This document shows positions 1 to 64,000 of a stretch of 64,000 nt of DNA, in pieces. The notes below the pieces were generated by a model, which worked only from the letters and a program-made list of their open reading frames with translations, did no database searches and was not told the origin of the DNA. The DNA is from Microthyrium microscopicum (taxonomy: Eukaryota), in contig MU004237.1 of assembly GCA_010405405.1 (NCBI GenBank), positions 2,181,345 to 2,245,344 on the forward strand, written 5' to 3'. Made by a program: the position numbers and the translations under genes. How positions within the stretch are numbered: the stretch's first letter is position 1; each line of letters starts with the position of its first letter.

Positions 1-1224
1 TCGACGGCAGCAACACTCAGTGCAACCACACCTGGTCTTCCACTGAGCAGAACGTCAACTTCGTCGGCACCTGCTCTGACTCCCACACTCGCTTCAAGCT
101 GTCAGGCACTTCCGATGGTGGTGGATGGGTCGATGTCTACCGCGTGGCCGAGTAAGTTTTCCCCCAGTTCCTCACTATCTTTTGTTATAGCTAACCATCC
201 GTTCCCAGTGCCTCTGCCTACAACCACGGCGTTGCGCAGGTTCCTGTCAGCAGCCTCAGCTGCAGCCAGAACAATGGCTGGATCGTCTGTCAGAGTCGCG
301 GAGGTATTGGCATGTCCACTCAGCGCGAGGGTGGAAGCATCCCTTAGACGGGTTCTTGGATCATGTCGGCTTGTCTGCTTGTGAATCGACTTTGCCATTT
401 TGTGACGTGGCCAGTGGTGGACGGTGATGGCGATTTGAAGGAATTGCGATTTGTACCTGGGCTTTGAGCTACTTTAGATCATCCGCAGATTAGAGGATCG
501 ATCAAATAAAACAGTACACATTCATCTTCGTTGTTTTTATGCCAACTGTAGTTTTTGTAAGGCCCTCGTGCGGTGATAGGGGCATCATCTCTTTCCAAGG
601 TTCTCTTAACAGCTCCAGTTGCGCCACCATAATTGCACTTACTTGCACACTTCAATGATCGATAGATTATTTGGCGACAGTCAACAAGCGCGTCGTATAT
701 ATCTTCAAGCCTTGCCAATGAACTTTTCGATGGATGGTCAACCTTGGAATCCCGTTCATGGGATGAGGTCAAGCCTCACACAGCCCCGGTTGGCCGCAGT
801 TTCTCGTCTATGAGTCAACAAATCACCCGTCTAACTGGTTTCGGACACCTTTACTTCTTTGACTTCATTTTGTCTGTAAATCGGGACATATTCTATCCAT
901 TTGCCCAAAAAGGTACTCCAGGGCAGAGTCACTGCGGTAGGAGCTGTCATAGCAGGAGTGGCAGGTTTGCTTGAGCTGTGGGATGCGACACAATGCCAGC
1001 AAGCCGCAAAGTATCCGTGATGGATGAACCTATCAAATGAATATGTCCTCTGAATCCTCACATCTTGCAATAAATATCGCTCCATGCCTTGCCAGTCTCT
1101 TACAAGGTCACATTTAATTTCCTCGCTCAAGAGCTTCGCCATCATACCTGTTCGAGGGACCACCCCATTCCACCTCCAACAACAATCCAACCACATAGCA
1201 AAACACAACACAAACTCAAAACCA

Positions 1225-4200
1225 ATGGCGTCCTTGGGCTCATTCCAAATATCATCGACCCAAACCGCCCTGGCCATAGTCCCCTTAGCAACATACACTG
1301 AATCCGTCGACACCTTCCGCGCCAAACACGACAAAGCTCACGGCAAATGGCCATCACATATCAACCTCATATACCCCTTCGTCCCACCCTCCCAACTAAC
1401 ATCCGCAATCGCCTGCATAAAGCACAGTCTCACTGAAGACTGGATAGGCGGTTTCAACGTCAATTGCGATTCACTGGGTGTCTTCCGACATGCCAAGAGC
1501 GCAACGCTATTTCTACAACCGCATGAAACGAGCGCTGAGACGTTGATACGGCTCAGGAAGGTGTTGGTGAATAGCTTGGGATGTGCGGAGAATGAAGGCC
1601 TGCATGATGGGGAGTATCGGCCGCATTGGACGGTTGGGCAGTCTGCGGTTACGGATAAATCGGTGGAGGGATTGAAGGATAAGGCGAAGGGGCTTGTTGG
1701 TGTTGATTGGGATGTCGTATCGCTGGTTGTGCTGAAGAGACGGGGACCTGGTGGGCCAATGGATATTGTGGAGCGGTATGTGTTCTTGTGTGGGGTGGTT
1801 TGAAGGTTTGAGATTGACTGACTATTGGTTAGGATTGAACTAGGACCAGTGATACAGAAACAGGCTCCTGAGAAGCAGTTGGGCTGGCTTGCAGAGGCTT
1901 CTTCAAGTCCTGCGGCTCTACCTACACCGAAGAACTGGCATGAATGCTACCATTATCGAACTGATGGGGACTGCTGGGAACCATTCACCGCATCGGACAG
2001 CAAAACAGCGACCATATCAGAGGTTGTCGTGAGCAGCATCAATTTGATGGTCGAAGAGTACGCAGCACCATTCGAAGAACGATTTCCTCTTGTGATCAAA
2101 GCACTGGAGAAACTACAATACCTCTCGAGCAAACGTTCAAGCATACTCTGCCTGCAAGAAGTGAGCCCAGAAATGCTCCCAATAATTCTCAGTCATCCCG
2201 CAATTCAGGAACTATATCCTTACTCAACACACTCGCTAGAGTCCCGGCTTCCCAGTCATCGAAATCAGATCAGTCTCTCTTCCTTACCTTTCTCGCGTTA
2301 TCATATGAAGTTTGAAGAGCCACATAAGGCAAGTGTCATCATCCGACTCAGCGGCACAAACACTACTATCGCCAACGTTCACTTAACCAGTGGGCTAACA
2401 GAAGAAGCTGTAACGAGAAAAACATCTCAGATGATTGTTCTGACTAGGTTCTTGGAACAGAATGAGCTGTTGGAATCCACAATATTCGCAGGAGACTTTA
2501 ATATCTCAACGTCACTTGCAACCATTCAAACTGCCATCGAAAAGGGACTCATTAAACCAGACACTGCACAAAATCTCCAATCAATCATCGACTTGGATCA
2601 TTGGGAAGATTCTTATCTAGAAGCCAATGATAGTGCCCACGACCTCGATGATGAGGAGACTGGAGAAGATGGTGCTACGTTCAACCCCCAGGAGAATTCG
2701 TGGGCTGCAATGAGCAGAGCGCCAGTCGATCGCCGTCCACAGAGATTTGATCGCATTATTTATCGAAGAAATGGTCTGATCAAGGCTGTCGACTATGGCA
2801 TGACCACCCTCTCATCGGCGGATGGCAAGTTTGCTAGTGACCATTATGGTATCTTTGCAAAACTGCAAATTGCTGAGCCTAAACCACGGCCACTGGCTTC
2901 ACTCGCTTACGATATGTCCAAAGTACAGCTGGCTGAGCATAAGATTGAGATCGTTCAAGACGATACCGATATATCAGAGCTACTCAACGCGTACCTTCCA
3001 ACTGACGAAGACCGAAAGGCAAGAGAGAAAGCTCTTGAAACTCTTACCGCTGGCCTCAATCAAGGCAATTCGGCAGAAAGCATCATACTGGCTCCTCTCG
3101 GAAGCTATGCACTAGACACCTACCTCGCCAACTCCGACATCGATGTCCTGGCAATCGGCTCTATCACTTCTCGAGCCTTCTTCGACTCCATAATCGCACA
3201 TCTGAAGTCTATCGAAGGTGTTTCCAACTCGTCACTCCATCTAATCAACTCCTTGGTGCAAATCGTTGAAGTGACCATCAATGGTATCAAAATCGATATT
3301 CAATATTGTCAGGCGTTCGAACTTCTTGAGGCACACTGGGCGAACCTTCAAACTCCGCTTAAGAAATTAGTGTTCGAACAGGAAGTAGTCGAGTCCCTGC
3401 GGCCTACATCGCTCCGCCCTCTAAACACATATCGCGATGCGGCATACTTGCTCAACACTATGCCATTCATCGACTCATATCGCACTGCCCATCGGCTCCT
3501 TGCACTATTTATGCAGCGCCGCGGGCTATACTCTGCAAGATACGGTTACTTGGGAGGCATCCATCTGTCACTTATGCTGAATCGAGTCACCAAACTTGCC
3601 GCTGCCCAACTAGACGACCACAAGGAATCCAGTCCATCGACTCTCTCTCCAGCGACCCTAGTGCGCACCTTCTTTGGCCACTATTCCAATATCGACTGGA
3701 CCAACATCGCCATCACTGACCCGACCCTCCCACCCCGCTACTCAGAGAAACGGTGCACGCGCGAACCAGTTCTCATCCCCTGTCTCTTCGTTCCGTCAGC
3801 ACGCCCAAATGTGGCAGCCAGCTGCTCACGCCTATCGGCCGATGCTTTCACGACCGAATTCAGCGCCGCTCGCGATCTCCTGGCCGATGGTGCCTGGAGC
3901 CGGGTCTTGCGGAACAGCAGTGAAAGCATCAGCGATTTCCTGAACGGCAGTGAACTCTTCATCCGCGTACACCTATCACTGTGGAACATGCACACCACAC
4001 CATCCAGCGATGTTCGTTCCGCCATTGGCACACTAGAGGCTAAGATGCCGTCCCTTCTAGTAGCCCTCAGCAAAGTTGAGGACATGAGTTCTCGCGTGTG
4101 GCCAGCGCGCTTCGCACAGCCTGCAACGAATGCAGATGTGAATATGGATGAGGCGAGCGGATACTGGCTTGTCGCTGTCAGTCCTCGCCACGATGAGTTC

Positions 4201-4776
4201 GTGGATGTGACAGACGAGCGCAAGAAATTGATCCATGGGAAGGTCTTGTCTGCCGCACGCGCGTTTGAGCGCACTCTGAAGATGGCTCACGCGCTTGACG
4301 CGGAGCGGTCCTTTGTGCAGGTCGAGGTAGTAGGCAAGAAGAAAATTTGGGATATGGGGTTGGAGATCGATGGACGAGATTGGCCTTCTTATGCCAAACA
4401 AGACTCAGGCTCTCCTACCACATCTACTGCTACAGCTACACAAACATCAAGGGCGAGTGAGACTTCTGAACGGAAGGTGGAGCACGAGTCAGGAAGTTCA
4501 GGCAAAGGCAAACTACGCCCCGTACAAGACATCATTGCCCGGATCAAGTGGGATGAAGACTACGAAGTTAAAGACTTCGTGGTCGGGTACGAGGATCGAT
4601 TTTATGGGGTTATGGAGATTGATTTGGCAAGCTGGAAGACTGAGCAGACGGATTTGGAGTTCATTCCTAGCCATCGTATTGTGTGGATTGGTAGGAAGGG
4701 AGGCGCCAAAGTCTGGGATCGGAGATTAAGACTTGATCGTGTATTTGGGAGTGGTGCTAAGAAAGCTGAGGAGTAG
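1225..4776 (+). CDS. Multidomain RNA end-processing protein: 2H phosphoesterase (LigT-like) + endonuclease/exonuclease/phosphatase + poly(A) polymerase-like nucleotidyltransferase + C-terminal MJ1316 domain
   Basis: ATG 1225. One intron 1776-1832 (GTATGT..ACTGAC..TAG) joins ORF 1084-1803 in frame to ORF 1825-4776. Motifs: 2H HINL/HWTV; EEP LQEV, NVHL, GDFN, FDRI, SDH; nucleotidyltransferase GSY..SDIDVL and GYLGG; MJ1316-like DIIARIKWD..VGYEDRF..IPSHRI..VWDR. Confidence 0.88.
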
Positions 4777-4798
4777 ATATGTAACGATACTCTCTACG

Positions 4799-4830
4799 GG
4801 CAACCAATAATTGAGGCAACCAATAATTGA
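4799..4830. repeat. Perfect 16-nt tandem duplication in a 3' UTR
   Basis: GGCAACCAATAATTGA occurs twice, just after the stop at 4776. Confidence 0.9.
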
Positions 4831-5463
4831 CTTTCAAGAACTAATGACTTCTTCTGAGTTTGGTAAAATCAAGATCTCCTAAGTGCCGTCAACTACTTCC
4901 TTAGCCATTTGGCAATGAGGTGTTCCAAACCTCTGTTGCCTTCTTGAGATTATAAATCTTTTTAGAGCCTACAGAAAGCACATGAAAAGATGATGCTGCG
5001 ACTCAGGAATCAGGAGTAGATTTTGGTACCAGCAAAGTACTTGGCGACTGAACCCACGGACTTACTTCACGCCAAGGCAACGATTCAGCAATCATGAAAG
5101 CAATTTCATGGGCATACCTAAGCCACCTGTTGATGTAAATGTGAGTCAGGTCATCAAGAACGATAACAAAAAAAATTGATAACGACTCATATAAGGCTGA
5201 CAAGGCTGAAAACGACTTCACAAGTGACCAATCATAGGGCCTGAATTAGTGATCGGCCCGAATATTTGGCAACATCATCCGAGCCCCACTAACGTTTGTT
5301 CTTTCCCCACCATCAACGCCAAAACGTTCTCGAGCTCTAGAAAGACGACGCTGCCTTTGACACGCCTTTATTGTCTTGGTCGCAACTCTTGTAGTCTGAT
5401 ATCTATCATCTTCCACGCCTCAGAGACCTTGGCCAGCAAGCCTATTGCCTACTGAACGACACC

Positions 5464-7598
5464 ATGCCTGACAAATTGACGAGGTAGCATTCCGCTCATG
5501 CGTTGGGCATAAGCAATGACTGACTGAGCTTTTAGAATCGCCATTATCAATTCTGACAAGTGCAAGCCGAAAGTATATGCCCTGCCTAAATTGTCGAAGA
5601 ACGTAGCTAACTGTTCCCAAGAAATGTCGACAAGAATGCAAGAAATCTTGCCCCGTTGTTCGTACTGGAAAACTATGCATTGAGGTTGAGCCAACTTCCC
5701 GCATCGCCTTCATTTCTGAACGGCTATGTATTGGATGCGGTACGTACTCCTCAGCTACTTTGTACTCTGAGGTACAGAGAATAGCATACCCTGCTGTTCA
5801 TACATTTTGACTTCTTCCGAACAAAGACTAACAAATATCAGGTATCTGCCCCAAGAAATGTCCTTTTGATGCCATTATGATCATCAATCTCCCTACCAAT
5901 CTCGATTCCATGATTACCCATCGATATTCGGCCAACAGTTTCAAACTTCATCGTCTTCCTATGCCTCGACCCGGACAAGTACTTGGATTGGTTGGAACAA
6001 ACGGTATCGGCAAGAGTACCGCATTGAAGATTCTTTCTGGCAAACTGAAGCCAAATTTGGGGCGATTTGACAATCCTCCGGACTGGGAAGAGATCCTTCG
6101 CTATTTCAGAGGCTCGGAGCTACAAAGTGCGTATATTATAAATCTTAGGAACTGTGATGCTCCAATTGGACCGAACCCCGGCACTTGCATCGCAGTCTCC
6201 TATTACGGACCGAGAATGAAGTACTAACAATCATTAGACTATTTTACCAAAGTCCTCGAAGACGATCTCAAGGCCGTTGTCAAACCCCAATATGTTGATC
6301 AAATTCCAAAAGCTGTTGCGAAAAGCGCAGACAAGACTGTTGGAGGTCTCATCAATGCTCGAGCCCAGACCTCACAAAAGGAAGAAATCATGGAGGTTTT
6401 GGAGTTGAACCACGTCTTGGACCGTGAAATTGGTCTACTCTCTGGTGGAGAGCTTCAGCGATTCGCTATTGCCACAGTCTGTGTTCAGAAGGCTGACGTT
6501 TACATGTTTGACGAGCCATCTTCTTTCCTTGATGTCAAGCAACGTCTCAATGCTGGTCGTATTATCCGTAATCTTCTTCGACCTGATGACTATGTCATTG
6601 TGGTTGAGCACGACCTTTCCATTCTGGACTATCTTTCGGATTTCATCTGCGTTCTCTACGGAAAGCCAGCCGTTTACGGTGTCGTTACTCTACCAGCTTC
6701 AGTTCGTGAAGGTATCAACATCTTCCTCGATGGCAATATCCCAACTGAGAATTTACGATTCCGTGAAGAGTCTCTACAATTCCGCATTGGCGAAGCCGGT
6801 GAGGAGTTCCTCATTGATCATGATCAGGCATATGGCTATCCAGCCATGACAAAGACTCTTGGCGGCTTCAACCTCACTATCGAGGCTGGCCAATTCACCA
6901 ACTCTGAAATCATCGTCATGATGGGTGAAAACGGAACAGGCAAGACCACGTTCTGTCGAATGCTTGCAGGAGCCGAACAACCGGATGGAACTAAGAAGAT
7001 GCCTGGTCTCAACGTCTCCATGAAGCCTCAGAAGATTACGCCCAAGTTTCAAGGCACGGTTCGACAACTCTTCTTCAAGAAGATCAAGGCCGCCTTCCTC
7101 AATCCACAATTCCAAACCGATGTTTACAAGCCGCTCAAACTCGACGATTTCATTGACCAAGAAGTCCAAAACCTTTCCGGTGGAGAACTTCAACGTGTCG
7201 CCATCGTCCTCGCCCTCGGTATCCCCGCTGACATCTATCTCATCGACGAGCCGTCCGCCTACCTCGACTCTGAACAACGTATCATCGCCGCCCGTGTCAT
7301 CAAGCGCTATATCATGCACACCAAGAAGACCGCCTTCGTCGTCGAGCACGATTTCATCATGGCTACATACCTCGCCGATCGCGTCATTGTCTTTGACGGT
7401 GAGCCAGGCATCAAGAGTCGTGCGAATTCACCCGAAGGTCTATTGACAGGATGCAACAAGTTCCTCAAAAACTTGGATGTTACGTTCCGGCGTGATCCTA
7501 ACTCGTATCGCCCACGTATCAACAAGGCCGGCAGTCAGATGGATCAGGAGCAAAAGACTGCAGGCAATTACTTCTTCTTGGAAGATAACGATTCATGA
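5464..7598 (+). CDS. RLI1: Ribosome recycling factor Rli1/ABCE1 (Fe-S domain plus twin ABC ATPase)
   Basis: Exons 5464-5483, 5536-5572, 5622-5739, 5842-6126, 6238-7598. They give [49 protein letters not shown], Walker A motifs GTNGIGKS and [16 protein letters not shown] twice, and C-terminal GNYFFLE. Confidence 0.98.
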
Positions 7599-9134
7599 AA
7601 GGCGCCCATGGTGAATATCAATATTGTCCAATCGACGGACCAGCAATCGAATCTAGAAGCAGCAGTTCAGTGAGCGCGCGCGGCTCCGGCGGTCTGCCGG
7701 ATGAAGAAGCGGTGGGAGAGGACGACGATGAGGAAGATATCCTAGTATTTGATGCGACGATGGGAGTGGCCTCCTGTGCATACTCAAGATAGAGGCATAG
7801 AGTAAACATATCGTTTGCCTGTACGGTTCAAGCTAGGCACTGTCGTCGCTAGGTGGACTCTTTTAGGGAGGAATACCTTATCTACTTGCGGTCGGAATGA
7901 CTGCTCAAAAGCACTGCTGCGAGTGTATTGATTCAACACTAGTCGTTTTTGAATGAAATATCACGGCGCCTTGATCTGTTTCCAAACCATCGCGAACTGA
8001 CAGTGGGAAGTGATATAGCCAAATTGGCGTGCTCAAAGCGAAGCCACCCATATCACGGATGCAGTCACCAAAGGGAGAAATGGTTTAAGAGAGAATATAG
8101 ATCGCTTCATTGCTCTAGTAGACATATCATCACACCCAGTATGCCATCCAAACAACCACACACACACATAGCCTACAAAAACACCCAACAGCCAAAATGC
8201 ATAACCATTGATATCATAGGATCTCGCCGAATCCAGTCTCCGTTTCCCAAAGCGTTAAGCCGGGAAAATGTATTTGTTTCCCCAAAGGTAACACCACAAC
8301 CACACACATGTAACAAAAACGCCCCATTTCCGCAAAAAAAAAAAGATATCATGTCGCATATGCACACACTGGCACTATGCAGACGGAGTATTTCCCAATT
8401 GTAAACCCACAAGTAAAACGCTCCCAAGAATTTCTCCCTCGTTTCAGGTTGACATATAGAGACATATCATAACAAACAACAACAAAATGACAAAGATGGG
8501 GAAGGCCAAATCTAGTTTATGTAAAAAGGTGTTTTTTTGACGACAAAGTCGAAATGAAATGCTGGAAAAGATGCTTGTTTTTACCATCATGCTTTGCTTG
8601 CAAAATAAAAGAGGATATCATAAAAAGAAGACATGTTCATGTCTGCAACGCCGTGCCTGTGCTGGAACCAAGGGAGAATCACCGCTATTTGTGTATCAAA
8701 AAATGTCGAGTATGGTTGGAAAGGTTTGTCGCCCGCGTATTAAGAGTATCGTCCGATAGTGGGGATAGAGATGTTGAGTGGGCGAGGACGTTAATCGAGG
8801 TTGATGTTAAATGAGTAGAATGGGACTTTGTACAGATGTAGGTGCTAGGTGAAAGCCCGACATTTCGTAATCATTATTGACGTGGAAGATTGAGATATCC
8901 TTTCAAAGGTTGTGAGATTTTTAAAAAAGTGGTGTAGATGGTAAAAGGTGGTGTTGAAGAAGTGAAATAGTGGTGTCCACTTAGCCCTGGCAAAGCAAAT
9001 CGTAGAACGCTGGCATGAAGTGATATCCCATCGTCGCTTGTAAAGAAAATGCCGTCTCATATGTCAAATGAAATAAGGAAGAAGATAGTTGAGAGCGTGG
9101 TTACAGTCCGTCGCAAAGTGTTTGAGTGGACGAA

Positions 9135-9817
9135 CTACCACGCCCGTCGAGGCATGAATTGTTGGGCCTGTAACATTTGACGTGCTGGGGAGACGGATGG
9201 TGGTGGAGAAGCGACATTGCGTGTTGATGGGTCGACGATGGGAATTGCCTTTGCGCCAGTTCGCTGAGCCAGGGGTTGATGGAGCTTTTGGGTGTGGGAT
9301 TGGAAAGATGGGAAAGAGTTTGATGGTGGTAGGAGGAAGGTTGGAGCGGGTTGAATTTGCTGAGTCACAGGAGATTGCTCGGGGGAGCTGCTTGCCAGTG
9401 AGGAGCGATCTGATCCAGAGCTCATAGATTGAAGCTGTAGAAAACCATACATCAGCAACTGTATGAAGTAGACAAAGAAAGTATACAAAAGCAAAGCAAA
9501 CAAATGCTTCACTCGGGTGATGATCAACTTACATCGTCATCGGTCATGAGGTTGAAAGGGCAAAACAATTCATCGTCGTCAAAGTCAAAGGATCGAGCAG
9601 CATCGAATTCTCGACGAAAGAGTAGAGCTCGTTCCATTGCGGACTCTTCAGCCTCTTTTTGTAACCTTAGCTGCCGCATTTGTTTTTGATGTTGCTGGTG
9701 ATGGTGGGCGGCTGAAGCCCTTGTCGCTCTTCTTGATCGGCCGGCATGATGGTTATGCGAATTGTGTAGATTCGAATGAGAAGAGTGATGCTGAGGCGCA
9801 AAGTAAAAGTTTGACAT
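9135..9817 (-). CDS. Conserved fungal protein of about 194 aa, probably DUF4452 family
   Basis: ATG 9817. Intron 9532-9435 (GTAAGT..CTGAT..CAG) joins two ORFs in frame. Motif ARSFDFDDDELFCP, His-rich N-terminus, AIPIVDP. The family name is from recall. Confidence 0.75.
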
Positions 9818-12800
9818 GGTTGCAGTCAGATTGAGTAGCAATATGGCAGAGTTTGAGTGGTGGTTGAAAGGAGCTGATAAGCAGGATCAGAACAACAACA
9901 AAGACCAGGGTGGTATGTAAGCGACGGAGTTGACGGAAGGGCGGATGGTTGTTGTACAAGAGTAATTGTAAATGAGGATAGCGTTCAAGAATAGTGTGGA
10001 TTGTTGGTAGAGAGTAATTATTATGGAATGGTGGAGGAATGCGAAGAACCGAAAGCGGATGATGGAGAGAGGTGGAGGGGATGGGGAGGGTAGATGAAGG
10101 CAAGAGCAAGGCAGGCACAAAGAGTAAAAGGCAGGAGCAGACCGTGGGACAGCTGGGGAGGGAAAGTGCTGAGTGGACAGACAGGCAGGCACTGCTGGGA
10201 ACTTGGAGAACTTGGGAAGGGAAGGGTCGGTCGGCAGGGTGGGCCTGGGGAGGAAAGGGCTCTGGGAGTCTGTCTGGCCTAGCGCTGGGCTCGCTGGCTT
10301 TAGTCGCTGCAAAAGCTTGCTCTCCAGTCTTCTCTGAGAGTCTGCTGCTCTGCTCGCATGGCAGCACACACAAGAGCAAAACCAGCCCCGGTCAAGGAAA
10401 GCGCAGCCTACTAACCAATCATATTCCTCAAATGCGACCGGGCTACCCGCACCCAGTCCTTTACAAAGCTGCAGATGAAAGGCAGGCGGAGGCAGGCACA
10501 CGCTTGTCCAGGCCTGCCCACCGCCTCTTAGCTGCAGGCCCGGGCGTTTTCCCACGCTTTTGACTGGCTAGCGCTGAATTCCTGGCGCCGTCTCACTGGT
10601 CATTCCCAGGCGCATTGACGCAGAGCTTGGCCTCTTGAGGGCTAGTGCAAACTTAGCGGGATCAAAACTGCACCCGCACGAGTAATTGCGGTCCCAAGTC
10701 GCCACTTCCGGGCAGTGGATGCTGTGGGTGGCCACTTCCGATCTGGTTCCAATTCTGAACCTTCATTTCATTTCCAACCTGCACCATTGATTATCCATGC
10801 TTCTATCAGATTCAATTATGACAATCTTCCCCTCAAGCAAGACCTTTCCCGCCTTAAAATCGTGAGATAAGTTTCCGAGAGATGGTTATGTATCTTCACA
10901 ATGTCCATATCAATCCTAAATTATGTGCTGGCGCCCATGTTAGATGATATTTGAAGCTGTTGAGCGCTTGCAGATTAGCAAACAACTGTCGTGGAATATT
11001 AGCGCTTGCTTGGCCGCATCTGACAATGCAGTAGTCTACGCTAGCTCTGCTGTGCCTGGTCCTTGCACATTACCAGATGCGATATCTGTGAGGCCTCATG
11101 GCATCGAACTCTCGTAGCACTGCTAGAATGCAACCTATACATGACCATATTCAGTTACAGATCTGTCAATCAAGACAGCAACGAGATGCAGGTCGTGCCT
11201 AGTTCAATTCGATTCCTGCTTCCACCAGGTTTATTATTGCTTCTATCATTTTCTATATCGTCAACAACATCGTGAGATATCAATGTAGGTTTGCGGATAG
11301 ACAATTGCTTACGACCTAGATCTAGCCTTCATTTATAACCTTGTATTAGCCTCTCCATCCCCTTCAATGGCGCCCATAAGGTCCCCACCACCATTCAAGG
11401 GTGCATGAGATACCCCTCGATATCTCCGCCACCTTTTAGCATCCCCAGACTTAGCCTTCCATCTGCGAAGATAATGTTCACCCCTGATGTCAAAGGAGTA
11501 ACCGAACCATCATGTCTTCAATCGTTCATTATTGAAAGTAGTTGCGCCTCGATATCAGGCTGTGTACTACAACCTAACCTCCAACTACTCAACATCGGGT
11601 ATCAAATCCTTCAAGCACGAGAAGCTGCTGCGCCTACTCCGAAGCAAAAGATGAATTGTCCAATCAAGCCCCTCCCCATCTACATCAGAAATCCTATTAT
11701 TCTTAGCCAGACTTTGAATATGCAGATCCTTCTTCAACGTGAACGAACGGCCACCCCCGGCCTCGGTTTCACCTTATCAAATTGAAAACCCTTGGCGGAA
11801 TGCCCTATCCAGTCCCGGCTGTCCAGCAACTTGCTTGAACTATTATAGCAACATCCCAAACTTGACGCTTGCATACTTCTTCTTCTATCCCATCTACGTT
11901 GTCCAAATATACCACAACAGTTCTATTATAGAACAAAGTGTACATGCATCGTCCAATCTACCCTATGCCTCTGCTGCTTCAGCATCAACATCCACCGTTA
12001 CCTATTCTCATGAACCACTCGTCATCATTTCAACAAGGCAATTATTCGTTGTCTGTATGAAGTATGACAGATGGTGCTTGTTGGCAGTACTTGCATGTTT
12101 GACCTTCTTAAGCCCATGTGCAGAACTCCATACTCCCCCATCAAGCACAGGCAAGCATCGTCAACCACCCCTACCACACATACTACTCACAAACCATTGA
12201 ATTATCCAATATCTCCCCTACACACCGCCCAAATCCCCAATCCAGCACCCGTATCCCAATATCCCCAACCCGCTCCGACCTCGCATCTTATAGAACCAAC
12301 TATGAGAAACCAGCCAATCCCCATGTCCATGTCTATCACGATATATTACAATTCCAAGGTCCCCGTCGATCCTAACGCTGACCACCCAACATCAGCCAAC
12401 GCAGGCCACAGCAAAATCATGCCCTCGTTTCTTCGCCGAACGATACCCATGCGCATCTGAGCGTACAGTCTGTATGGTGCTTTGTCACGAAGGATACCTT
12501 ATCCTTGTGTCATCCCACGCTCTCTTGTGCGATGAACTGTTTCATCTACTTCTTGGCATGCACCAATGCCAGCAGAGCAAGCAGAGCTAGCAGAGCCGCA
12601 CAGTATATTCCGGAACCTTGGATTCCTTTGTTTCTTCTGCTTGGGCACAGTAACCCTTAACGATCTGGCTTCGTGAGACTATGAACCCCAAAACCGTTGA
12701 AAGATGCCCCACGAACCCGTGGTTATAGACGTTGCGGACGGTCGGTTGCACAAATAACTTGCGTGCGTGATTCCCTGTAAATAGATTCCTGGCGCCAATC

Positions 12801-13777
12801 ACTACACGCCTTCTGCTCGACCTACCCAATCTGGAGTGTCGTATAGTGCTACTATATAGTATATTAAAGCGCATCATTTGGGTCGTTGGTGGACGATCGC
12901 GTCATGGTGATTCTCCTAACGTGGCCTGGCATTGGACTGTTAAGATGTGGTTTGGTCTGATATACCTGCTAGTCGTCTATGGCTTCAAGGGAGGTGAGGT
13001 TATGCAGGTATGGTAGGCTCACTAAGTTCTTGGGTACCAGTCATTCTGTATTAGTTGGATGGGACCGATGGTATGAGGCTGAAGAGGCTTAAAGGAGAGA
13101 GCCTCAGCTCTTTCCTGGGACGATCGCAGGCTAGAACTTAGAAGGGGGAAAAGGCGTTCTAGCTTGTTATTTGGATGGGACTGGGTTATGTTGTGTACCA
13201 GTGTTGTGTAATGGGGTAATTGGAGCATAAATTGTGCTTGGGGAGTAGATATGCAGCGTGGCATGGTCAAGATATACATTATTTTTATGTTTTGAAAGGT
13301 TATGTTCAAAATTGTGAGCTCAACTTTGATAGTTTTACGTTTTGGTGCTTGTAAAACAGAACAAAATGGAAGTTTATATTGAATACGAAGCTGGAAAGTT
13401 ATGGGAAAGATCATCTTTTGGTATTAAGCTTGTGGTTTCTACTTGAGGCATTTGTTTCTTTCTTTTTTGTTTTGATATATGCTGCATATAACAAGTAGGT
13501 ACTTATACCAATATCTTGAAGTCTCCTACTTACATTTTGACATAAGCTCGATTAGCGAAGATAAGGAAGTGTCCGAAACTTATCTTCTTACTTCTAGCAG
13601 TACAAGACTTGATCTGTGTCCATGGAAATCGAATAAGAGTTGATGTGAAAAGATAGTCGTTAAGCTCCTCATAAAGGACATATGCGCTATCAGAAGCTTA
13701 CGACCTGCTGCGTAACATTCTCACATAGAGACTCATTCTCCACAGCGTCAAACATCCACTCTTGATTTGGTTGCTTG

Positions 13778-14878
13778 ATGGAAAAACTTGAAGGTGTGAT
13801 CATACAGGAAGGAGAATCAGTGGAGTATGAGAGGGGAAAGCACATGCTCTTCGAACCTTCTGCAACCGTCAAGATTGGTTTCGGGGGATACAGTACAGTT
13901 TACAAAGAAATCATCCCAGCTGGTCAATTCAGATATAAGGCAGTTTCTGAATCCGCAACTAGATTGAACGATGTCAGTTATGATCCTTCCTCCGTTCACG
14001 AAGATTTTACTGATAATTGTTCATATACAAAGGCCCCTTTACCTGTGGCACGTAAATACTTTCCATACAAGCCTGACTTTGACCGCGAGCTTGAGTTCCT
14101 GTCAACCATTACCTCAGCACCGAATCAAGGCCACGAACGTATCGTCCAGTATTTAGCGGTGGTGATATATACGCAAACGAGCCTTCCTCCTACTGTTGGC
14201 AAATACAACCTTCTCTTCCCACTGGCCAACTGTGATTTGGCTCAAAGTTTCAACACTGAAGATTTCTCACGATTCGAACTCAAGCATCTCATAAGAGAGC
14301 TATTCCATCTCGCTGATGCCCTCGTCTACCTCCACACCAGCATCAAGACATCTTTGGGCGCATCGTTGATCAGCAGCCACATGGATCTGAACCCAAGGAA
14401 CATTCTCATCTTTCGAAGCGATGCAGATAATTCACCAGCCGGAACTTGGAAGATTACAGATTTCTCAACATCGACTCTGATGGATGAGAACGGACACGAT
14501 ATCCTGTCACTTCCCAAGCTTGTGCCGGAAAGTTACATGGCTCCTGAGATACAAACCCCCATCGGTAAGAATAAAGCTGATCCAGCTTGTGATATTTGGT
14601 CGTTCGGATGTATCGTTTTTGAGGTTTTGTTGGCACATGTGGAGGGAGTAGAGTGTAGGTCTTGGAAAGACAAGTTTGGGAATCCGAGATGTTATTATGA
14701 GAGGAAAGGAAACGCACTTAGTGTCGAGAGTCGGGCTTGGGAGTGGCTCAACTCGGATGTTGGAGATGAGTTTATGAGAATGGGCAAACGGGTAGTTATG
14801 GATATGCTGACGATTGAGCCTCGAGGTAGACCTACGGCTGAGCAGGTAAGAGATAGACTAGAGATGCTGTTAGAATAA
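13778..14878 (+). CDS. Fungal Ser/Thr protein kinase-like protein with degenerate catalytic motifs, possibly N-terminally truncated
   Basis: ORF of about 366 aa. Gly loop IGFGGYSTVY, VARK, HMDLNPRNIL, KITDFS, YMAPE, DIWSFGC, RPTA. Confidence 0.8.
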   Translation: MEKLEGVIIQEGESVEYERGKHMLFEPSATVKIGFGGYSTVYKEIIPAGQFRYKAVSESATRLNDVSYDPSSVHEDFTDNCSYTKAPLPVARKYFPYKPDFDRELEFLSTITSAPNQGHERIVQYLAVVIYTQTSLPPTVGKYNLLFPLANCDLAQSFNTEDFSRFELKHLIRELFHLADALVYLHTSIKTSLGASLISSHMDLNPRNILIFRSDADNSPAGTWKITDFSTSTLMDENGHDILSLPKLVPESYMAPEIQTPIGKNKADPACDIWSFGCIVFEVLLAHVEGVECRSWKDKFGNPRCYYERKGNALSVESRAWEWLNSDVGDEFMRMGKRVVMDMLTIEPRGRPTAEQVRDRLEMLLE

Positions 14879-15596
14879 ATTGACGTTGTTCTTTCTCTGA
14901 GTTTTGATGCATGATAGAATGACCACTTTGGCTCTCTCTCATGTCTTCAACTGTTACTTTCCAGACGCAGGATATTCTCTGGAAACTATATTAGTCTACT
15001 AACTTCAACATACAATGTATTCAGCTTTCAAAATCCTGTTGACGGGTGTTGTCGAAGGCATTAGGGAGAGCGGGAGTGCCTGGCACGCCTGGGTATAAAA
15101 TTTATAGACGCCACATGCAGTTCGGAGCTAGCTAATTGAGCATGCAGATCTATCGAAATACCATGCAAAGACATGGGAAGGTTAACCTCGGAAACGTTTA
15201 AAGCATGACCCCATGAAATTGAAGTATAAGCTCTATTCTGGCAATAATCGCCAAAGACTTGCGGAAATGCCTCCGTAAAAGAAAGGCCCCTTGATCAAAT
15301 CATTGTTGACACCAGAAATGACATCATTGGTACTTTTCCTTTGTCGATGACAGCTATCAACCACCTCCATTGAAAAAGTCACCCCACCGACAACTAAAAC
15401 TTCTCAAGAACCCCTCAAACCTCAATCGACTTCAAGATTCCAGTTCAAACCTTGCTACACCTGTCAATTGACCGAATAACATCGCCGTTGTTCAACCACA
15501 GCTCAAACCCGAACGCATCGCTCTTCAGTCAAGCTTCCAGCTCTCAAACCTCTACCGCACCCCATTGGCCACTACCGAGCTCAAAGAAAAGCAAAT

Positions 15597-16056
15597 ATGC
15601 AGTCAGCTCGAGCAATTGTCAGACTCTCCTCGCGAGCAGCACCTCAACTATCACGACCCTTTGGAACGTCGACTGTACGGATGAGTGGAAAGGAAGATGC
15701 TTTACGTAAGTTCCATCTACCGAGGTTACCGCCCAAAGAGCCAGCAGCTATGTGAAGCTCAATGCGCCTGGAAACCTCCTCCATTTAATGGTGTATATAG
15801 CAGGCTCGCTAATCTTCTTATCAAGATGAAGACGCCGAAGATCGCGCTGCTGAGGTTGAGAAGCACAAGCATGAATCGATAAAAGACAAGGAGTGGAAAG
15901 ACGGGCTTGCTAGCAACTCGGAGAGCATTGTATGTCTGTCTCAATCGTATCTAGGTGCCTTACTAATTCTTGACTTAGATCAAGGCTGAGCGTGAGGAGA
16001 CCAAGTCGACCGACGAACATATCAAGAAGCTTCAACATGATTCCGTAAAAAAATGA
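15597..16056 (+). CDS. Small (about 96 aa) mitochondrial-presequence protein of unknown function; absent from the ORF track because it is spliced
   Basis: Exons 15597-15705, 15826-15929, 15979-16056. Translation MQSARAIVRLSSRAAPQLSRPFGTSTVRMSGKEDALHEDAEDRAAEVEKHKHESIKDKEWKDGLASNSESIIKAEREETKSTDEHIKKLQHDSVKK. The N-terminus is Arg/Ser/Ala-rich and acid-free; the donors are canonical and the frames are consistent. Confidence 0.8.
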
Positions 16057-16251
16057 GCATTTCTACTGTAAGCATGGAGGTAACAAGTTGTCATGCTATA
16101 GCTTATAGAAGCGGGTGGATATGTTTGCATCGTGTGTGGTTTGAGGACGCTGCAGCGCTCTAGCTCATTGCATCTGTAGAAGACTGAATTCAGTATATTA
16201 TCAAGTTTCACTCTATCTACGTCCAATGGTAATTGTGTGCAGAGGGAGCGA

Positions 16252-17310
16252 TCATGGAAGACCACGACCTTCATTGATAGCTTTTGACACTTCACTCGTA
16301 TTCGGTCGATTCTCTGTATACACATCAGCACAATTTCACACATCATGGGACGAACATACCTGCGTAGCGCTCATAACTGTCCAAATACAGCTGATCATCA
16401 CTAGTAGTCCTCTTCACATGCTCGTCATTCTCAACAGCATGCACCCATTTTCCCCATCGACCCTTTCCGTCATCCTCGGGCCAGCCACGGTACGGCACAA
16501 GCACCTTCTTCATCCTCACAATCCACGGCGCAAACTGCACATCCACAAAACCCAGCTTATTGCCTAAGAAGAACGGCCCCTCTGGATCAGCGGCGTCCAC
16601 CAACACGTCAATCTGCTTCTTGAATTCAGCCGCTTGTTCCCCCTGCTTGCTAATATCCTGTTCTTGCAGATAGCGATAGAACAGCGGGATGATTTTACGA
16701 TTGATGTGATCTGCCCAGAGCCGTGAATGAGCTCGTGCTTTTGGGTCTGATGGTAGCAATGGCTCGCCTTGATTCAGGTCCTCCAGCTAGATACTTCGTC
16801 AGAATACTAAAGGTTGGTACGATTGGGAAGCATACATATTCCATGAGTACGGTGCTCTCATAGCATCCCCAGTCACCATGGCGGAGTGCTGGAACTAGGC
16901 CGCGTGGATTCACGTCGAGGAGGGATTTGGGTTTGGCGTACGGGTCGACTTCAATGTATTGATAGTCGAGACCTTTGTGTTCTAGAGAAATCCATACGCG
17001 TTGGACGAAAGGACTGGGAATTTGTTAGTTGAGTGTTTGGGGGAGGCGTGTGGGTTGGAGACTACCAGAAGCAACTTCCATAGAGTTTTAGGTCGTGGTC
17101 GGTTGAGTGCTTCTCTACAGTTTGTAATGCTTGGCCGGTTGCTTTTGTGTGGTATGATTTCTGCTCTTTGGATGTCTGGTCCTTCGATGTTTCATTCTTC
17201 GCTAATTGGTTTAGCGATGTTTTCGCCTGGGTTGTCGATGTTGGGTCATTATCTAATGTTGACATTGCTTCCCTCGCTTTAGTATGTGCTTTGCTGAGAG
17301 CAGACTCCAT
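16252..17310 (-). CDS. Glutathione S-transferase (Cys-type, omega-like CPF motif)
   Basis: Exons 17310-17066, 17013-16836, 16786-16360, 16313-16252. Motifs GSCFCPFVQRVW, NPRGLVP, YESTVLMEY, GPFFLG; ends ENRPNTSEVSKAINEGRGLP. Confidence 0.92.
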
Positions 17311-17956
17311 TTTGTTATGGTAGATTTGTGATTTGAACGAAAACGATGAGCTGGTAATGTTCTGAAGTACAAGTTTGTAGTTTTGTGAGATGACGATGAA
17401 GACAGGTTACGTCAATAATGAGGCAATGATTTATGCAGCCAAGTCAAGACCCTGACGATCGTGCTACTGTGCTGTAATAGTTCTGTCATTGTGCCTAGTA
17501 CCTTAGGTACTTTTATTGTCCTTGAAAAGAAACGATACTGTATTTACGACATATGTTACGGGAAGAATATATTCTCCATGTCGACTGATGATCACTTACG
17601 ATACTCAGACCATTCACCATCTACATAGATTTGCTCTTCCAACTATTAAGTCAATGTGAAAGAGGTGGTTATTACCAAAGGCTCCAAGGCCTTTTAATTA
17701 CATTTGAAGAGGGAGTTTACCATGAGTTTCTGTTAGGAAGGTACGACATCGAGTCGGCTGAAGGAGTGAACATGGACTTGACCCCGCTGATCCTTCACAA
17801 ATTCCTGGACACCATGGACAGAATATGCGTGTACAAGTTCCAACTAATAGCAATCACACCATTTCGAAAAACAAAACCTGAGCCGACAACTATTTGACTT
17901 CATCGTGGGCCAGTGAGTGGATCAAAGGACTTTGAAGTCCACAGAGTCACAGAGCC

Positions 17957-18832
17957 ATGTCCTCAACCTTCAACCCTGAACTGGATGAATCATTTGAGTA
18001 TGGGACAGCTCATGATCTTCAAACCTTGACGGTGGATGTTCCAAATTCATTGTCTAAAACTCCCGACCCATCAAAATGCTTTCTCATCTATATCCATGGC
18101 GGAGCCTGGCGCAGTCCTGCACAATCCGCCGCTGACTTCGACCCAGCTCGGAACCTGATACTCAACACTGCAGCATACTCTGACATATTACCTCGAATAG
18201 CCGGGTTTGCTTCCATCAATTACGGTCTCTCGTCTCCATCTTCCAACCCATCGAGAATTCCAGGGCGGAACTACAAGTATCCACAGCACTTGCAAGATAT
18301 CCGCCTGGCGCTGGACTGGCTAAGAGAAAGATACAACATAGGAGCAACCGATGGGTGGAACTATATCCTCATTGGACATAGCTGTGGTGCTACTATGGCC
18401 TTTCAGATCACCTCGTCCCTGACCCCATCCGGCACAGGTTACAGATCACCATTGGCAGTGGTTGGGATCGAGGGATTGTACGATCTTCCTCTTCTTTTGA
18501 AGAATTTCCCTGATCCTTTCTATCGACAATTTGTCACCGATGCGTTTGGAGACAGTGAGCAAAATTGGGCAGATTGGAGCCCAGTGAATGATGCAAAGCT
18601 GGGGGATACTGTCACGAGCAGCACAGTATTGACGATAGCACACTCGGATGATGATGAGCTCGTAGATTGGGCACAAGCGGAGGCCATGAAGCTTGCAATT
18701 AGCAAGTGTAAAGGCAAAGAGAAGACACTAGTAGTATCATTAAAGGGCAGTCACGATGATGTATGGCAAAAAGGCGTCGGAGTAGCTGAAGCAATCCGCC
18801 AAACACTAAACAAGTGCTATGAAACAGAATGA
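17957..18832 (+). CDS. BNA7: Kynurenine formamidase-like alpha/beta hydrolase
   Basis: 291-aa intronless ORF with IHGGAW oxyanion motif, GHSCG nucleophile elbow, HSDDDELV and C-terminal GSHD. Confidence 0.8.
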   Translation: MSSTFNPELDESFEYGTAHDLQTLTVDVPNSLSKTPDPSKCFLIYIHGGAWRSPAQSAADFDPARNLILNTAAYSDILPRIAGFASINYGLSSPSSNPSRIPGRNYKYPQHLQDIRLALDWLRERYNIGATDGWNYILIGHSCGATMAFQITSSLTPSGTGYRSPLAVVGIEGLYDLPLLLKNFPDPFYRQFVTDAFGDSEQNWADWSPVNDAKLGDTVTSSTVLTIAHSDDDELVDWAQAEAMKLAISKCKGKEKTLVVSLKGSHDDVWQKGVGVAEAIRQTLNKCYETE

Positions 18833-18877
18833 TTTATTAGTCTAAAGTGGTTATCTATGGCTTATGCTCTATCAAAT

Positions 18878-20231
18878 TCAATGTGTCTTGGCCGCGAAGT
18901 TGACAAAAAAGACGCCCATACTCTCTGCGTCCCCATGTCCATGGGCAGCGTGTCTCCTATCATCAAGTTAGTTTCATGAAAACACTTTCATATTGCTGCA
19001 CTTTTACTCACAAAGGATGAAGATCGGTGTCATAAACGGCCACAGTCGTCACCTTGTCCCCTGCTTTGACTGGTACTGGGTCGTTGCATTCTGTCATGGA
19101 ACTGATCGTTGCCCATTTCTTGCCATCTGCACCGATTGTTTCACTTCCAGCTCCTCCATAAATTGCTTTCGAGTCGCAGATGAGGCGGCCATTGAGCTCT
19201 AGTTGTATGCCGACTCCTCCATCGTGGAGATGGCCGATGGACGATAGAATGTATCCGTCCATTGGAATTGTTGTAGGTGGGGACGTAAGATTATATCGTG
19301 CCTATGATGTGCAATCACGATTAGCCAATCCTTCATGTCATAAAGTGTGAGAGTTTCTTACGGCTCCCGTTGGCGGTATGAAGTTTGGTGTGGTACAGCT
19401 AATCAAAGAAGTCAGTATCAAGTCCAGCTCACAGACAGATTTATCAAAACTGACCCTGTAACACTCAACAAGCTCATACTAGCATCCATATCTCTGGTTT
19501 TATCTTCACCTGGAAGATATTCGATTTCCGTCGTGATGTAGGTCTGAATAGCATCGGAGTTGTAGTTCACCATCTCCGCATTGAGCGTAAATCGCGTTTG
19601 ATTGTCAATCCTATACCCACTTCCAAACTTTCCATCTGGCGAAGTATACCAGTTTGTAGCCTCCGCAACTCCGGTAATCATGAATCCAGCCGATCGTGAA
19701 AGCCCAAGATCAGTTTGTCCTGCACAGATATACCAAGGCAGCAGTGTCTTTTTCGCGTTATCCAGCACGAGAATGTGGTGGTTGTATAGGCCTGAAGAAA
19801 TTGTCTGTCGTTGAGTTAAATCTTTGGGGTTGTAGGTATCCGCTTTCGCGTACAGCACTGTACAGTTGGTACAGAGACCTGTTAGAATGCGGGAGAAGAC
19901 TGTGCTGTCGCTGTCTGTTCCTCCATGTCCGTGTGCTGGCGGTAGTTCAGTGCTGTTTTTCTGGCTGGGTATTGTGAAAGGTCCGAAGTAGAGTCGCTCG
20001 CGGATTGCATCTTGTCGTACTATTGGTTTTAGCCATACTGATTTCACTGGTTTGAGAGCGTCGGTTGGTCTTGTTTGTCTAGATTCTAGTCGCGGTCGTC
20101 CTTAAACTCTGTCAGCACTTTCAATGTTATCCTCAAGGTAGACCAATTATACCATTTTCATTCTGAAATCCTAGACTTGCAGCAGAAACCTCCAGTAACC
20201 CACACAACGCAAACAGTGCGATGCCAATCAT
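18878..20231 (-). CDS. Secreted protein with HH, HxH and Met motifs (copper type II monooxygenase/SURNod19-like pattern)
   Basis: Signal-peptide-like start MIGIALFALCGLLEVSA at 20231. Four short introns join ORFs 19418-20047 and 19008-19262 and a last exon RHAAHGHGDAESMGVFFVNFAAKTH*. Confidence 0.75.
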
Positions 20232-21751
20232 ATTTCCGGCGAGTTTCTTTTACTGTAACTTACAGATTAACGATAGTGAGAGATGCTTAGTGCGACAAGC
20301 AGCGTGATGAAATAGTTTTACCAGATTCCGGCCATTAATACCTGAGCTAAGCAAGCACATGAAATATTTGGCAGGGTTTGGAATAATTATAATTTGGCCA
20401 CACTGCTCATTAAAGGGCCGGGTCGGTAATATAACTTGAGTTATACATGAGCCTAGGTACCGATAGCATCTATATTTGGTACTACCGATATTAGAGGATC
20501 GCGAACTAGTCAGATAACTGATTGTGTTTTTATGATTGCCGGACTTGAATCAATGATGCGCATAATAATAATAGTCAAGAGTCTTGCAAGAAGCAGTTGT
20601 ACTGCAGCTGCTCAAAACGCTCAATATCGAGAATAAACTCGTCAAAAGGCATTGATGGCTGTACGATAGGAGACAGTGTGACAAGTTATTGAGCTATTGG
20701 AGTGAATGTAAGAAGGATTCGACACTGATAGATCAGCGGCTAGTCTGTGTATTGATATAATTCCAATCCTGCGAGATAGAAAGTCCACTTGCTCATGCTA
20801 ATAAGTAATGATCCTATTTCATTTGGCTATTTGGCACGTCTTCGAACAATTACCAGTTTAGGACCCCGATTGAACTTTGTCCTACCAATCGCAAAGATAT
20901 ACCCGCGGGTTGCAAGTAAGACTACAAAAGTATGGAAGCATCCAGAAAAGGTATCGACAACCTATGTTTGATATGTCATAGCAAGATTGTGTACTTGCCA
21001 CCTAGAGAGGAATGTCGAGATCTGTGAAGCCAAGTCAACGTTAAAAGCACGCATGGAGTAACGACCCTCGAGTTGCTCAGTGCCGCTGGAATGGGATTTA
21101 TCGGGACAGTTTGAAGCTTGGAAGATATGATTCGATAGAACTGATGCACGAGCATCTGCAAGGCGGATTGAAATATCTGCAGCCATTGGTTCAACTTGGT
21201 ATAAGGCAGTTTTGGCAAATGCGCTTCACTTCTTTCAGCCTCGCGATAGGTTAGACTTTGCACCGTCCTTGGTCTCGCCTATTTCTTTGAATGGCTTTTG
21301 AGTTCAGCCACCGCACATGGCAGAACTTTTTAGCAATATCGTCGTCCCCACAAGTTAAAGAAATGGTGAATTGCCTGATGTAGTGCAGTCATAGAGATGA
21401 GGAGTCAATAGCACCGGCCTGATTTTATGCTTGTTAAGACTCGTCACTGCATATGATTTGTATCAGGCTGAGGGCAAGCCGTAATATTTGACGGTATCTG
21501 AGCGTGAGGAATCCTAGTAGCCTCAACCAATGGGCGAGATCAAAGCTCTTTCTTTGCTGCAGACGGTTGCCTTTCAATAAAAAGGGAGAAGCGGGAAGGA
21601 CGGATACGAGCGATACCTAGTCGCATCTTCAGCCTGACCAAAAACATTCGAAAAGTCGAACGTTCGTAGTCCTCTTCAGAATGCTACACTAACTGGGATA
21701 CCGGGGCCCGTGAGTTCGAGAAACAGGCACACCCGAAATATCTTTGCTACC

Positions 21752-23424
21752 ATGGCAGCAAACCCGATTGATGTTGCTGGCAGAATTCTTGGTATCCTTG
21801 GAGAGTCTTTTCGAATTCGCGAGAACCGCCAGAGCGTGCAGAATGCTGCTACGGAAAGTCAAAAATCATTTCGTGCGGACGTTGAGGAATTCCAGATAGT
21901 ATGTGAGCTCATGGAGGCGGTCTGGGGTCGATGGGGGAGGCAACATTTCAATGAAGACTTGCGATGGCGTATTGTTGGTGTGCGTGGTGATAGTGCTCGG
22001 CAACTTGAGATCATCCAATTGCGTCTTCAAGACTTCGCAAGGACGGATAGTGAAGACTTCAACAGAGATCTAATAGCACAAAGACCTGTGCTCAGGAGAG
22101 ATCGCAGGAATTTCAGACCGTTAACCACACTGACACGTGAGGATGTTGCTATAAGAAATCAAGCAGCAAGGAGAGCCCAGTTCTTTGCAGGAGATGCAAT
22201 GACACGAAACTTACTACGCCTGAGGATATATAAGCAAACGCTGAAGCTCTGGTTGGCTATCACAAGGTTCGTAGTCAAGTCCAGATCGAGGATGTTGACT
22301 AACTCTTGGAACATAGAGCTTCATATGGAAACCTGCCTACAGAGCACCAGCAAAACGTACAAGCTGCAGCCGAAGGAGCGCTTGAGGAGCTACAAATCTT
22401 GATCGCCGCAGGCAATTCTATACCGCAGATTGGATTTCTTGATGAGCTACCTGATGTTGGGGACTTGATTACCCATTTACGACAACGTTGGATTGTGGGC
22501 TTGATAGGCCTCAGTCCTGCAGCTGGCTATCAGCGTGAAGAGGATAGTGAAACTCTACAGCGAGAAAGAGTCTTGATCGAGCAGATTGCAGGCCTTCAAA
22601 ACCAAGTCGCGGTTCTGGGGCAACAAGTAAGGCAGGAGCAAGCGGCAAGAGTTCGTCAATTTGATGAGACCCGCGATCTCTTAGTAGCTGCAGACCAAAA
22701 TATCGCCAATGTACGGGAAGCGCATGCGCGGACTAATCGGCACCATCGTGCAGAAAACCAGCTACTTCGAGAGCAAGGTCGGGATCTTGCTCAAGCCCGC
22801 GACTTGTTTTATCAACAGCGACAACAGCTAGCTAACAACAATCGTCAATTAGAGGAAGATTTACGCATTGCGCAGGCACAAGCCGAGCAAGATGCTGCCC
22901 GAATCGCTGAATTGGAACAGGAGAATCGCAATCTGACAGTAGAGAATGCAAGACTCACTCGGGAATACGCACAAGTGGCGGCAGAAAACGACAATCTTCA
23001 GGCGGATCGTGGTCGGCTAAGAGGACTTGCAGTCAATTATCGAGATAGAGCAAGAGCGGCTCTGAATGCTCAACAAATAGCTCAAGAGAATGAAGCAAAT
23101 GCTCGAGCAGCACAGCAAACGACAACTCAGCGATTTCAGGCTGAAGTGAACCGGCGCCGTGAGGTTCAAGCTGATAATGCACAAATTCAAAACAACGCCA
23201 ACAGGGTTGGCCATCAAAACAGGCGTCTCAGCGCTGACAACGAGCAACTCCAAAGGGATAATCGAGAACAGCGTCATTTGAAACATGAACATGAGCGAGC
23301 TGCGAGAGATTTTCAACGACACAACGCCCGGCTAAGAGCAGACAATCGCGTACTGGTAGATCAGTTGGCAGACGAACGACGACGTGTTCAGAGACGCGAT
23401 CGTGAGATTAGGCGTCGAAAATAA
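21752..23424 (+). CDS. Hypothetical protein: helical N-terminal domain (HeLo-like-N pattern) plus long Arg/Gln/Glu-rich coiled coil
   Basis: ATG 21752. Intron 22267-22316 (GTTCGT..ACTAAC..TAG) links ORFs 21710-22402 and 22306-23424 in frame. The C-terminal half is heptad-rich. Confidence 0.75.
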
Positions 23425-23504
23425 CAAAAGAGTGAATTCCAGGAGTAGAGATATGTTGGGCGAGAAAGCGCGCTAATGGCATGAGAACTTCTGACATACG
23501 CCGA

Positions 23505-24533
23505 TCAATGCACTGATCTCCTTGACTCCATTTCATTCGAGGCCCATTGGTAACTTCCGAGAAATATGGCACCTCCAATGGAAATCCACATGACTCTTGG
23601 TCCAATTCCGGCAAACAACGCTCTAGGTCCAGACTCCTTGAGTATGGTGCTAAACATATGGAGAGCTCCGACTCTTTCCTTTGACAGCATTAATCGTGTC
23701 TTCAATACGTCCAGCGGTGTTGTTAGACCTGCTGCCACCGCACCAGCTGCTGATCCATATAGAGCAGATGGAATGGCACCAATGGTGTCTGCTTTTCGCA
23801 AACTTTCCGAAACAGAACCATTCTTGTCCTCGATGGAGGAAACCGGAGTGCTCATACGAGTTACATGCCATGCTTTTAGTGCTTCCCAGAGAGGAAACTG
23901 TATCATTGTAAATGGTAGCTCGCGCAATAACGTGATGCCTCCACCACGATACATTTCCCGCACGAACGCCAGGCCATTATTCGACCGCACAATATGCATC
24001 AACGAAGAAAATGAGCTTGGGTGCTGATTGGCTTGAGCGCGTTGTTTGACAACTTCGACGGGTACACGAATGACGCAGCCAGCTATTTCGCCAAAGGAAC
24101 CGGCAACCATATGTATGGCAGCAGCAGTTTTGGGATCCACATTTCGAGGTGCTGTTATCAACTCTCCCGTGGCGGAACGCGTACTTGACGGGTCACTAGA
24201 TGTTGAAGCCGCGTAGTCGAGCAAGACGCGTTTTGTTGTGTCATAGGTGACAAAGAAGAGGGCGGCGGAGGGTGCGCTTCCAGCTACCACAGCGCCAATG
24301 CCTCGATATATATTGCGGAAGCCTCCAGAGCGGAAAAAGCCCTCTTTGGCTTGAAGGCGGGTTTTAAGTGTATCGAGAGGATAAAGGGAAATATCGGTGC
24401 ATGTACCAGCTACGGCACCGGCCTATCACGTACATGTTAGTGGCGAGTTCAATTGAGGACACAGGAGATATTATACCAACAGTGACCGCACCCATGGAGA
24501 CTCAACGCTCCATCTTGAGCCATCTTTGGACAT
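23505..24533 (-). CDS. PET8: Mitochondrial S-adenosylmethionine carrier
   Basis: ATG 24533, intron 24476-24423. Three carrier signatures (YPLDTLKTRLQ, VPVEVVKQRAQ, TPLDVLKTRLM), GSAPSAALFF, and PRVMWISIGGAIFLGSY. Confidence 0.92.
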
Positions 24534-24822
24534 TGGAGAGAAATATGTAAGGATTGACTGACCACTCGACTTTTTGAAAGATTAGGAGACGTGAATTCTA
24601 CTAGAAATTGATTGGCTGATAAACGCGAACCACCAGGATGTCGCGTCTATTTTTAAGCCTCATCTTCCTACAGCATCACATCAACAAATTCATACTTTCT
24701 ACAGCAAATTCAAAGACCCGGGAACCGAAACATTTGCGTAGTATCGCTATCATCTTGCATCAAATCATGAAAGTGGATGATAAAGAGCCACGGCCCACAA
24801 GCATCACAATCACCAATCCGCC
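24534..24822. promoter_or_regulatory. Short bidirectional promoter region between PET8 and the WD40 gene
   Basis: The two ATGs are divergent and 289 nt apart; ACGCGA/TCGCGT elements and a reverse CCAAT lie between them. Confidence 0.55.
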
Positions 24823-26196
24823 ATGATGGACGACGATCACTTGCAGGACACCCAGAGAGAAACCGTACCGGAGAAAATTGAAACTGTCGAGGATGTTAGC
24901 TCCGATGCTCAGGATTTCAATCCTAGGTTGATAGCCACGAAGGAGCAAACAGACATACTACCTGAGGATACTTCACCCATTCAGAAAAGCGATCTACGGC
25001 GTTGTCAATTGTATATCTTCCTGGAATAATAATTGAAGGCCACTGACATTGATGCAGATCACCGGATGGAACGTCTCTTCTTCTTGTCAGCGCATCTGGC
25101 TCCAAAACGTCAAGTCTGCTAGAAACCATAATTCTTCCCCCGGATCTATTAACAGAATCCACTAAGCAATTGGCAACATACTCGTCGATAACTCTGCCAG
25201 AGCAAGTCCGCACAACAGCGACATATCCCTTCTTTGATTTAAGCCAGCCCAGTAGTCTACTTCAGCTCGTGTCTCTTCCAGATCATCCATTGCGGCTAGT
25301 TAATTCTCTTGCATTAGATTCGGGCATAGTCGCAACTTATCCATATATCATCCCCACGACCGAGGCGTACCTTTGCCCACACAGTCTTTTATTCACACCC
25401 GATGGGACGCACTTCTTCGCTGGAGTGGATTCCCAGCTGGCCATTTTCGATGTGAGTCGACAAAAGGCTGATCCCGTTCGTGTTTCCAAGCTGCGCCCTA
25501 ATGGATACCTGGGAAAGCAGTACGAATGGAGAATGAGACGGGGCATTGTAAGCACCATGGACATATCACAGCATAACCTCTTAGCTATTGGAACTTTTGG
25601 TCGCGAAATTGGCTTGGTAGAGTCTGGCGGTTGGGGCCAATGCAGCACAGTTATTGATCTAAAAGATGGAGCTGAAGGTTCAGGTGTCTCTAAAGTCAAA
25701 TGGAGTACTTGTGGGTCATATCTTCTCGTTGGAGAACGACAAAGTGATGCTATCCAGGTCTTTGATGTTAGAGGCAAACATGAACTACTACAGACATTTG
25801 TCGGCCGACATGCAATGAGCATGATGCCGCTCGGCTGGGATCTGACTCCTAATGGAGAAGTCTGGGCTGGTGGAATGGATGGTCATGTCCGTATTTGGGA
25901 AGGCATTGGCAAATCAGAAGGAGATGTCGTTGCTTCTGCATCATGGAAAGCGCATGAAGGTAAGCTTTCGAACAGCCATAGGGGCGATGCAAACTAACCA
26001 TATCTTCCTAGACGTTACTATAGCTACAGAGGTACACTCCTCTGGATCAGTCATAATAACTGGATCAGCCGAGGACAGGAACAGAAAACGAGGCAATAGT
26101 GGTCATGAAGACGACGATATCTCTGATAATGACTCGCAGTCATCTCAAGCAACTGATGATGAACTTGACGCCTCAATCAAGGTTTGGAGCTTGTGA
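24823..26196 (+). CDS. WD40 protein, WRAP53/TCAB1 (Swt21)-like
   Basis: Introns 25011-25057 and 25960-26011. Motifs QLSPDGTSLL, DHPLRLVNS, PHSLLFTPDGTHFFAG, IFDVSR, VWAGGMDGHVRIW, SIKVWSL. Confidence 0.8.
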
Positions 26197-26502
26197 CGAG
26201 ACAGGTTGCTGCTGTCCTTTGGCACTTGACACCTTCGATCTTATGCACAGATATGACGCTTTCATTACAGGATGTTCAGTTGCAACCAGGGTCAGCAAGA
26301 TCAGATGTCCATTGGAATATTCCTTCTGGCGTCTTATGGAGTAAAAGATATAATTCATGCTTTGCAACGCTCGTAATATCCAGGCTCAACTAAACCATCA
26401 ATCCATATAAAATACATCACGAGATATCTTCATGGACCCTCAGATATCCGGAACTCCGTTCTCTGTCAACAGCGACAATCATGGAAATCCAATATATCCA
26501 CT

Positions 26503-27581
26503 CTATCCGTCCTTTTTCCCGTTCTGTGTGGGTTTCGCAGGCTGACCGGTCGAAGAAGCTGTCGAGCTTATCTTTTCGGGCGTTACTGCTGGTCCAGAAT
26601 ATGGCGCAAATCCTCCAGGCGGGACTGATTTTGGCTGATCAGGCTTTGGTGGATCTGGCTTCCCTTGTTTCGGAGGCTCGGCTCCTTTTGGTTCAGATTT
26701 GGGCTTTGCTGGTGATTGCTGTTGGGCTTGCTTTGGAGCTGCCTGACCCGGTGGTGCCGTCGGAAGTGGAGTGCCCATCTGCTGTTTTGTTGACGATGGA
26801 GATGCGGGTTTGGGAGCTTGCTGTGGTTGAGCTGGGGCTTTCGGCGCTGCCGCTTGGGACTGCGCTGGAGCTTTTGGAGCAGGCTGTTGCTGAGCTGGGG
26901 CTTTGGGAGCCGGTTGTTGCTGAACTGGAGCAGCTGGCGGCGCTTGTTGAGCAGCCTTTGGAGGCGCTTTTTGTTGCCCTCCTTGCATTTGCTGTAACTG
27001 GGCCAGCGAAATGCAGATGAAGGGTCCGGCGTTTGTTTGCTGTAGCATAGCGCCTTGAGGAAGAGACTGAGGGGCCATCGGAGAGCCCATTTGAGGTGCT
27101 GCAGGAGGCTGTTGAGGAGCTTGCGCAGGCTGTGCTGGAGCTTGCTGACCACCTTGAGCCGGTGGTGGTTGCGATGAGCCACCGAGCCCGCCGAGTGCGT
27201 TCGTCAATCCTCCAACGAGGCCGCCGCCATTTTGACCATTTCCAAGGAGGGCCCCTACATATTGTTAGTGCTTCTTGGACGAGGTAACATGTTTCGTGTA
27301 ATACCGAGCAATCCGCCGCCTCCTTGTTGTTGTTGGCCGCCCTGTTGCTGGCCGCCTTGTGGAGGAGGGCCGTTCAGAAGAGTTCCTGAGAGGAATTTAG
27401 CATTCTGACTGGATTAAACTACTGATTTCGTCGTACCGACAGTGCCCACGAGGTTTCCTAGCAGTCCACCGCCGCCCTGTGCAGGCTCGGTTACAGATCC
27501 AAGCAATTGGCCTTGCGGCATTGAGTTTACCAGCGCCACATTGGACGCAAGTCCGATAAGGCTGAGAGTACGAATCATCAT
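26503..27581 (-). CDS. Secreted Gln/Pro/Ala-rich low-complexity protein
   Basis: Signal-like start MMIRTLSLIGLASNVALVNSMPQ. Two short introns near 27260-27305 and 27390-27437 lead into ORF 26503-27207, which has QQQPAPKAPA repeats. Confidence 0.75.
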
Positions 27582-28128
27582 GGATACTATAATTTAACGA
27601 ATGTGATGGGCACTGGTAGCTTCACAGGATGGGAGTGAGTTTGTCAAAATCAGCAGTATCACGAATCGACTACAAAGGCGACCATGGTCCACAATATATC
27701 AAGTACTACAAGCCGTCCGACTATTCAATGGCCTCCAGGATACGATAGGAAAACTTGATTTACTTCATAGTTAGCGATAGTAGTATTGCAGGCCTCTCTT
27801 CATATCGAGTCCACATCACGAGTGGCCGGTGGCTCGATGAACCGTAAAATCTCTCAACAACGAGCAAGCTAGAAGAATCAATGCTGACGACGATGTTAAA
27901 GCTGGTTTGTGATAGGTTTAAGGTGTGATACCAATATAGTTAGTGCAAGCTATTTGATATCAGGCACATTCGAAGCGGGATTGACAGCGTCACATTGGCC
28001 AAAATGTTCGCGGTGACGGCATTGCTGTACGAATTCTGGCTATCTCCCCTGTTGGTACGGAAATTAAGCAAGTCTACTTTGGGCAGATAGTGGTCGGTGA
28101 GCTGCAAATCAAGTCGGACTTGATATTG

Positions 28129-28163
28129 ACAGGGCTCGATATGGATACAGGGCTCGATATGGA
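28129..28163. repeat. 18-nt tandem duplication
   Basis: ACAGGGCTCGATATGGA(T) occurs twice. Confidence 0.9.
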
Positions 28164-28410
28164 ATCAGTGCGGCTGCTTTAGGCACGAAGAACATGGGAA
28201 TCTGGGGATGCGATTTCGCGCTATGTTCTTGAGCTTGGTCCAGCATCCTGAAATCAAATACAGTAAATGATCGGTGATGTCAACCTTTTAACATTAGATG
28301 GATTCTTTCACCAAAGGCCCAGATGTGCCTTCCGGACGATATTGTTATAGTGACAGAGCAAATCAAGCTCTTGATTACCTAGGTATACTATCTTACATGA
28401 TAGCCTACCA

Positions 28411-29992
28411 CTATTCATCCTTCTTTTGGACCTTTGGTAGACAAAGCCACAAAATGAACAATGTCGACAGTAATGCTAGTGCAATCGGTTGCAATACTTG
28501 AACGCCCTTGTCAGAATTCTGCGCAATGGCACCAACAGCAAAAGGGAAAGCAGATGCTCCTCCACCACCACAAGCCGCTGCGAACCCTATAGCAAAGACA
28601 TGTAAATGTCGCGGTAGAAGCTTCATCGACTCTACAACGGCGGCCGGGAACAGAGGGCCAATGAAGAATCCTACCAGAGCAACTGCCACGGCTGATACAT
28701 GAAATTGAGGAACAAGCCAAAATACTAGCTCAAGACCCATGGCTATTGGTATATAGATCTGGGACAGTTAGCCAATAGGAGGCGCCAGAGTTAACATCTT
28801 GCTTACCATGACAGACAGACGCTCACCAATTCTAGGAGTGACGAATCCAAGCACAACGCGTCCAATGGTCATACCCAGCCAGAAGCCCGTTCCGGCCATA
28901 CCACTAGCAAATGGAGAAGCATGGCGTACTCGAAGCATGAATTCGACGATCCAGCCACCAAGAGCAACTTCAACACCCATGTAGATGAATAAGAATACAG
29001 TTAGAATCCAAGTAGTTCGAGCCGCTGGAAGCGACAATAAAGCTTCCTTGAACGGAGGACCACTCTTCTCCGTAGGTCTCGGATGCGATGCGCGAAACGC
29101 TTTGCCATCCTGTTTCCAGAAAGCCAGGCTACTCCAGACAAGTTCGAGACCCGAGAAGCCTATCATGAGATAATAGAAAGTATACCATGGTAAGTGAGCT
29201 TTAGTGATCAAACTGGTAGCAATGAGTGGAGAGAGTGTGGCGCCGAGTCCATAAAAGGCGTGTAGGAAGCCCATGATTTCGTTGACATTCGCCATGTTGG
29301 CTACCCAAGCATTCCAGCCGGCATCCGCAAGGCCACCGCCGAACCCAGAGAATATGTAGATGACGATAAGAGCTGGGAATGGTGGGTGCAATGATGCTGC
29401 TGTGTAGGAAATAAGATGGCAGGAAGCGCAGATGATGGCTATACCTCGCTGACCAAAGTGGTGGTGTATTTTGTCGTTAGAGAATGCAGAGAGGGCATAT
29501 CCGCACAAAGGCGAGAGGAAGAGAAGTGATACGACAGTATATGATGCATGGTAGTAGGTTTCAAGCTATTTTGTTTAGTTTCCATGGCTGTGGTATGCAG
29601 TGATATCGGCTTACATATGGTAGCATTGCCTTGGTAAACGATTAGCATATGATCAATCTTGCAAAGCTTCAAAACTTACACCAACAGCAGCATCATTTGC
29701 TCCCAGAATGATGAACGTCCAGAACGCAGCTCCTAGTCTTCAATATGTAAGCATCAATGGCCAAAAGCCTGACTTATTTATGGTTCTATACATACCGAAA
29801 GATGTTGGCTCTCGGTTTGTTCCATCTTTGAACTTCCTCAACTGCCTCAAGATGCTGTCCATCTCCCACGAAGTTGTCAGCCTTGCGTTCTAGCTCATTA
29901 AAGGTTTGGGCGTGTTTCTCATTCGAAAGAGCTTGATCTCCATCAACCCTTGAAAAATTGTTGAGTTCGATGACAGAGGTGGATGTGGTCAT
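28411..29992 (-). CDS. MFS transporter (Bsc6-like/fucose permease type)
   Basis: ATG 29992. Motifs RWNKPRANIFR, LGANDAAVG, GFLHAFYGLGATLSP, YMGVEVALGGWIV, GFWLGMTIGR, GPLFP. Four introns, including a 15-nt micro-exon (AMLPY). Confidence 0.9.
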
Positions 29993-30535
29993 GGTGATTC
30001 GCAAAAGCAACAAAGCCGTTCAATGAAATTGGATTTCGACAGCTCTAGACAACCCAATCGTTAGATATCTTGCTATCATTTTCATGAGGAGAGCTTTAGC
30101 TTTTTATACTCTACCTTTCGGCGGGGCTGCGGGCCGGAATGAAGATGCCAAGTGAAGGGATAACCGTTGGATTGACGATCATTGAGCTGCTAGGCCGGCA
30201 TAGGCAAGCTTATCCAGACCACGTTTTCCATCTCGGGACCGACATACGTAGCATTATATGTATGAGGCAGTGAGTGAGATATCTCTTGTCATAGTTCTTC
30301 TGCGCTCTATTACCTAAACTCAATGAATGATCATTTGCTGATTGGAAATACACCGAGCATAACCTGTCATCTCCAGTCAGTCGGTCAAGGAGATCAGTGC
30401 TAAGAACCTTAGGGTAGTGCGTTTGCTGAGAATTATCGATATGGTAGCTCAATTGAATATGAACAGATGACATTGAGCTTGGATAACCAAGGTAAGAGAA
30501 ATTGCTGACATTACCACATTGAGCCATTAACAAAT

Positions 30536-31913
30536 CTATGCCATTTCAAACTCATAAAAAACATAGGCAGCATATTCTTCACCACCACCTTGACCGGCAG
30601 CTTGTAAATCAGCTTGCACAGACTGATCGTCCTTCTGAACTCGACCCTTCTTGTCTCTACCGAAGGCATTGCCTCCAAGGTACGAGTAACTCGAGTCGAG
30701 GTTGCCCCTGATCTTCTTTGCGAGTTTCTCGTTTGTCTATAAACAATTAGTAGGAGAAATATTGGAGGTAAACAAAAGCTGACCATTATCAAACCACATA
30801 TAAACTCGAGTGGCAGGCCATAGCGCAAGACTGTTTCCACAAACACTCGCAATGCAAGAACGTGTACCCAGATCATTGCGCTTTCGCTATAACCAGTTCT
30901 ACCCATTCTTAAAGCTTCGCCCCAAACTTTCCTTTCCTCTTTGCTTAAACTTTCAACTTCTTTGAGTTCTTCTTCTTTCCCACCCTCGGAATATTTGAAG
31001 TCTCGTGGTATCCATCTCATTTCGCGGCATTTATGTACAAACTGCGCTGAGAATTTCTTGAATGAGGTGACTGCAAAGAGTGTGAACTCGTCATCCGATG
31101 CGATTTGAATTGAAGACCGAGGAACAACCATTTCAGAGACGCTTTCGTAGTGTTTGAGGTAATCTTTCACGAGGGAATTTGGGACAGCAATGAGGTGGGT
31201 TTCTAGATATTCGGAGTCTTGAACAAGAGCGCTTGGAGGTACGATAGAAGCCAGAGATCGTGTCGATAGATTCCCCCTACGTCTTGTTAGCTAGATCTAC
31301 TAGATGAAAGGGAAGCTGACTCTTGTCTTCGCTTGGAGGCGGTAAGGTTAGTCTTAATTTGGTTGTATTGGTTGAACTTGGCTTTCACATCGTTGTCAAT
31401 GCCTTGGATTTCCTGAACCACATCAGTAAGAAGCTTTCCCTAGGCTCCGTGATATGTCCCACCTTTTGTAGGGAGTCCAGCAAATCTGCGATTGGTTTAT
31501 CTGCTCGATATTTGACCTTGTTCCACTGGAAAGTACGAAGATATTGTTCGACAGGTTCTATTCCAATATTTAGCAAAATTGAGGATCTTCTTGAGAGCTT
31601 AAGAGAGCTTCATACTGTCATTTATGGTCTTCTGCTGGGATATCTTGTCCTCATCTCCATCTAGAATTGTCCTTAGGGAGTCCCCCATCTTGTTCACCAC
31701 AGCTTCACACGCATGATTGAGCTTCGATAGATCGTCGGCCTGTTGAACCAAAGCATCTAACGTGCCAATTTTGAAAGTCGGGATCGCGAACGAGTAGGTG
31801 GAGCCGTCTCTCGCGACGCCGGATTCGAGAGCTTTAAGGGCATCTTCCTTATCGTTTGAGGACGCGATAGAGGTTGGGAGGGACACGAGCAAGAATCTAC
31901 TGCTCCTCGACAT
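30536..31913 (-). CDS. VMA5: V-type proton ATPase subunit C
   Basis: FKIGTLDALV, FQWNKVKYR, GNLSTRSL, SEYLETHLIAVP, RVFVETVLRYGLP, YSYLGGNAF across five exons; stop TAG at 30536-30538. Confidence 0.96.
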
Positions 31914-32145
31914 GTTTTCGAGCAGGTCTCACACTAGAGGCAAACAAAAACCAGAGAAGGAGTAGAACAGGTACTGGTGATAGCAAGTGGTGGTGGAGTC
32001 GAGATTGCATGAAGCAGATCCAAAAGGCCCGAGCTCCACCCCGCGCCCGCCTTCGTTTTTCGTTCTAGACATTCTGCATCGTCAACTTCTCCGAATCTCG
32101 ACCTAGTCACTGCGCAATTGTGTCTCAACAACGTCTGCTGGAGCT
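31914..32145. promoter_or_regulatory. Short bidirectional promoter region between VMA5 and GCV1
   Basis: The two ATGs are divergent and 232 nt apart, with a GC-rich core CCCCGCGCCCGCC. Confidence 0.6.
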
Positions 32146-33617
32146 ATGAAACGGGCTCAATCGTCCTCTTTACGGGCATTCTTATGCATTCGCCCGGCAT
32201 TTAGACCTTTACCTCGAGCTGCTGCGGTCCACCAACCCATCGCATTACGATCAAATTGCCCCACATTTCTTCGCCATTCAAGAGTCACACAAGCTTCGCT
32301 ACCATTGCTGTCGAGAAGAGGATTCGCGTCAACTGTGACAAGATATGAGGACCTCAAAAAGACGCCTCTTTATGATCTTCATGTCCAACATGGCGGAAAG
32401 ATGGTAGAATTCGGTGGTCATTCGATGCCGGTTCAATATAGCGGACAAAGTATAATAGACTCTTCAAGGTGGACGAGAGAGAAGGCCAGTGTGTTTGATG
32501 TCAGCCACATGTTAGTCTATCATCGCGCCCCTTGAGCAATTCACTGACCAGGTCCAGGACGCAGCACAAATTTGTTGGACCGAAAGCAGCAGCATTTTTA
32601 GAGTCAATTTCTCCTGGTCCAGTGTCATCTCTGAAACCATTCCAAGGAACATATTCCGCATTTCTTAATGAAAATGCTGGCATCGTAGATGATACCATCA
32701 TAACTAATATCACCGAGGCCGCTCCTACTTTTCACGTTGTGACCAATGCGGGAAACTACGAGAACAACCTCAAGTATCTTCAGCAAGAGTTGAACAAATT
32801 CACGTCAAAGCATGGGAAGGATGGTGTAGCTTGGGAGGTCATACAAAATACTGGACTCGTTGCTTTACAAGGTCCCATGGCCTCAGACATTCTCCAAACT
32901 CTCCAACCCGAGCACGATTTCCAGCCTTTTGACCTCGACACTTTAACCTTTGGCAACTCAAAGTGGCTTACCTTCCGTGAGCCGAACGGGAGCGACGTCA
33001 CATGGTCGAGCCTAGTCGCGCGAACAGGATACACAGGCGAGGACGGCTTCGAACTATCCATACCACATCCTGAACCTGCCGAAAACACAACCCAATCGTT
33101 CACAGAAACTATTCTAAGCACGGGAGGAACCGATCGCGTTCGCCTTGCTGGATTGGGCGCGCGTGATGCCTTAAGGCTCGAGGCTGGGTTATGTTTGCAC
33201 GGTCATGATATCAATGATACCACAACGCCACTACAAGCGTCGCTCCTCTGGATCATTCCGAAAGCTCGCCGATCAGCCGACGCGGGCTTCAATGGCGCCG
33301 ACAAGCTGTTTGGGCCTAACAAAATTAAGGAGGACCCTGTACTTCGTCGCGTTGGTATGGTCTTGGAAGGTAGAGGCCCATCCGCTCGAGAAGGAGACAA
33401 AGTATACAGTGACGCAGAAGGAACTCATGAAGTCGGTACAATCACATCTGGAGCACCAGGTCCAACTTTAGGCAAGAATATTGCCATGGGCTACGTACAG
33501 AAAGACGTTGGCAAAGCAGGTGTACCATGTTGGATCAAGGTACGAGGCAAACTACGAGCAGCCACATTTGCAAAGATGCCATTTGTCCCAGCCAAATACT
33601 TTAAAGGCAAAGCGTAG
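32146..33617 (+). CDS. GCV1: Glycine cleavage system T protein (aminomethyltransferase), mitochondrial
   Basis: Presequence, [14 protein letters not shown]; intron 32511-32557; [36 protein letters not shown]. Confidence 0.96.
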
Positions 33618-36600
33618 AGATGTCGACGTTTTTCCAACTCTAGATACCCGAACGATGGCAGTCAATACCTGCATGAGATGATTCATCAGTCCTGTATTTG
33701 TAGAACAACATTTAACTGTACAAACTGGCGCAAGCCTGAAACCATTTCAACAGCACCAACCAAGTCATGAACTGTTCATTTCCCAAGACCGCTATCTATT
33801 CTTACTTGCCACGCCAATGTATTCTGTTCAACAATCCCATCCTCCTCGACCTACCTAGCCATGCCGCCCCGTTTCGCCCTGTATGCTGCTGTACCCCCTA
33901 TATCAAACCGCTAATATGAGACTGCCGCACAGCCCGCGAACGTTACCAACCGACACAGCCTTCATGTACCCCACAGCAGATTCTGCGATCGTGCAGCGTT
34001 ACTGTGCTACGCGCCTCGCGCGGTACACACCACGGGGAGCAGGGTAAGAGGGCGGAAGATGTTGTACGTCGACGCCTTGTTTGGCTGTGGGGAACGGAAC
34101 CCATAAATGACGAAAGATTTATGTACGCTGCGAAGAACTGGTAACTTGCTGCGGAGATTTATGGGGATTGTAGTAAATGAGACAACTTGTGTGAGCGAGT
34201 TTGGTTTCAAGTGATGTTTGTGTTATTGGTCTGGAAATAGGTTTGGAGGTAGTAGTAACTAGTGCTTTCTATCTTCGAGCTCGAATGATGTCGGTACATA
34301 CTTGTTCAATGAACGCTTGTATCCAGACCGTCTCATCATGACAACTTGATAGCGTTCGTAGGGTCTGTCTAACAGCAGTTGTTATCGCAATGTTTATTGC
34401 CGGACCCGATACATCTAGATATCAGATACAATCGGCGCTTATCGTACATTCGCACTTCGTACATTCCCCAAAGATAGAGGCAGCTAGCATGCAGTGTTTA
34501 AGCGAACACCATACCCATATCAGCTCAGAACTTGAGTCTACTAGCCCGATTGTTACAGACGCTAAGTATGGTCGCCGCATTCGGCCGCTTGCTACACTGG
34601 TTCTCGCCCAGATTGGCCATATCGGAGGTACAGATTCGAGCCAGCGCGAACGGGAAGGTTAAACTGTGGATTTCGTTCGGTTTCCTAGCCGTGGGAACAC
34701 TAGGAAACACCAAAGCCGTCGCGCTGGACGCACAGTGGTGACCGAGTGGGCGGTTCTGGAAAGCGTGGGATTATTTGCGGAGTTTCTCTCATGAGAGGAG
34801 CTGGTAGTCTAAGGAGATGGCTCGGCGGAAGGGTTGAGGTGGTTCGGATATGGAAACGTAACCAAGACTGCTAAGTGGTTGCTACGACGAGAGTTTAGTG
34901 TAGTTGATTGCCAAATGATAGGTGCTATATTAAGCGTTCGCTTGCATAGACTATGTGTGTTCAGTATCAATGACTATGGTAGAAACAGACGACTTCATTG
35001 AGACTTGCTACTCTCTGCACAGTGCTGGCTTGTTCGCAGGCGGCTGAAAGGTACATAAGTGTGATATATAGCGCTGGACTTCAGCGCGCGGTAGTGGATA
35101 GGTGATCTGAGCGGCCATGATAAGTCCTGGATAACGTCAGATCTCTACTGCCCACGGATAGTAGAACAACCGAACCAAGCGAAGAAGGAAGATGTTCTTG
35201 GTCTGAGAGGAGTGATGGAGATTTCACGTGTGAGGTTCGATAGTCTGGTAAGCTAAAATGGCTGCCAGAGATCAACTGACGAGAATCACTGCATGTCTGA
35301 AACTAATCGCCAGGTTTCGTTACAAGACAATCAGAGATATTAACTACTAGTCGAAGTAGTAGATTGGAGAGAGAATAGTTTTGTATTGGGGACTATTGAA
35401 ACTTTCAAGGGCGAAACATAAGGTAGATTCTGTACTGTAGCAGTTTGGTAACTCTGTACCGCAAACTTGTTGTTGAATTTATGTATCTGGGTCTTAAAAG
35501 CATTTTGATAATGGCAACTAGCTTCATGTGTGGCACTTCAACTTCCCGGCACTAACAAGTCAAAAGTGTAAGCTGTCAACTGTCAAAAGGCCGCCACAAG
35601 TGTCATGTAACAGCGTCACCAACATATCAAACCCTTTGTCTTGTTCTTGTGCAATATCTGTACAATCACCTCTCAAACTTCACGATGGAGAAAGAACAGA
35701 TATCAGAATGAAAAGACTAGACAAGCATTTGACGCGAGTATCATGCCCTGTAGTTGATCGACCTACTCTATTCAATATCATCCTGGATCCCAGCTGGCGA
35801 TGATTCAAAGATTCAGCTAGGATTCCAAAGGCAGCAAGGTCTAGCGACGGAACATTCCTTTCAACACAACATCATATGACCAAATCTTGGTGCCAATAAT
35901 TGGCCCCGTTTAGGAGATTATCCCAAGGCTATTAACGAGCATTGTGTCTTTTTCTAGGGTAGAACATACGCCGACTCATGCGGAAAACTAGATCTTGAAG
36001 TTAGCTTTCTTCACAGAACACTTACCCATGATTGCAATGATCGAGCAAGGAAATCTTGTCATAATCCAAGGCATCTGCCGCTTGCCGGTTTCCGAGCTAG
36101 AGTATACCTGGTGTAGTTGAATAGATAGCTTTTCCATTCCGAGTAACGTATTGCTTTCGTATTTATTCCAACTCTACGGGCTGTGTTCTATATTTCTACC
36201 TTGATATTTCCCAGATACCAAGAGGAACTAGTGATTGCTTCCTCCAGTCCCTGTCATATTCGAGCATAGCCTGAGACTAGATTTAAGACATGCGCATTTT
36301 CATCGTAGGTCACAAGGCATGCGCTCAATGATGCTGAACTAGCCTCAAAGCGGAACAAGGCGAAGATGAGATATCTGTTTACTTTTTGAGATTTTTGAGC
36401 CTCCATGCCACGGGAAAGCAAGGAACCAAAAAGACAATTATTTTCATGATCAACGGAGGATGCAAGTAAGAATAGACATGGATTCTTATCTTTTCTTGTG
36501 ATCGAGCGCGATCAAACGTCCCTGTATGGTAATATGCCTGAAAGTTTGAGCATATATCGAATCCTTCTATCACCACGTTTTGACCTGACTTGACTTATAT

Positions 36601-39600
36601 CGCCCCTAGAGCTTTCAAGACCCTCTATTAGTATTGAATGGTCCAGATGATCTCGCATTTCGGATCCAAAGTGGCCATTGTGGCGCAAGGGCGGATTTGA
36701 CGTTTTGACTCCGCCTTTCTTTGTTGGGAACTAGGAGAAGGGTGTTACACAAGCCTAAGTGTAACAAGGATACCAGTTGGCGGCCAGACGGGTTTTGCGT
36801 TTCAAAACTTGCACCGGTGAGGCGAAAAGTTGGCTATCAGGCTGTAGGAACGAGCGGCATGCCCATGTGCGAGGCTTGCTGCGAAGTGAACAAAGGATTG
36901 GTTGATGCTTTGGTGGTACATGCCGATTTAGATCTAGGTTCTGGCATGTAAGGGGAATTGGAGCCCGGCCACTGCCTGGACCTGAATGGCCTAGAAGGAA
37001 TAGTATCCGTAGGAATAGGTAACTATTGCCAGATATCAGTTATGCATCGAGGTCAAACGTAGGAGCGCATGCGCGGATATTTCTCAAAATAGATTGTATG
37101 ACAGCTTGTTCGTAATGCTGGTATGTAACATGCGCAAATTAATACACGTTTGAAAGCTAAAATCGTTTGCCTGATCACTTTGCTCTTGAAAGCCGAAAAG
37201 CGATGATACTTACTTCGTACGCCATAATTTATAAACTGCTCATGGGCAAAGTCTGGGGAAGCCATACGCGAATAACGCGTGTCATCGATGCAGGCTGAAA
37301 TAGAGAAACCTATCCACTCACAACTCTATCCTTACGCCGCACAGTATTAGACCCTCAGCGGCGTTTTTATACGGATAGACGCGCTGCTAATGGTGAACAC
37401 TACCTTACTTGCTCAATTTCCTGAGCCGTTTCTGCGGCCGCTTGCCGCCCCGTCACAGACTACTTTGTGCTCGCAGGCTCGCAGCATCGGACAAGGCTGG
37501 CGGGGAACATGAAGGATCTGGGCTATGAATGGTCGCTGTTTCTCGGGAAGGATTTGATTGAAGTAGTTCGTAAGGAGCTGTTCCAGCCACCAGCGTTGCT
37601 CGCTGAAAATGGTACGATGGTTTGTTCCAGAGCTCGAGCCAACGGATTGCGAAGGAGCATTTGGGCCAGGCCGTCAGGGGTTTGCAAAGTGAACGAGGCG
37701 TCCAAGGTTTGCGAGAAATGCTCTAGGCGAACATCTGATGTCTTGTGGTTGTTGGAAGCGAGGTTTTCTAAAAGTTTAGGAGGAGCAGCAAGCGCTTCGC
37801 ACAGACGGCACGGTGCGGTTAGTGGATGAACTTAGTTGGGGTAAATTGGGACCTTTCAATAAATAATGGATATCGTGTTCGCGATAGGCGTTGGATTGGC
37901 GTTTTGTGCCACCAACTGTTGCTTGCGCGCAATTGAGGAGAGGCTCGCGCGGGCCTGTCTTACTCTTGTTTTTTCGCCTGTGACAAACGTCACTAAAAAG
38001 TGTGGGGAAATATACATCGTCGCAGTGCCATAACCAGTTTTGTGAACTGTATGCAAGGCTGCGCAGGTTAGGCAGTGATTTTACTGGCAGAACCGAATTT
38101 TCAATGTCAGACTCAGCAGGTAGTAATATGCAGACATGCAGATGCTGCATGACGAGATTTATGCTGAAGACATGCATTGAAATGTCAGGCCAAGCAAAAG
38201 TCAAGTCAGGAGGGCCTCGCGGGAATGCAAGAGGCCGAGTTTGGATTTCTTAGGAATCATCCTTACGGTGCGGCCGATGCCGTGTTGGCTGACGGTAATC
38301 CGAGTGGGTACGGATACCTACCGCATCTGTACTTTTCGGCGTCAATGGGCCGGATGATTGCATTCGCCATTTCCGGTGCATGGATTATTCATGGAGAGAT
38401 GGGTCATTTGTGTTTGAGGAAATGAGGCTGGAAATGGATAGAGGTGAGACAGGATGGAGAGAAGTTGTACAAATGTATGGATCATCGGATATATGAGACA
38501 GGAACGTGGTTTACACGTATTGAGAGGGATGCACCTTCCTAAGCTGATGTACTATTAGTTCACCAGAGACGAATATAGAATATATCAAAATGCCCTTTCC
38601 ATTGTAATTGACTAATTGTAGTAAGACGAGTAGTAAGGTCGCTGACGATCTGACGCTGTAAGATACCGGAACGATTCGGATGGTTAAAAGTACAGCAAGT
38701 AGGATGCAGATGATTAGCGAATGAGTATTAACAGAATAGCTAGCATACAATATTCTTGATCCTTTGAAATGCAGGCACGGATTCAGACCCAAAAGGGAAG
38801 GCACGATATGTCTATTATACAGGAGTATCTTAACCCAATGGTCAGAGTAATAAGTTATTCCATATCATCCAATTTCTGAGTAACATTACCAGTCCTTGAA
38901 AACTGGCCACCTGATGTCCCTATTTCTTACACATCTTGACCTCTATTGTCTACGATACCCCGCTGCCCTCAATTATTCGCAATGAAAATTCAATTTTAAA
39001 ACCATAGTCCCATCGTCGCATTTGATTTCAGGCTTTGCAGCAAGCCGAGGCCGTTTGGTGTTACGCGAGGAACTAACTGCTATTCGGACTAGTTCGCAAT
39101 TCAGCCAGCCCGTGAGTTTTCATTGGATTTTGCATATTTCACACTTGCTCTTTGACATGCATGATCAAAAGCCTCTGTAATAGCCTAATAGGCTGACACA
39201 GAATTGAGATCAAGGACGAAGCAGTTCGCCGGCTCGCCTAACCGGTTTGTCAACCTTTTCTTTGGCGATTGTCTTTACTCTTTTCTCTCAAATACGCCAT
39301 TCAATGTTCAAACGGTTTATGCAATACTACCAACAATCAAACAACAACACCAGACCTGGAGTTGGGGGAGACATAGAGAGAGAGGCAAGGAACAGCGGTC
39401 CTTCAGCGGCGCTTCTACCTGTTATGTTTCTCCACAGTAGGGTAGTCTCCCCGCAGAAAGACAATCATCCGTTCATGTTCAAAGCAAGGTCCCTCGTCGG
39501 CCTACGCAATGCAAGCCAAACCCTTGCCTGTCCACTGTTGCAGGACTCAAGGGGGTAGATGTAGCGGGGGGCTCTGCTTTTCTTTGCCGCGAATTGCGCG

Positions 39601-42388
39601 AAACCCACACTTTGGTTTTTCGGTACGGTACGGCACGCGTAAGTGCCACCCTGATTGGTCCATGGCCTAGGCCTCTGCTAAAGCGAACTTGTGCGGATGG
39701 GACCGGGAACTGGCAATTGTGTTTGAATGCTGGATGCTGGTTCCTTGGTTGATAAATTAGATGTAGGGGGGGCTTTGGTGTTTACCATCAGGATGTATCT
39801 AAAGACTGTAGGTACTGTATCAACAGATAGTATTTGTAGACAGGTTTCTACGATTATTTTGTAGGTTGGAGGGTAGTGGAAAGTGTACTTGTCATCATCG
39901 CTCGGATAGATGGCGACGGCTATCCGTGTTGATCTTGGACTACATTCCACCTTGTTGGGCGCCACTACTCTCTTTTCGGTAGAATGGGCGCTGAGAAATG
40001 AGGACTAAATGTCACTGTTCAGCGGAGAGTGCGGAGTAGACGGAGTGTCCGTAAGTTGCGCGGTCATTCCTTTGACTGATTTACGAGCTGAAGGGCCTGG
40101 ATTCTAGAGTCTTGAATAACCGGAGGCAAATCCTTTAACTTAGACGATGGATTTCGGCATTAGCGATGAGTCTTGTCAACTACTCAGCACAGCTATGTTC
40201 TTTGCAGACGGAGCGATAGAGGCTCGGTGGATAAAGACCCAACAGCCTGATGGATGATGGATTTAGGGTGGCGTGTCTATTCGTATCATCTGTATTCTTG
40301 ATCTGAAGCTGAACGTTTCTGGTATGGCTTGCATCAAGTTCTCCATCAAAAAGAATAAAAAGCAAGTTGTAAGCCGCTGTCATCGTTCATGTCCGAGCAT
40401 TTCATAGGCTGCCGCGGCTGTTAACCCTGCCGTAGTCGCTTTAGTCGTTTTAGTGCTCTCCAAGATTGAGAGGAGGAAGGATATGTGGCGTCTTTGGTTG
40501 ATGTTGTTAGGCTTCGCAATTTCAGTCTGTTCTTTTGGTACGATATTCGATACTTGGTAGACGTTGTATGGCCCCAGTTCACGTCGTTACTCAACCCTTT
40601 CTAAATCCTTTCCTTTCCTTTACCACAACTGCTACCCATCACCCTTTCCACTCTCTCCATCCCAGACTTCATAGGCTAAACTACTGTCCATCTTCATCTG
40701 CACGCCGGCTACCATCTGCAACTAATACTCCCCAGCTCTACCCAAAGCCTGAAGCCTGAAGCCTGCTGCATCTCTAGAGTAGACTCTGTCAACGAAACAT
40801 CCACAGTCACTCAACCACTCGCGACAACATCAATCCATCATCAATCCTATCATCAGTCACGGCATCTCCATCTGGGTCTTTACCTATTCCAGGTTCTTGA
40901 GGATCCCAACGCGCTTCTCCAGACTACGCCCACCACTCGTGACTTGACTGACGCCTTTTACTCCTGGTCAAGATCACTTAGTCAGTCTCCCTCTATTGCC
41001 CTTTTACTCCCTAGTAAGTAATCTTTCTATCGTATTTCCTTTTTTGCCTCTTCCCGCCGTGGCCGCCGCGCTATTGCAAAGCTCGCCATAACCGGTATCA
41101 TTATTACCAAAACTCAACACAGACATGGAGCAAGAACCTTTTGTCGCAACTTGACTTGCAAGACTCGCCTCCAGGAACAAGCTACGCGCGCTCATGCAGT
41201 TCAAGATTGCTCCACAAAATACTTACTCTGCATCTTTGCATTGCTGCATCTGTGCTTCTTGAATGTCGCTGCTTGAAGTTCGCACTTGTAACTTGTTGGC
41301 TTGCTCTCCCGCGCGCGCTGCCCGTTGATTCCAAGCCTGTCTGGTCTGGTCTGTCTTGGATCTCTGTACGGATTATCGCGACTCGCGACTCGCGACTCCG
41401 TCTACAACCCTCCCCATTGCTCAACTACTGTCCTGCGTCTGGGGATTGCAAAACCCCTCCTTCAAATCGCCATCATCATCATCCTTCCCCAGTCTGCTTT
41501 GCCCAGTCTCTGTTCCGCCCAGACGCCAGTCTAGCATCATCTTCTCCAATTACTTACACATATCATAATACCCTTTTGATTGCTTTCTTCATTACTATTG
41601 CCCTTTCTCATTACCCTCGACAATATCCTTCGCCCTATTCGCTCTGTCCTCAACCCCCCTTCCACTAATCGTCCCTTGACGGCCTGTCTACTGACCGGAT
41701 GCTTCCCTGCATCTAGTCTTGTCTCGTCTGGTCCTGGGTCCAATCTCTGTCCTCGACTGCCCCCGTCACTTCCGCCCCGATTCTGCCACTCTACGCTTGC
41801 TCAACCAACCGCATTTCTTCCTCTTCCCCATCTCTCCACTCACCAGCCTCAGGCTTCAGCTCCTTCAATCCACTAACCTGGCTCAAAGGCGCGCCTGTCC
41901 TTATCCCCCGACTGCATCTCACTCTCCAATCCTCAAGCAACCTCTCATCTTCCAACAAGCCGACCTGCACCAGATCCCGCTGCTTTTGCTGCGAACCTTC
42001 CGTCGTGGCCCCAAGCATCCCTTCAACCTCTGCCACCTCTAACCATCTCGTTGGCTCCCTCTCTGCATGTCCTGATTACCCCGATAGTCTCCCTATCAGG
42101 TCTTTTTATCCAAAAGTCCTGCGCCTTTCATCCAACTACCATTGCTGGTCCATTCCCTGGTAATCTCGCGTCAGGATCCTGCAGCCTACTCTTGCGCCTA
42201 TTACTCGGGCCCTCAATCACATCCTCCACCAGCTCCATCTCATCTCTTGCGACCTATCCAATCGCATGAAGCTAACTTCGCCTTTCTATTCGCAAGTTCG
42301 ACAACAAATAATCGATCTTGTCAACTAAAACTTCACTTTTCCTCCTAGGTGATTCTTAGTTTGGCTATCCTTTATCTATCGTCTTGAC

Positions 42389-44490
42389 ATGCTCATGTCG
42401 CACCCCGCGCCTCTCAATGGGGGCTTGGGTGGACCTGGCTCAACAGATGCATCCGGTACCATCAATCCCGCAGCTTTGAACAATCCAGGTAAGATTTCCA
42501 TCAGCTGTTGTTGTATGAAGCTTGAGCAGGCTTGTTATCATAGGCTCGCTTTACCGGCCTGCACCATCGTTGGAACACGGCTAACGCGCATCACCATTCA
42601 GGTCAACTAGGATCCAGTAATGCTCTATCACAGCAAAGTCCAAGAGGTATAAAACGTAGCAGGAGTAGAACTCCTGATAATTACGATCATCTTGGAGTAC
42701 AGTATGATGAAGGTATGTAGTGCGCCGGCGCTAATTTGGCCACCTGATGTCTTGTAAGTTGAAGCTGACAGATTTTAGATGACAAGCCTCGAAAGAGAGG
42801 TAGACCACCAAAGGCTGTCAAGCTATCTGGTAGTCCAGTAACACAGCCATTGCAGACTGCGACTCCTCAAAGTGCTCCTCCTGTTCAAACTCCACAATCT
42901 TCCCACCAAATACAGACCCAGGCTTCGCCTTCACTAGCATCTCCTTCTAAAACTCCAACAAAAACCCCAGTATTAAAGGCGCTTCCAACCGTTCGCGATC
43001 ACACGTCCAACGAGCTCAATGAGCAAGGAGATGAGTATCTGCCTCGAGAGATTGACGAAGCAGGTGAAAAGAAAGTCGCCCCAAATGGAGCTCCCCTTGA
43101 AGGCCGTCAGTACAAATGTCGAACATTCTACATGCCGGATCGTGGAGACAAACTGTTTATGCTTGCCACGGAATGCGCCAAGGTTCTCAACTACCGTGAT
43201 AGCTATTTACTGTTTAATAAGAACAGATCGTTGTACAAGATCATCGCAAATCAACCGGAAAAGAACGAGCTGATTCACCAGGACATTTTACCATCCTCGT
43301 ATCGTTCAAGACAAATAGCAATCGTGACAGCACGATCCATGTATCGACAATTCGGCAGCAGATTAATTGTCAACGGACGAAGAGTGCGTGATGACTATTG
43401 GGAAAGCAAAGCTCGGAAGCAAGGATTCACCGAAGATGATCCAGCGGGAGAAAAGAGACCAGGAGCAGCTAAAGCTCGGGAAGCTGCAGCTGCAGCGCAA
43501 GCAGAGAGCAACGCCGCAGCTCTTGCAGCTCTTCCTCAAGGACCTGTCATCTACAGCACCTCAAGTGGAAGTCAAATCGCTCACGGACAACTACCAATGA
43601 TTCAACCTATCCCAGAACACGAGCTGGGCGATTACAGCTCCGTGCCTCGTCCCAGACACGACATCACCGGTCCCGCATATGTGGACAGGACTCAACCAAG
43701 CAGCGCAACTGAAATCATGACCCAAGCAACTCAAGCTGCCGAATACAATAAACAACTCGCCACTCAACGAAGGGACCGTGCCAACTACCTGAACAATATC
43801 TGGCGCACACCGCATCCGCCAGCATCACAAGCCCAGCCCGGCGAAGATGAAACCTCCAACGCTCAGCGTTCCCCACAACAGTCCGTCGCTGGCCCATCAT
43901 CATCCGCCAACCAAGCAATGGGCTCGCTCAACCCGCAATCCCGCCACCCCATGATGGCCGCTCCCCCGTCTGCGTACTCGCAACAGCCCGTCCACCACAG
44001 CATGCTCGCCCAAAGCCCGAACCGCCCCGCCCAACAACAACTCCCAGGACAACATCGATCACCCACCATGCCCATGGGCCTCACTAACTATGCTCAACCA
44101 CAACAGTACTATCCCCAGCCTATGTGGACTTCTTCGCAAACGCAGCCTTCCCAACTCGTCCAAGCGCCTATGCAGTACGGCGGTCCAACAATACAATCCC
44201 CTCCACCACACATGCAGCCTAGCGCGGTTCATCCTGGCATGTCCGTAGGTGGTATGGGTGGAAATATGCCTGGCATGGCTGGTGGAATGGGTTATAATGC
44301 TGTTCCGGGTGGAATGAACCCACCAGGATACGCTGGAGTTCCGCGCCAAATGTACCAACCGCAGCAACAACAGCAGGGCCAAAACTCACCACACTACATG
44401 CAGCAACAGCAGACGAATCAGGGCTGGCCGCAAGGACAGGCGCATCCGGGTCCGCAACAGCAACACTGGAACAGCAACTATCATCAATAG
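42389..44490 (+). CDS. NPL6: RSC/SWI-SNF chromatin remodelling subunit Rsc7/Npl6/Swp82 with AT-hook and Gln/Pro/Met/Gly-rich tail
   Basis: Exons 42389-42488, 42602-42712, 42779-44490. AT-hook KRGRPPK; core LFMLATECAKVLNYRDSYLLFNKNRSL..SYRSRQIAIVTARSMYRQFGSRLIVNGRRVRDDYWE. Confidence 0.93.
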
Positions 44491-44796
44491 AATTGGGATC
44501 CTGCGATGCAAAATGCAATGGGTGAAAGTAGAGTCGAGAATATTCATGACACGATGGGCGACAACAGAGTTTATCGGGGAATGCAGCTGCAGCAATACAG
44601 GTGCGAATATACTCCTTGTTCCTACTCAGCCACGAGAAGGCCGGACGTGAAGACTCACATGAACTATCCACATGGCCGGGATTACGTCAAATATCCCCGG
44701 TTTGGTCGTGCGGCCCACGGTGACTTTTCCCAACTCGACAAGCGCGATGAGGACCTTGATCCGCGATGGGTCGTAAGAAATGCGAAAGCAGGTTGA
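44491..44796 (+). CDS. In-frame post-stop extension (or downstream ORF from ATG 44506) of RSC7/NPL6 encoding a C2H2 zinc finger
   Basis: Same frame as RSC7 (44506-42850 = 1656, divisible by 3), with no stop between TAG 44488-44490 and TGA 44794-44796. YRCEYTPCSYSATRRPDVKTHMNYPH at 44596-44673 has C-x4-C-x12-H-x4-H spacing. Confidence 0.65.
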   Translation, partial: NWDPAMQNAMGESRVENIHDTMGDNRVYRGMQLQQYRCEYTPCSYSATRRPDVKTHMNYPHGRDYVKYPRFGRAAHGDFSQLDKRDEDLDPRWVVRNAKAG

Positions 44797-45558
44797 AACT
44801 GCGATGGACCACAAGAACTGCGATTATTATTCCAACAAACATACACACACATTGTTCTGTACTCTTAACTACACTCACATTCCGGGTGCATGGCATTACT
44901 TTCGGTACTTCTTTGGTAACCTGGAACTGTTTTTCTGTTCGGCTCTATTCTCTTCTTGTTTATCCATTCAATTTGCTCATTTGAGTTCATTAGTATTCTG
45001 CATTGCTGGTTAGGCCGCTTTTTCTTTCTTGCTTGTTCTGTCACCTGTACGTCCTGTATTAGCATGGACGTCTGGAGGTGTGTAGATGATGATCAGCATA
45101 CGATGGCAGCATTACTATTATACGTTGGAGGCAACGTTGAGCGATTTTCGCATGGCATGTGGAGGCTCATATTGTTATTACTCACTCAACTTGATGTTTT
45201 TCCTTTTCGGTTTTTGTGCTAGGTTTTCTTCATGGAGGTCTCTTGCTGTATTTCGGATTAGTGTTGGTTTGGGCTGGTTGGATTGAAATTTTTGGTGCTT
45301 TTGGTGCTTGATACCAGTTGCTGCAGTTGGCTTATTTACGCATATGGACTCGGGGTCTTTGGTATCATTGAGACTATTTCACTTTCATCTGTTTCTTGAT
45401 GACTTCTAGTAATGGTATCGCACCTGGTGGCTCCTATCGCATCACGCAGCTGCCATTGCGCTTATTGAGATTCTGAAGTTATTCTAAATTCCGTTCCGTC
45501 TCTGCATTCTTGGATCTGGCGAAATCACTATGGCACACTTTAAGGTTCCCAGACAGCC

Positions 45559-45770
45559 GATGGGTACGATGGCTACAATGGCTACGATAACATTTGATGG
45601 CTACGATAAGACCTGATGGCTGCCATCACCCTCGATAAGTCAGATCATACTCGATGACTACTATATCACTCGATGGCACAGATTACATTCGATGGCCTGC
45701 ATCACACTCGATGGCCTGCATCACACTCGATGGCTCCCATAGCATTCGATGGCTCCCATAGCATCCGATA
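45559..45770. repeat. Degenerate minisatellite of about 19 nt (core CGATGGC..CAT), roughly 10 copies
   Basis: CGATGGCCTGCATCACACT occurs twice and CGATGGCTCCCATAGCAT twice, with older GATGGCTACGATAA-type copies upstream. Confidence 0.8.
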
Positions 45771-46860
45771 ACTCTATGAAGATTTTACGAGGTGATACTA
45801 CGACCGGAAGAAATATTCTGAGCGCGCTTTGATCTTTACTCCCCTCAACCTCACCATCCCCAACTCCTCCACCAACATCATCCATGCCCCATACAAGCCT
45901 GCGCCACACACCAAAATACATCAAAACACCTCCCCCACCCAGCTCAAGCCCCGCAGACCTCGGGTACACCATAGCGCGAAGACTAGGCAGACATCCCACA
46001 ATCAATTGACATCGGAGATTCAGCACGTTTGAGATATACAGCGCCTGGAGGCTGCTGACATGTCAAGATTTGTCGAGCGGTGAGGGCGGCAAGGCGGCGA
46101 GGCGGCGCAAAGAATATGGATGGTGAAACCTGGGGAAATTTGAACGGGGACGTCGGATGATGGGAGGGTTGAGCTCGGTTGGGGTAATGTTGTTATTGGG
46201 CTGTGGGTGGGTGCTATTAGAGGGGAGGGCTATATATGATGATCGGAGGGAGAGTCCGAGGGGTGGAGGATGGGGTTGGGAGGTGGAGTGGTATTGATAG
46301 GTTTGAGTAAGCGCTGGATATGATGCTAATGAGGTTGTAGAGTAATGATACGGTAAAATGGATGTAAGGTGGAAGGAGAATGTATTGTCGATATGAGATT
46401 TAATCTAGCCAATCAATGAGCTCCATCTTCAGCCTTATACCACGGCAGTTGGAATGCACTCGACCGGAGGTGGAGAAATGATGGAAGTTTACTAAGAAGA
46501 CATTATAGTAGACAAGAATCTGATAATAGGTAAACCGCTTTCGTTGCTGAGCGCGGGTAGCATCCAAACAGGAACAGAATACGATAACACACCGATACGG
46601 AGTACTGACTATAATGAACAAAAACGCCCTTTCGCTATGCATAACCACTGCCTCCTCTTTGAAAAGTATACAACTCAAGTAAAGTCACACTCTGCAATAG
46701 AGTCCCCACGAGCCTTTTCCGCAGCATCGTCTTCGAATTGGGCACCAATATCAGCAAAATCAATCTCATCACTATCCTCACTGCCCACCTCCAAAACCGT
46801 CGCCATCTCCCCACTCAAAGTCCTCGCTGTTGACGTCCTCGTTGGTCTTCTTCTCGATTC

Positions 46861-49800
46861 CTACATCGCCGAATTCTGCCGTGACGCATAGCCGCTACTA
46901 GTGCCACTTCCGCTCTCACTGACAGGTGTTGCCGGCTCCAAGCTCAACTGGCTGCGTAGGGTCATAATCCACGCATCCTGGAGGAGCTCTGCGGCACTCG
47001 CTCTCTTGACTGGATCGCGATCAAAGCACTTGTCCAAGAACGCAATGCCCAGATCCGTCAACTGATCACCTTGTGGCAGCTGCGGCGTATTGCCTTGAGC
47101 GATGTTGTACATGATCGCCCACTCATTGTCCAGTGACGCCCAAGGTCTTCGACCCGTGGCCATTTCAAGAATAACACAACCAAGTGACCATATATCTGCA
47201 GAACCTAGACGGCCTGTGTTGGCGCCACGGATGACTTCAGGCGACATGTACATAGGCGTGCCCTGCATGCTGTTCTGGCGATTGCCGTCTGCAGCAGCGC
47301 CAACGCCAGCAGCAAGAGTTTTGCCACCTTGGCGCGCAATAACCTTTGCAGCGCCGAAATCAACGAATTTGATGACGCCGTCGTGGTCGAGAAGGATATT
47401 TTCGGGCTTGATGTCACGATGCACGATGCCGCGCTCGTGTAGATAGGCGAGACCCTCGAGCATTTGAAGGGCGTAGACCATAACGACGGTCTCGTCTTCG
47501 ATGCGGCCGTGCTCGAGGAGGGCGGATAGGGAACCACCGTCGCAGTATTCCATGAAAATGTAAACCTTGTCGCGATGGGGCTCAATGCCGTAGTAGGAGA
47601 CGACGTTAGGATGGTCGAGGACTTGTAACACGGTCATTTCGTCCCGGATTTGCGAGACGATTGTAGGAATTAGCTGAGGATCGTGGAGGCGGATTTCTTT
47701 GACGGCCATAAGTTCGTTGCTTTCGAGGTTGATGGCGACGTAGACTGAACCAAAAGTACCACCACCAATAAACTGGCCTTGCTGCCAGCGAATGTGGACG
47801 TTAGAAGAAGATGAAGTGAGATAGGTCAGAGCCCTCAATGCAGGTTCATTTGAGTCTTCAAGAACTCTGCCAAGGGTAGATTTTTCGATATCGCGCTGCT
47901 TTCGAGAATCGTCCAATTGCTCAATGCAATCTATACGTTTTTGTCGCACAACTGCCGTCGATTCGGATTCATCTTGAAGATTGCTCAAGTCCATTCTGTG
48001 TTTGCCATGCATGCTCTCTTGATTATGTTTCTCAGCTTGAGCCGCCAAGGTAGATCTCGCTCCCATAATATCAAAGTGAGATACCAAAAGTGACATGCAT
48101 CCAGCAACTTTGGCCCGGAGTCTAGAATATTCTGTATCATCCATGGAAAGGATATTTTGGCCTTGAGTCATTATCATGGCGAATTCAAGAGCCGTGACGG
48201 CCCAGCGAAAGGTTTTTCGATCGGATGGATTGCAATCGTCACAAATGAAACTGATCCAGTCCAGCGCCAACTTCATAAGTTTCTTATTATTCATTGTTTT
48301 GCGGCCGCCGTCCATATAATGAATGGATCGTTGTCCAAATTCGGTGGCGAATGCAAAACAACTCTGGATCAATTCTTGACAATCCATTCCTTCTGTTTGT
48401 TTCCGAATGATCTCAACGCTGCTCATGATCGTATTGGAGAGATTGAATGCTGTGCGCTTGATCTTCTTCAACTCAAAATTGACTCGAGTCAGGTTTGCTC
48501 TCTGTTCGTTGGTGACAGACAAGTCATGACCTGTCTGTTGTTGGAAAGCATTTTTAGCAGTAGCGAGGCGCATATGCGATCCATCTGCTACTAATCTTAG
48601 GCGCGATTTGTTGAGGTCTAAATCCTCGGGAGGTGGAACCTGCATTTCCATAGTCTTTCCGGCCCAGAACAAAGTGTTCTCTGGTCTAAGAATCAAGACA
48701 TATGGGTTGGTAGGATCTTCTGGATTGTCCTCTGCATGGTAGCATGTCCCTAGAAGTGATGGGATATCTTCAGGTCTGTCTTGGAGAGCTGGAGATCCAA
48801 TCATGTATATGCCGTCGTCAAGAAGTTTGCTGTCGATCAAAAAGTGTCCAGAAAAGATTAAAGAGTTGTAAAATTCTACAAGAGAATCATTGTCGAGGTT
48901 AAGGTTATATTCAGCAGAATTCTCAAAGCGCTGAGTAAGAAGTCGAGAGAACCGGAACAGCTTTCGTTGTCGAACTCGAACAGAGTCCAGCATGGTTTTG
49001 TATCGTTTGTCTATATCAGAATGAGACAATTCGTCAGGCCTTTTCTGAAGTTCCCGTTCGAATTGTGTGTTGAGACGGACAAGAGATTTGGAGGTCAGGG
49101 AACTATGTTTTGATTAGCACAGGTTTACCTCTCGTAAATTGAACATACCTGAATTGTTCTGCTACCTCAATGTCACCACCATAAAGATAGCGACCAACTC
49201 TGGTGGAGAAATCCCACTCTTGTTCCATGATTTCAGCTTCCTTGAAAGCGTTCTTGTTGGCTGACAACTTCCAGTTGAGTAGTTTGAAGTAGAATTTGAG
49301 AGCATCAACCACGACAACATCGAAATTTTCCTCAATGCAATCTGAAGGATCCCAACCAGGTTCCGGACGAGATATTTGTATATAAGAGTCCTTGATTCGA
49401 ACCGCAAGGTCCAAGAGAATCTGAAATTGGCCAATCATTTGTTCCGTGGTCATGACAGGCTGTTGAGACCAGTCCTTGATCTTTTTGGCGTATGATAGAC
49501 GGATCCTAATTAGTTCCTTCACCAATCTCGATGGAAAGTTGATGAGAGTTTGGAGTTCCTCAATGTATGGTGGAAGATGTCGTTCATGAAAAACATCGCG
49601 ATGAACGATCAAAGTATTTTTGGCCTGTTCAATAACTTTGGTGAGGCCAATCAAGAGACCTTCTTGGCTTTGCAGGGACTTTAGACCGTCTTCCTTGAGA
49701 ATTCGTTCTATGAAAGAAGCTTCGTCCACAAGTCGACCATCTTCAGCCTCTCTTTTGCGTGGAAGTGAGAAATTGAGCTCTTCATTCCCGACCCATTTTC

Positions 49801-50977
49801 GAAGGATGGAGAGTTCTGTGTTGATGAGCTCCATAGTGTTGTGCCACGCGATAATAGCACTGTAAGCTGCAAAGAACTCTGGAGTCATGACTCGAGGATG
49901 GGCCTTTTCAAGAGCACTACTGTTTGGGTAAAGACCTTCAATCTTTTCAATCTTCTTGACCATGTCTGTGACTTGTTCGGCGGCAGTTTTACCAGCTTCA
50001 GCGACCCCTTGAATCTCAAAGCCGATAATGTTTTCGATGATAGTCTTGATCTCTGCGCGACCATTTTCAACCATTCCGCGATGTACTTGTAATGGCCTTC
50101 CACAGATTTTTGCTCGAAGCCCAAGCCATATTTCTGCTCTTAGTGTGGAATCATTGTTTTGGTCTCCGCCACCTACGAGTCTCCTCTTTTCTTGGCTGAC
50201 AACATCTCCACGAAGCACACTTGCTAGCATGGAATGCCATTCTAATCGTTCTCGGTTCTCCGGAATCTTCAACTCTTCAACTGATGGTTGCATCTCATCA
50301 TTTCCATAGTATAACAGTGTGTCCTGTTCATAAGGATCATCAGCTACGTCAGCTGTCGAAGGCGATCCCTCATCAGTGCCTGCATCCGAGCTCATGTCCA
50401 CGCTTGGTGTCCGCAAGTCCGTGTCAACATAGCCATCAGATTCTCGAGCATCCTGGCGTATCCGTTGAACATATGCTCGTTCTTGTGCGCGGTACTCAGC
50501 GTTTGGATTCGGTTTGCGAGATCGGGTAGTCGAAGAATTGCGCCCCCGACTCGTGTTGCTGTTGAGACTATATTGCGTCGGTCGACGGGCGGTGTAGGGC
50601 GCGTACGCGTTTGATGGGGTTCGGGCGGCGTTTGGTCGCTGCTGGCGAGTAGCAATGCCGTTGCTCAAACCGGGTGTCATGGGAGTTATAGGGGATAGGT
50701 CGTTTGCTCCGTTGGGCGACGCGCTGGTACTACTGCCGTGTCCGCGGGAGGTCCAACTATAGGTGGTAGATGCTGAGAGCATGGGTGGTACATCGTCAAG
50801 CGGCGTAGTGACGACGGCTGGTGTGAAGTCAAACTGGCCATCAACATCATCGTCTGAGGAGGATGCTTTATTGACTTCGGAGTCGGTGGAAGCACTAGAA
50901 TCGCCAGACTCGTTCCTCAACAAGTCTGGAGGAGCCGAAGTCGGCTGTGAATGGGAGTTTGGAAGCGCGGATGCCAT
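46861..50977 (-). CDS. SSK2: MAP kinase kinase kinase of the HOG pathway (Ssk2/SskB/OS-4)
   Basis: Intron 49148-49103 joins two ORFs. N-terminal motif ERLEWHSMLASVL; kinase motifs IGGGTFGSVY, MAVKEI, HRDIKPEN, DFG, GTPMYMSPE. Confidence 0.96.
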
Positions 50978-51690
50978 GGTGGTACTATTGAAGTGATTGC
51001 TGATGACGATGGGGCGAACGGGTCATTGCTTATCAAGGAGGTGCAGCACTGAAGCTGACAGGTAGATAAAAGAGAGTGAACAGGCAATAAAGGATTAAAG
51101 GATGAAAGAGAAGAAATAGATATTAGGTTGGAGGGAGTAGAGCCTGTCGAAGGAGGACAAGTGGAAAAGTTGGCAGTTGAAGTCCGGGCGCTGCATCAAT
51201 TTTCTAGGAAGAAGACATGCATCGCTTGCTTGCAGCGCCATGTGTTTACAAGGTACGATATGCCGGCTTATTCTAGGTCTAGGGTTGTACACGTAACCAA
51301 TTTGCCCCTATCTCGCTTGTTGATTCTCCACAAAGGCAAGAAATTAGAGTACAGTCCAATGAATTTATTCTTAAAAATCAAAATCCCTCTTGATAGCCGA
51401 ATCTTACGAGATCATGACTTTGGCGAAACATAAGCAATAAATCTCAAGAAATCCATGCCCATCCACTCATAAATTCATCTTGATATCATACAATAAACAG
51501 TAGAGTTGGGAATATACATGACCCGGAAATCCCCCATTGCCATAGCACTATACCGATGCTTACCATTATGTCCATACAATATCCACAAAGATGGGGGGTA
51601 TTCACCACATACGCCAAACAAATCATACACTAACCACACATAAACTCAAAACCTTCACTCATGCCATCCCAGACGTAGTCTCTACTTCTT

Positions 51691-54501
51691 CTATCCATTT
51701 CTCTCTTCCTGAAAGCCCGACGAAGCTTGCATATTCCAAGTATGCCCCGTCTCCGTCCAATCTGCCATCGGCGTCAACCCCGTCGTCGTACTAACATCCA
51801 CATTCCCCATGTCCCAGCCTGGCGTCATGCCCGAGCTGCCATCATTCATGTACGAATTGCCGAACATCTGCCCTCCGGCGAATCCATTGAATGTCGGATC
51901 GGGCACGCCAAAGAACATAACGTCTGCTGCAGATGCCATGTTTGGCGTAGGCAGAGCCGAGCTCCCGTCCATAGTTCGCGGTGAGTTTTTCGAATTGCCG
52001 TGCATAGAGTGTGTCGTGGTTTGCGATTGGTCATCGTTGGCGGAAGGTGGTGTGAATGAGGCTGGTGAATTTCCTTTGAAGGATGGATTGCGAGAACGTG
52101 ATGACGAGCTGCCTGTGCCGGAGTAGTCCATGTCTGTGGATGAGGGTGTGTTCGCATTATCGGCACCGATACCCATACCTTCAGCCATGGCTAGTACTGG
52201 GCCGCGGAAGGGACTGGATTTTGTGCGGTTGGGGAGCTGAAATGCAGATGGTGAGCCAGCAGAGAGATTGAATGAGTTGTCCATGTCAATGTTGATTTGG
52301 CCATTCAAACCAAAGTTTTGAGGGTTCATGTTGGGAGCGTGGAATACTGATGGGTCGGGGTTGACAGTTGTCTGTGTTTCGGTTATCTCGAATATTGATG
52401 TACACTTCTCGGGGGCTGACACTGCAACTTCCGTTGGGATAATTCCTGGCATAGCCTTTTGGTTCTTCTGATTTTGTTGTCGTTGTCGTTCTGTCCAAGG
52501 ATTCCTTGTTTGGGGTCCGATTACAATTCCCGTTCCTTCCAGATCAACTTCTAGTTGGGCAAGAAATGATTCTGTCAATGGATTCTTCCTTTTGAGGATA
52601 TGCATTGCGGTTCCGAGGAATTGGAGAGACGCTATCATGCTTTGATCTGTTGGGCGCCATTTAAGGTACTGTACAAACACCCTTGCTGCCACATAGAGAC
52701 AGAACGCAAGGAACGGGTTGAGCTAGAAACTTTAGTCGTCATATTCTCAAGGTCAGGCAAATACGTACTGTTCCAAGATCAATATGGCTCATCATTTTCA
52801 TTATTCTCGTTATCTCTGACGCTCCTGTAACGCAACGAGCTCGACTCTCCGATATTATGTTTTGGGGCAGTCGATTTCGATCTGCCTTGTATATTGCGGC
52901 TTGATGGAGACATATTACTGATGTGTGAAGCATCATATTCATGAATATAACATTCGGATCAGGAAGGCCTCCAGGAATGCGCAGATGATCTGGCAGAGCG
53001 AGACATATGTTCGCAAGCAGACTTTCTAGTTGACGATGTCTTTGCCAGAACTCGCCGTTGAGATCTTCTTCATTGTCGTGTGGAGTAGGCCGATGTAAAT
53101 GGGTGAGGTTACGGCCAAGTAGACATGCTATTATAATGACACTTGATATTGCGGAGATGTTGGTAGAGCCAGCGAGGGAGAATGCTTGTTCCAGCGAAAT
53201 TGCGGGTTCGGGTTGACTCTTGAGATAGGCATCGTCGGACGCTGGAAGTAGAGTCATAATCTATCAAAGTCAGTGCTGATTCGAGAAAGTTCAAGGGGCC
53301 GGTTTACATCTCGTTCATCAAGTCTAAGAGCCCAACCAGTACCTATACTTGCATATCTATCTGCGCAAAAGCACATCCAAAAGGTACGTCGTCTTTCTTC
53401 TCTTTCCGTCCAATCTTTTGGTGGAGGAAGACACTGCTTGACGTCTAAGCCCGATCCATCAATTCGATATAGGCCCATCATCAGCGCTAGACTTCCAGCT
53501 CTACCAGTATCTTGCCATGCTCTTGGAAAGTACATGAGCTTGAATTCGTACCATGCCAATAATAGCCAGGTTTGGCAATGTCCTACGGTGAGGATGCTCT
53601 CTCCATGGCCTTTCATTTCGTCAAGCTCGGCATACTTTCTAGCTCTATGATAGAATTCGTCGGTAAGGTTGTGATATTTGTCAGATACGGAAGCAGCTAA
53701 ACACCACATGATATATCTCAAGCAAACTGGTGGTCGCATACCCGGTATCAAGTTCATTGCCGCAAGATAACGAGGTTGATGAATCATAGGAATGGAAGGA
53801 TGACACTGGCGGAAATAGATGTCGTGTCTGCATTAAGAAGTCAGCACATTTTGTTGATACTATGCGACATCAGCATGAAGAAATTGGGCAACATACAACT
53901 CGTCAATGACATCCTGTGGGGGAAGAGCCTCTTCTGTTCCAATTGAAATCATTTCCGTAAAATTTGAGGATCTGTCTTGTACCGGTGGAAGACCTCCGAG
54001 ACCAGTCATGAGTGGACCACCATCACCAGAGGCATCTGGGTTGTATGGCGCATTACTCGAATTTGTATTTGCAAGAGACTTGTTGTGAGAATCGAAGCTG
54101 CCGTTGGTCGCTGGTTGCCCATCTGTGGTTTTCAACATTGTCTCGACATGCTCTAAACGGTGGTTAGTACTTTATCACAGGGACAGCCAATTGGTTCACA
54201 ACGCACGAAGTCTTGCTTCCAACAGTTTGACATATCCCCTCTTAGGGCCACTCTTCTTGCGAACCTCATCATAACCACAATCATGCGATAACCGACTGCA
54301 GGTTCCACATTTCGGTCTTGCTCCATCACATCTTAATTTTCTTTTCCTACACAGCACGCAAGCTATCCGCTTCGCTCGCGGTTGATTTTCATTATCGCCC
54401 ACAGTCTCGGTATTCTTTTCGCCCTTTGACGAGTCAGACGGTTGTCGCGACAAGTCGTTGAAGAAGGAGTCGTCCGGGGAACTCGAGGACTCTGGAGCCA
54501 T
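51691..54501 (-). CDS. Zn(II)2Cys6 transcription factor with fungal-specific TF middle domain
   Basis: ACVLCRKRKLRCDGARPKCGTCSRLSHDCGY and EERRRTFWMCFCADRY. Four introns link ORFs 54196-54501, 53860-54138, 53254-53787, 52739-53257 and 51691-52692. Confidence 0.93.
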
Positions 54502-56230
54502 CGCGATAAAGGTTAAGGAAGTCTCGAAGGCAGTAAAATCGGATAGCGCCGGGTTTAAGGAGGATTGGAGATTTTGGAGTTAAAGTGGTTCAATGGAATG
54601 CAGCCGATATTGACTTGCTGTATGATGTTGGTGACTGATCTAGACCCCTCTTGTCGCGCGTAGGGTTGGATCATGGGTCAATAGTGACGGAAAGGAGAGG
54701 AGCGTGGAGAAGGATGTCAAGGGAGAGGTAAACAAGGCTTGCATTGGGTGTAGGCAGTTGTGTATGGTTGTGTTGTAGAAAGTGTAGTTCGTCATGCAGA
54801 GTCAATGTTGCTGCCTGAGACTCTTGATACGAGCATCAAGATCCTTGCCTTGGAATATGGCGGGTCCGTGGGAGGCTTAGAGCAAAGTCCGGGCTTGCGG
54901 GTGTCCTTGAATGGTTCAATCTCTATGCTTGTGGGCTCTGTGGGCTCAACCTTAATCAAAAACTTGGTCGTGGTCAGGCTGGTCTTACAGTCTTACTCTA
55001 CGCGAGAACCCGACATAACTTGCATCCAAGTGCATTACTAATCGCATCTTCTTTCCTGTCTTGGTATTTTGGATGGGTCATGGAAGACCGAGGAACCCTT
55101 GACTCCACGTGCTATGCTCAGCATCAAACACCATCGCAAAATAATCATCGGAGAGTCCGACCTTGTTGAATCGTGGCATTAAACAACCTGGGTCTGATAC
55201 GTCGTTTATGTACGCTATCTCTATCGCGATTGACAACGTATCTAGGAAAACTATCTTTCATTCATTCGGACTTGAAATAAAAAGACCTACCTAGGTAATT
55301 AGGTAGGTATGTGTATCTCCTATCACAATACAATCAATTAGAATCATAACGAAAATTGTAGAGATTGGGGCGGATATGGTACAAGCCTACAATCTCGAGT
55401 CTCTCTAACCAATTCTTCCTCTACCCCATATCAGGGGTCAATTCACAAAGCTGAGCATTATACTGCCTTCGTTGCATGATCCTACGATTCTTCTAGACAT
55501 ATTATTTGAAGTCTGATTGGAACCTGCCCCTGGTCCTACTTGATCCTTTATGTTTATGCGCCTCAAGGAGCCTCTGGAAAGATTACCCGAATCTTTAAAA
55601 CCACTTTACATACAATAGATATCATATGCCCCAAATGGACACTTTGGTCTAATACATTCTAGAAAAAGGTGTGTGTTAGGCTTGATCATGGGATACAGTT
55701 GGCGAGATGTCATCCTCCATACTCCGTACTGCCAATGCCATGGTAAGCAATAGCCCTCGGATAACAGGTGGTGGTATGCTGCTAAAGATGTTCATTCGTT
55801 GGTCCAGATCATTGAAATACAGCGTCCAGCATCAAGAAATTTAAGAGCTGGAGCGCTGTATATATCCATTTTGGGCATCGCAGTATGACAAGGTGAACAA
55901 GGGCGATTTTCCTGACGTGCGGTTTGGCGGATGGTACTGAGTAGATCCGATGATCGTCCCTGTATCATGTACTCTTTCTCGTACCTCTGAGTGCCTTTGT
56001 CCATTATGACTTCCGAAGAAGGTCAGATTGTGTGCCCAGAATGAGCTTTCGATACCCGTAAACATGAAATACCTTATGAAGTCACATTGGACTTGGCCGA
56101 TTACTATAAATAGCGGCTTCCTCCGCATGTTCACACGATATTGAAGCTATAAATGGTCTTATAAACATCTTCATTTCTCAATACTAGTTTGAAAATATCC
56201 TTCAATTCATCACACTATCGCATATAAATC

Positions 56231-56740
56231 ATGACAGAACCCAAACAAGTCACAAAATTTCCACCTCCCCAGCAAGGCGAACGCGTAACTTACACCGGCA
56301 GTTGTCACTGCAATGCCGTCGTCTACCAAATCACCCATTGCAAACTGGAAGAGAATGAAGTCGTCACCTGTAACTGCTCCATCTGTACTCGAAATGGCTA
56401 CTTGTTCATATACGCACCGCCAGAAGACTTTGAGTTTGTGACTGGAAGCGATAATATACTGACGGTAACTACGATAGATCATTGACTTGCATTGAGTCTG
56501 ACGGATAGCAGAAATACAAGTTCCATAAGATGAATAGCGCGCATTACTTCTGTCCCCGATGTGGGACCAGTATTTTTGCAGTCAGTGAGGCTGCGGAGTT
56601 TTTTCCGGGGTATAGAGGTGTCAATGTAGGTTGGACTGTTCGAAATATCTGTTGCTGTTGACATGAATTAGGTTCGGACGCTTCATGATGTGGACATATC
56701 CAAGTTAAATCTTGTTCATCTTGACGGAAAGAGTTTCTGA
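56231..56740 (+). CDS. GFA/CENP-V (Mss4-like) zinc protein
   Basis: Exons 56231-56464, 56512-56625, 56672-56740. Motifs GSCHCNAV, CNCSICTRNGYL, HYFCPRCGTS, GVNVRTL. Confidence 0.9.
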
Positions 56741-57281
56741 GTGGGTGGAACGCGTTTGGTTGAAGAGAAGGCCATTGATGGCAATTGCTGGTAACTTTTA
56801 GTGGCGGCGAGACAAGATGGGAACGCCATTGCAGATGCTACTCTAGAGTAATTCATATAGACCACTAGGCGATGTATGATGACTGGATCTTGACCGCTTT
56901 CGTGCTATCATTATAAACCAGTACATGGCCTGTTTCAGCCAATTACTACAACGCAACATGACAGAATGGAGTGCTTCATATTCTCTCTCAGATTGATCTG
57001 GAAATCAAAGCAGACTCAGCCGCGAGCAGTAAAAATGATGGTTAGATCTTGATGAAATGTGAGAATGTGGTTGAAAAGAGGAGAGTGGTGGAGAGATAGA
57101 CGAGGGGATGTCGTCAAAGCACAGCCCTTGGTTAAAGGTTGGGAACTCTAGCTGCTACCACTCCATACTTCAACCACCACCATCCTACTCCGCATTATTG
57201 CTGCCTTGCGCCTTCAAAGCTTTTTGAGCGCTTGATGAGATGGAGCTGCGTCGATGTTCCTATCCGATATAACACCCAGCT

Positions 57282-60200
57282 ATGTACTGGCCCATTGGAG
57301 CTCCGCGAGTCTATGCCGCAAGCCAGCATCAGCTCGATACCTCGAGAAATAGACGTAAATCATCCACACAATTGTCTGACGATGGCGCCCCTAAAGCTAG
57401 ACGAAGGTCATCGACTTTGGCCCTAGACAGTGACGAGAAAGAGTCTATCTTGGGCGCAAAAATCATTGGTGTTCGTCTGAGTCGCAATGGTAATTTGTTT
57501 GTGACCATCACTCAGTCAACCTTGACACTTTGGCAAACAAAGGTAGGCCACCAAACGTTATGTCTTAGAGCTTATTAGCTAACGACATACAGCCTACTAC
57601 TGTAGTCGCGTCGGTCTTACGCTCGTCCAATTCCCTCAAAACATATGGCGAAAATGTCGATGTTCTACTTCGTCCAGACACCGCGATCATCGTCATTCAA
57701 ACGGCGCTCGGCTACCTCATAACGTACTCCCTATCGACCGACTCCCAAGCGCGGCTCTACCAGCCAATCCTCCCAGAGCATCATCCACAGAACCGTCGAA
57801 AAAGTATAATTGGCAATGTAGCGTCGGTGGATCCTTTCGCTGGCCCTGGAGAGGCGCAAGGCATCCGAGAATTCACTATCAAATTCCGCATGGTCATTAA
57901 GGTTGATGCAGGAGTGTCCAAAGCCATCGCCCTAGATGACGAGCTCATTGTTGCAACGGAGATGCCTCCAGCTATTCAATGTGTACGATGGATACCCAAT
58001 GAGAAAGGATCTCAGGCCACAACCGCGCTGCTTAAATCAATGTCTTGGATTTCCAAAAGTACGCATATCAAGGAAATCATCCATGATCGCCCTATGAATC
58101 TATCAGTGTGGATTACAAGTGATGGGAAAGGCTATGCTGTTCAGAAACCGCAATCTGCTAATCCGTCAGAGCCGTCAGACTTGTTCCAAGGCCATTGTTT
58201 TCATGATCCTGAAAGTGATGACAGCAGAGCTACCAAGGCTGCAATCAGCGCAAGATTCTCTCTGATTGCTGTTAGCTGCGTGGACAGTGATATTCTCGTT
58301 TATACAGCTCGAGATTATGCTGGTCATATCCCACTGTCTCACAAGCTGTCCTTGCCAGTTTCTCGGACAAGCGCTGGGGCTGTAACATGCTTATCTTACT
58401 CCCCAGATGGATATGCCTTGTTTGTAGGATATGAAAAGGGATGGGCCATCTGGAGTGTATACGGCAAATTAGGAGCCTGTAGTTTCGCCTCAGACAAGAA
58501 GATATCCACTTCAGCCGACGAGTCCTGGCTACTTGGTGTCAAAGAAGCATTCTGGATTGGATCAGGCTCGCAGCTTATAATGTTGAGTCCCAACGACAAT
58601 CGTCTTTGGGCCTTGGATATGGCTAGAAGTGCAGTAACAGGATGCTTTTCATCTGCCAATGTTGCTAGATCATTACTTCAAACTCCTACCGGTTTCATGA
58701 TTTATCGAGGATATGATCTTCCAGATTTAGGAACCGTTTCACTGGAATCAGGTCTTTGGCATCAAGTTCAAATACCAACAGAATACATTCATAGGCAATG
58801 GCCAATCCGAAGTTCTGTTATTTCAGCAGACGGTCGTTATGTTGCCGTTGCTGGTCGTAGAGGCCTGGCTCATTATAGCGTGACTAGTGGAAGATGGAAA
58901 ACGTTTGATGATACATCATCCGAAAATGATTTTACGGTCCGGGGAGGTATGTGCTGGCATCAACATGTATTGATCGCCGCTGTTGAATCTGGAGAAGGAT
59001 TTCAGGTAAGTTCCGGACGCAGCTTACAAGTCTTTGTCTAATATCAATCAGATTAGAGTCTACTCCCGTGAGTCGGCCCTCGACAATGCAATGATAATGC
59101 ACATTCAACAACTACCTGCACCCATCGTCCATCTCGCACCTTCTGGTCAAGACTCACTTTTGGTCTACACTTATGACAACTTGCTCTACCATTACATCAT
59201 CACTGTGTCAAATGCTGCTGTCAATCTTGTTCAAGTGGGAGAGATTCAACTTCATGGCATTATTAGAGCACCTCTTCGAGTTCGAGCTCTGAGCTGGATT
59301 CTCCCTGAGGATCAATTGGGTAATTTCCTCGCACCTTGTGTCACAAACGGCTAACAATGATAGAAAATGGTGATCCATCTCACGATGTGGAAATCGCCAC
59401 GATCTTATTTTTGGTGGATGGTAAGCTTGTCGTGTTACAACCATCTTATCAAGAGAATAAAGAGCTCAAATACGACATGCGAATCATTGCTCAGAACGCC
59501 GAGTATTATGTTTTGATGAGAGATCAGCAATATTTCAACAGCCTCAACCAAAAGGTTCTACCCAAGCTCTCTGAGAATGAAAGTGAAGAGTCATCAGAAA
59601 TATCGAAATATCATCAGAACGACTTGCGAGACTCTCTCTGGTATTTTGATGGTCACGATATGCAAGTTTGGACTGATGCACAAGAACTTTTGGCTTCTGC
59701 TCCTCCTGAACTGGGCAGAGAATTACCTGTGCCCATCCGAATATCAACAGACTTTTATCCCCTTTCGGTTCTGCTCAGCAAAGCCATTCTTTTTGGAATC
59801 GAGCCAGATATGCTCCAGAGGCGTGATATGGGTTTCTCGGTCTTGAGATTCACAACGAGGGTAACAATTGCGTCTCTAATTCATAGTCACTTGCTAACTT
59901 GAGACAGACACAACTATTTCTTCCACAAATTCTTCGACATCACTTATCACAATATAATGCGCCTTCCGCACTATACGTATCACAGAATTATAGCCACCTC
60001 GAATACTTCGCCCACGCTCTTGAGGTCTTACTCCACGACGTGCTAGACGACGAAGTCGACTCCCCACCTGCCCACCCCGAACAAGCTCTCCTCCCATCAG
60101 TCATATCCCTGATCTCATCTTTCGATCAATACCTCGATATTATCGTACAGTGCACTCGAAAGACTGAAGCTCGCTCATGGCAGACTCTCTTTGCCCACCT

Positions 60201-60492
60201 TCCACCACCCAAGCAGCTTTTTGACGAATCACTCGCCAATGGCAATCTCAAAACTGCTGGTGGCTATTTACTAGTCCTGCACACTTTTGAAGAAATGCAA
60301 GCCGAAGATGAAGGCCTGAGCGAAAGGGCTGGTGAAGAGCAGATGCTTGAACTGCTTCAGCGGGCTAAAGATGTTCAGGATTGGGAGCTTTGCAAGGAGT
60401 TGGCGAGGTTCCTGATGGCGATGGACGATAGTGGGACTACTTTGAAGAGAACGTTGTCCAAGGCTGGTTTCAGCATTGCGGTGGGAGAATGA
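57282..60492 (+). CDS. RIC1: Ric1, subunit of the Ric1-Rgp1 GEF for Ypt6/Rab6
   Basis: MYWPIGAP start; GRYVAVAGRRGLAHYS..GRWKTF, FTVRGGMCW, DFYPLSVLL, YFAHALEVLLHDVL, VQCTRKTE, WELCKELARFL. Four introns. Confidence 0.95.
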
Positions 60493-61014
60493 TTTCATGA
60501 TGAATTAAGCTTGTGCTTTTTGCAGTGGAGAAGGCATACTCATAATGCTCCAGGCTGGGATTGTGTTGTTTGTTGACAACTGTTGAGATGGCTGCTTCGC
60601 CCATTCTAGGCTTTTGTCTCGCCATACACTCACGATACCTACCTAGAGCTTTACTCACTTGCTCTCCCTCAAATGGCCGTTTCACCAAGGTCTTGAAGAT
60701 CTCGATCAGTCATTTCAAAATCTCGATGATAAAGGCTTAAATCCGCTAAATTCCGAACTCCGATGGAGACACCATCACACCATCTTCACTGGACCACTGC
60801 CGCGTTGGTAATATAGAGTCGTGCAGAGATGATGTCGTAGGCTCGGGCATCTCATAGTAACCGATCCACGGCTCATATACCATTTCAGGTCCGGTTCCCT
60901 GCTCTTTGAAAGGCTATATAAGGACGGAGTTAAGTTGTGGGATGCTGATGCCATACCTGGTACCAAACGACCAAGTGCATACTTAGTCTTGCACAACAAA
61001 AGCTCCCATCAATA

Positions 61015-62133
61015 ATGACAGACTCACTCCCAGCCAACCATAAAGCTTTGGTGCAGGAAGTTTACGCTAAGCCACTGGTGGTCAAATCGATACCTACACC
61101 GCGACCTACACCAGGCTCCGCCGTCATCGAAATCCTCCATGCGCCTATCATATCATATACCCGCGACGTGTACAATGGCAAGCGCAAATATCCCTATCCG
61201 ACACCTCTCGTAACAGGCGCCAGCGCCATTGGCCGAGTCGCCGCCACGGGGCCTGATGCGACCTTGCTCAAAGAAGGAGATTTGGTTTACTTTGACTGCA
61301 CTATCCGCGGCCGCGATGATAGTAGTGCTATCATTCTCGCTGGGATCGCAGAAAGTGGTACTGAGGGTAGTCGCATACTGTTCCATGGCGAGTGGCGAGA
61401 TGGCACATTTGCTGAGTATGCCAAGGTACCGCTGGAAAACGTGTTTGTGCTGGATGAGAAGAGACTGTGTGGCAAGCCGGCAGATGGTGGGCTCGGCTAT
61501 CAATTGGAGCAGATGAGTTGGCTCTTGCAGGTACTGGTGCCGTATGGTGGTCTAAAGAGCATTGGACTTCAGGCCGGTGAGACGGTCATCGTGGCGCCTG
61601 CAACTGGTGGGTTTGGCTCGGCAGCTGTGGTCATTGCGTTGGCGATGGGAGCCAGAGTCATTGCAATGGGCAGAAGCGCAGAAAAGCTTGCGGATTTGAA
61701 GGCCCTCAGTTCCAGAGTGGAAACCGTGCAGATGACAGGAGAATTGGGATCTGACGTGGCGGCATTGAAGAAGTTTGGCAAGATCAACGCGTTTCTCGAT
61801 ATCTCGCCGGCGGAGGCTGAAGGTTCAACACATTTCAAAGCAGCAATTCTTAGCCTGGCACCAGAAGGACGCGTTAGTCTTATGGGAGGCTTGCTGAACG
61901 ACGTTGCTATCCCCCATCGCTTCGTTATGAGATTTGACATCACCTTGCGAGGCAAGTGGATGTACTCGCGAGCAGATATCCTTTCCCTGATCGATATGAT
62001 GACGGCTGGTGTTTTGAATTTCCGCGATATTGTCAACATCCGTGGCACATATAATCTGGAAGATTGGGAGAAAGCGCTGGAATTGGCAGCAAACTCTGGC
62101 AAGCTTGGTGAATTGGTCGTGTTCTCTCCGTAA
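61015..62133 (+). CDS. GroES-like/medium-chain alcohol dehydrogenase family oxidoreductase
   Basis: 372-aa ORF. YPTPLVTG, AIGRVAATG, WRDGTFAEYAKVPLENV, PYGGL, APATGGFG nucleotide-binding motif, LRGKWMY. Confidence 0.9.
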   Translation: MTDSLPANHKALVQEVYAKPLVVKSIPTPRPTPGSAVIEILHAPIISYTRDVYNGKRKYPYPTPLVTGASAIGRVAATGPDATLLKEGDLVYFDCTIRGRDDSSAIILAGIAESGTEGSRILFHGEWRDGTFAEYAKVPLENVFVLDEKRLCGKPADGGLGYQLEQMSWLLQVLVPYGGLKSIGLQAGETVIVAPATGGFGSAAVVIALAMGARVIAMGRSAEKLADLKALSSRVETVQMTGELGSDVAALKKFGKINAFLDISPAEAEGSTHFKAAILSLAPEGRVSLMGGLLNDVAIPHRFVMRFDITLRGKWMYSRADILSLIDMMTAGVLNFRDIVNIRGTYNLEDWEKALELAANSGKLGELVVFSP

Positions 62134-62415
62134 TAAGGATCATATAGGCATGTATACTCTGTATCTGAGAGGGTAAATACATAAATGTAGAAGCGAACCA
62201 TAGGATGCTCTGAATGGATGCTTTGTGTGTCAATCATACAATAGTGAGGAGCGTAGTGAACAGGTGATCCGCTGGGCGCCCATGCATTTGAAGGTTGAAC
62301 GCAGGGTGTCATCTAATAGCGTTATATATTTCTAGCTTGGTGAGGTGGATTCTTGGCATCATCAATTGCTCGTGGTGATAGAGATGATTGCTATGCTAAT
62401 ATAGGCTGTGTATAT

Positions 62416-64000
62416 CTAAGAGTCGTACAGGTAGTCGACCTCATATTCCAGCCCTGGACCAAATACGACTACTTCCTTCTTGTCATTTTTACATATGGCC
62501 GAGAAGTTTTCGGCGTGGATGGACACCGAAGCAGTAATCGCGTGGTTGCGAAGCATTGCACAGAACTGTTTCAATGCTTGTCGTTGTCTGACCTTTTCCT
62601 CATCTCCATGAAGCCAGAGAAAGCTTCCCCTTCCACAGTCTTGGAAGCTAATTTTCAGCTGGAGGGTTTCAAGGTTGAAATGTTTGCGGATTAAAGCAAA
62701 TAGTGATAGAACGCTCGGCCAATCCTCCTTGGTGAGAGTTTGCTTTAGAACAGATCTCTCGTGACATAGATACCTCGATGTCCCGGTGGTTCCTGGAAGG
62801 CCGATAAAATTGAGATGGAGCTTTTTGATAGAATAAAGCCCCTGGGAAGGGATTGCACCAATTTCGTTACAGATATCCGCTGCGGAACCAGACGCTTCGA
62901 ACGAATTTTGCCCGTAAAAGATATGAAGAGCCTCGTCTCTTGTTATTGTATTGACTGCGAAAAGTGGCGAAGTACGAAGAAGATTACACCTACAGCTGCT
63001 CGAGTATATAGGGTGAATGCTGTCGCAGAAACATAGACTTTGTGTAGGGAACCGCTGATGTATCATTCCTCCACAGTGTCCGCAGCAATTTTTGATATCT
63101 TGGATCCTTCCGCAAAGGGGTAGTGGGATGTTTTTGCCATTACAATCAGCAAGACCGGCATGTGATAGAATCTTTGCCCAGATTTCGGGGGGGATATAAC
63201 GCAATGATGGTGAGCTTGCAGCTCTTTGGTACGGTTTTGAAACTAAGGCGCGACCAGACGCGGAGAGGATATTTTTTATTATGGCAACATGCGCCGCGTC
63301 ACCGTTGTTAGCCATGGGTCCAAGGCTCCAGGGAATTCCTGAAACTAGATTGTAGCAGCTTTCGAAGACTTTGGTGAAATTGACTGAAAATCTTACTGCT
63401 CCAAGGGGTGGTAAAGAGACTGCAGCTACAGCTGCTAACAGTTCGTTCACTTCGTCCAAACTCTGCACAGCCGTAAAGGCGAAGGTAATTTCGACCTCAT
63501 TGTGGCGATTATGTGAGTGATTCGAGTGAAGGAGCTTCGAAAGTGTTGCGCAGGTCTCCTTGAAGGACGAGAGCCTGTCCTGGAAATCCCCTGGTTCACG
63601 GGACTGAGAGAATGTATCATTACTAAGCTCTATTTCTAGTATTCGTAGATAGCTCCAGACGATAGACGGCAAAGTCTTGATCGTATTTACAGTCTTCCAT
63701 GAGGCATGCATCCGAAATCTGTTCTCGCTGTAGAAGATCTGCAGTGTCTCCATGTACAGTGTTTTGCATGTAACGAGTAGCGCTCCTGGAAAGGAAACAT
63801 AGTCTGGCGCGTCAGGGTACTCTCTATATCCAGTCATGTCGTCGTAACTGGAAACCTCCGGACTGAAGTGGTAATTGTGCGACACTTCCAGGTTTATGCA
63901 TGCGAGCTTGAGGGGATATCCACGGACTAGGCCAGTAAGACGCAGTATGGACAATCGGAGTTCCTTGGGAAGGCCAAGCAGCCCAGCAAAGGGTGTGGGC
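62416..64000 (-). CDS. Hypothetical protein with two tandem F-box-like modules (5' end outside the window)
   Basis: The frame stays open to the window edge (..LLGLPKELRLSILRL..). Second module SLRYIPPEIWAKILSHA. Duplicated motifs LLVTCKTLYMETLQIFYSENRF and LFAVNTITRDEALHIFYGQNSF. Confidence 0.75.
   Translation of the reverse strand, partial: PTPFAGLLGLPKELRLSILRLTGLVRGYPLKLACINLEVSHNYHFSPEVSSYDDMTGYREYPDAPDYVSFPGALLVTCKTLYMETLQIFYSENRFRMHASWKTVNTIKTLPSIVWSYLRILEIELSNDTFSQSREPGDFQDRLSSFKETCATLSKLLHSNHSHNRHNEVEITFAFTAVQSLDEVNELLAAVAAVSLPPLGAVRFSVNFTKVFESCYNLVSGIPWSLGPMANNGDAAHVAIIKNILSASGRALVSKPYQRAASSPSLRYIPPEIWAKILSHAGLADCNGKNIPLPLCGRIQDIKNCCGHCGGMIHQRFPTQSLCFCDSIHPIYSSSCRCNLLRTSPLFAVNTITRDEALHIFYGQNSFEASGSAADICNEIGAIPSQGLYSIKKLHLNFIGLPGTTGTSRYLCHERSVLKQTLTKEDWPSVLSLFALIRKHFNLETLQLKISFQDCGRGSFLWLHGDEEKVRQRQALKQFCAMLRNHAITASVSIHAENFSAICKNDKKEVVVFGPGLEYEVDYLYDS

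Follow-up and report, generated by a model that had tools for sequence, protein, structure and literature searches.

Sequence that lies in frame behind a stop codon can reach a protein through editing of the mRNA or through readthrough. In the portions of the literature accessible to us, fungal mRNA editing has been documented for the Sordariomycetes and for Pyronema, in sexual stages and at adenosines in hairpin loops, and the accessible part of PMC11156358 gives UAG, with a U before the A, as the triplet preferred by the editing. The interaction within the Tad2-Tad3-Ame1 editing system has been placed in the Sordariomycetes. The characterised fungal stop-loss extension is 24 aa long and disordered, and it is a degron that destabilises its own protein. 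As regards readthrough in fungi and animals, the accessible part of PMC4207609 describes cryptic peroxisomal signals that lie behind a short UGA context.

The locus considered here lies on contig MU004237.1 of the Microthyrium microscopicum assembly GCA_010405405.1, in a stretch of 64,000 nucleotides that was analysed as a whole (the window). An initial annotation of this stretch had reported a C2H2 zinc finger in frame behind the TAG stop of the gene for the chromatin remodeller subunit RSC7/NPL6, and had proposed that a conditional isoform of RSC7 carries it as a C-terminal extension.

The RSC7 gene and its stop codon

The upstream gene is RSC7/NPL6, as annotated. Its spliced three-exon CDS is a 100% match to the 640-aa NCBI protein P0003 of Microthyrium microscopicum, in which the Pfam CRC_subunit domain PF08624 scores 171.7 bits against a gathering cut-off of 25 (E 1.3e-50). 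The gene is composed as follows.

42389..42488, + strand: RSC7/NPL6 exon 1, beginning with ATG (exact CDS translation; junction in RNA contig X1)
42489..42601, + strand: RSC7 intron 1, 113 nt, GTAAGA...CAG (absent from X1, retained in DNA contig X2)
42602..42712, + strand: RSC7 exon 2 (X1 and exact CDS translation)
42713..42778, + strand: RSC7 intron 2, 66 nt, GTATGT...TAG, with a CTGAC branch site (absent from X1)
42779..44490, + strand: RSC7 exon 3, with the CRC_subunit domain, then a Q/P-rich tail and the end HWNSNYHQ-TAG (PF08624; C-terminus as in homologues)
44488..44490, + strand: RSC7 TAG stop in the context CAA-TAG-AAT (RNA contig X1 and DNA contigs X2 and X5 agree)

The closest relatives of the protein are P0004 and P0012, which are 70% and 68% identical to it. 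Of the 120 RSC7 homologues listed, 109 have a W among their last 8 residues, as does the window's protein (...HWNSNYHQ). PF08624 is the sole Pfam domain in all 120, and a C2H2 motif is present in none of them. Judged from these homologues, the TAG of RSC7 is an ancestral stop at a conserved C-terminal position.

Contig X1 (9003 nt) comes from a run labelled 'RNA?' for which the growth stage is not recorded. It lacks both RSC7 introns, which is the sole ground on which the run is taken as RNA and which indicates that X1 was derived from spliced RNA; it is then colinear with 42777-45500 with 0 differences and covers the region of the open reading frame (ORF) behind the stop. X1 has no A>G at the RSC7 stop, a result that concerns one contig and a kind of record that drops rare variants, and it has no junction 44244/44491. 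Since it runs ~5.5 kb past 45500 (in record coordinates) into a convergent kinase gene, it reveals neither the 3′ end of the RNA that covers the ORF nor its strand. Across 42300-45500 no other letter occurs in X1, X2 or X5, and this agreement argues that the TAG is genuine and not an assembly slip, with the reservation that the assembly may itself have been built from the DNA contigs X2 and X5. A further contig, X6, is limited to two short pieces of RSC7 (depth 2-3) and does not reach the ORF.

The orphan ORF behind the stop

The positions and letters in the initial annotation (TAG at 44488-44490, 101 codons, ATG at 44506, GTAGGT at 44245) were all borne out. The following features lie behind the stop.

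44491..44796, + strand: orphan ORF in the RSC7 frame, 101 sense codons and a TGA at 44794-44796 (reading frame)
44506..44583, + strand: four in-frame ATGs 5′ of the finger, at 44506, 44518, 44554 and 44581 (Met at residues 6, 10, 22 and 31 of P0001)
44596..44673, + strand: single C2H2-like finger, Y-x-C-x4-C-x12-H-x4-H (pattern; Pfam zf-H2C2_5 below cut-off; family profile)
44596..44736, + strand: stretch like the last finger and following residues of a three-finger family (tblastn/BLASTP with P0195)
44800..45500, + strand: T-rich, low-GC flank, where UTR-like composition starts (GC and AT skew)

By itself the length of the ORF is only mildly unusual. The probability that 303 nt of the same base composition contain no in-frame stop is 0.005-0.006. 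The frame behind the stop has a median length of 14 codons in the 69 related RSC7 loci for which the stop was located and that frame comes to an end; at least 101 open codons follow the stop in two of these loci, neither with a Pfam match, and the C2H2 pattern occurs in none of the 69 frames. The window has many ORFs of at least 100 codons in its non-coding parts. The contention that the stretch differs from an ordinary 3′ UTR agrees with its composition, which is coding-like to about 44800: GC drops there from 0.50-0.54 to 0.39-0.44 and the AT skew turns negative, rather than at the RSC7 stop, and among 49 distinct 3′ flanks of related loci just 1-2 begin with 300 nt that are as coding-like. 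The codon score of the ORF (0.079) is the best of its six frames and falls inside the coding range (0.148 ± 0.074), and it ranks only about 20th of 111 among the ORFs of the poorly masked non-coding parts. Codon bias in this genome is weak and the tail of RSC7 itself has a negative score, so that the codon score does not discriminate for the orphan ORF.

A C-terminal extension of RSC7 was expected by the initial annotation to recur in relatives, with its Cys and His residues, in frame behind the stop. It is absent behind RSC7 in 80 related metagenomic loci, against which the 101 aa gave nothing better than E 1.9 by tblastn. The relatives compared are remote, with 42-65% identity over the segment that matches best, and the absence is therefore compatible with conservation within the Microthyriales. 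Among 15 billion catalogued proteins there is no entry for any of the four ATG-started forms, and phmmer found no orthologue among 1.84 billion representatives. Six phmmer matches had E-values of 2e-5 to 7e-4, each to a multi-finger protein; we rejected these values as proof of homology because in each of the six targets the match involves 2-7 repeated fingers, which inflates library E-values. At the DNA level 44441-44900 has no second copy, either in the window or among the related loci, and neither inverted repeats nor transposon ends were found in 44300-47000. The gene 3′ of RSC7, in convergent orientation, encodes a kinase. It was found in 0 of the 64 related loci tested, and the intergenic regions are thus not alignable.

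The C2H2-like finger and its probable kinship

Residues 36-61 of the ORF (44596-44673) are YRCEYTPCSYSATRRPDVKTHMNYPH, which confirms the C-x4-C-x12-H-x4-H spacing in frame behind the TAG. This sequence agrees with the C2H2 consensus, Cys-x2-4-Cys-x12-His-x3-5-His preceded by an aromatic residue and with a hydrophobic residue at the third position ahead of the first His. Aromatic and hydrophobic residues had been said to occupy the expected places; this holds for the Tyr two residues before the first Cys and the Val in the usual Leu place, but Ala occupies the classical Phe place four residues after the second Cys. Two residues after that Cys there is a Tyr, as in the zf-H2C2_5 kind. The best Pfam profile was indeed a C2H2 one, zf-H2C2_5, but at 12.5-13.5 bits (E 0.11-0.056) it remained under the 27-bit cut-off. 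A genuine finger of the three-finger family discussed below reaches at most 16.4 bits in Pfam, being matched in one of six members and in none of the other five, so a sub-threshold score is expected for such a finger.

The bare C2H2 pattern occurs three times in the six frames of the window compared with 0.66 per dinucleotide shuffle. When the aromatic residue is required too, the finger of the orphan ORF is the one instance in the window, where 0.035 are expected per shuffle, and with the hydrophobic residue as well the pattern appeared in 0 of 200 shuffles. The related loci (514,259 bases) gave ten bare matches, none with the aromatic residue. An expectation of 0.035 per window puts the odds of a chance origin at a few in 100 per window, too high to be neglected when many windows are scanned. 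AlphaFold2, given the ORF as a single sequence without an alignment, returned a mean pLDDT of 36 and no elements in the finger, where a C2H2 finger would have a beta-beta-alpha fold, and a sequence search of the PDB found only the KLF4 and GLI fingers (E 3.4 and 4). In a protein language-model search the nearest clusters were small C2H2 proteins of 82-156 aa (scores 0.89-0.92; recognition 2452), and the recognition value was above a level reached by 9 of 100 shuffled proteins. The stretch looks like a finger of the zf-H2C2_5-like kind, a predicted assignment, and resembles one more than chance would.

The closest likeness is to a three-finger family of the Pezizomycotina that includes P0195, P0154 and P0165 and carries source names such as 'uncharacterized C2H2 Zn-finger protein' and 'copper-binding transcription factor [Monascus purpureus]'. 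In tblastn and BLASTP the ORF and P0195 are identical at 18 of 47 residues (43 bits), and the similarity extends past the finger as HG-x2-YV-K/R. A profile built from 45 family finger segments gives the ORF 33.1 bits, with the runner-up among 12,283 six-frame segments at 11.2 bits; when the zinc ligands were fixed and the rest was shuffled, none of 2000 sequences reached 33.1 bits (maximum 15.1). A concern about this score is that the family was chosen post hoc, through the query's own matches, so that it carries a best-of-database bias, and scaled to the whole library a single-finger match would have, as a rough estimate, an E of ~0.1-1. The clearly fungal matches are the family behind P0010, together with P0008 (named for a lichen fungus), rather than the far commoner animal fingers. 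With 72 family proteins as tblastn queries, only 44542-44736 was matched in the window, and no other region exceeded 30 bits. Frame-shifted remains of the family beyond the ORF were not found in this search, and a decayed full-length pseudogene is thus unsupported.

Proposed bypass of the stop codon

The initial annotation had named UAG-to-Trp editing, readthrough and an in-frame alternative intron at 44245-44490 as routes to a longer RSC7, and none of them gained support. The 246-nt intron, with its GTAGGT donor at 44245, lacks a CTRAY branch site; its length is two to four times that of the verified introns, and its excision would remove the conserved tail of RSC7. Across the stop there are 201 GT..AG pairs, and not one combines a donor close to the consensus with a CTRAY branch site. 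As for editing, U at -1 of the stop's A is present, as for every UAG; the minimum-energy fold places the A, paired, in a weak stem instead of a hairpin loop, and shuffled sequences fold equally well (z-score 0.34). UAG-A is not the known leaky context, which in the accessible part of PMC4207609 is a short UGA one.

Discussion

The explanation that we favour, and for which we would put belief and doubt about level, is that an orphan finger-coding remnant or small ORF lies in a transcribed 3′ region and is in the RSC7 frame by coincidence. RSC7 would be translated to its ancestral TAG and end there. The 303 nt behind it would be a lineage-specific orphan frame with one finger of real C2H2 ancestry, fungal and zf-H2C2_5-like, closest to the last finger of the conserved three-finger family and most likely descended from a finger gene of which a fragment was captured or left behind. 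The ORF may persist as a small unannotated ORF that now falls within the transcribed RSC7 3′ region. That it shares the frame would be a one-in-three coincidence and not a device, and it probably contributes nothing to RSC7. A functional ORF would account for the 101-codon open frame, the four intact ligands and the transcription no less well than a remnant would.

A simple alternate explanation is pure chance, a 3′ UTR that happens to contain a 101-codon open frame and a finger-like Cys/His pattern and has no coding history, and we hold this to be rather unlikely. Equally long junk frames do follow the stop in 2 of 69 related loci, ORFs of at least 100 codons are numerous in the window's non-coding parts, and 0.035 per window amounts to many occurrences across very many windows; moreover the Pfam E is just 0.11, that of the PDB matches 3-4, AlphaFold2 gave no fold from the single sequence, and by our estimate single-finger matches are not significant at database scale. 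Chance would not readily account, however, for a likeness to one fungal family that covers residues outside the C2H2 consensus and past the last His, for the fungal rather than animal character of the clear matches, for a coding-like composition up to exactly the end of the ORF, or for a language-model recognition above the level that 9 in 100 shuffled proteins attain. In favour of an independent small gene or downstream ORF are the four in-frame ATGs, the RNA over the region (X1) and the grouping with small C2H2 proteins; it would encode 71-96 aa with one finger, from an ATG in 44506-44581, on a transcript of its own that starts inside the RSC7 tail or on the RSC7 mRNA. The frame and all four ligands are intact despite ~60% divergence from the nearest relatives, which argues for past selection. 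We nevertheless consider such a gene improbable, since its four possible forms are missing from the protein catalogues, the representatives hold no orthologue, the 15-90 nt from the RSC7 stop to the candidate starts leave no room for a promoter outside RSC7, and X1 cannot show a transcript start. Reinitiation, which had been suggested for the ATG at 44506, is inefficient in eukaryotes after an ORF as long as the 641 codons of RSC7.

We assign very little probability to a conditional isoform that joins the finger to RSC7 through UAG-to-UGG editing, readthrough or a stop-removing alternative intron. It predicts that the finger is in frame with no stop between it and the TAG, which would otherwise be seen about once in three; the UAG offers the triplet that PMC11156358, in its accessible part, reports as preferred, and the ORF region is transcribed. 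In all relatives examined (80 loci and the 120 proteins listed), however, the extension is absent, the stop is at the conserved C-terminus, X1 is unedited and unspliced across it, the A lies in a stem of an unremarkable fold, the 201 intron candidates all fail, and the UAG-A differs from the short UGA context of fungal readthrough in the accessible text of PMC4207609. A rare or stage-specific isoform is compatible with the one RNA contig.

The initial annotation is therefore partly supported. It is most improbable that a zinc-finger module, separated from the RSC7 C-terminus by a single base change or a single edited adenosine, is added to a fraction of RSC7 by stop bypass, for example in sexual development or stress. 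If this were true, stop bypass would give RSC a sequence-reading finger, and it would be the first fungal stop-bypass extension to add a folded nucleic-acid-binding domain and not a targeting signal or degron; for such an addition to a chromatin remodeller, no precedent is described in the editing and readthrough literature examined. The locus can also be read as a gene fusion caught one point mutation beforehand. If the ORF is translated alone, it would be a very small single-finger protein, or a young gene from a captured fragment. As it stands, an unannotated, species-specific finger-like ORF in a 3′ region is a curiosity, of use chiefly as a warning against reading an isoform into a domain-like motif that lies in frame behind a stop.

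Comparison with known systems

The window gene is a full member of the Rsc7/Swp82 subunits of RSC and SWI/SNF (PF08624), with 47-70% identity to Pezizomycotina homologues, and it has in common with the Rsc7/Npl6/Swp82 proteins the Q/P-rich tail and the C-terminal end. It differs in what follows: the 120 homologues listed are without a zinc finger, and the ORF behind the stop is peculiar to the Microthyrium genome. The likeness to stop-loss A-to-I editing consists of a UAG with an open frame behind it, where editing would give Trp and a C-terminal extension. In contrast to the known cases, Microthyrium belongs to another class than the Sordariomycetes or Pyronema, the A is paired and X1 is unedited, and its extension would carry a folded domain and not a disordered 24-aa degron. 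With programmed readthrough the locus shares sequence hidden in frame behind a stop; the cases described in the accessible part of PMC4207609 have a UGA context and short conserved extensions, whereas RSC7 has UAG-A and 101 unconserved aa.

The third finger of the three-finger family resembles the orphan ORF in the C-x4-C-x12-H-x4-H spacing, in the Tyr before the first Cys and in the Pro before and Tyr after the second Cys, as well as in an Arg, a Lys, His-Met, His-Gly and then Tyr-Val-(Arg/Lys) after the finger; nine columns of the alignment are invariant between family and ORF. The near-invariant finger-3 core SKRESNCKQHMEKAHGW is, however, not retained, the ORF departs from nine near-invariant columns (S47, K48, E50, S51, N52, Q55, E58, K59 and W63), and the window lacks both the first two fingers of the family and its long C-terminal part. 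The orphan ORF is thus not an orthologue of the three-finger family and, as far as the alignment can suggest, would at most be a diverged offshoot of it, like the repeated fingers of P0008 and P0010.

RSC7 gene model and transcription

The features discussed here lie on the forward strand at these window coordinates.

42389-44490, + strand: RSC7 gene, three exons, spliced translation
42489-42601, + strand: RSC7 intron 1, GTAAGA..CAG, skipped in X1 and kept in X2
42713-42778, + strand: RSC7 intron 2, GTATGT..TAG, skipped in X1 and kept in X2
44488-44490, + strand: RSC7 stop TAG, the last exon ending ...HWNSNYHQ-TAG
44491-44796, + strand: open reading frame (ORF) in the RSC7 frame, 101 sense codons to TGA 44794-44796
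ORF residues 36-61, + strand: C2H2-like finger, C-x4-C-x12-H-x4-H

The spliced translation is identical to the 640-aa NCBI 'hypothetical protein BT63DRAFT_308258 [Microthyrium microscopicum]' and carries the Rsc7/Swp82 domain (Pfam PF08624, 171.7 bits, E 1.3e-50). At the start of exon 3 (42787-42822, residues 4-15 of P0002), in KPRKRGRPPKAV, Pfam also reports a weak AT-hook (PF02178) below its cut-off of 17.4, at 14.3 bits (E 0.038). The record of the run X1 only guesses 'RNA?' as its source; we take its 9003-nt contig to be spliced RNA because both RSC7 introns are absent from it and present in the DNA contig X2. This contig (about 41889-51070 of the window, judged by its record coordinates) joins RSC7 to a convergent protein-kinase gene on the minus strand (Pkinase domain, E 2.8e-65; MEKK4_N matched faintly). 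It crosses the 2.37-kb spacer between the two genes, and the RSC7 introns have no X1 coverage, so the entire spacer seems to be transcribed, either in 3′ UTRs that are very long or overlap, or in an unannotated transcript. The same spacer contains a tandem array of about 10 copies of a 19-nt unit (consensus near CACTCGATGGCCTGCATCA, 45578-45769). Over 600 nt further on (45800-46400) its GC skew flips sharply, being C-rich at first (-0.51) and then G-rich (+0.77); no inverted repeat was found there.

The stop codon and the frame behind it

The TAG, the 101-codon frame and the Cys/His spacing described in the initial annotation are all present in the sequence. The TAG is not a sequencing error, the RNA-derived X1 and the DNA runs X2 and X5, the latter two possibly being the assembly's own source, showing no alternative letter in 42300-45500. 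In the Q/P-rich tail of RSC7, X5 also has minor variant contigs (43840-43975 and 44254-44340) with 6 and 2 other letters; their depth is 9-11, that of the main form about 670-1000. A contaminant, heterogeneity or a paralogue of low complexity may account for them. Among the best 120 of 1259 significant RSC7 homologues, PF08624 is the only domain in every one, a Trp falls inside the last eight residues in 109, as in the RSC7 of the window (typically ...W-Q-x-F/Y(-Q)-stop), and the C2H2 pattern occurs in none. The three closest among the matches listed end in ...QQPWQQNF, ...QSWQQQNF and ...QQNWQQGF. From these C-termini and the lack of a C2H2 pattern, the TAG marks the normal end of the family and is no nonsense allele within a longer protein.

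We also compared the ORF with 80 related fungal loci, obtained by scanning metagenome contigs with an RSC7 alignment (best-segment identity 42-65%). The best tblastn E-value of the 101 residues was 1.9. The RSC7 stop could be placed in 70 loci, and the following frame closes within the locus in 69, with a median run of 14 codons; eight runs reach at least 50 codons and two at least 101 (L026, 170; L064, 138), these two being junk-like with no Pfam match, and none of the 69 frames has the C2H2 pattern. The loci are partly near-duplicates, 49 distinct 3′ flanks remaining. A conserved extension, which the initial annotation proposed to look for in relatives, is therefore not borne out among these distant loci, and the ORF appears to be species-specific. 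Neither a second DNA copy, nor transposon ends, nor frame-shifted remains of the finger family described below were found nearby.

A finger probably related to a fungal three-finger family

A phmmer search of the 101 residues against 1.84 billion representatives gave six matches (E 2.3e-5 to 6.6e-4, values resting on 2-7 repeated fingers per target) and nothing at 1e-10. Through one match, P0010, we reached a family of 71 Pezizomycotina proteins, three-fingered where full-length, with a last finger that is nearly invariant throughout (core SKRESNCKQHMEKAHGW). Many entries in the range P0130-P0199 are about 317 aa long (Logan/ENA assemblies) and have their start only a few residues ahead of finger 3. 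They resemble ORF calls on the last exon of an intron-containing gene, and fingers 1 and 2 are therefore missing in most entries.

Run over 12,283 six-frame segments from the window and the loci, a profile of 45 last-finger segments gave the ORF 33.1 bits (E 2.1e-8), a score with a best-of-database bias because the family came through the ORF's own best matches. When everything but the four ligands was shuffled, none of 2000 versions reached it (maximum 15.1). BLASTP aligned the ORF with the family protein P0195 at 18/47 identical residues (43 bits), and the likeness extends beyond the finger into HG-x2-Y-V-K/R. Scaled roughly from pairwise scores to library size, a single-finger match would have an E of about 0.1-1. 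Descent from a true finger is likely, and we put it no higher because the bias and the repeated-finger targets weaken the scores. The next best segment under the profile (11.2 bits, E 0.15), on the minus strand at 41204-41401 and some 1 kb upstream of where RSC7 starts, reads ...SYKCE...SNAK... and has neither the second Cys nor the His ligands. We regard this match as probably fortuitous; were it real, the segment would be another degenerate vestige of this type of finger.

Pfam recognizes only zf-H2C2_5 in the ORF: the whole ORF scores 12.5 bits (E 0.11) and its 71-aa form 13.5 bits (E 0.056), against a cut-off of 27. This is not evidence against a real finger, because Pfam barely detects the family's genuine finger either, scoring it at 16.4 bits in one of six members and not at all in the other five. 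Of the C2H2 claim, the finger-like spacing and the departure from typical UTR hold, and the Pfam score stays under its cut-off. The bare Cys/His pattern occurs 3 times in the window versus 0.66 per dinucleotide shuffle, with an aromatic residue once versus 0.035, and with an added hydrophobic residue in 0 of 200 shuffles; none of ten bare matches in the related loci (514,259 bases) has the aromatic residue. A language-model atlas (recognition 2452) placed the ORF nearest to small C2H2 clusters (0.89-0.94, few features shared), a lead only, and single-sequence AlphaFold was uninformative.

Routes joining the ORF to RSC7

The A-to-G change predicted at 44489 is not seen in the X1 contig, which reads A, this being one run of unstated growth stage and contigs dropping rare variants. 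Fungal mRNA editing favours hairpin loops (PMC11156358); the A of the stop is paired in the minimum-energy fold of 44459-44519, a fold equalled by 116 of 200 shuffles (z 0.34). The Ame1-Tad3 interaction originated in Sordariomycetes, with Pyronema a probable independent case (PMC11087585). Neither paper mentions Dothideomycetes, and what a literature search on A-to-I mRNA editing in that class turned up was Fusarium work.

Across the stop, 201 GT..AG pairs could bound an intron; the frame is kept by 60, and the sole near-consensus donor is the GTAGGT at 44245 proposed earlier. The resulting 246-nt intron is not supported: it is unspliced in X1, no CTRAY branch site lies 5-45 nt before the acceptor of any stop-spanning pair whose donor has at least 4/6 consensus letters, and 82 codons would be deleted, the conserved C-terminal end included.

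Discussion

The most economical account, to which we give about an even chance, is that RSC7 translation would end at its usual family end and that the 3′ region may hold a fragment of a finger gene, either captured or left over. Its finger, which keeps all four ligands in an open frame covered by RNA, would probably descend from a real fungal C2H2 finger; the piece might still be made as a small protein, and its frame shared with RSC7 would be a one-in-three coincidence.

Pure chance, a finger-like ORF without coding history, is unlikely. The open frame alone is weak evidence against it (P about 0.006 by base composition). The codon score (0.079, coding range 0.148 +/- 0.074) is the best of the six frames and ranks only about 20th against 111 ORFs in poorly masked non-coding parts, and RSC7's own tail scores negative. 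It is at about 44800, where the ORF ends, and not at the RSC7 stop, that the sequence turns T-rich and poor in GC; only one or two of the 49 distinct related flanks are as extreme, but these flanks share the tendency. The shuffled ligand-fixed versions speak against chance. A small gene of its own, or a downstream ORF, using the transcribed frame, is less probable again, none of four ATG-started versions being found among about 15 billion catalogued proteins.

The conditional RSC7-finger isoform of the initial annotation would explain the shared frame, and we consider it very improbable. Our results support that interpretation in part: the stretch behind RSC7 is finger-like and unlike typical UTR, but the link to RSC7 itself is unsupported, given the conserved stop, the absence of the ORF in relatives and the unedited, unspliced X1. 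Such an isoform, if true, would be new in kind. A fungal case of readthrough (PMC4207609) uses a short UGA context; the stop of RSC7 stands in the context CAA-UAG-A.
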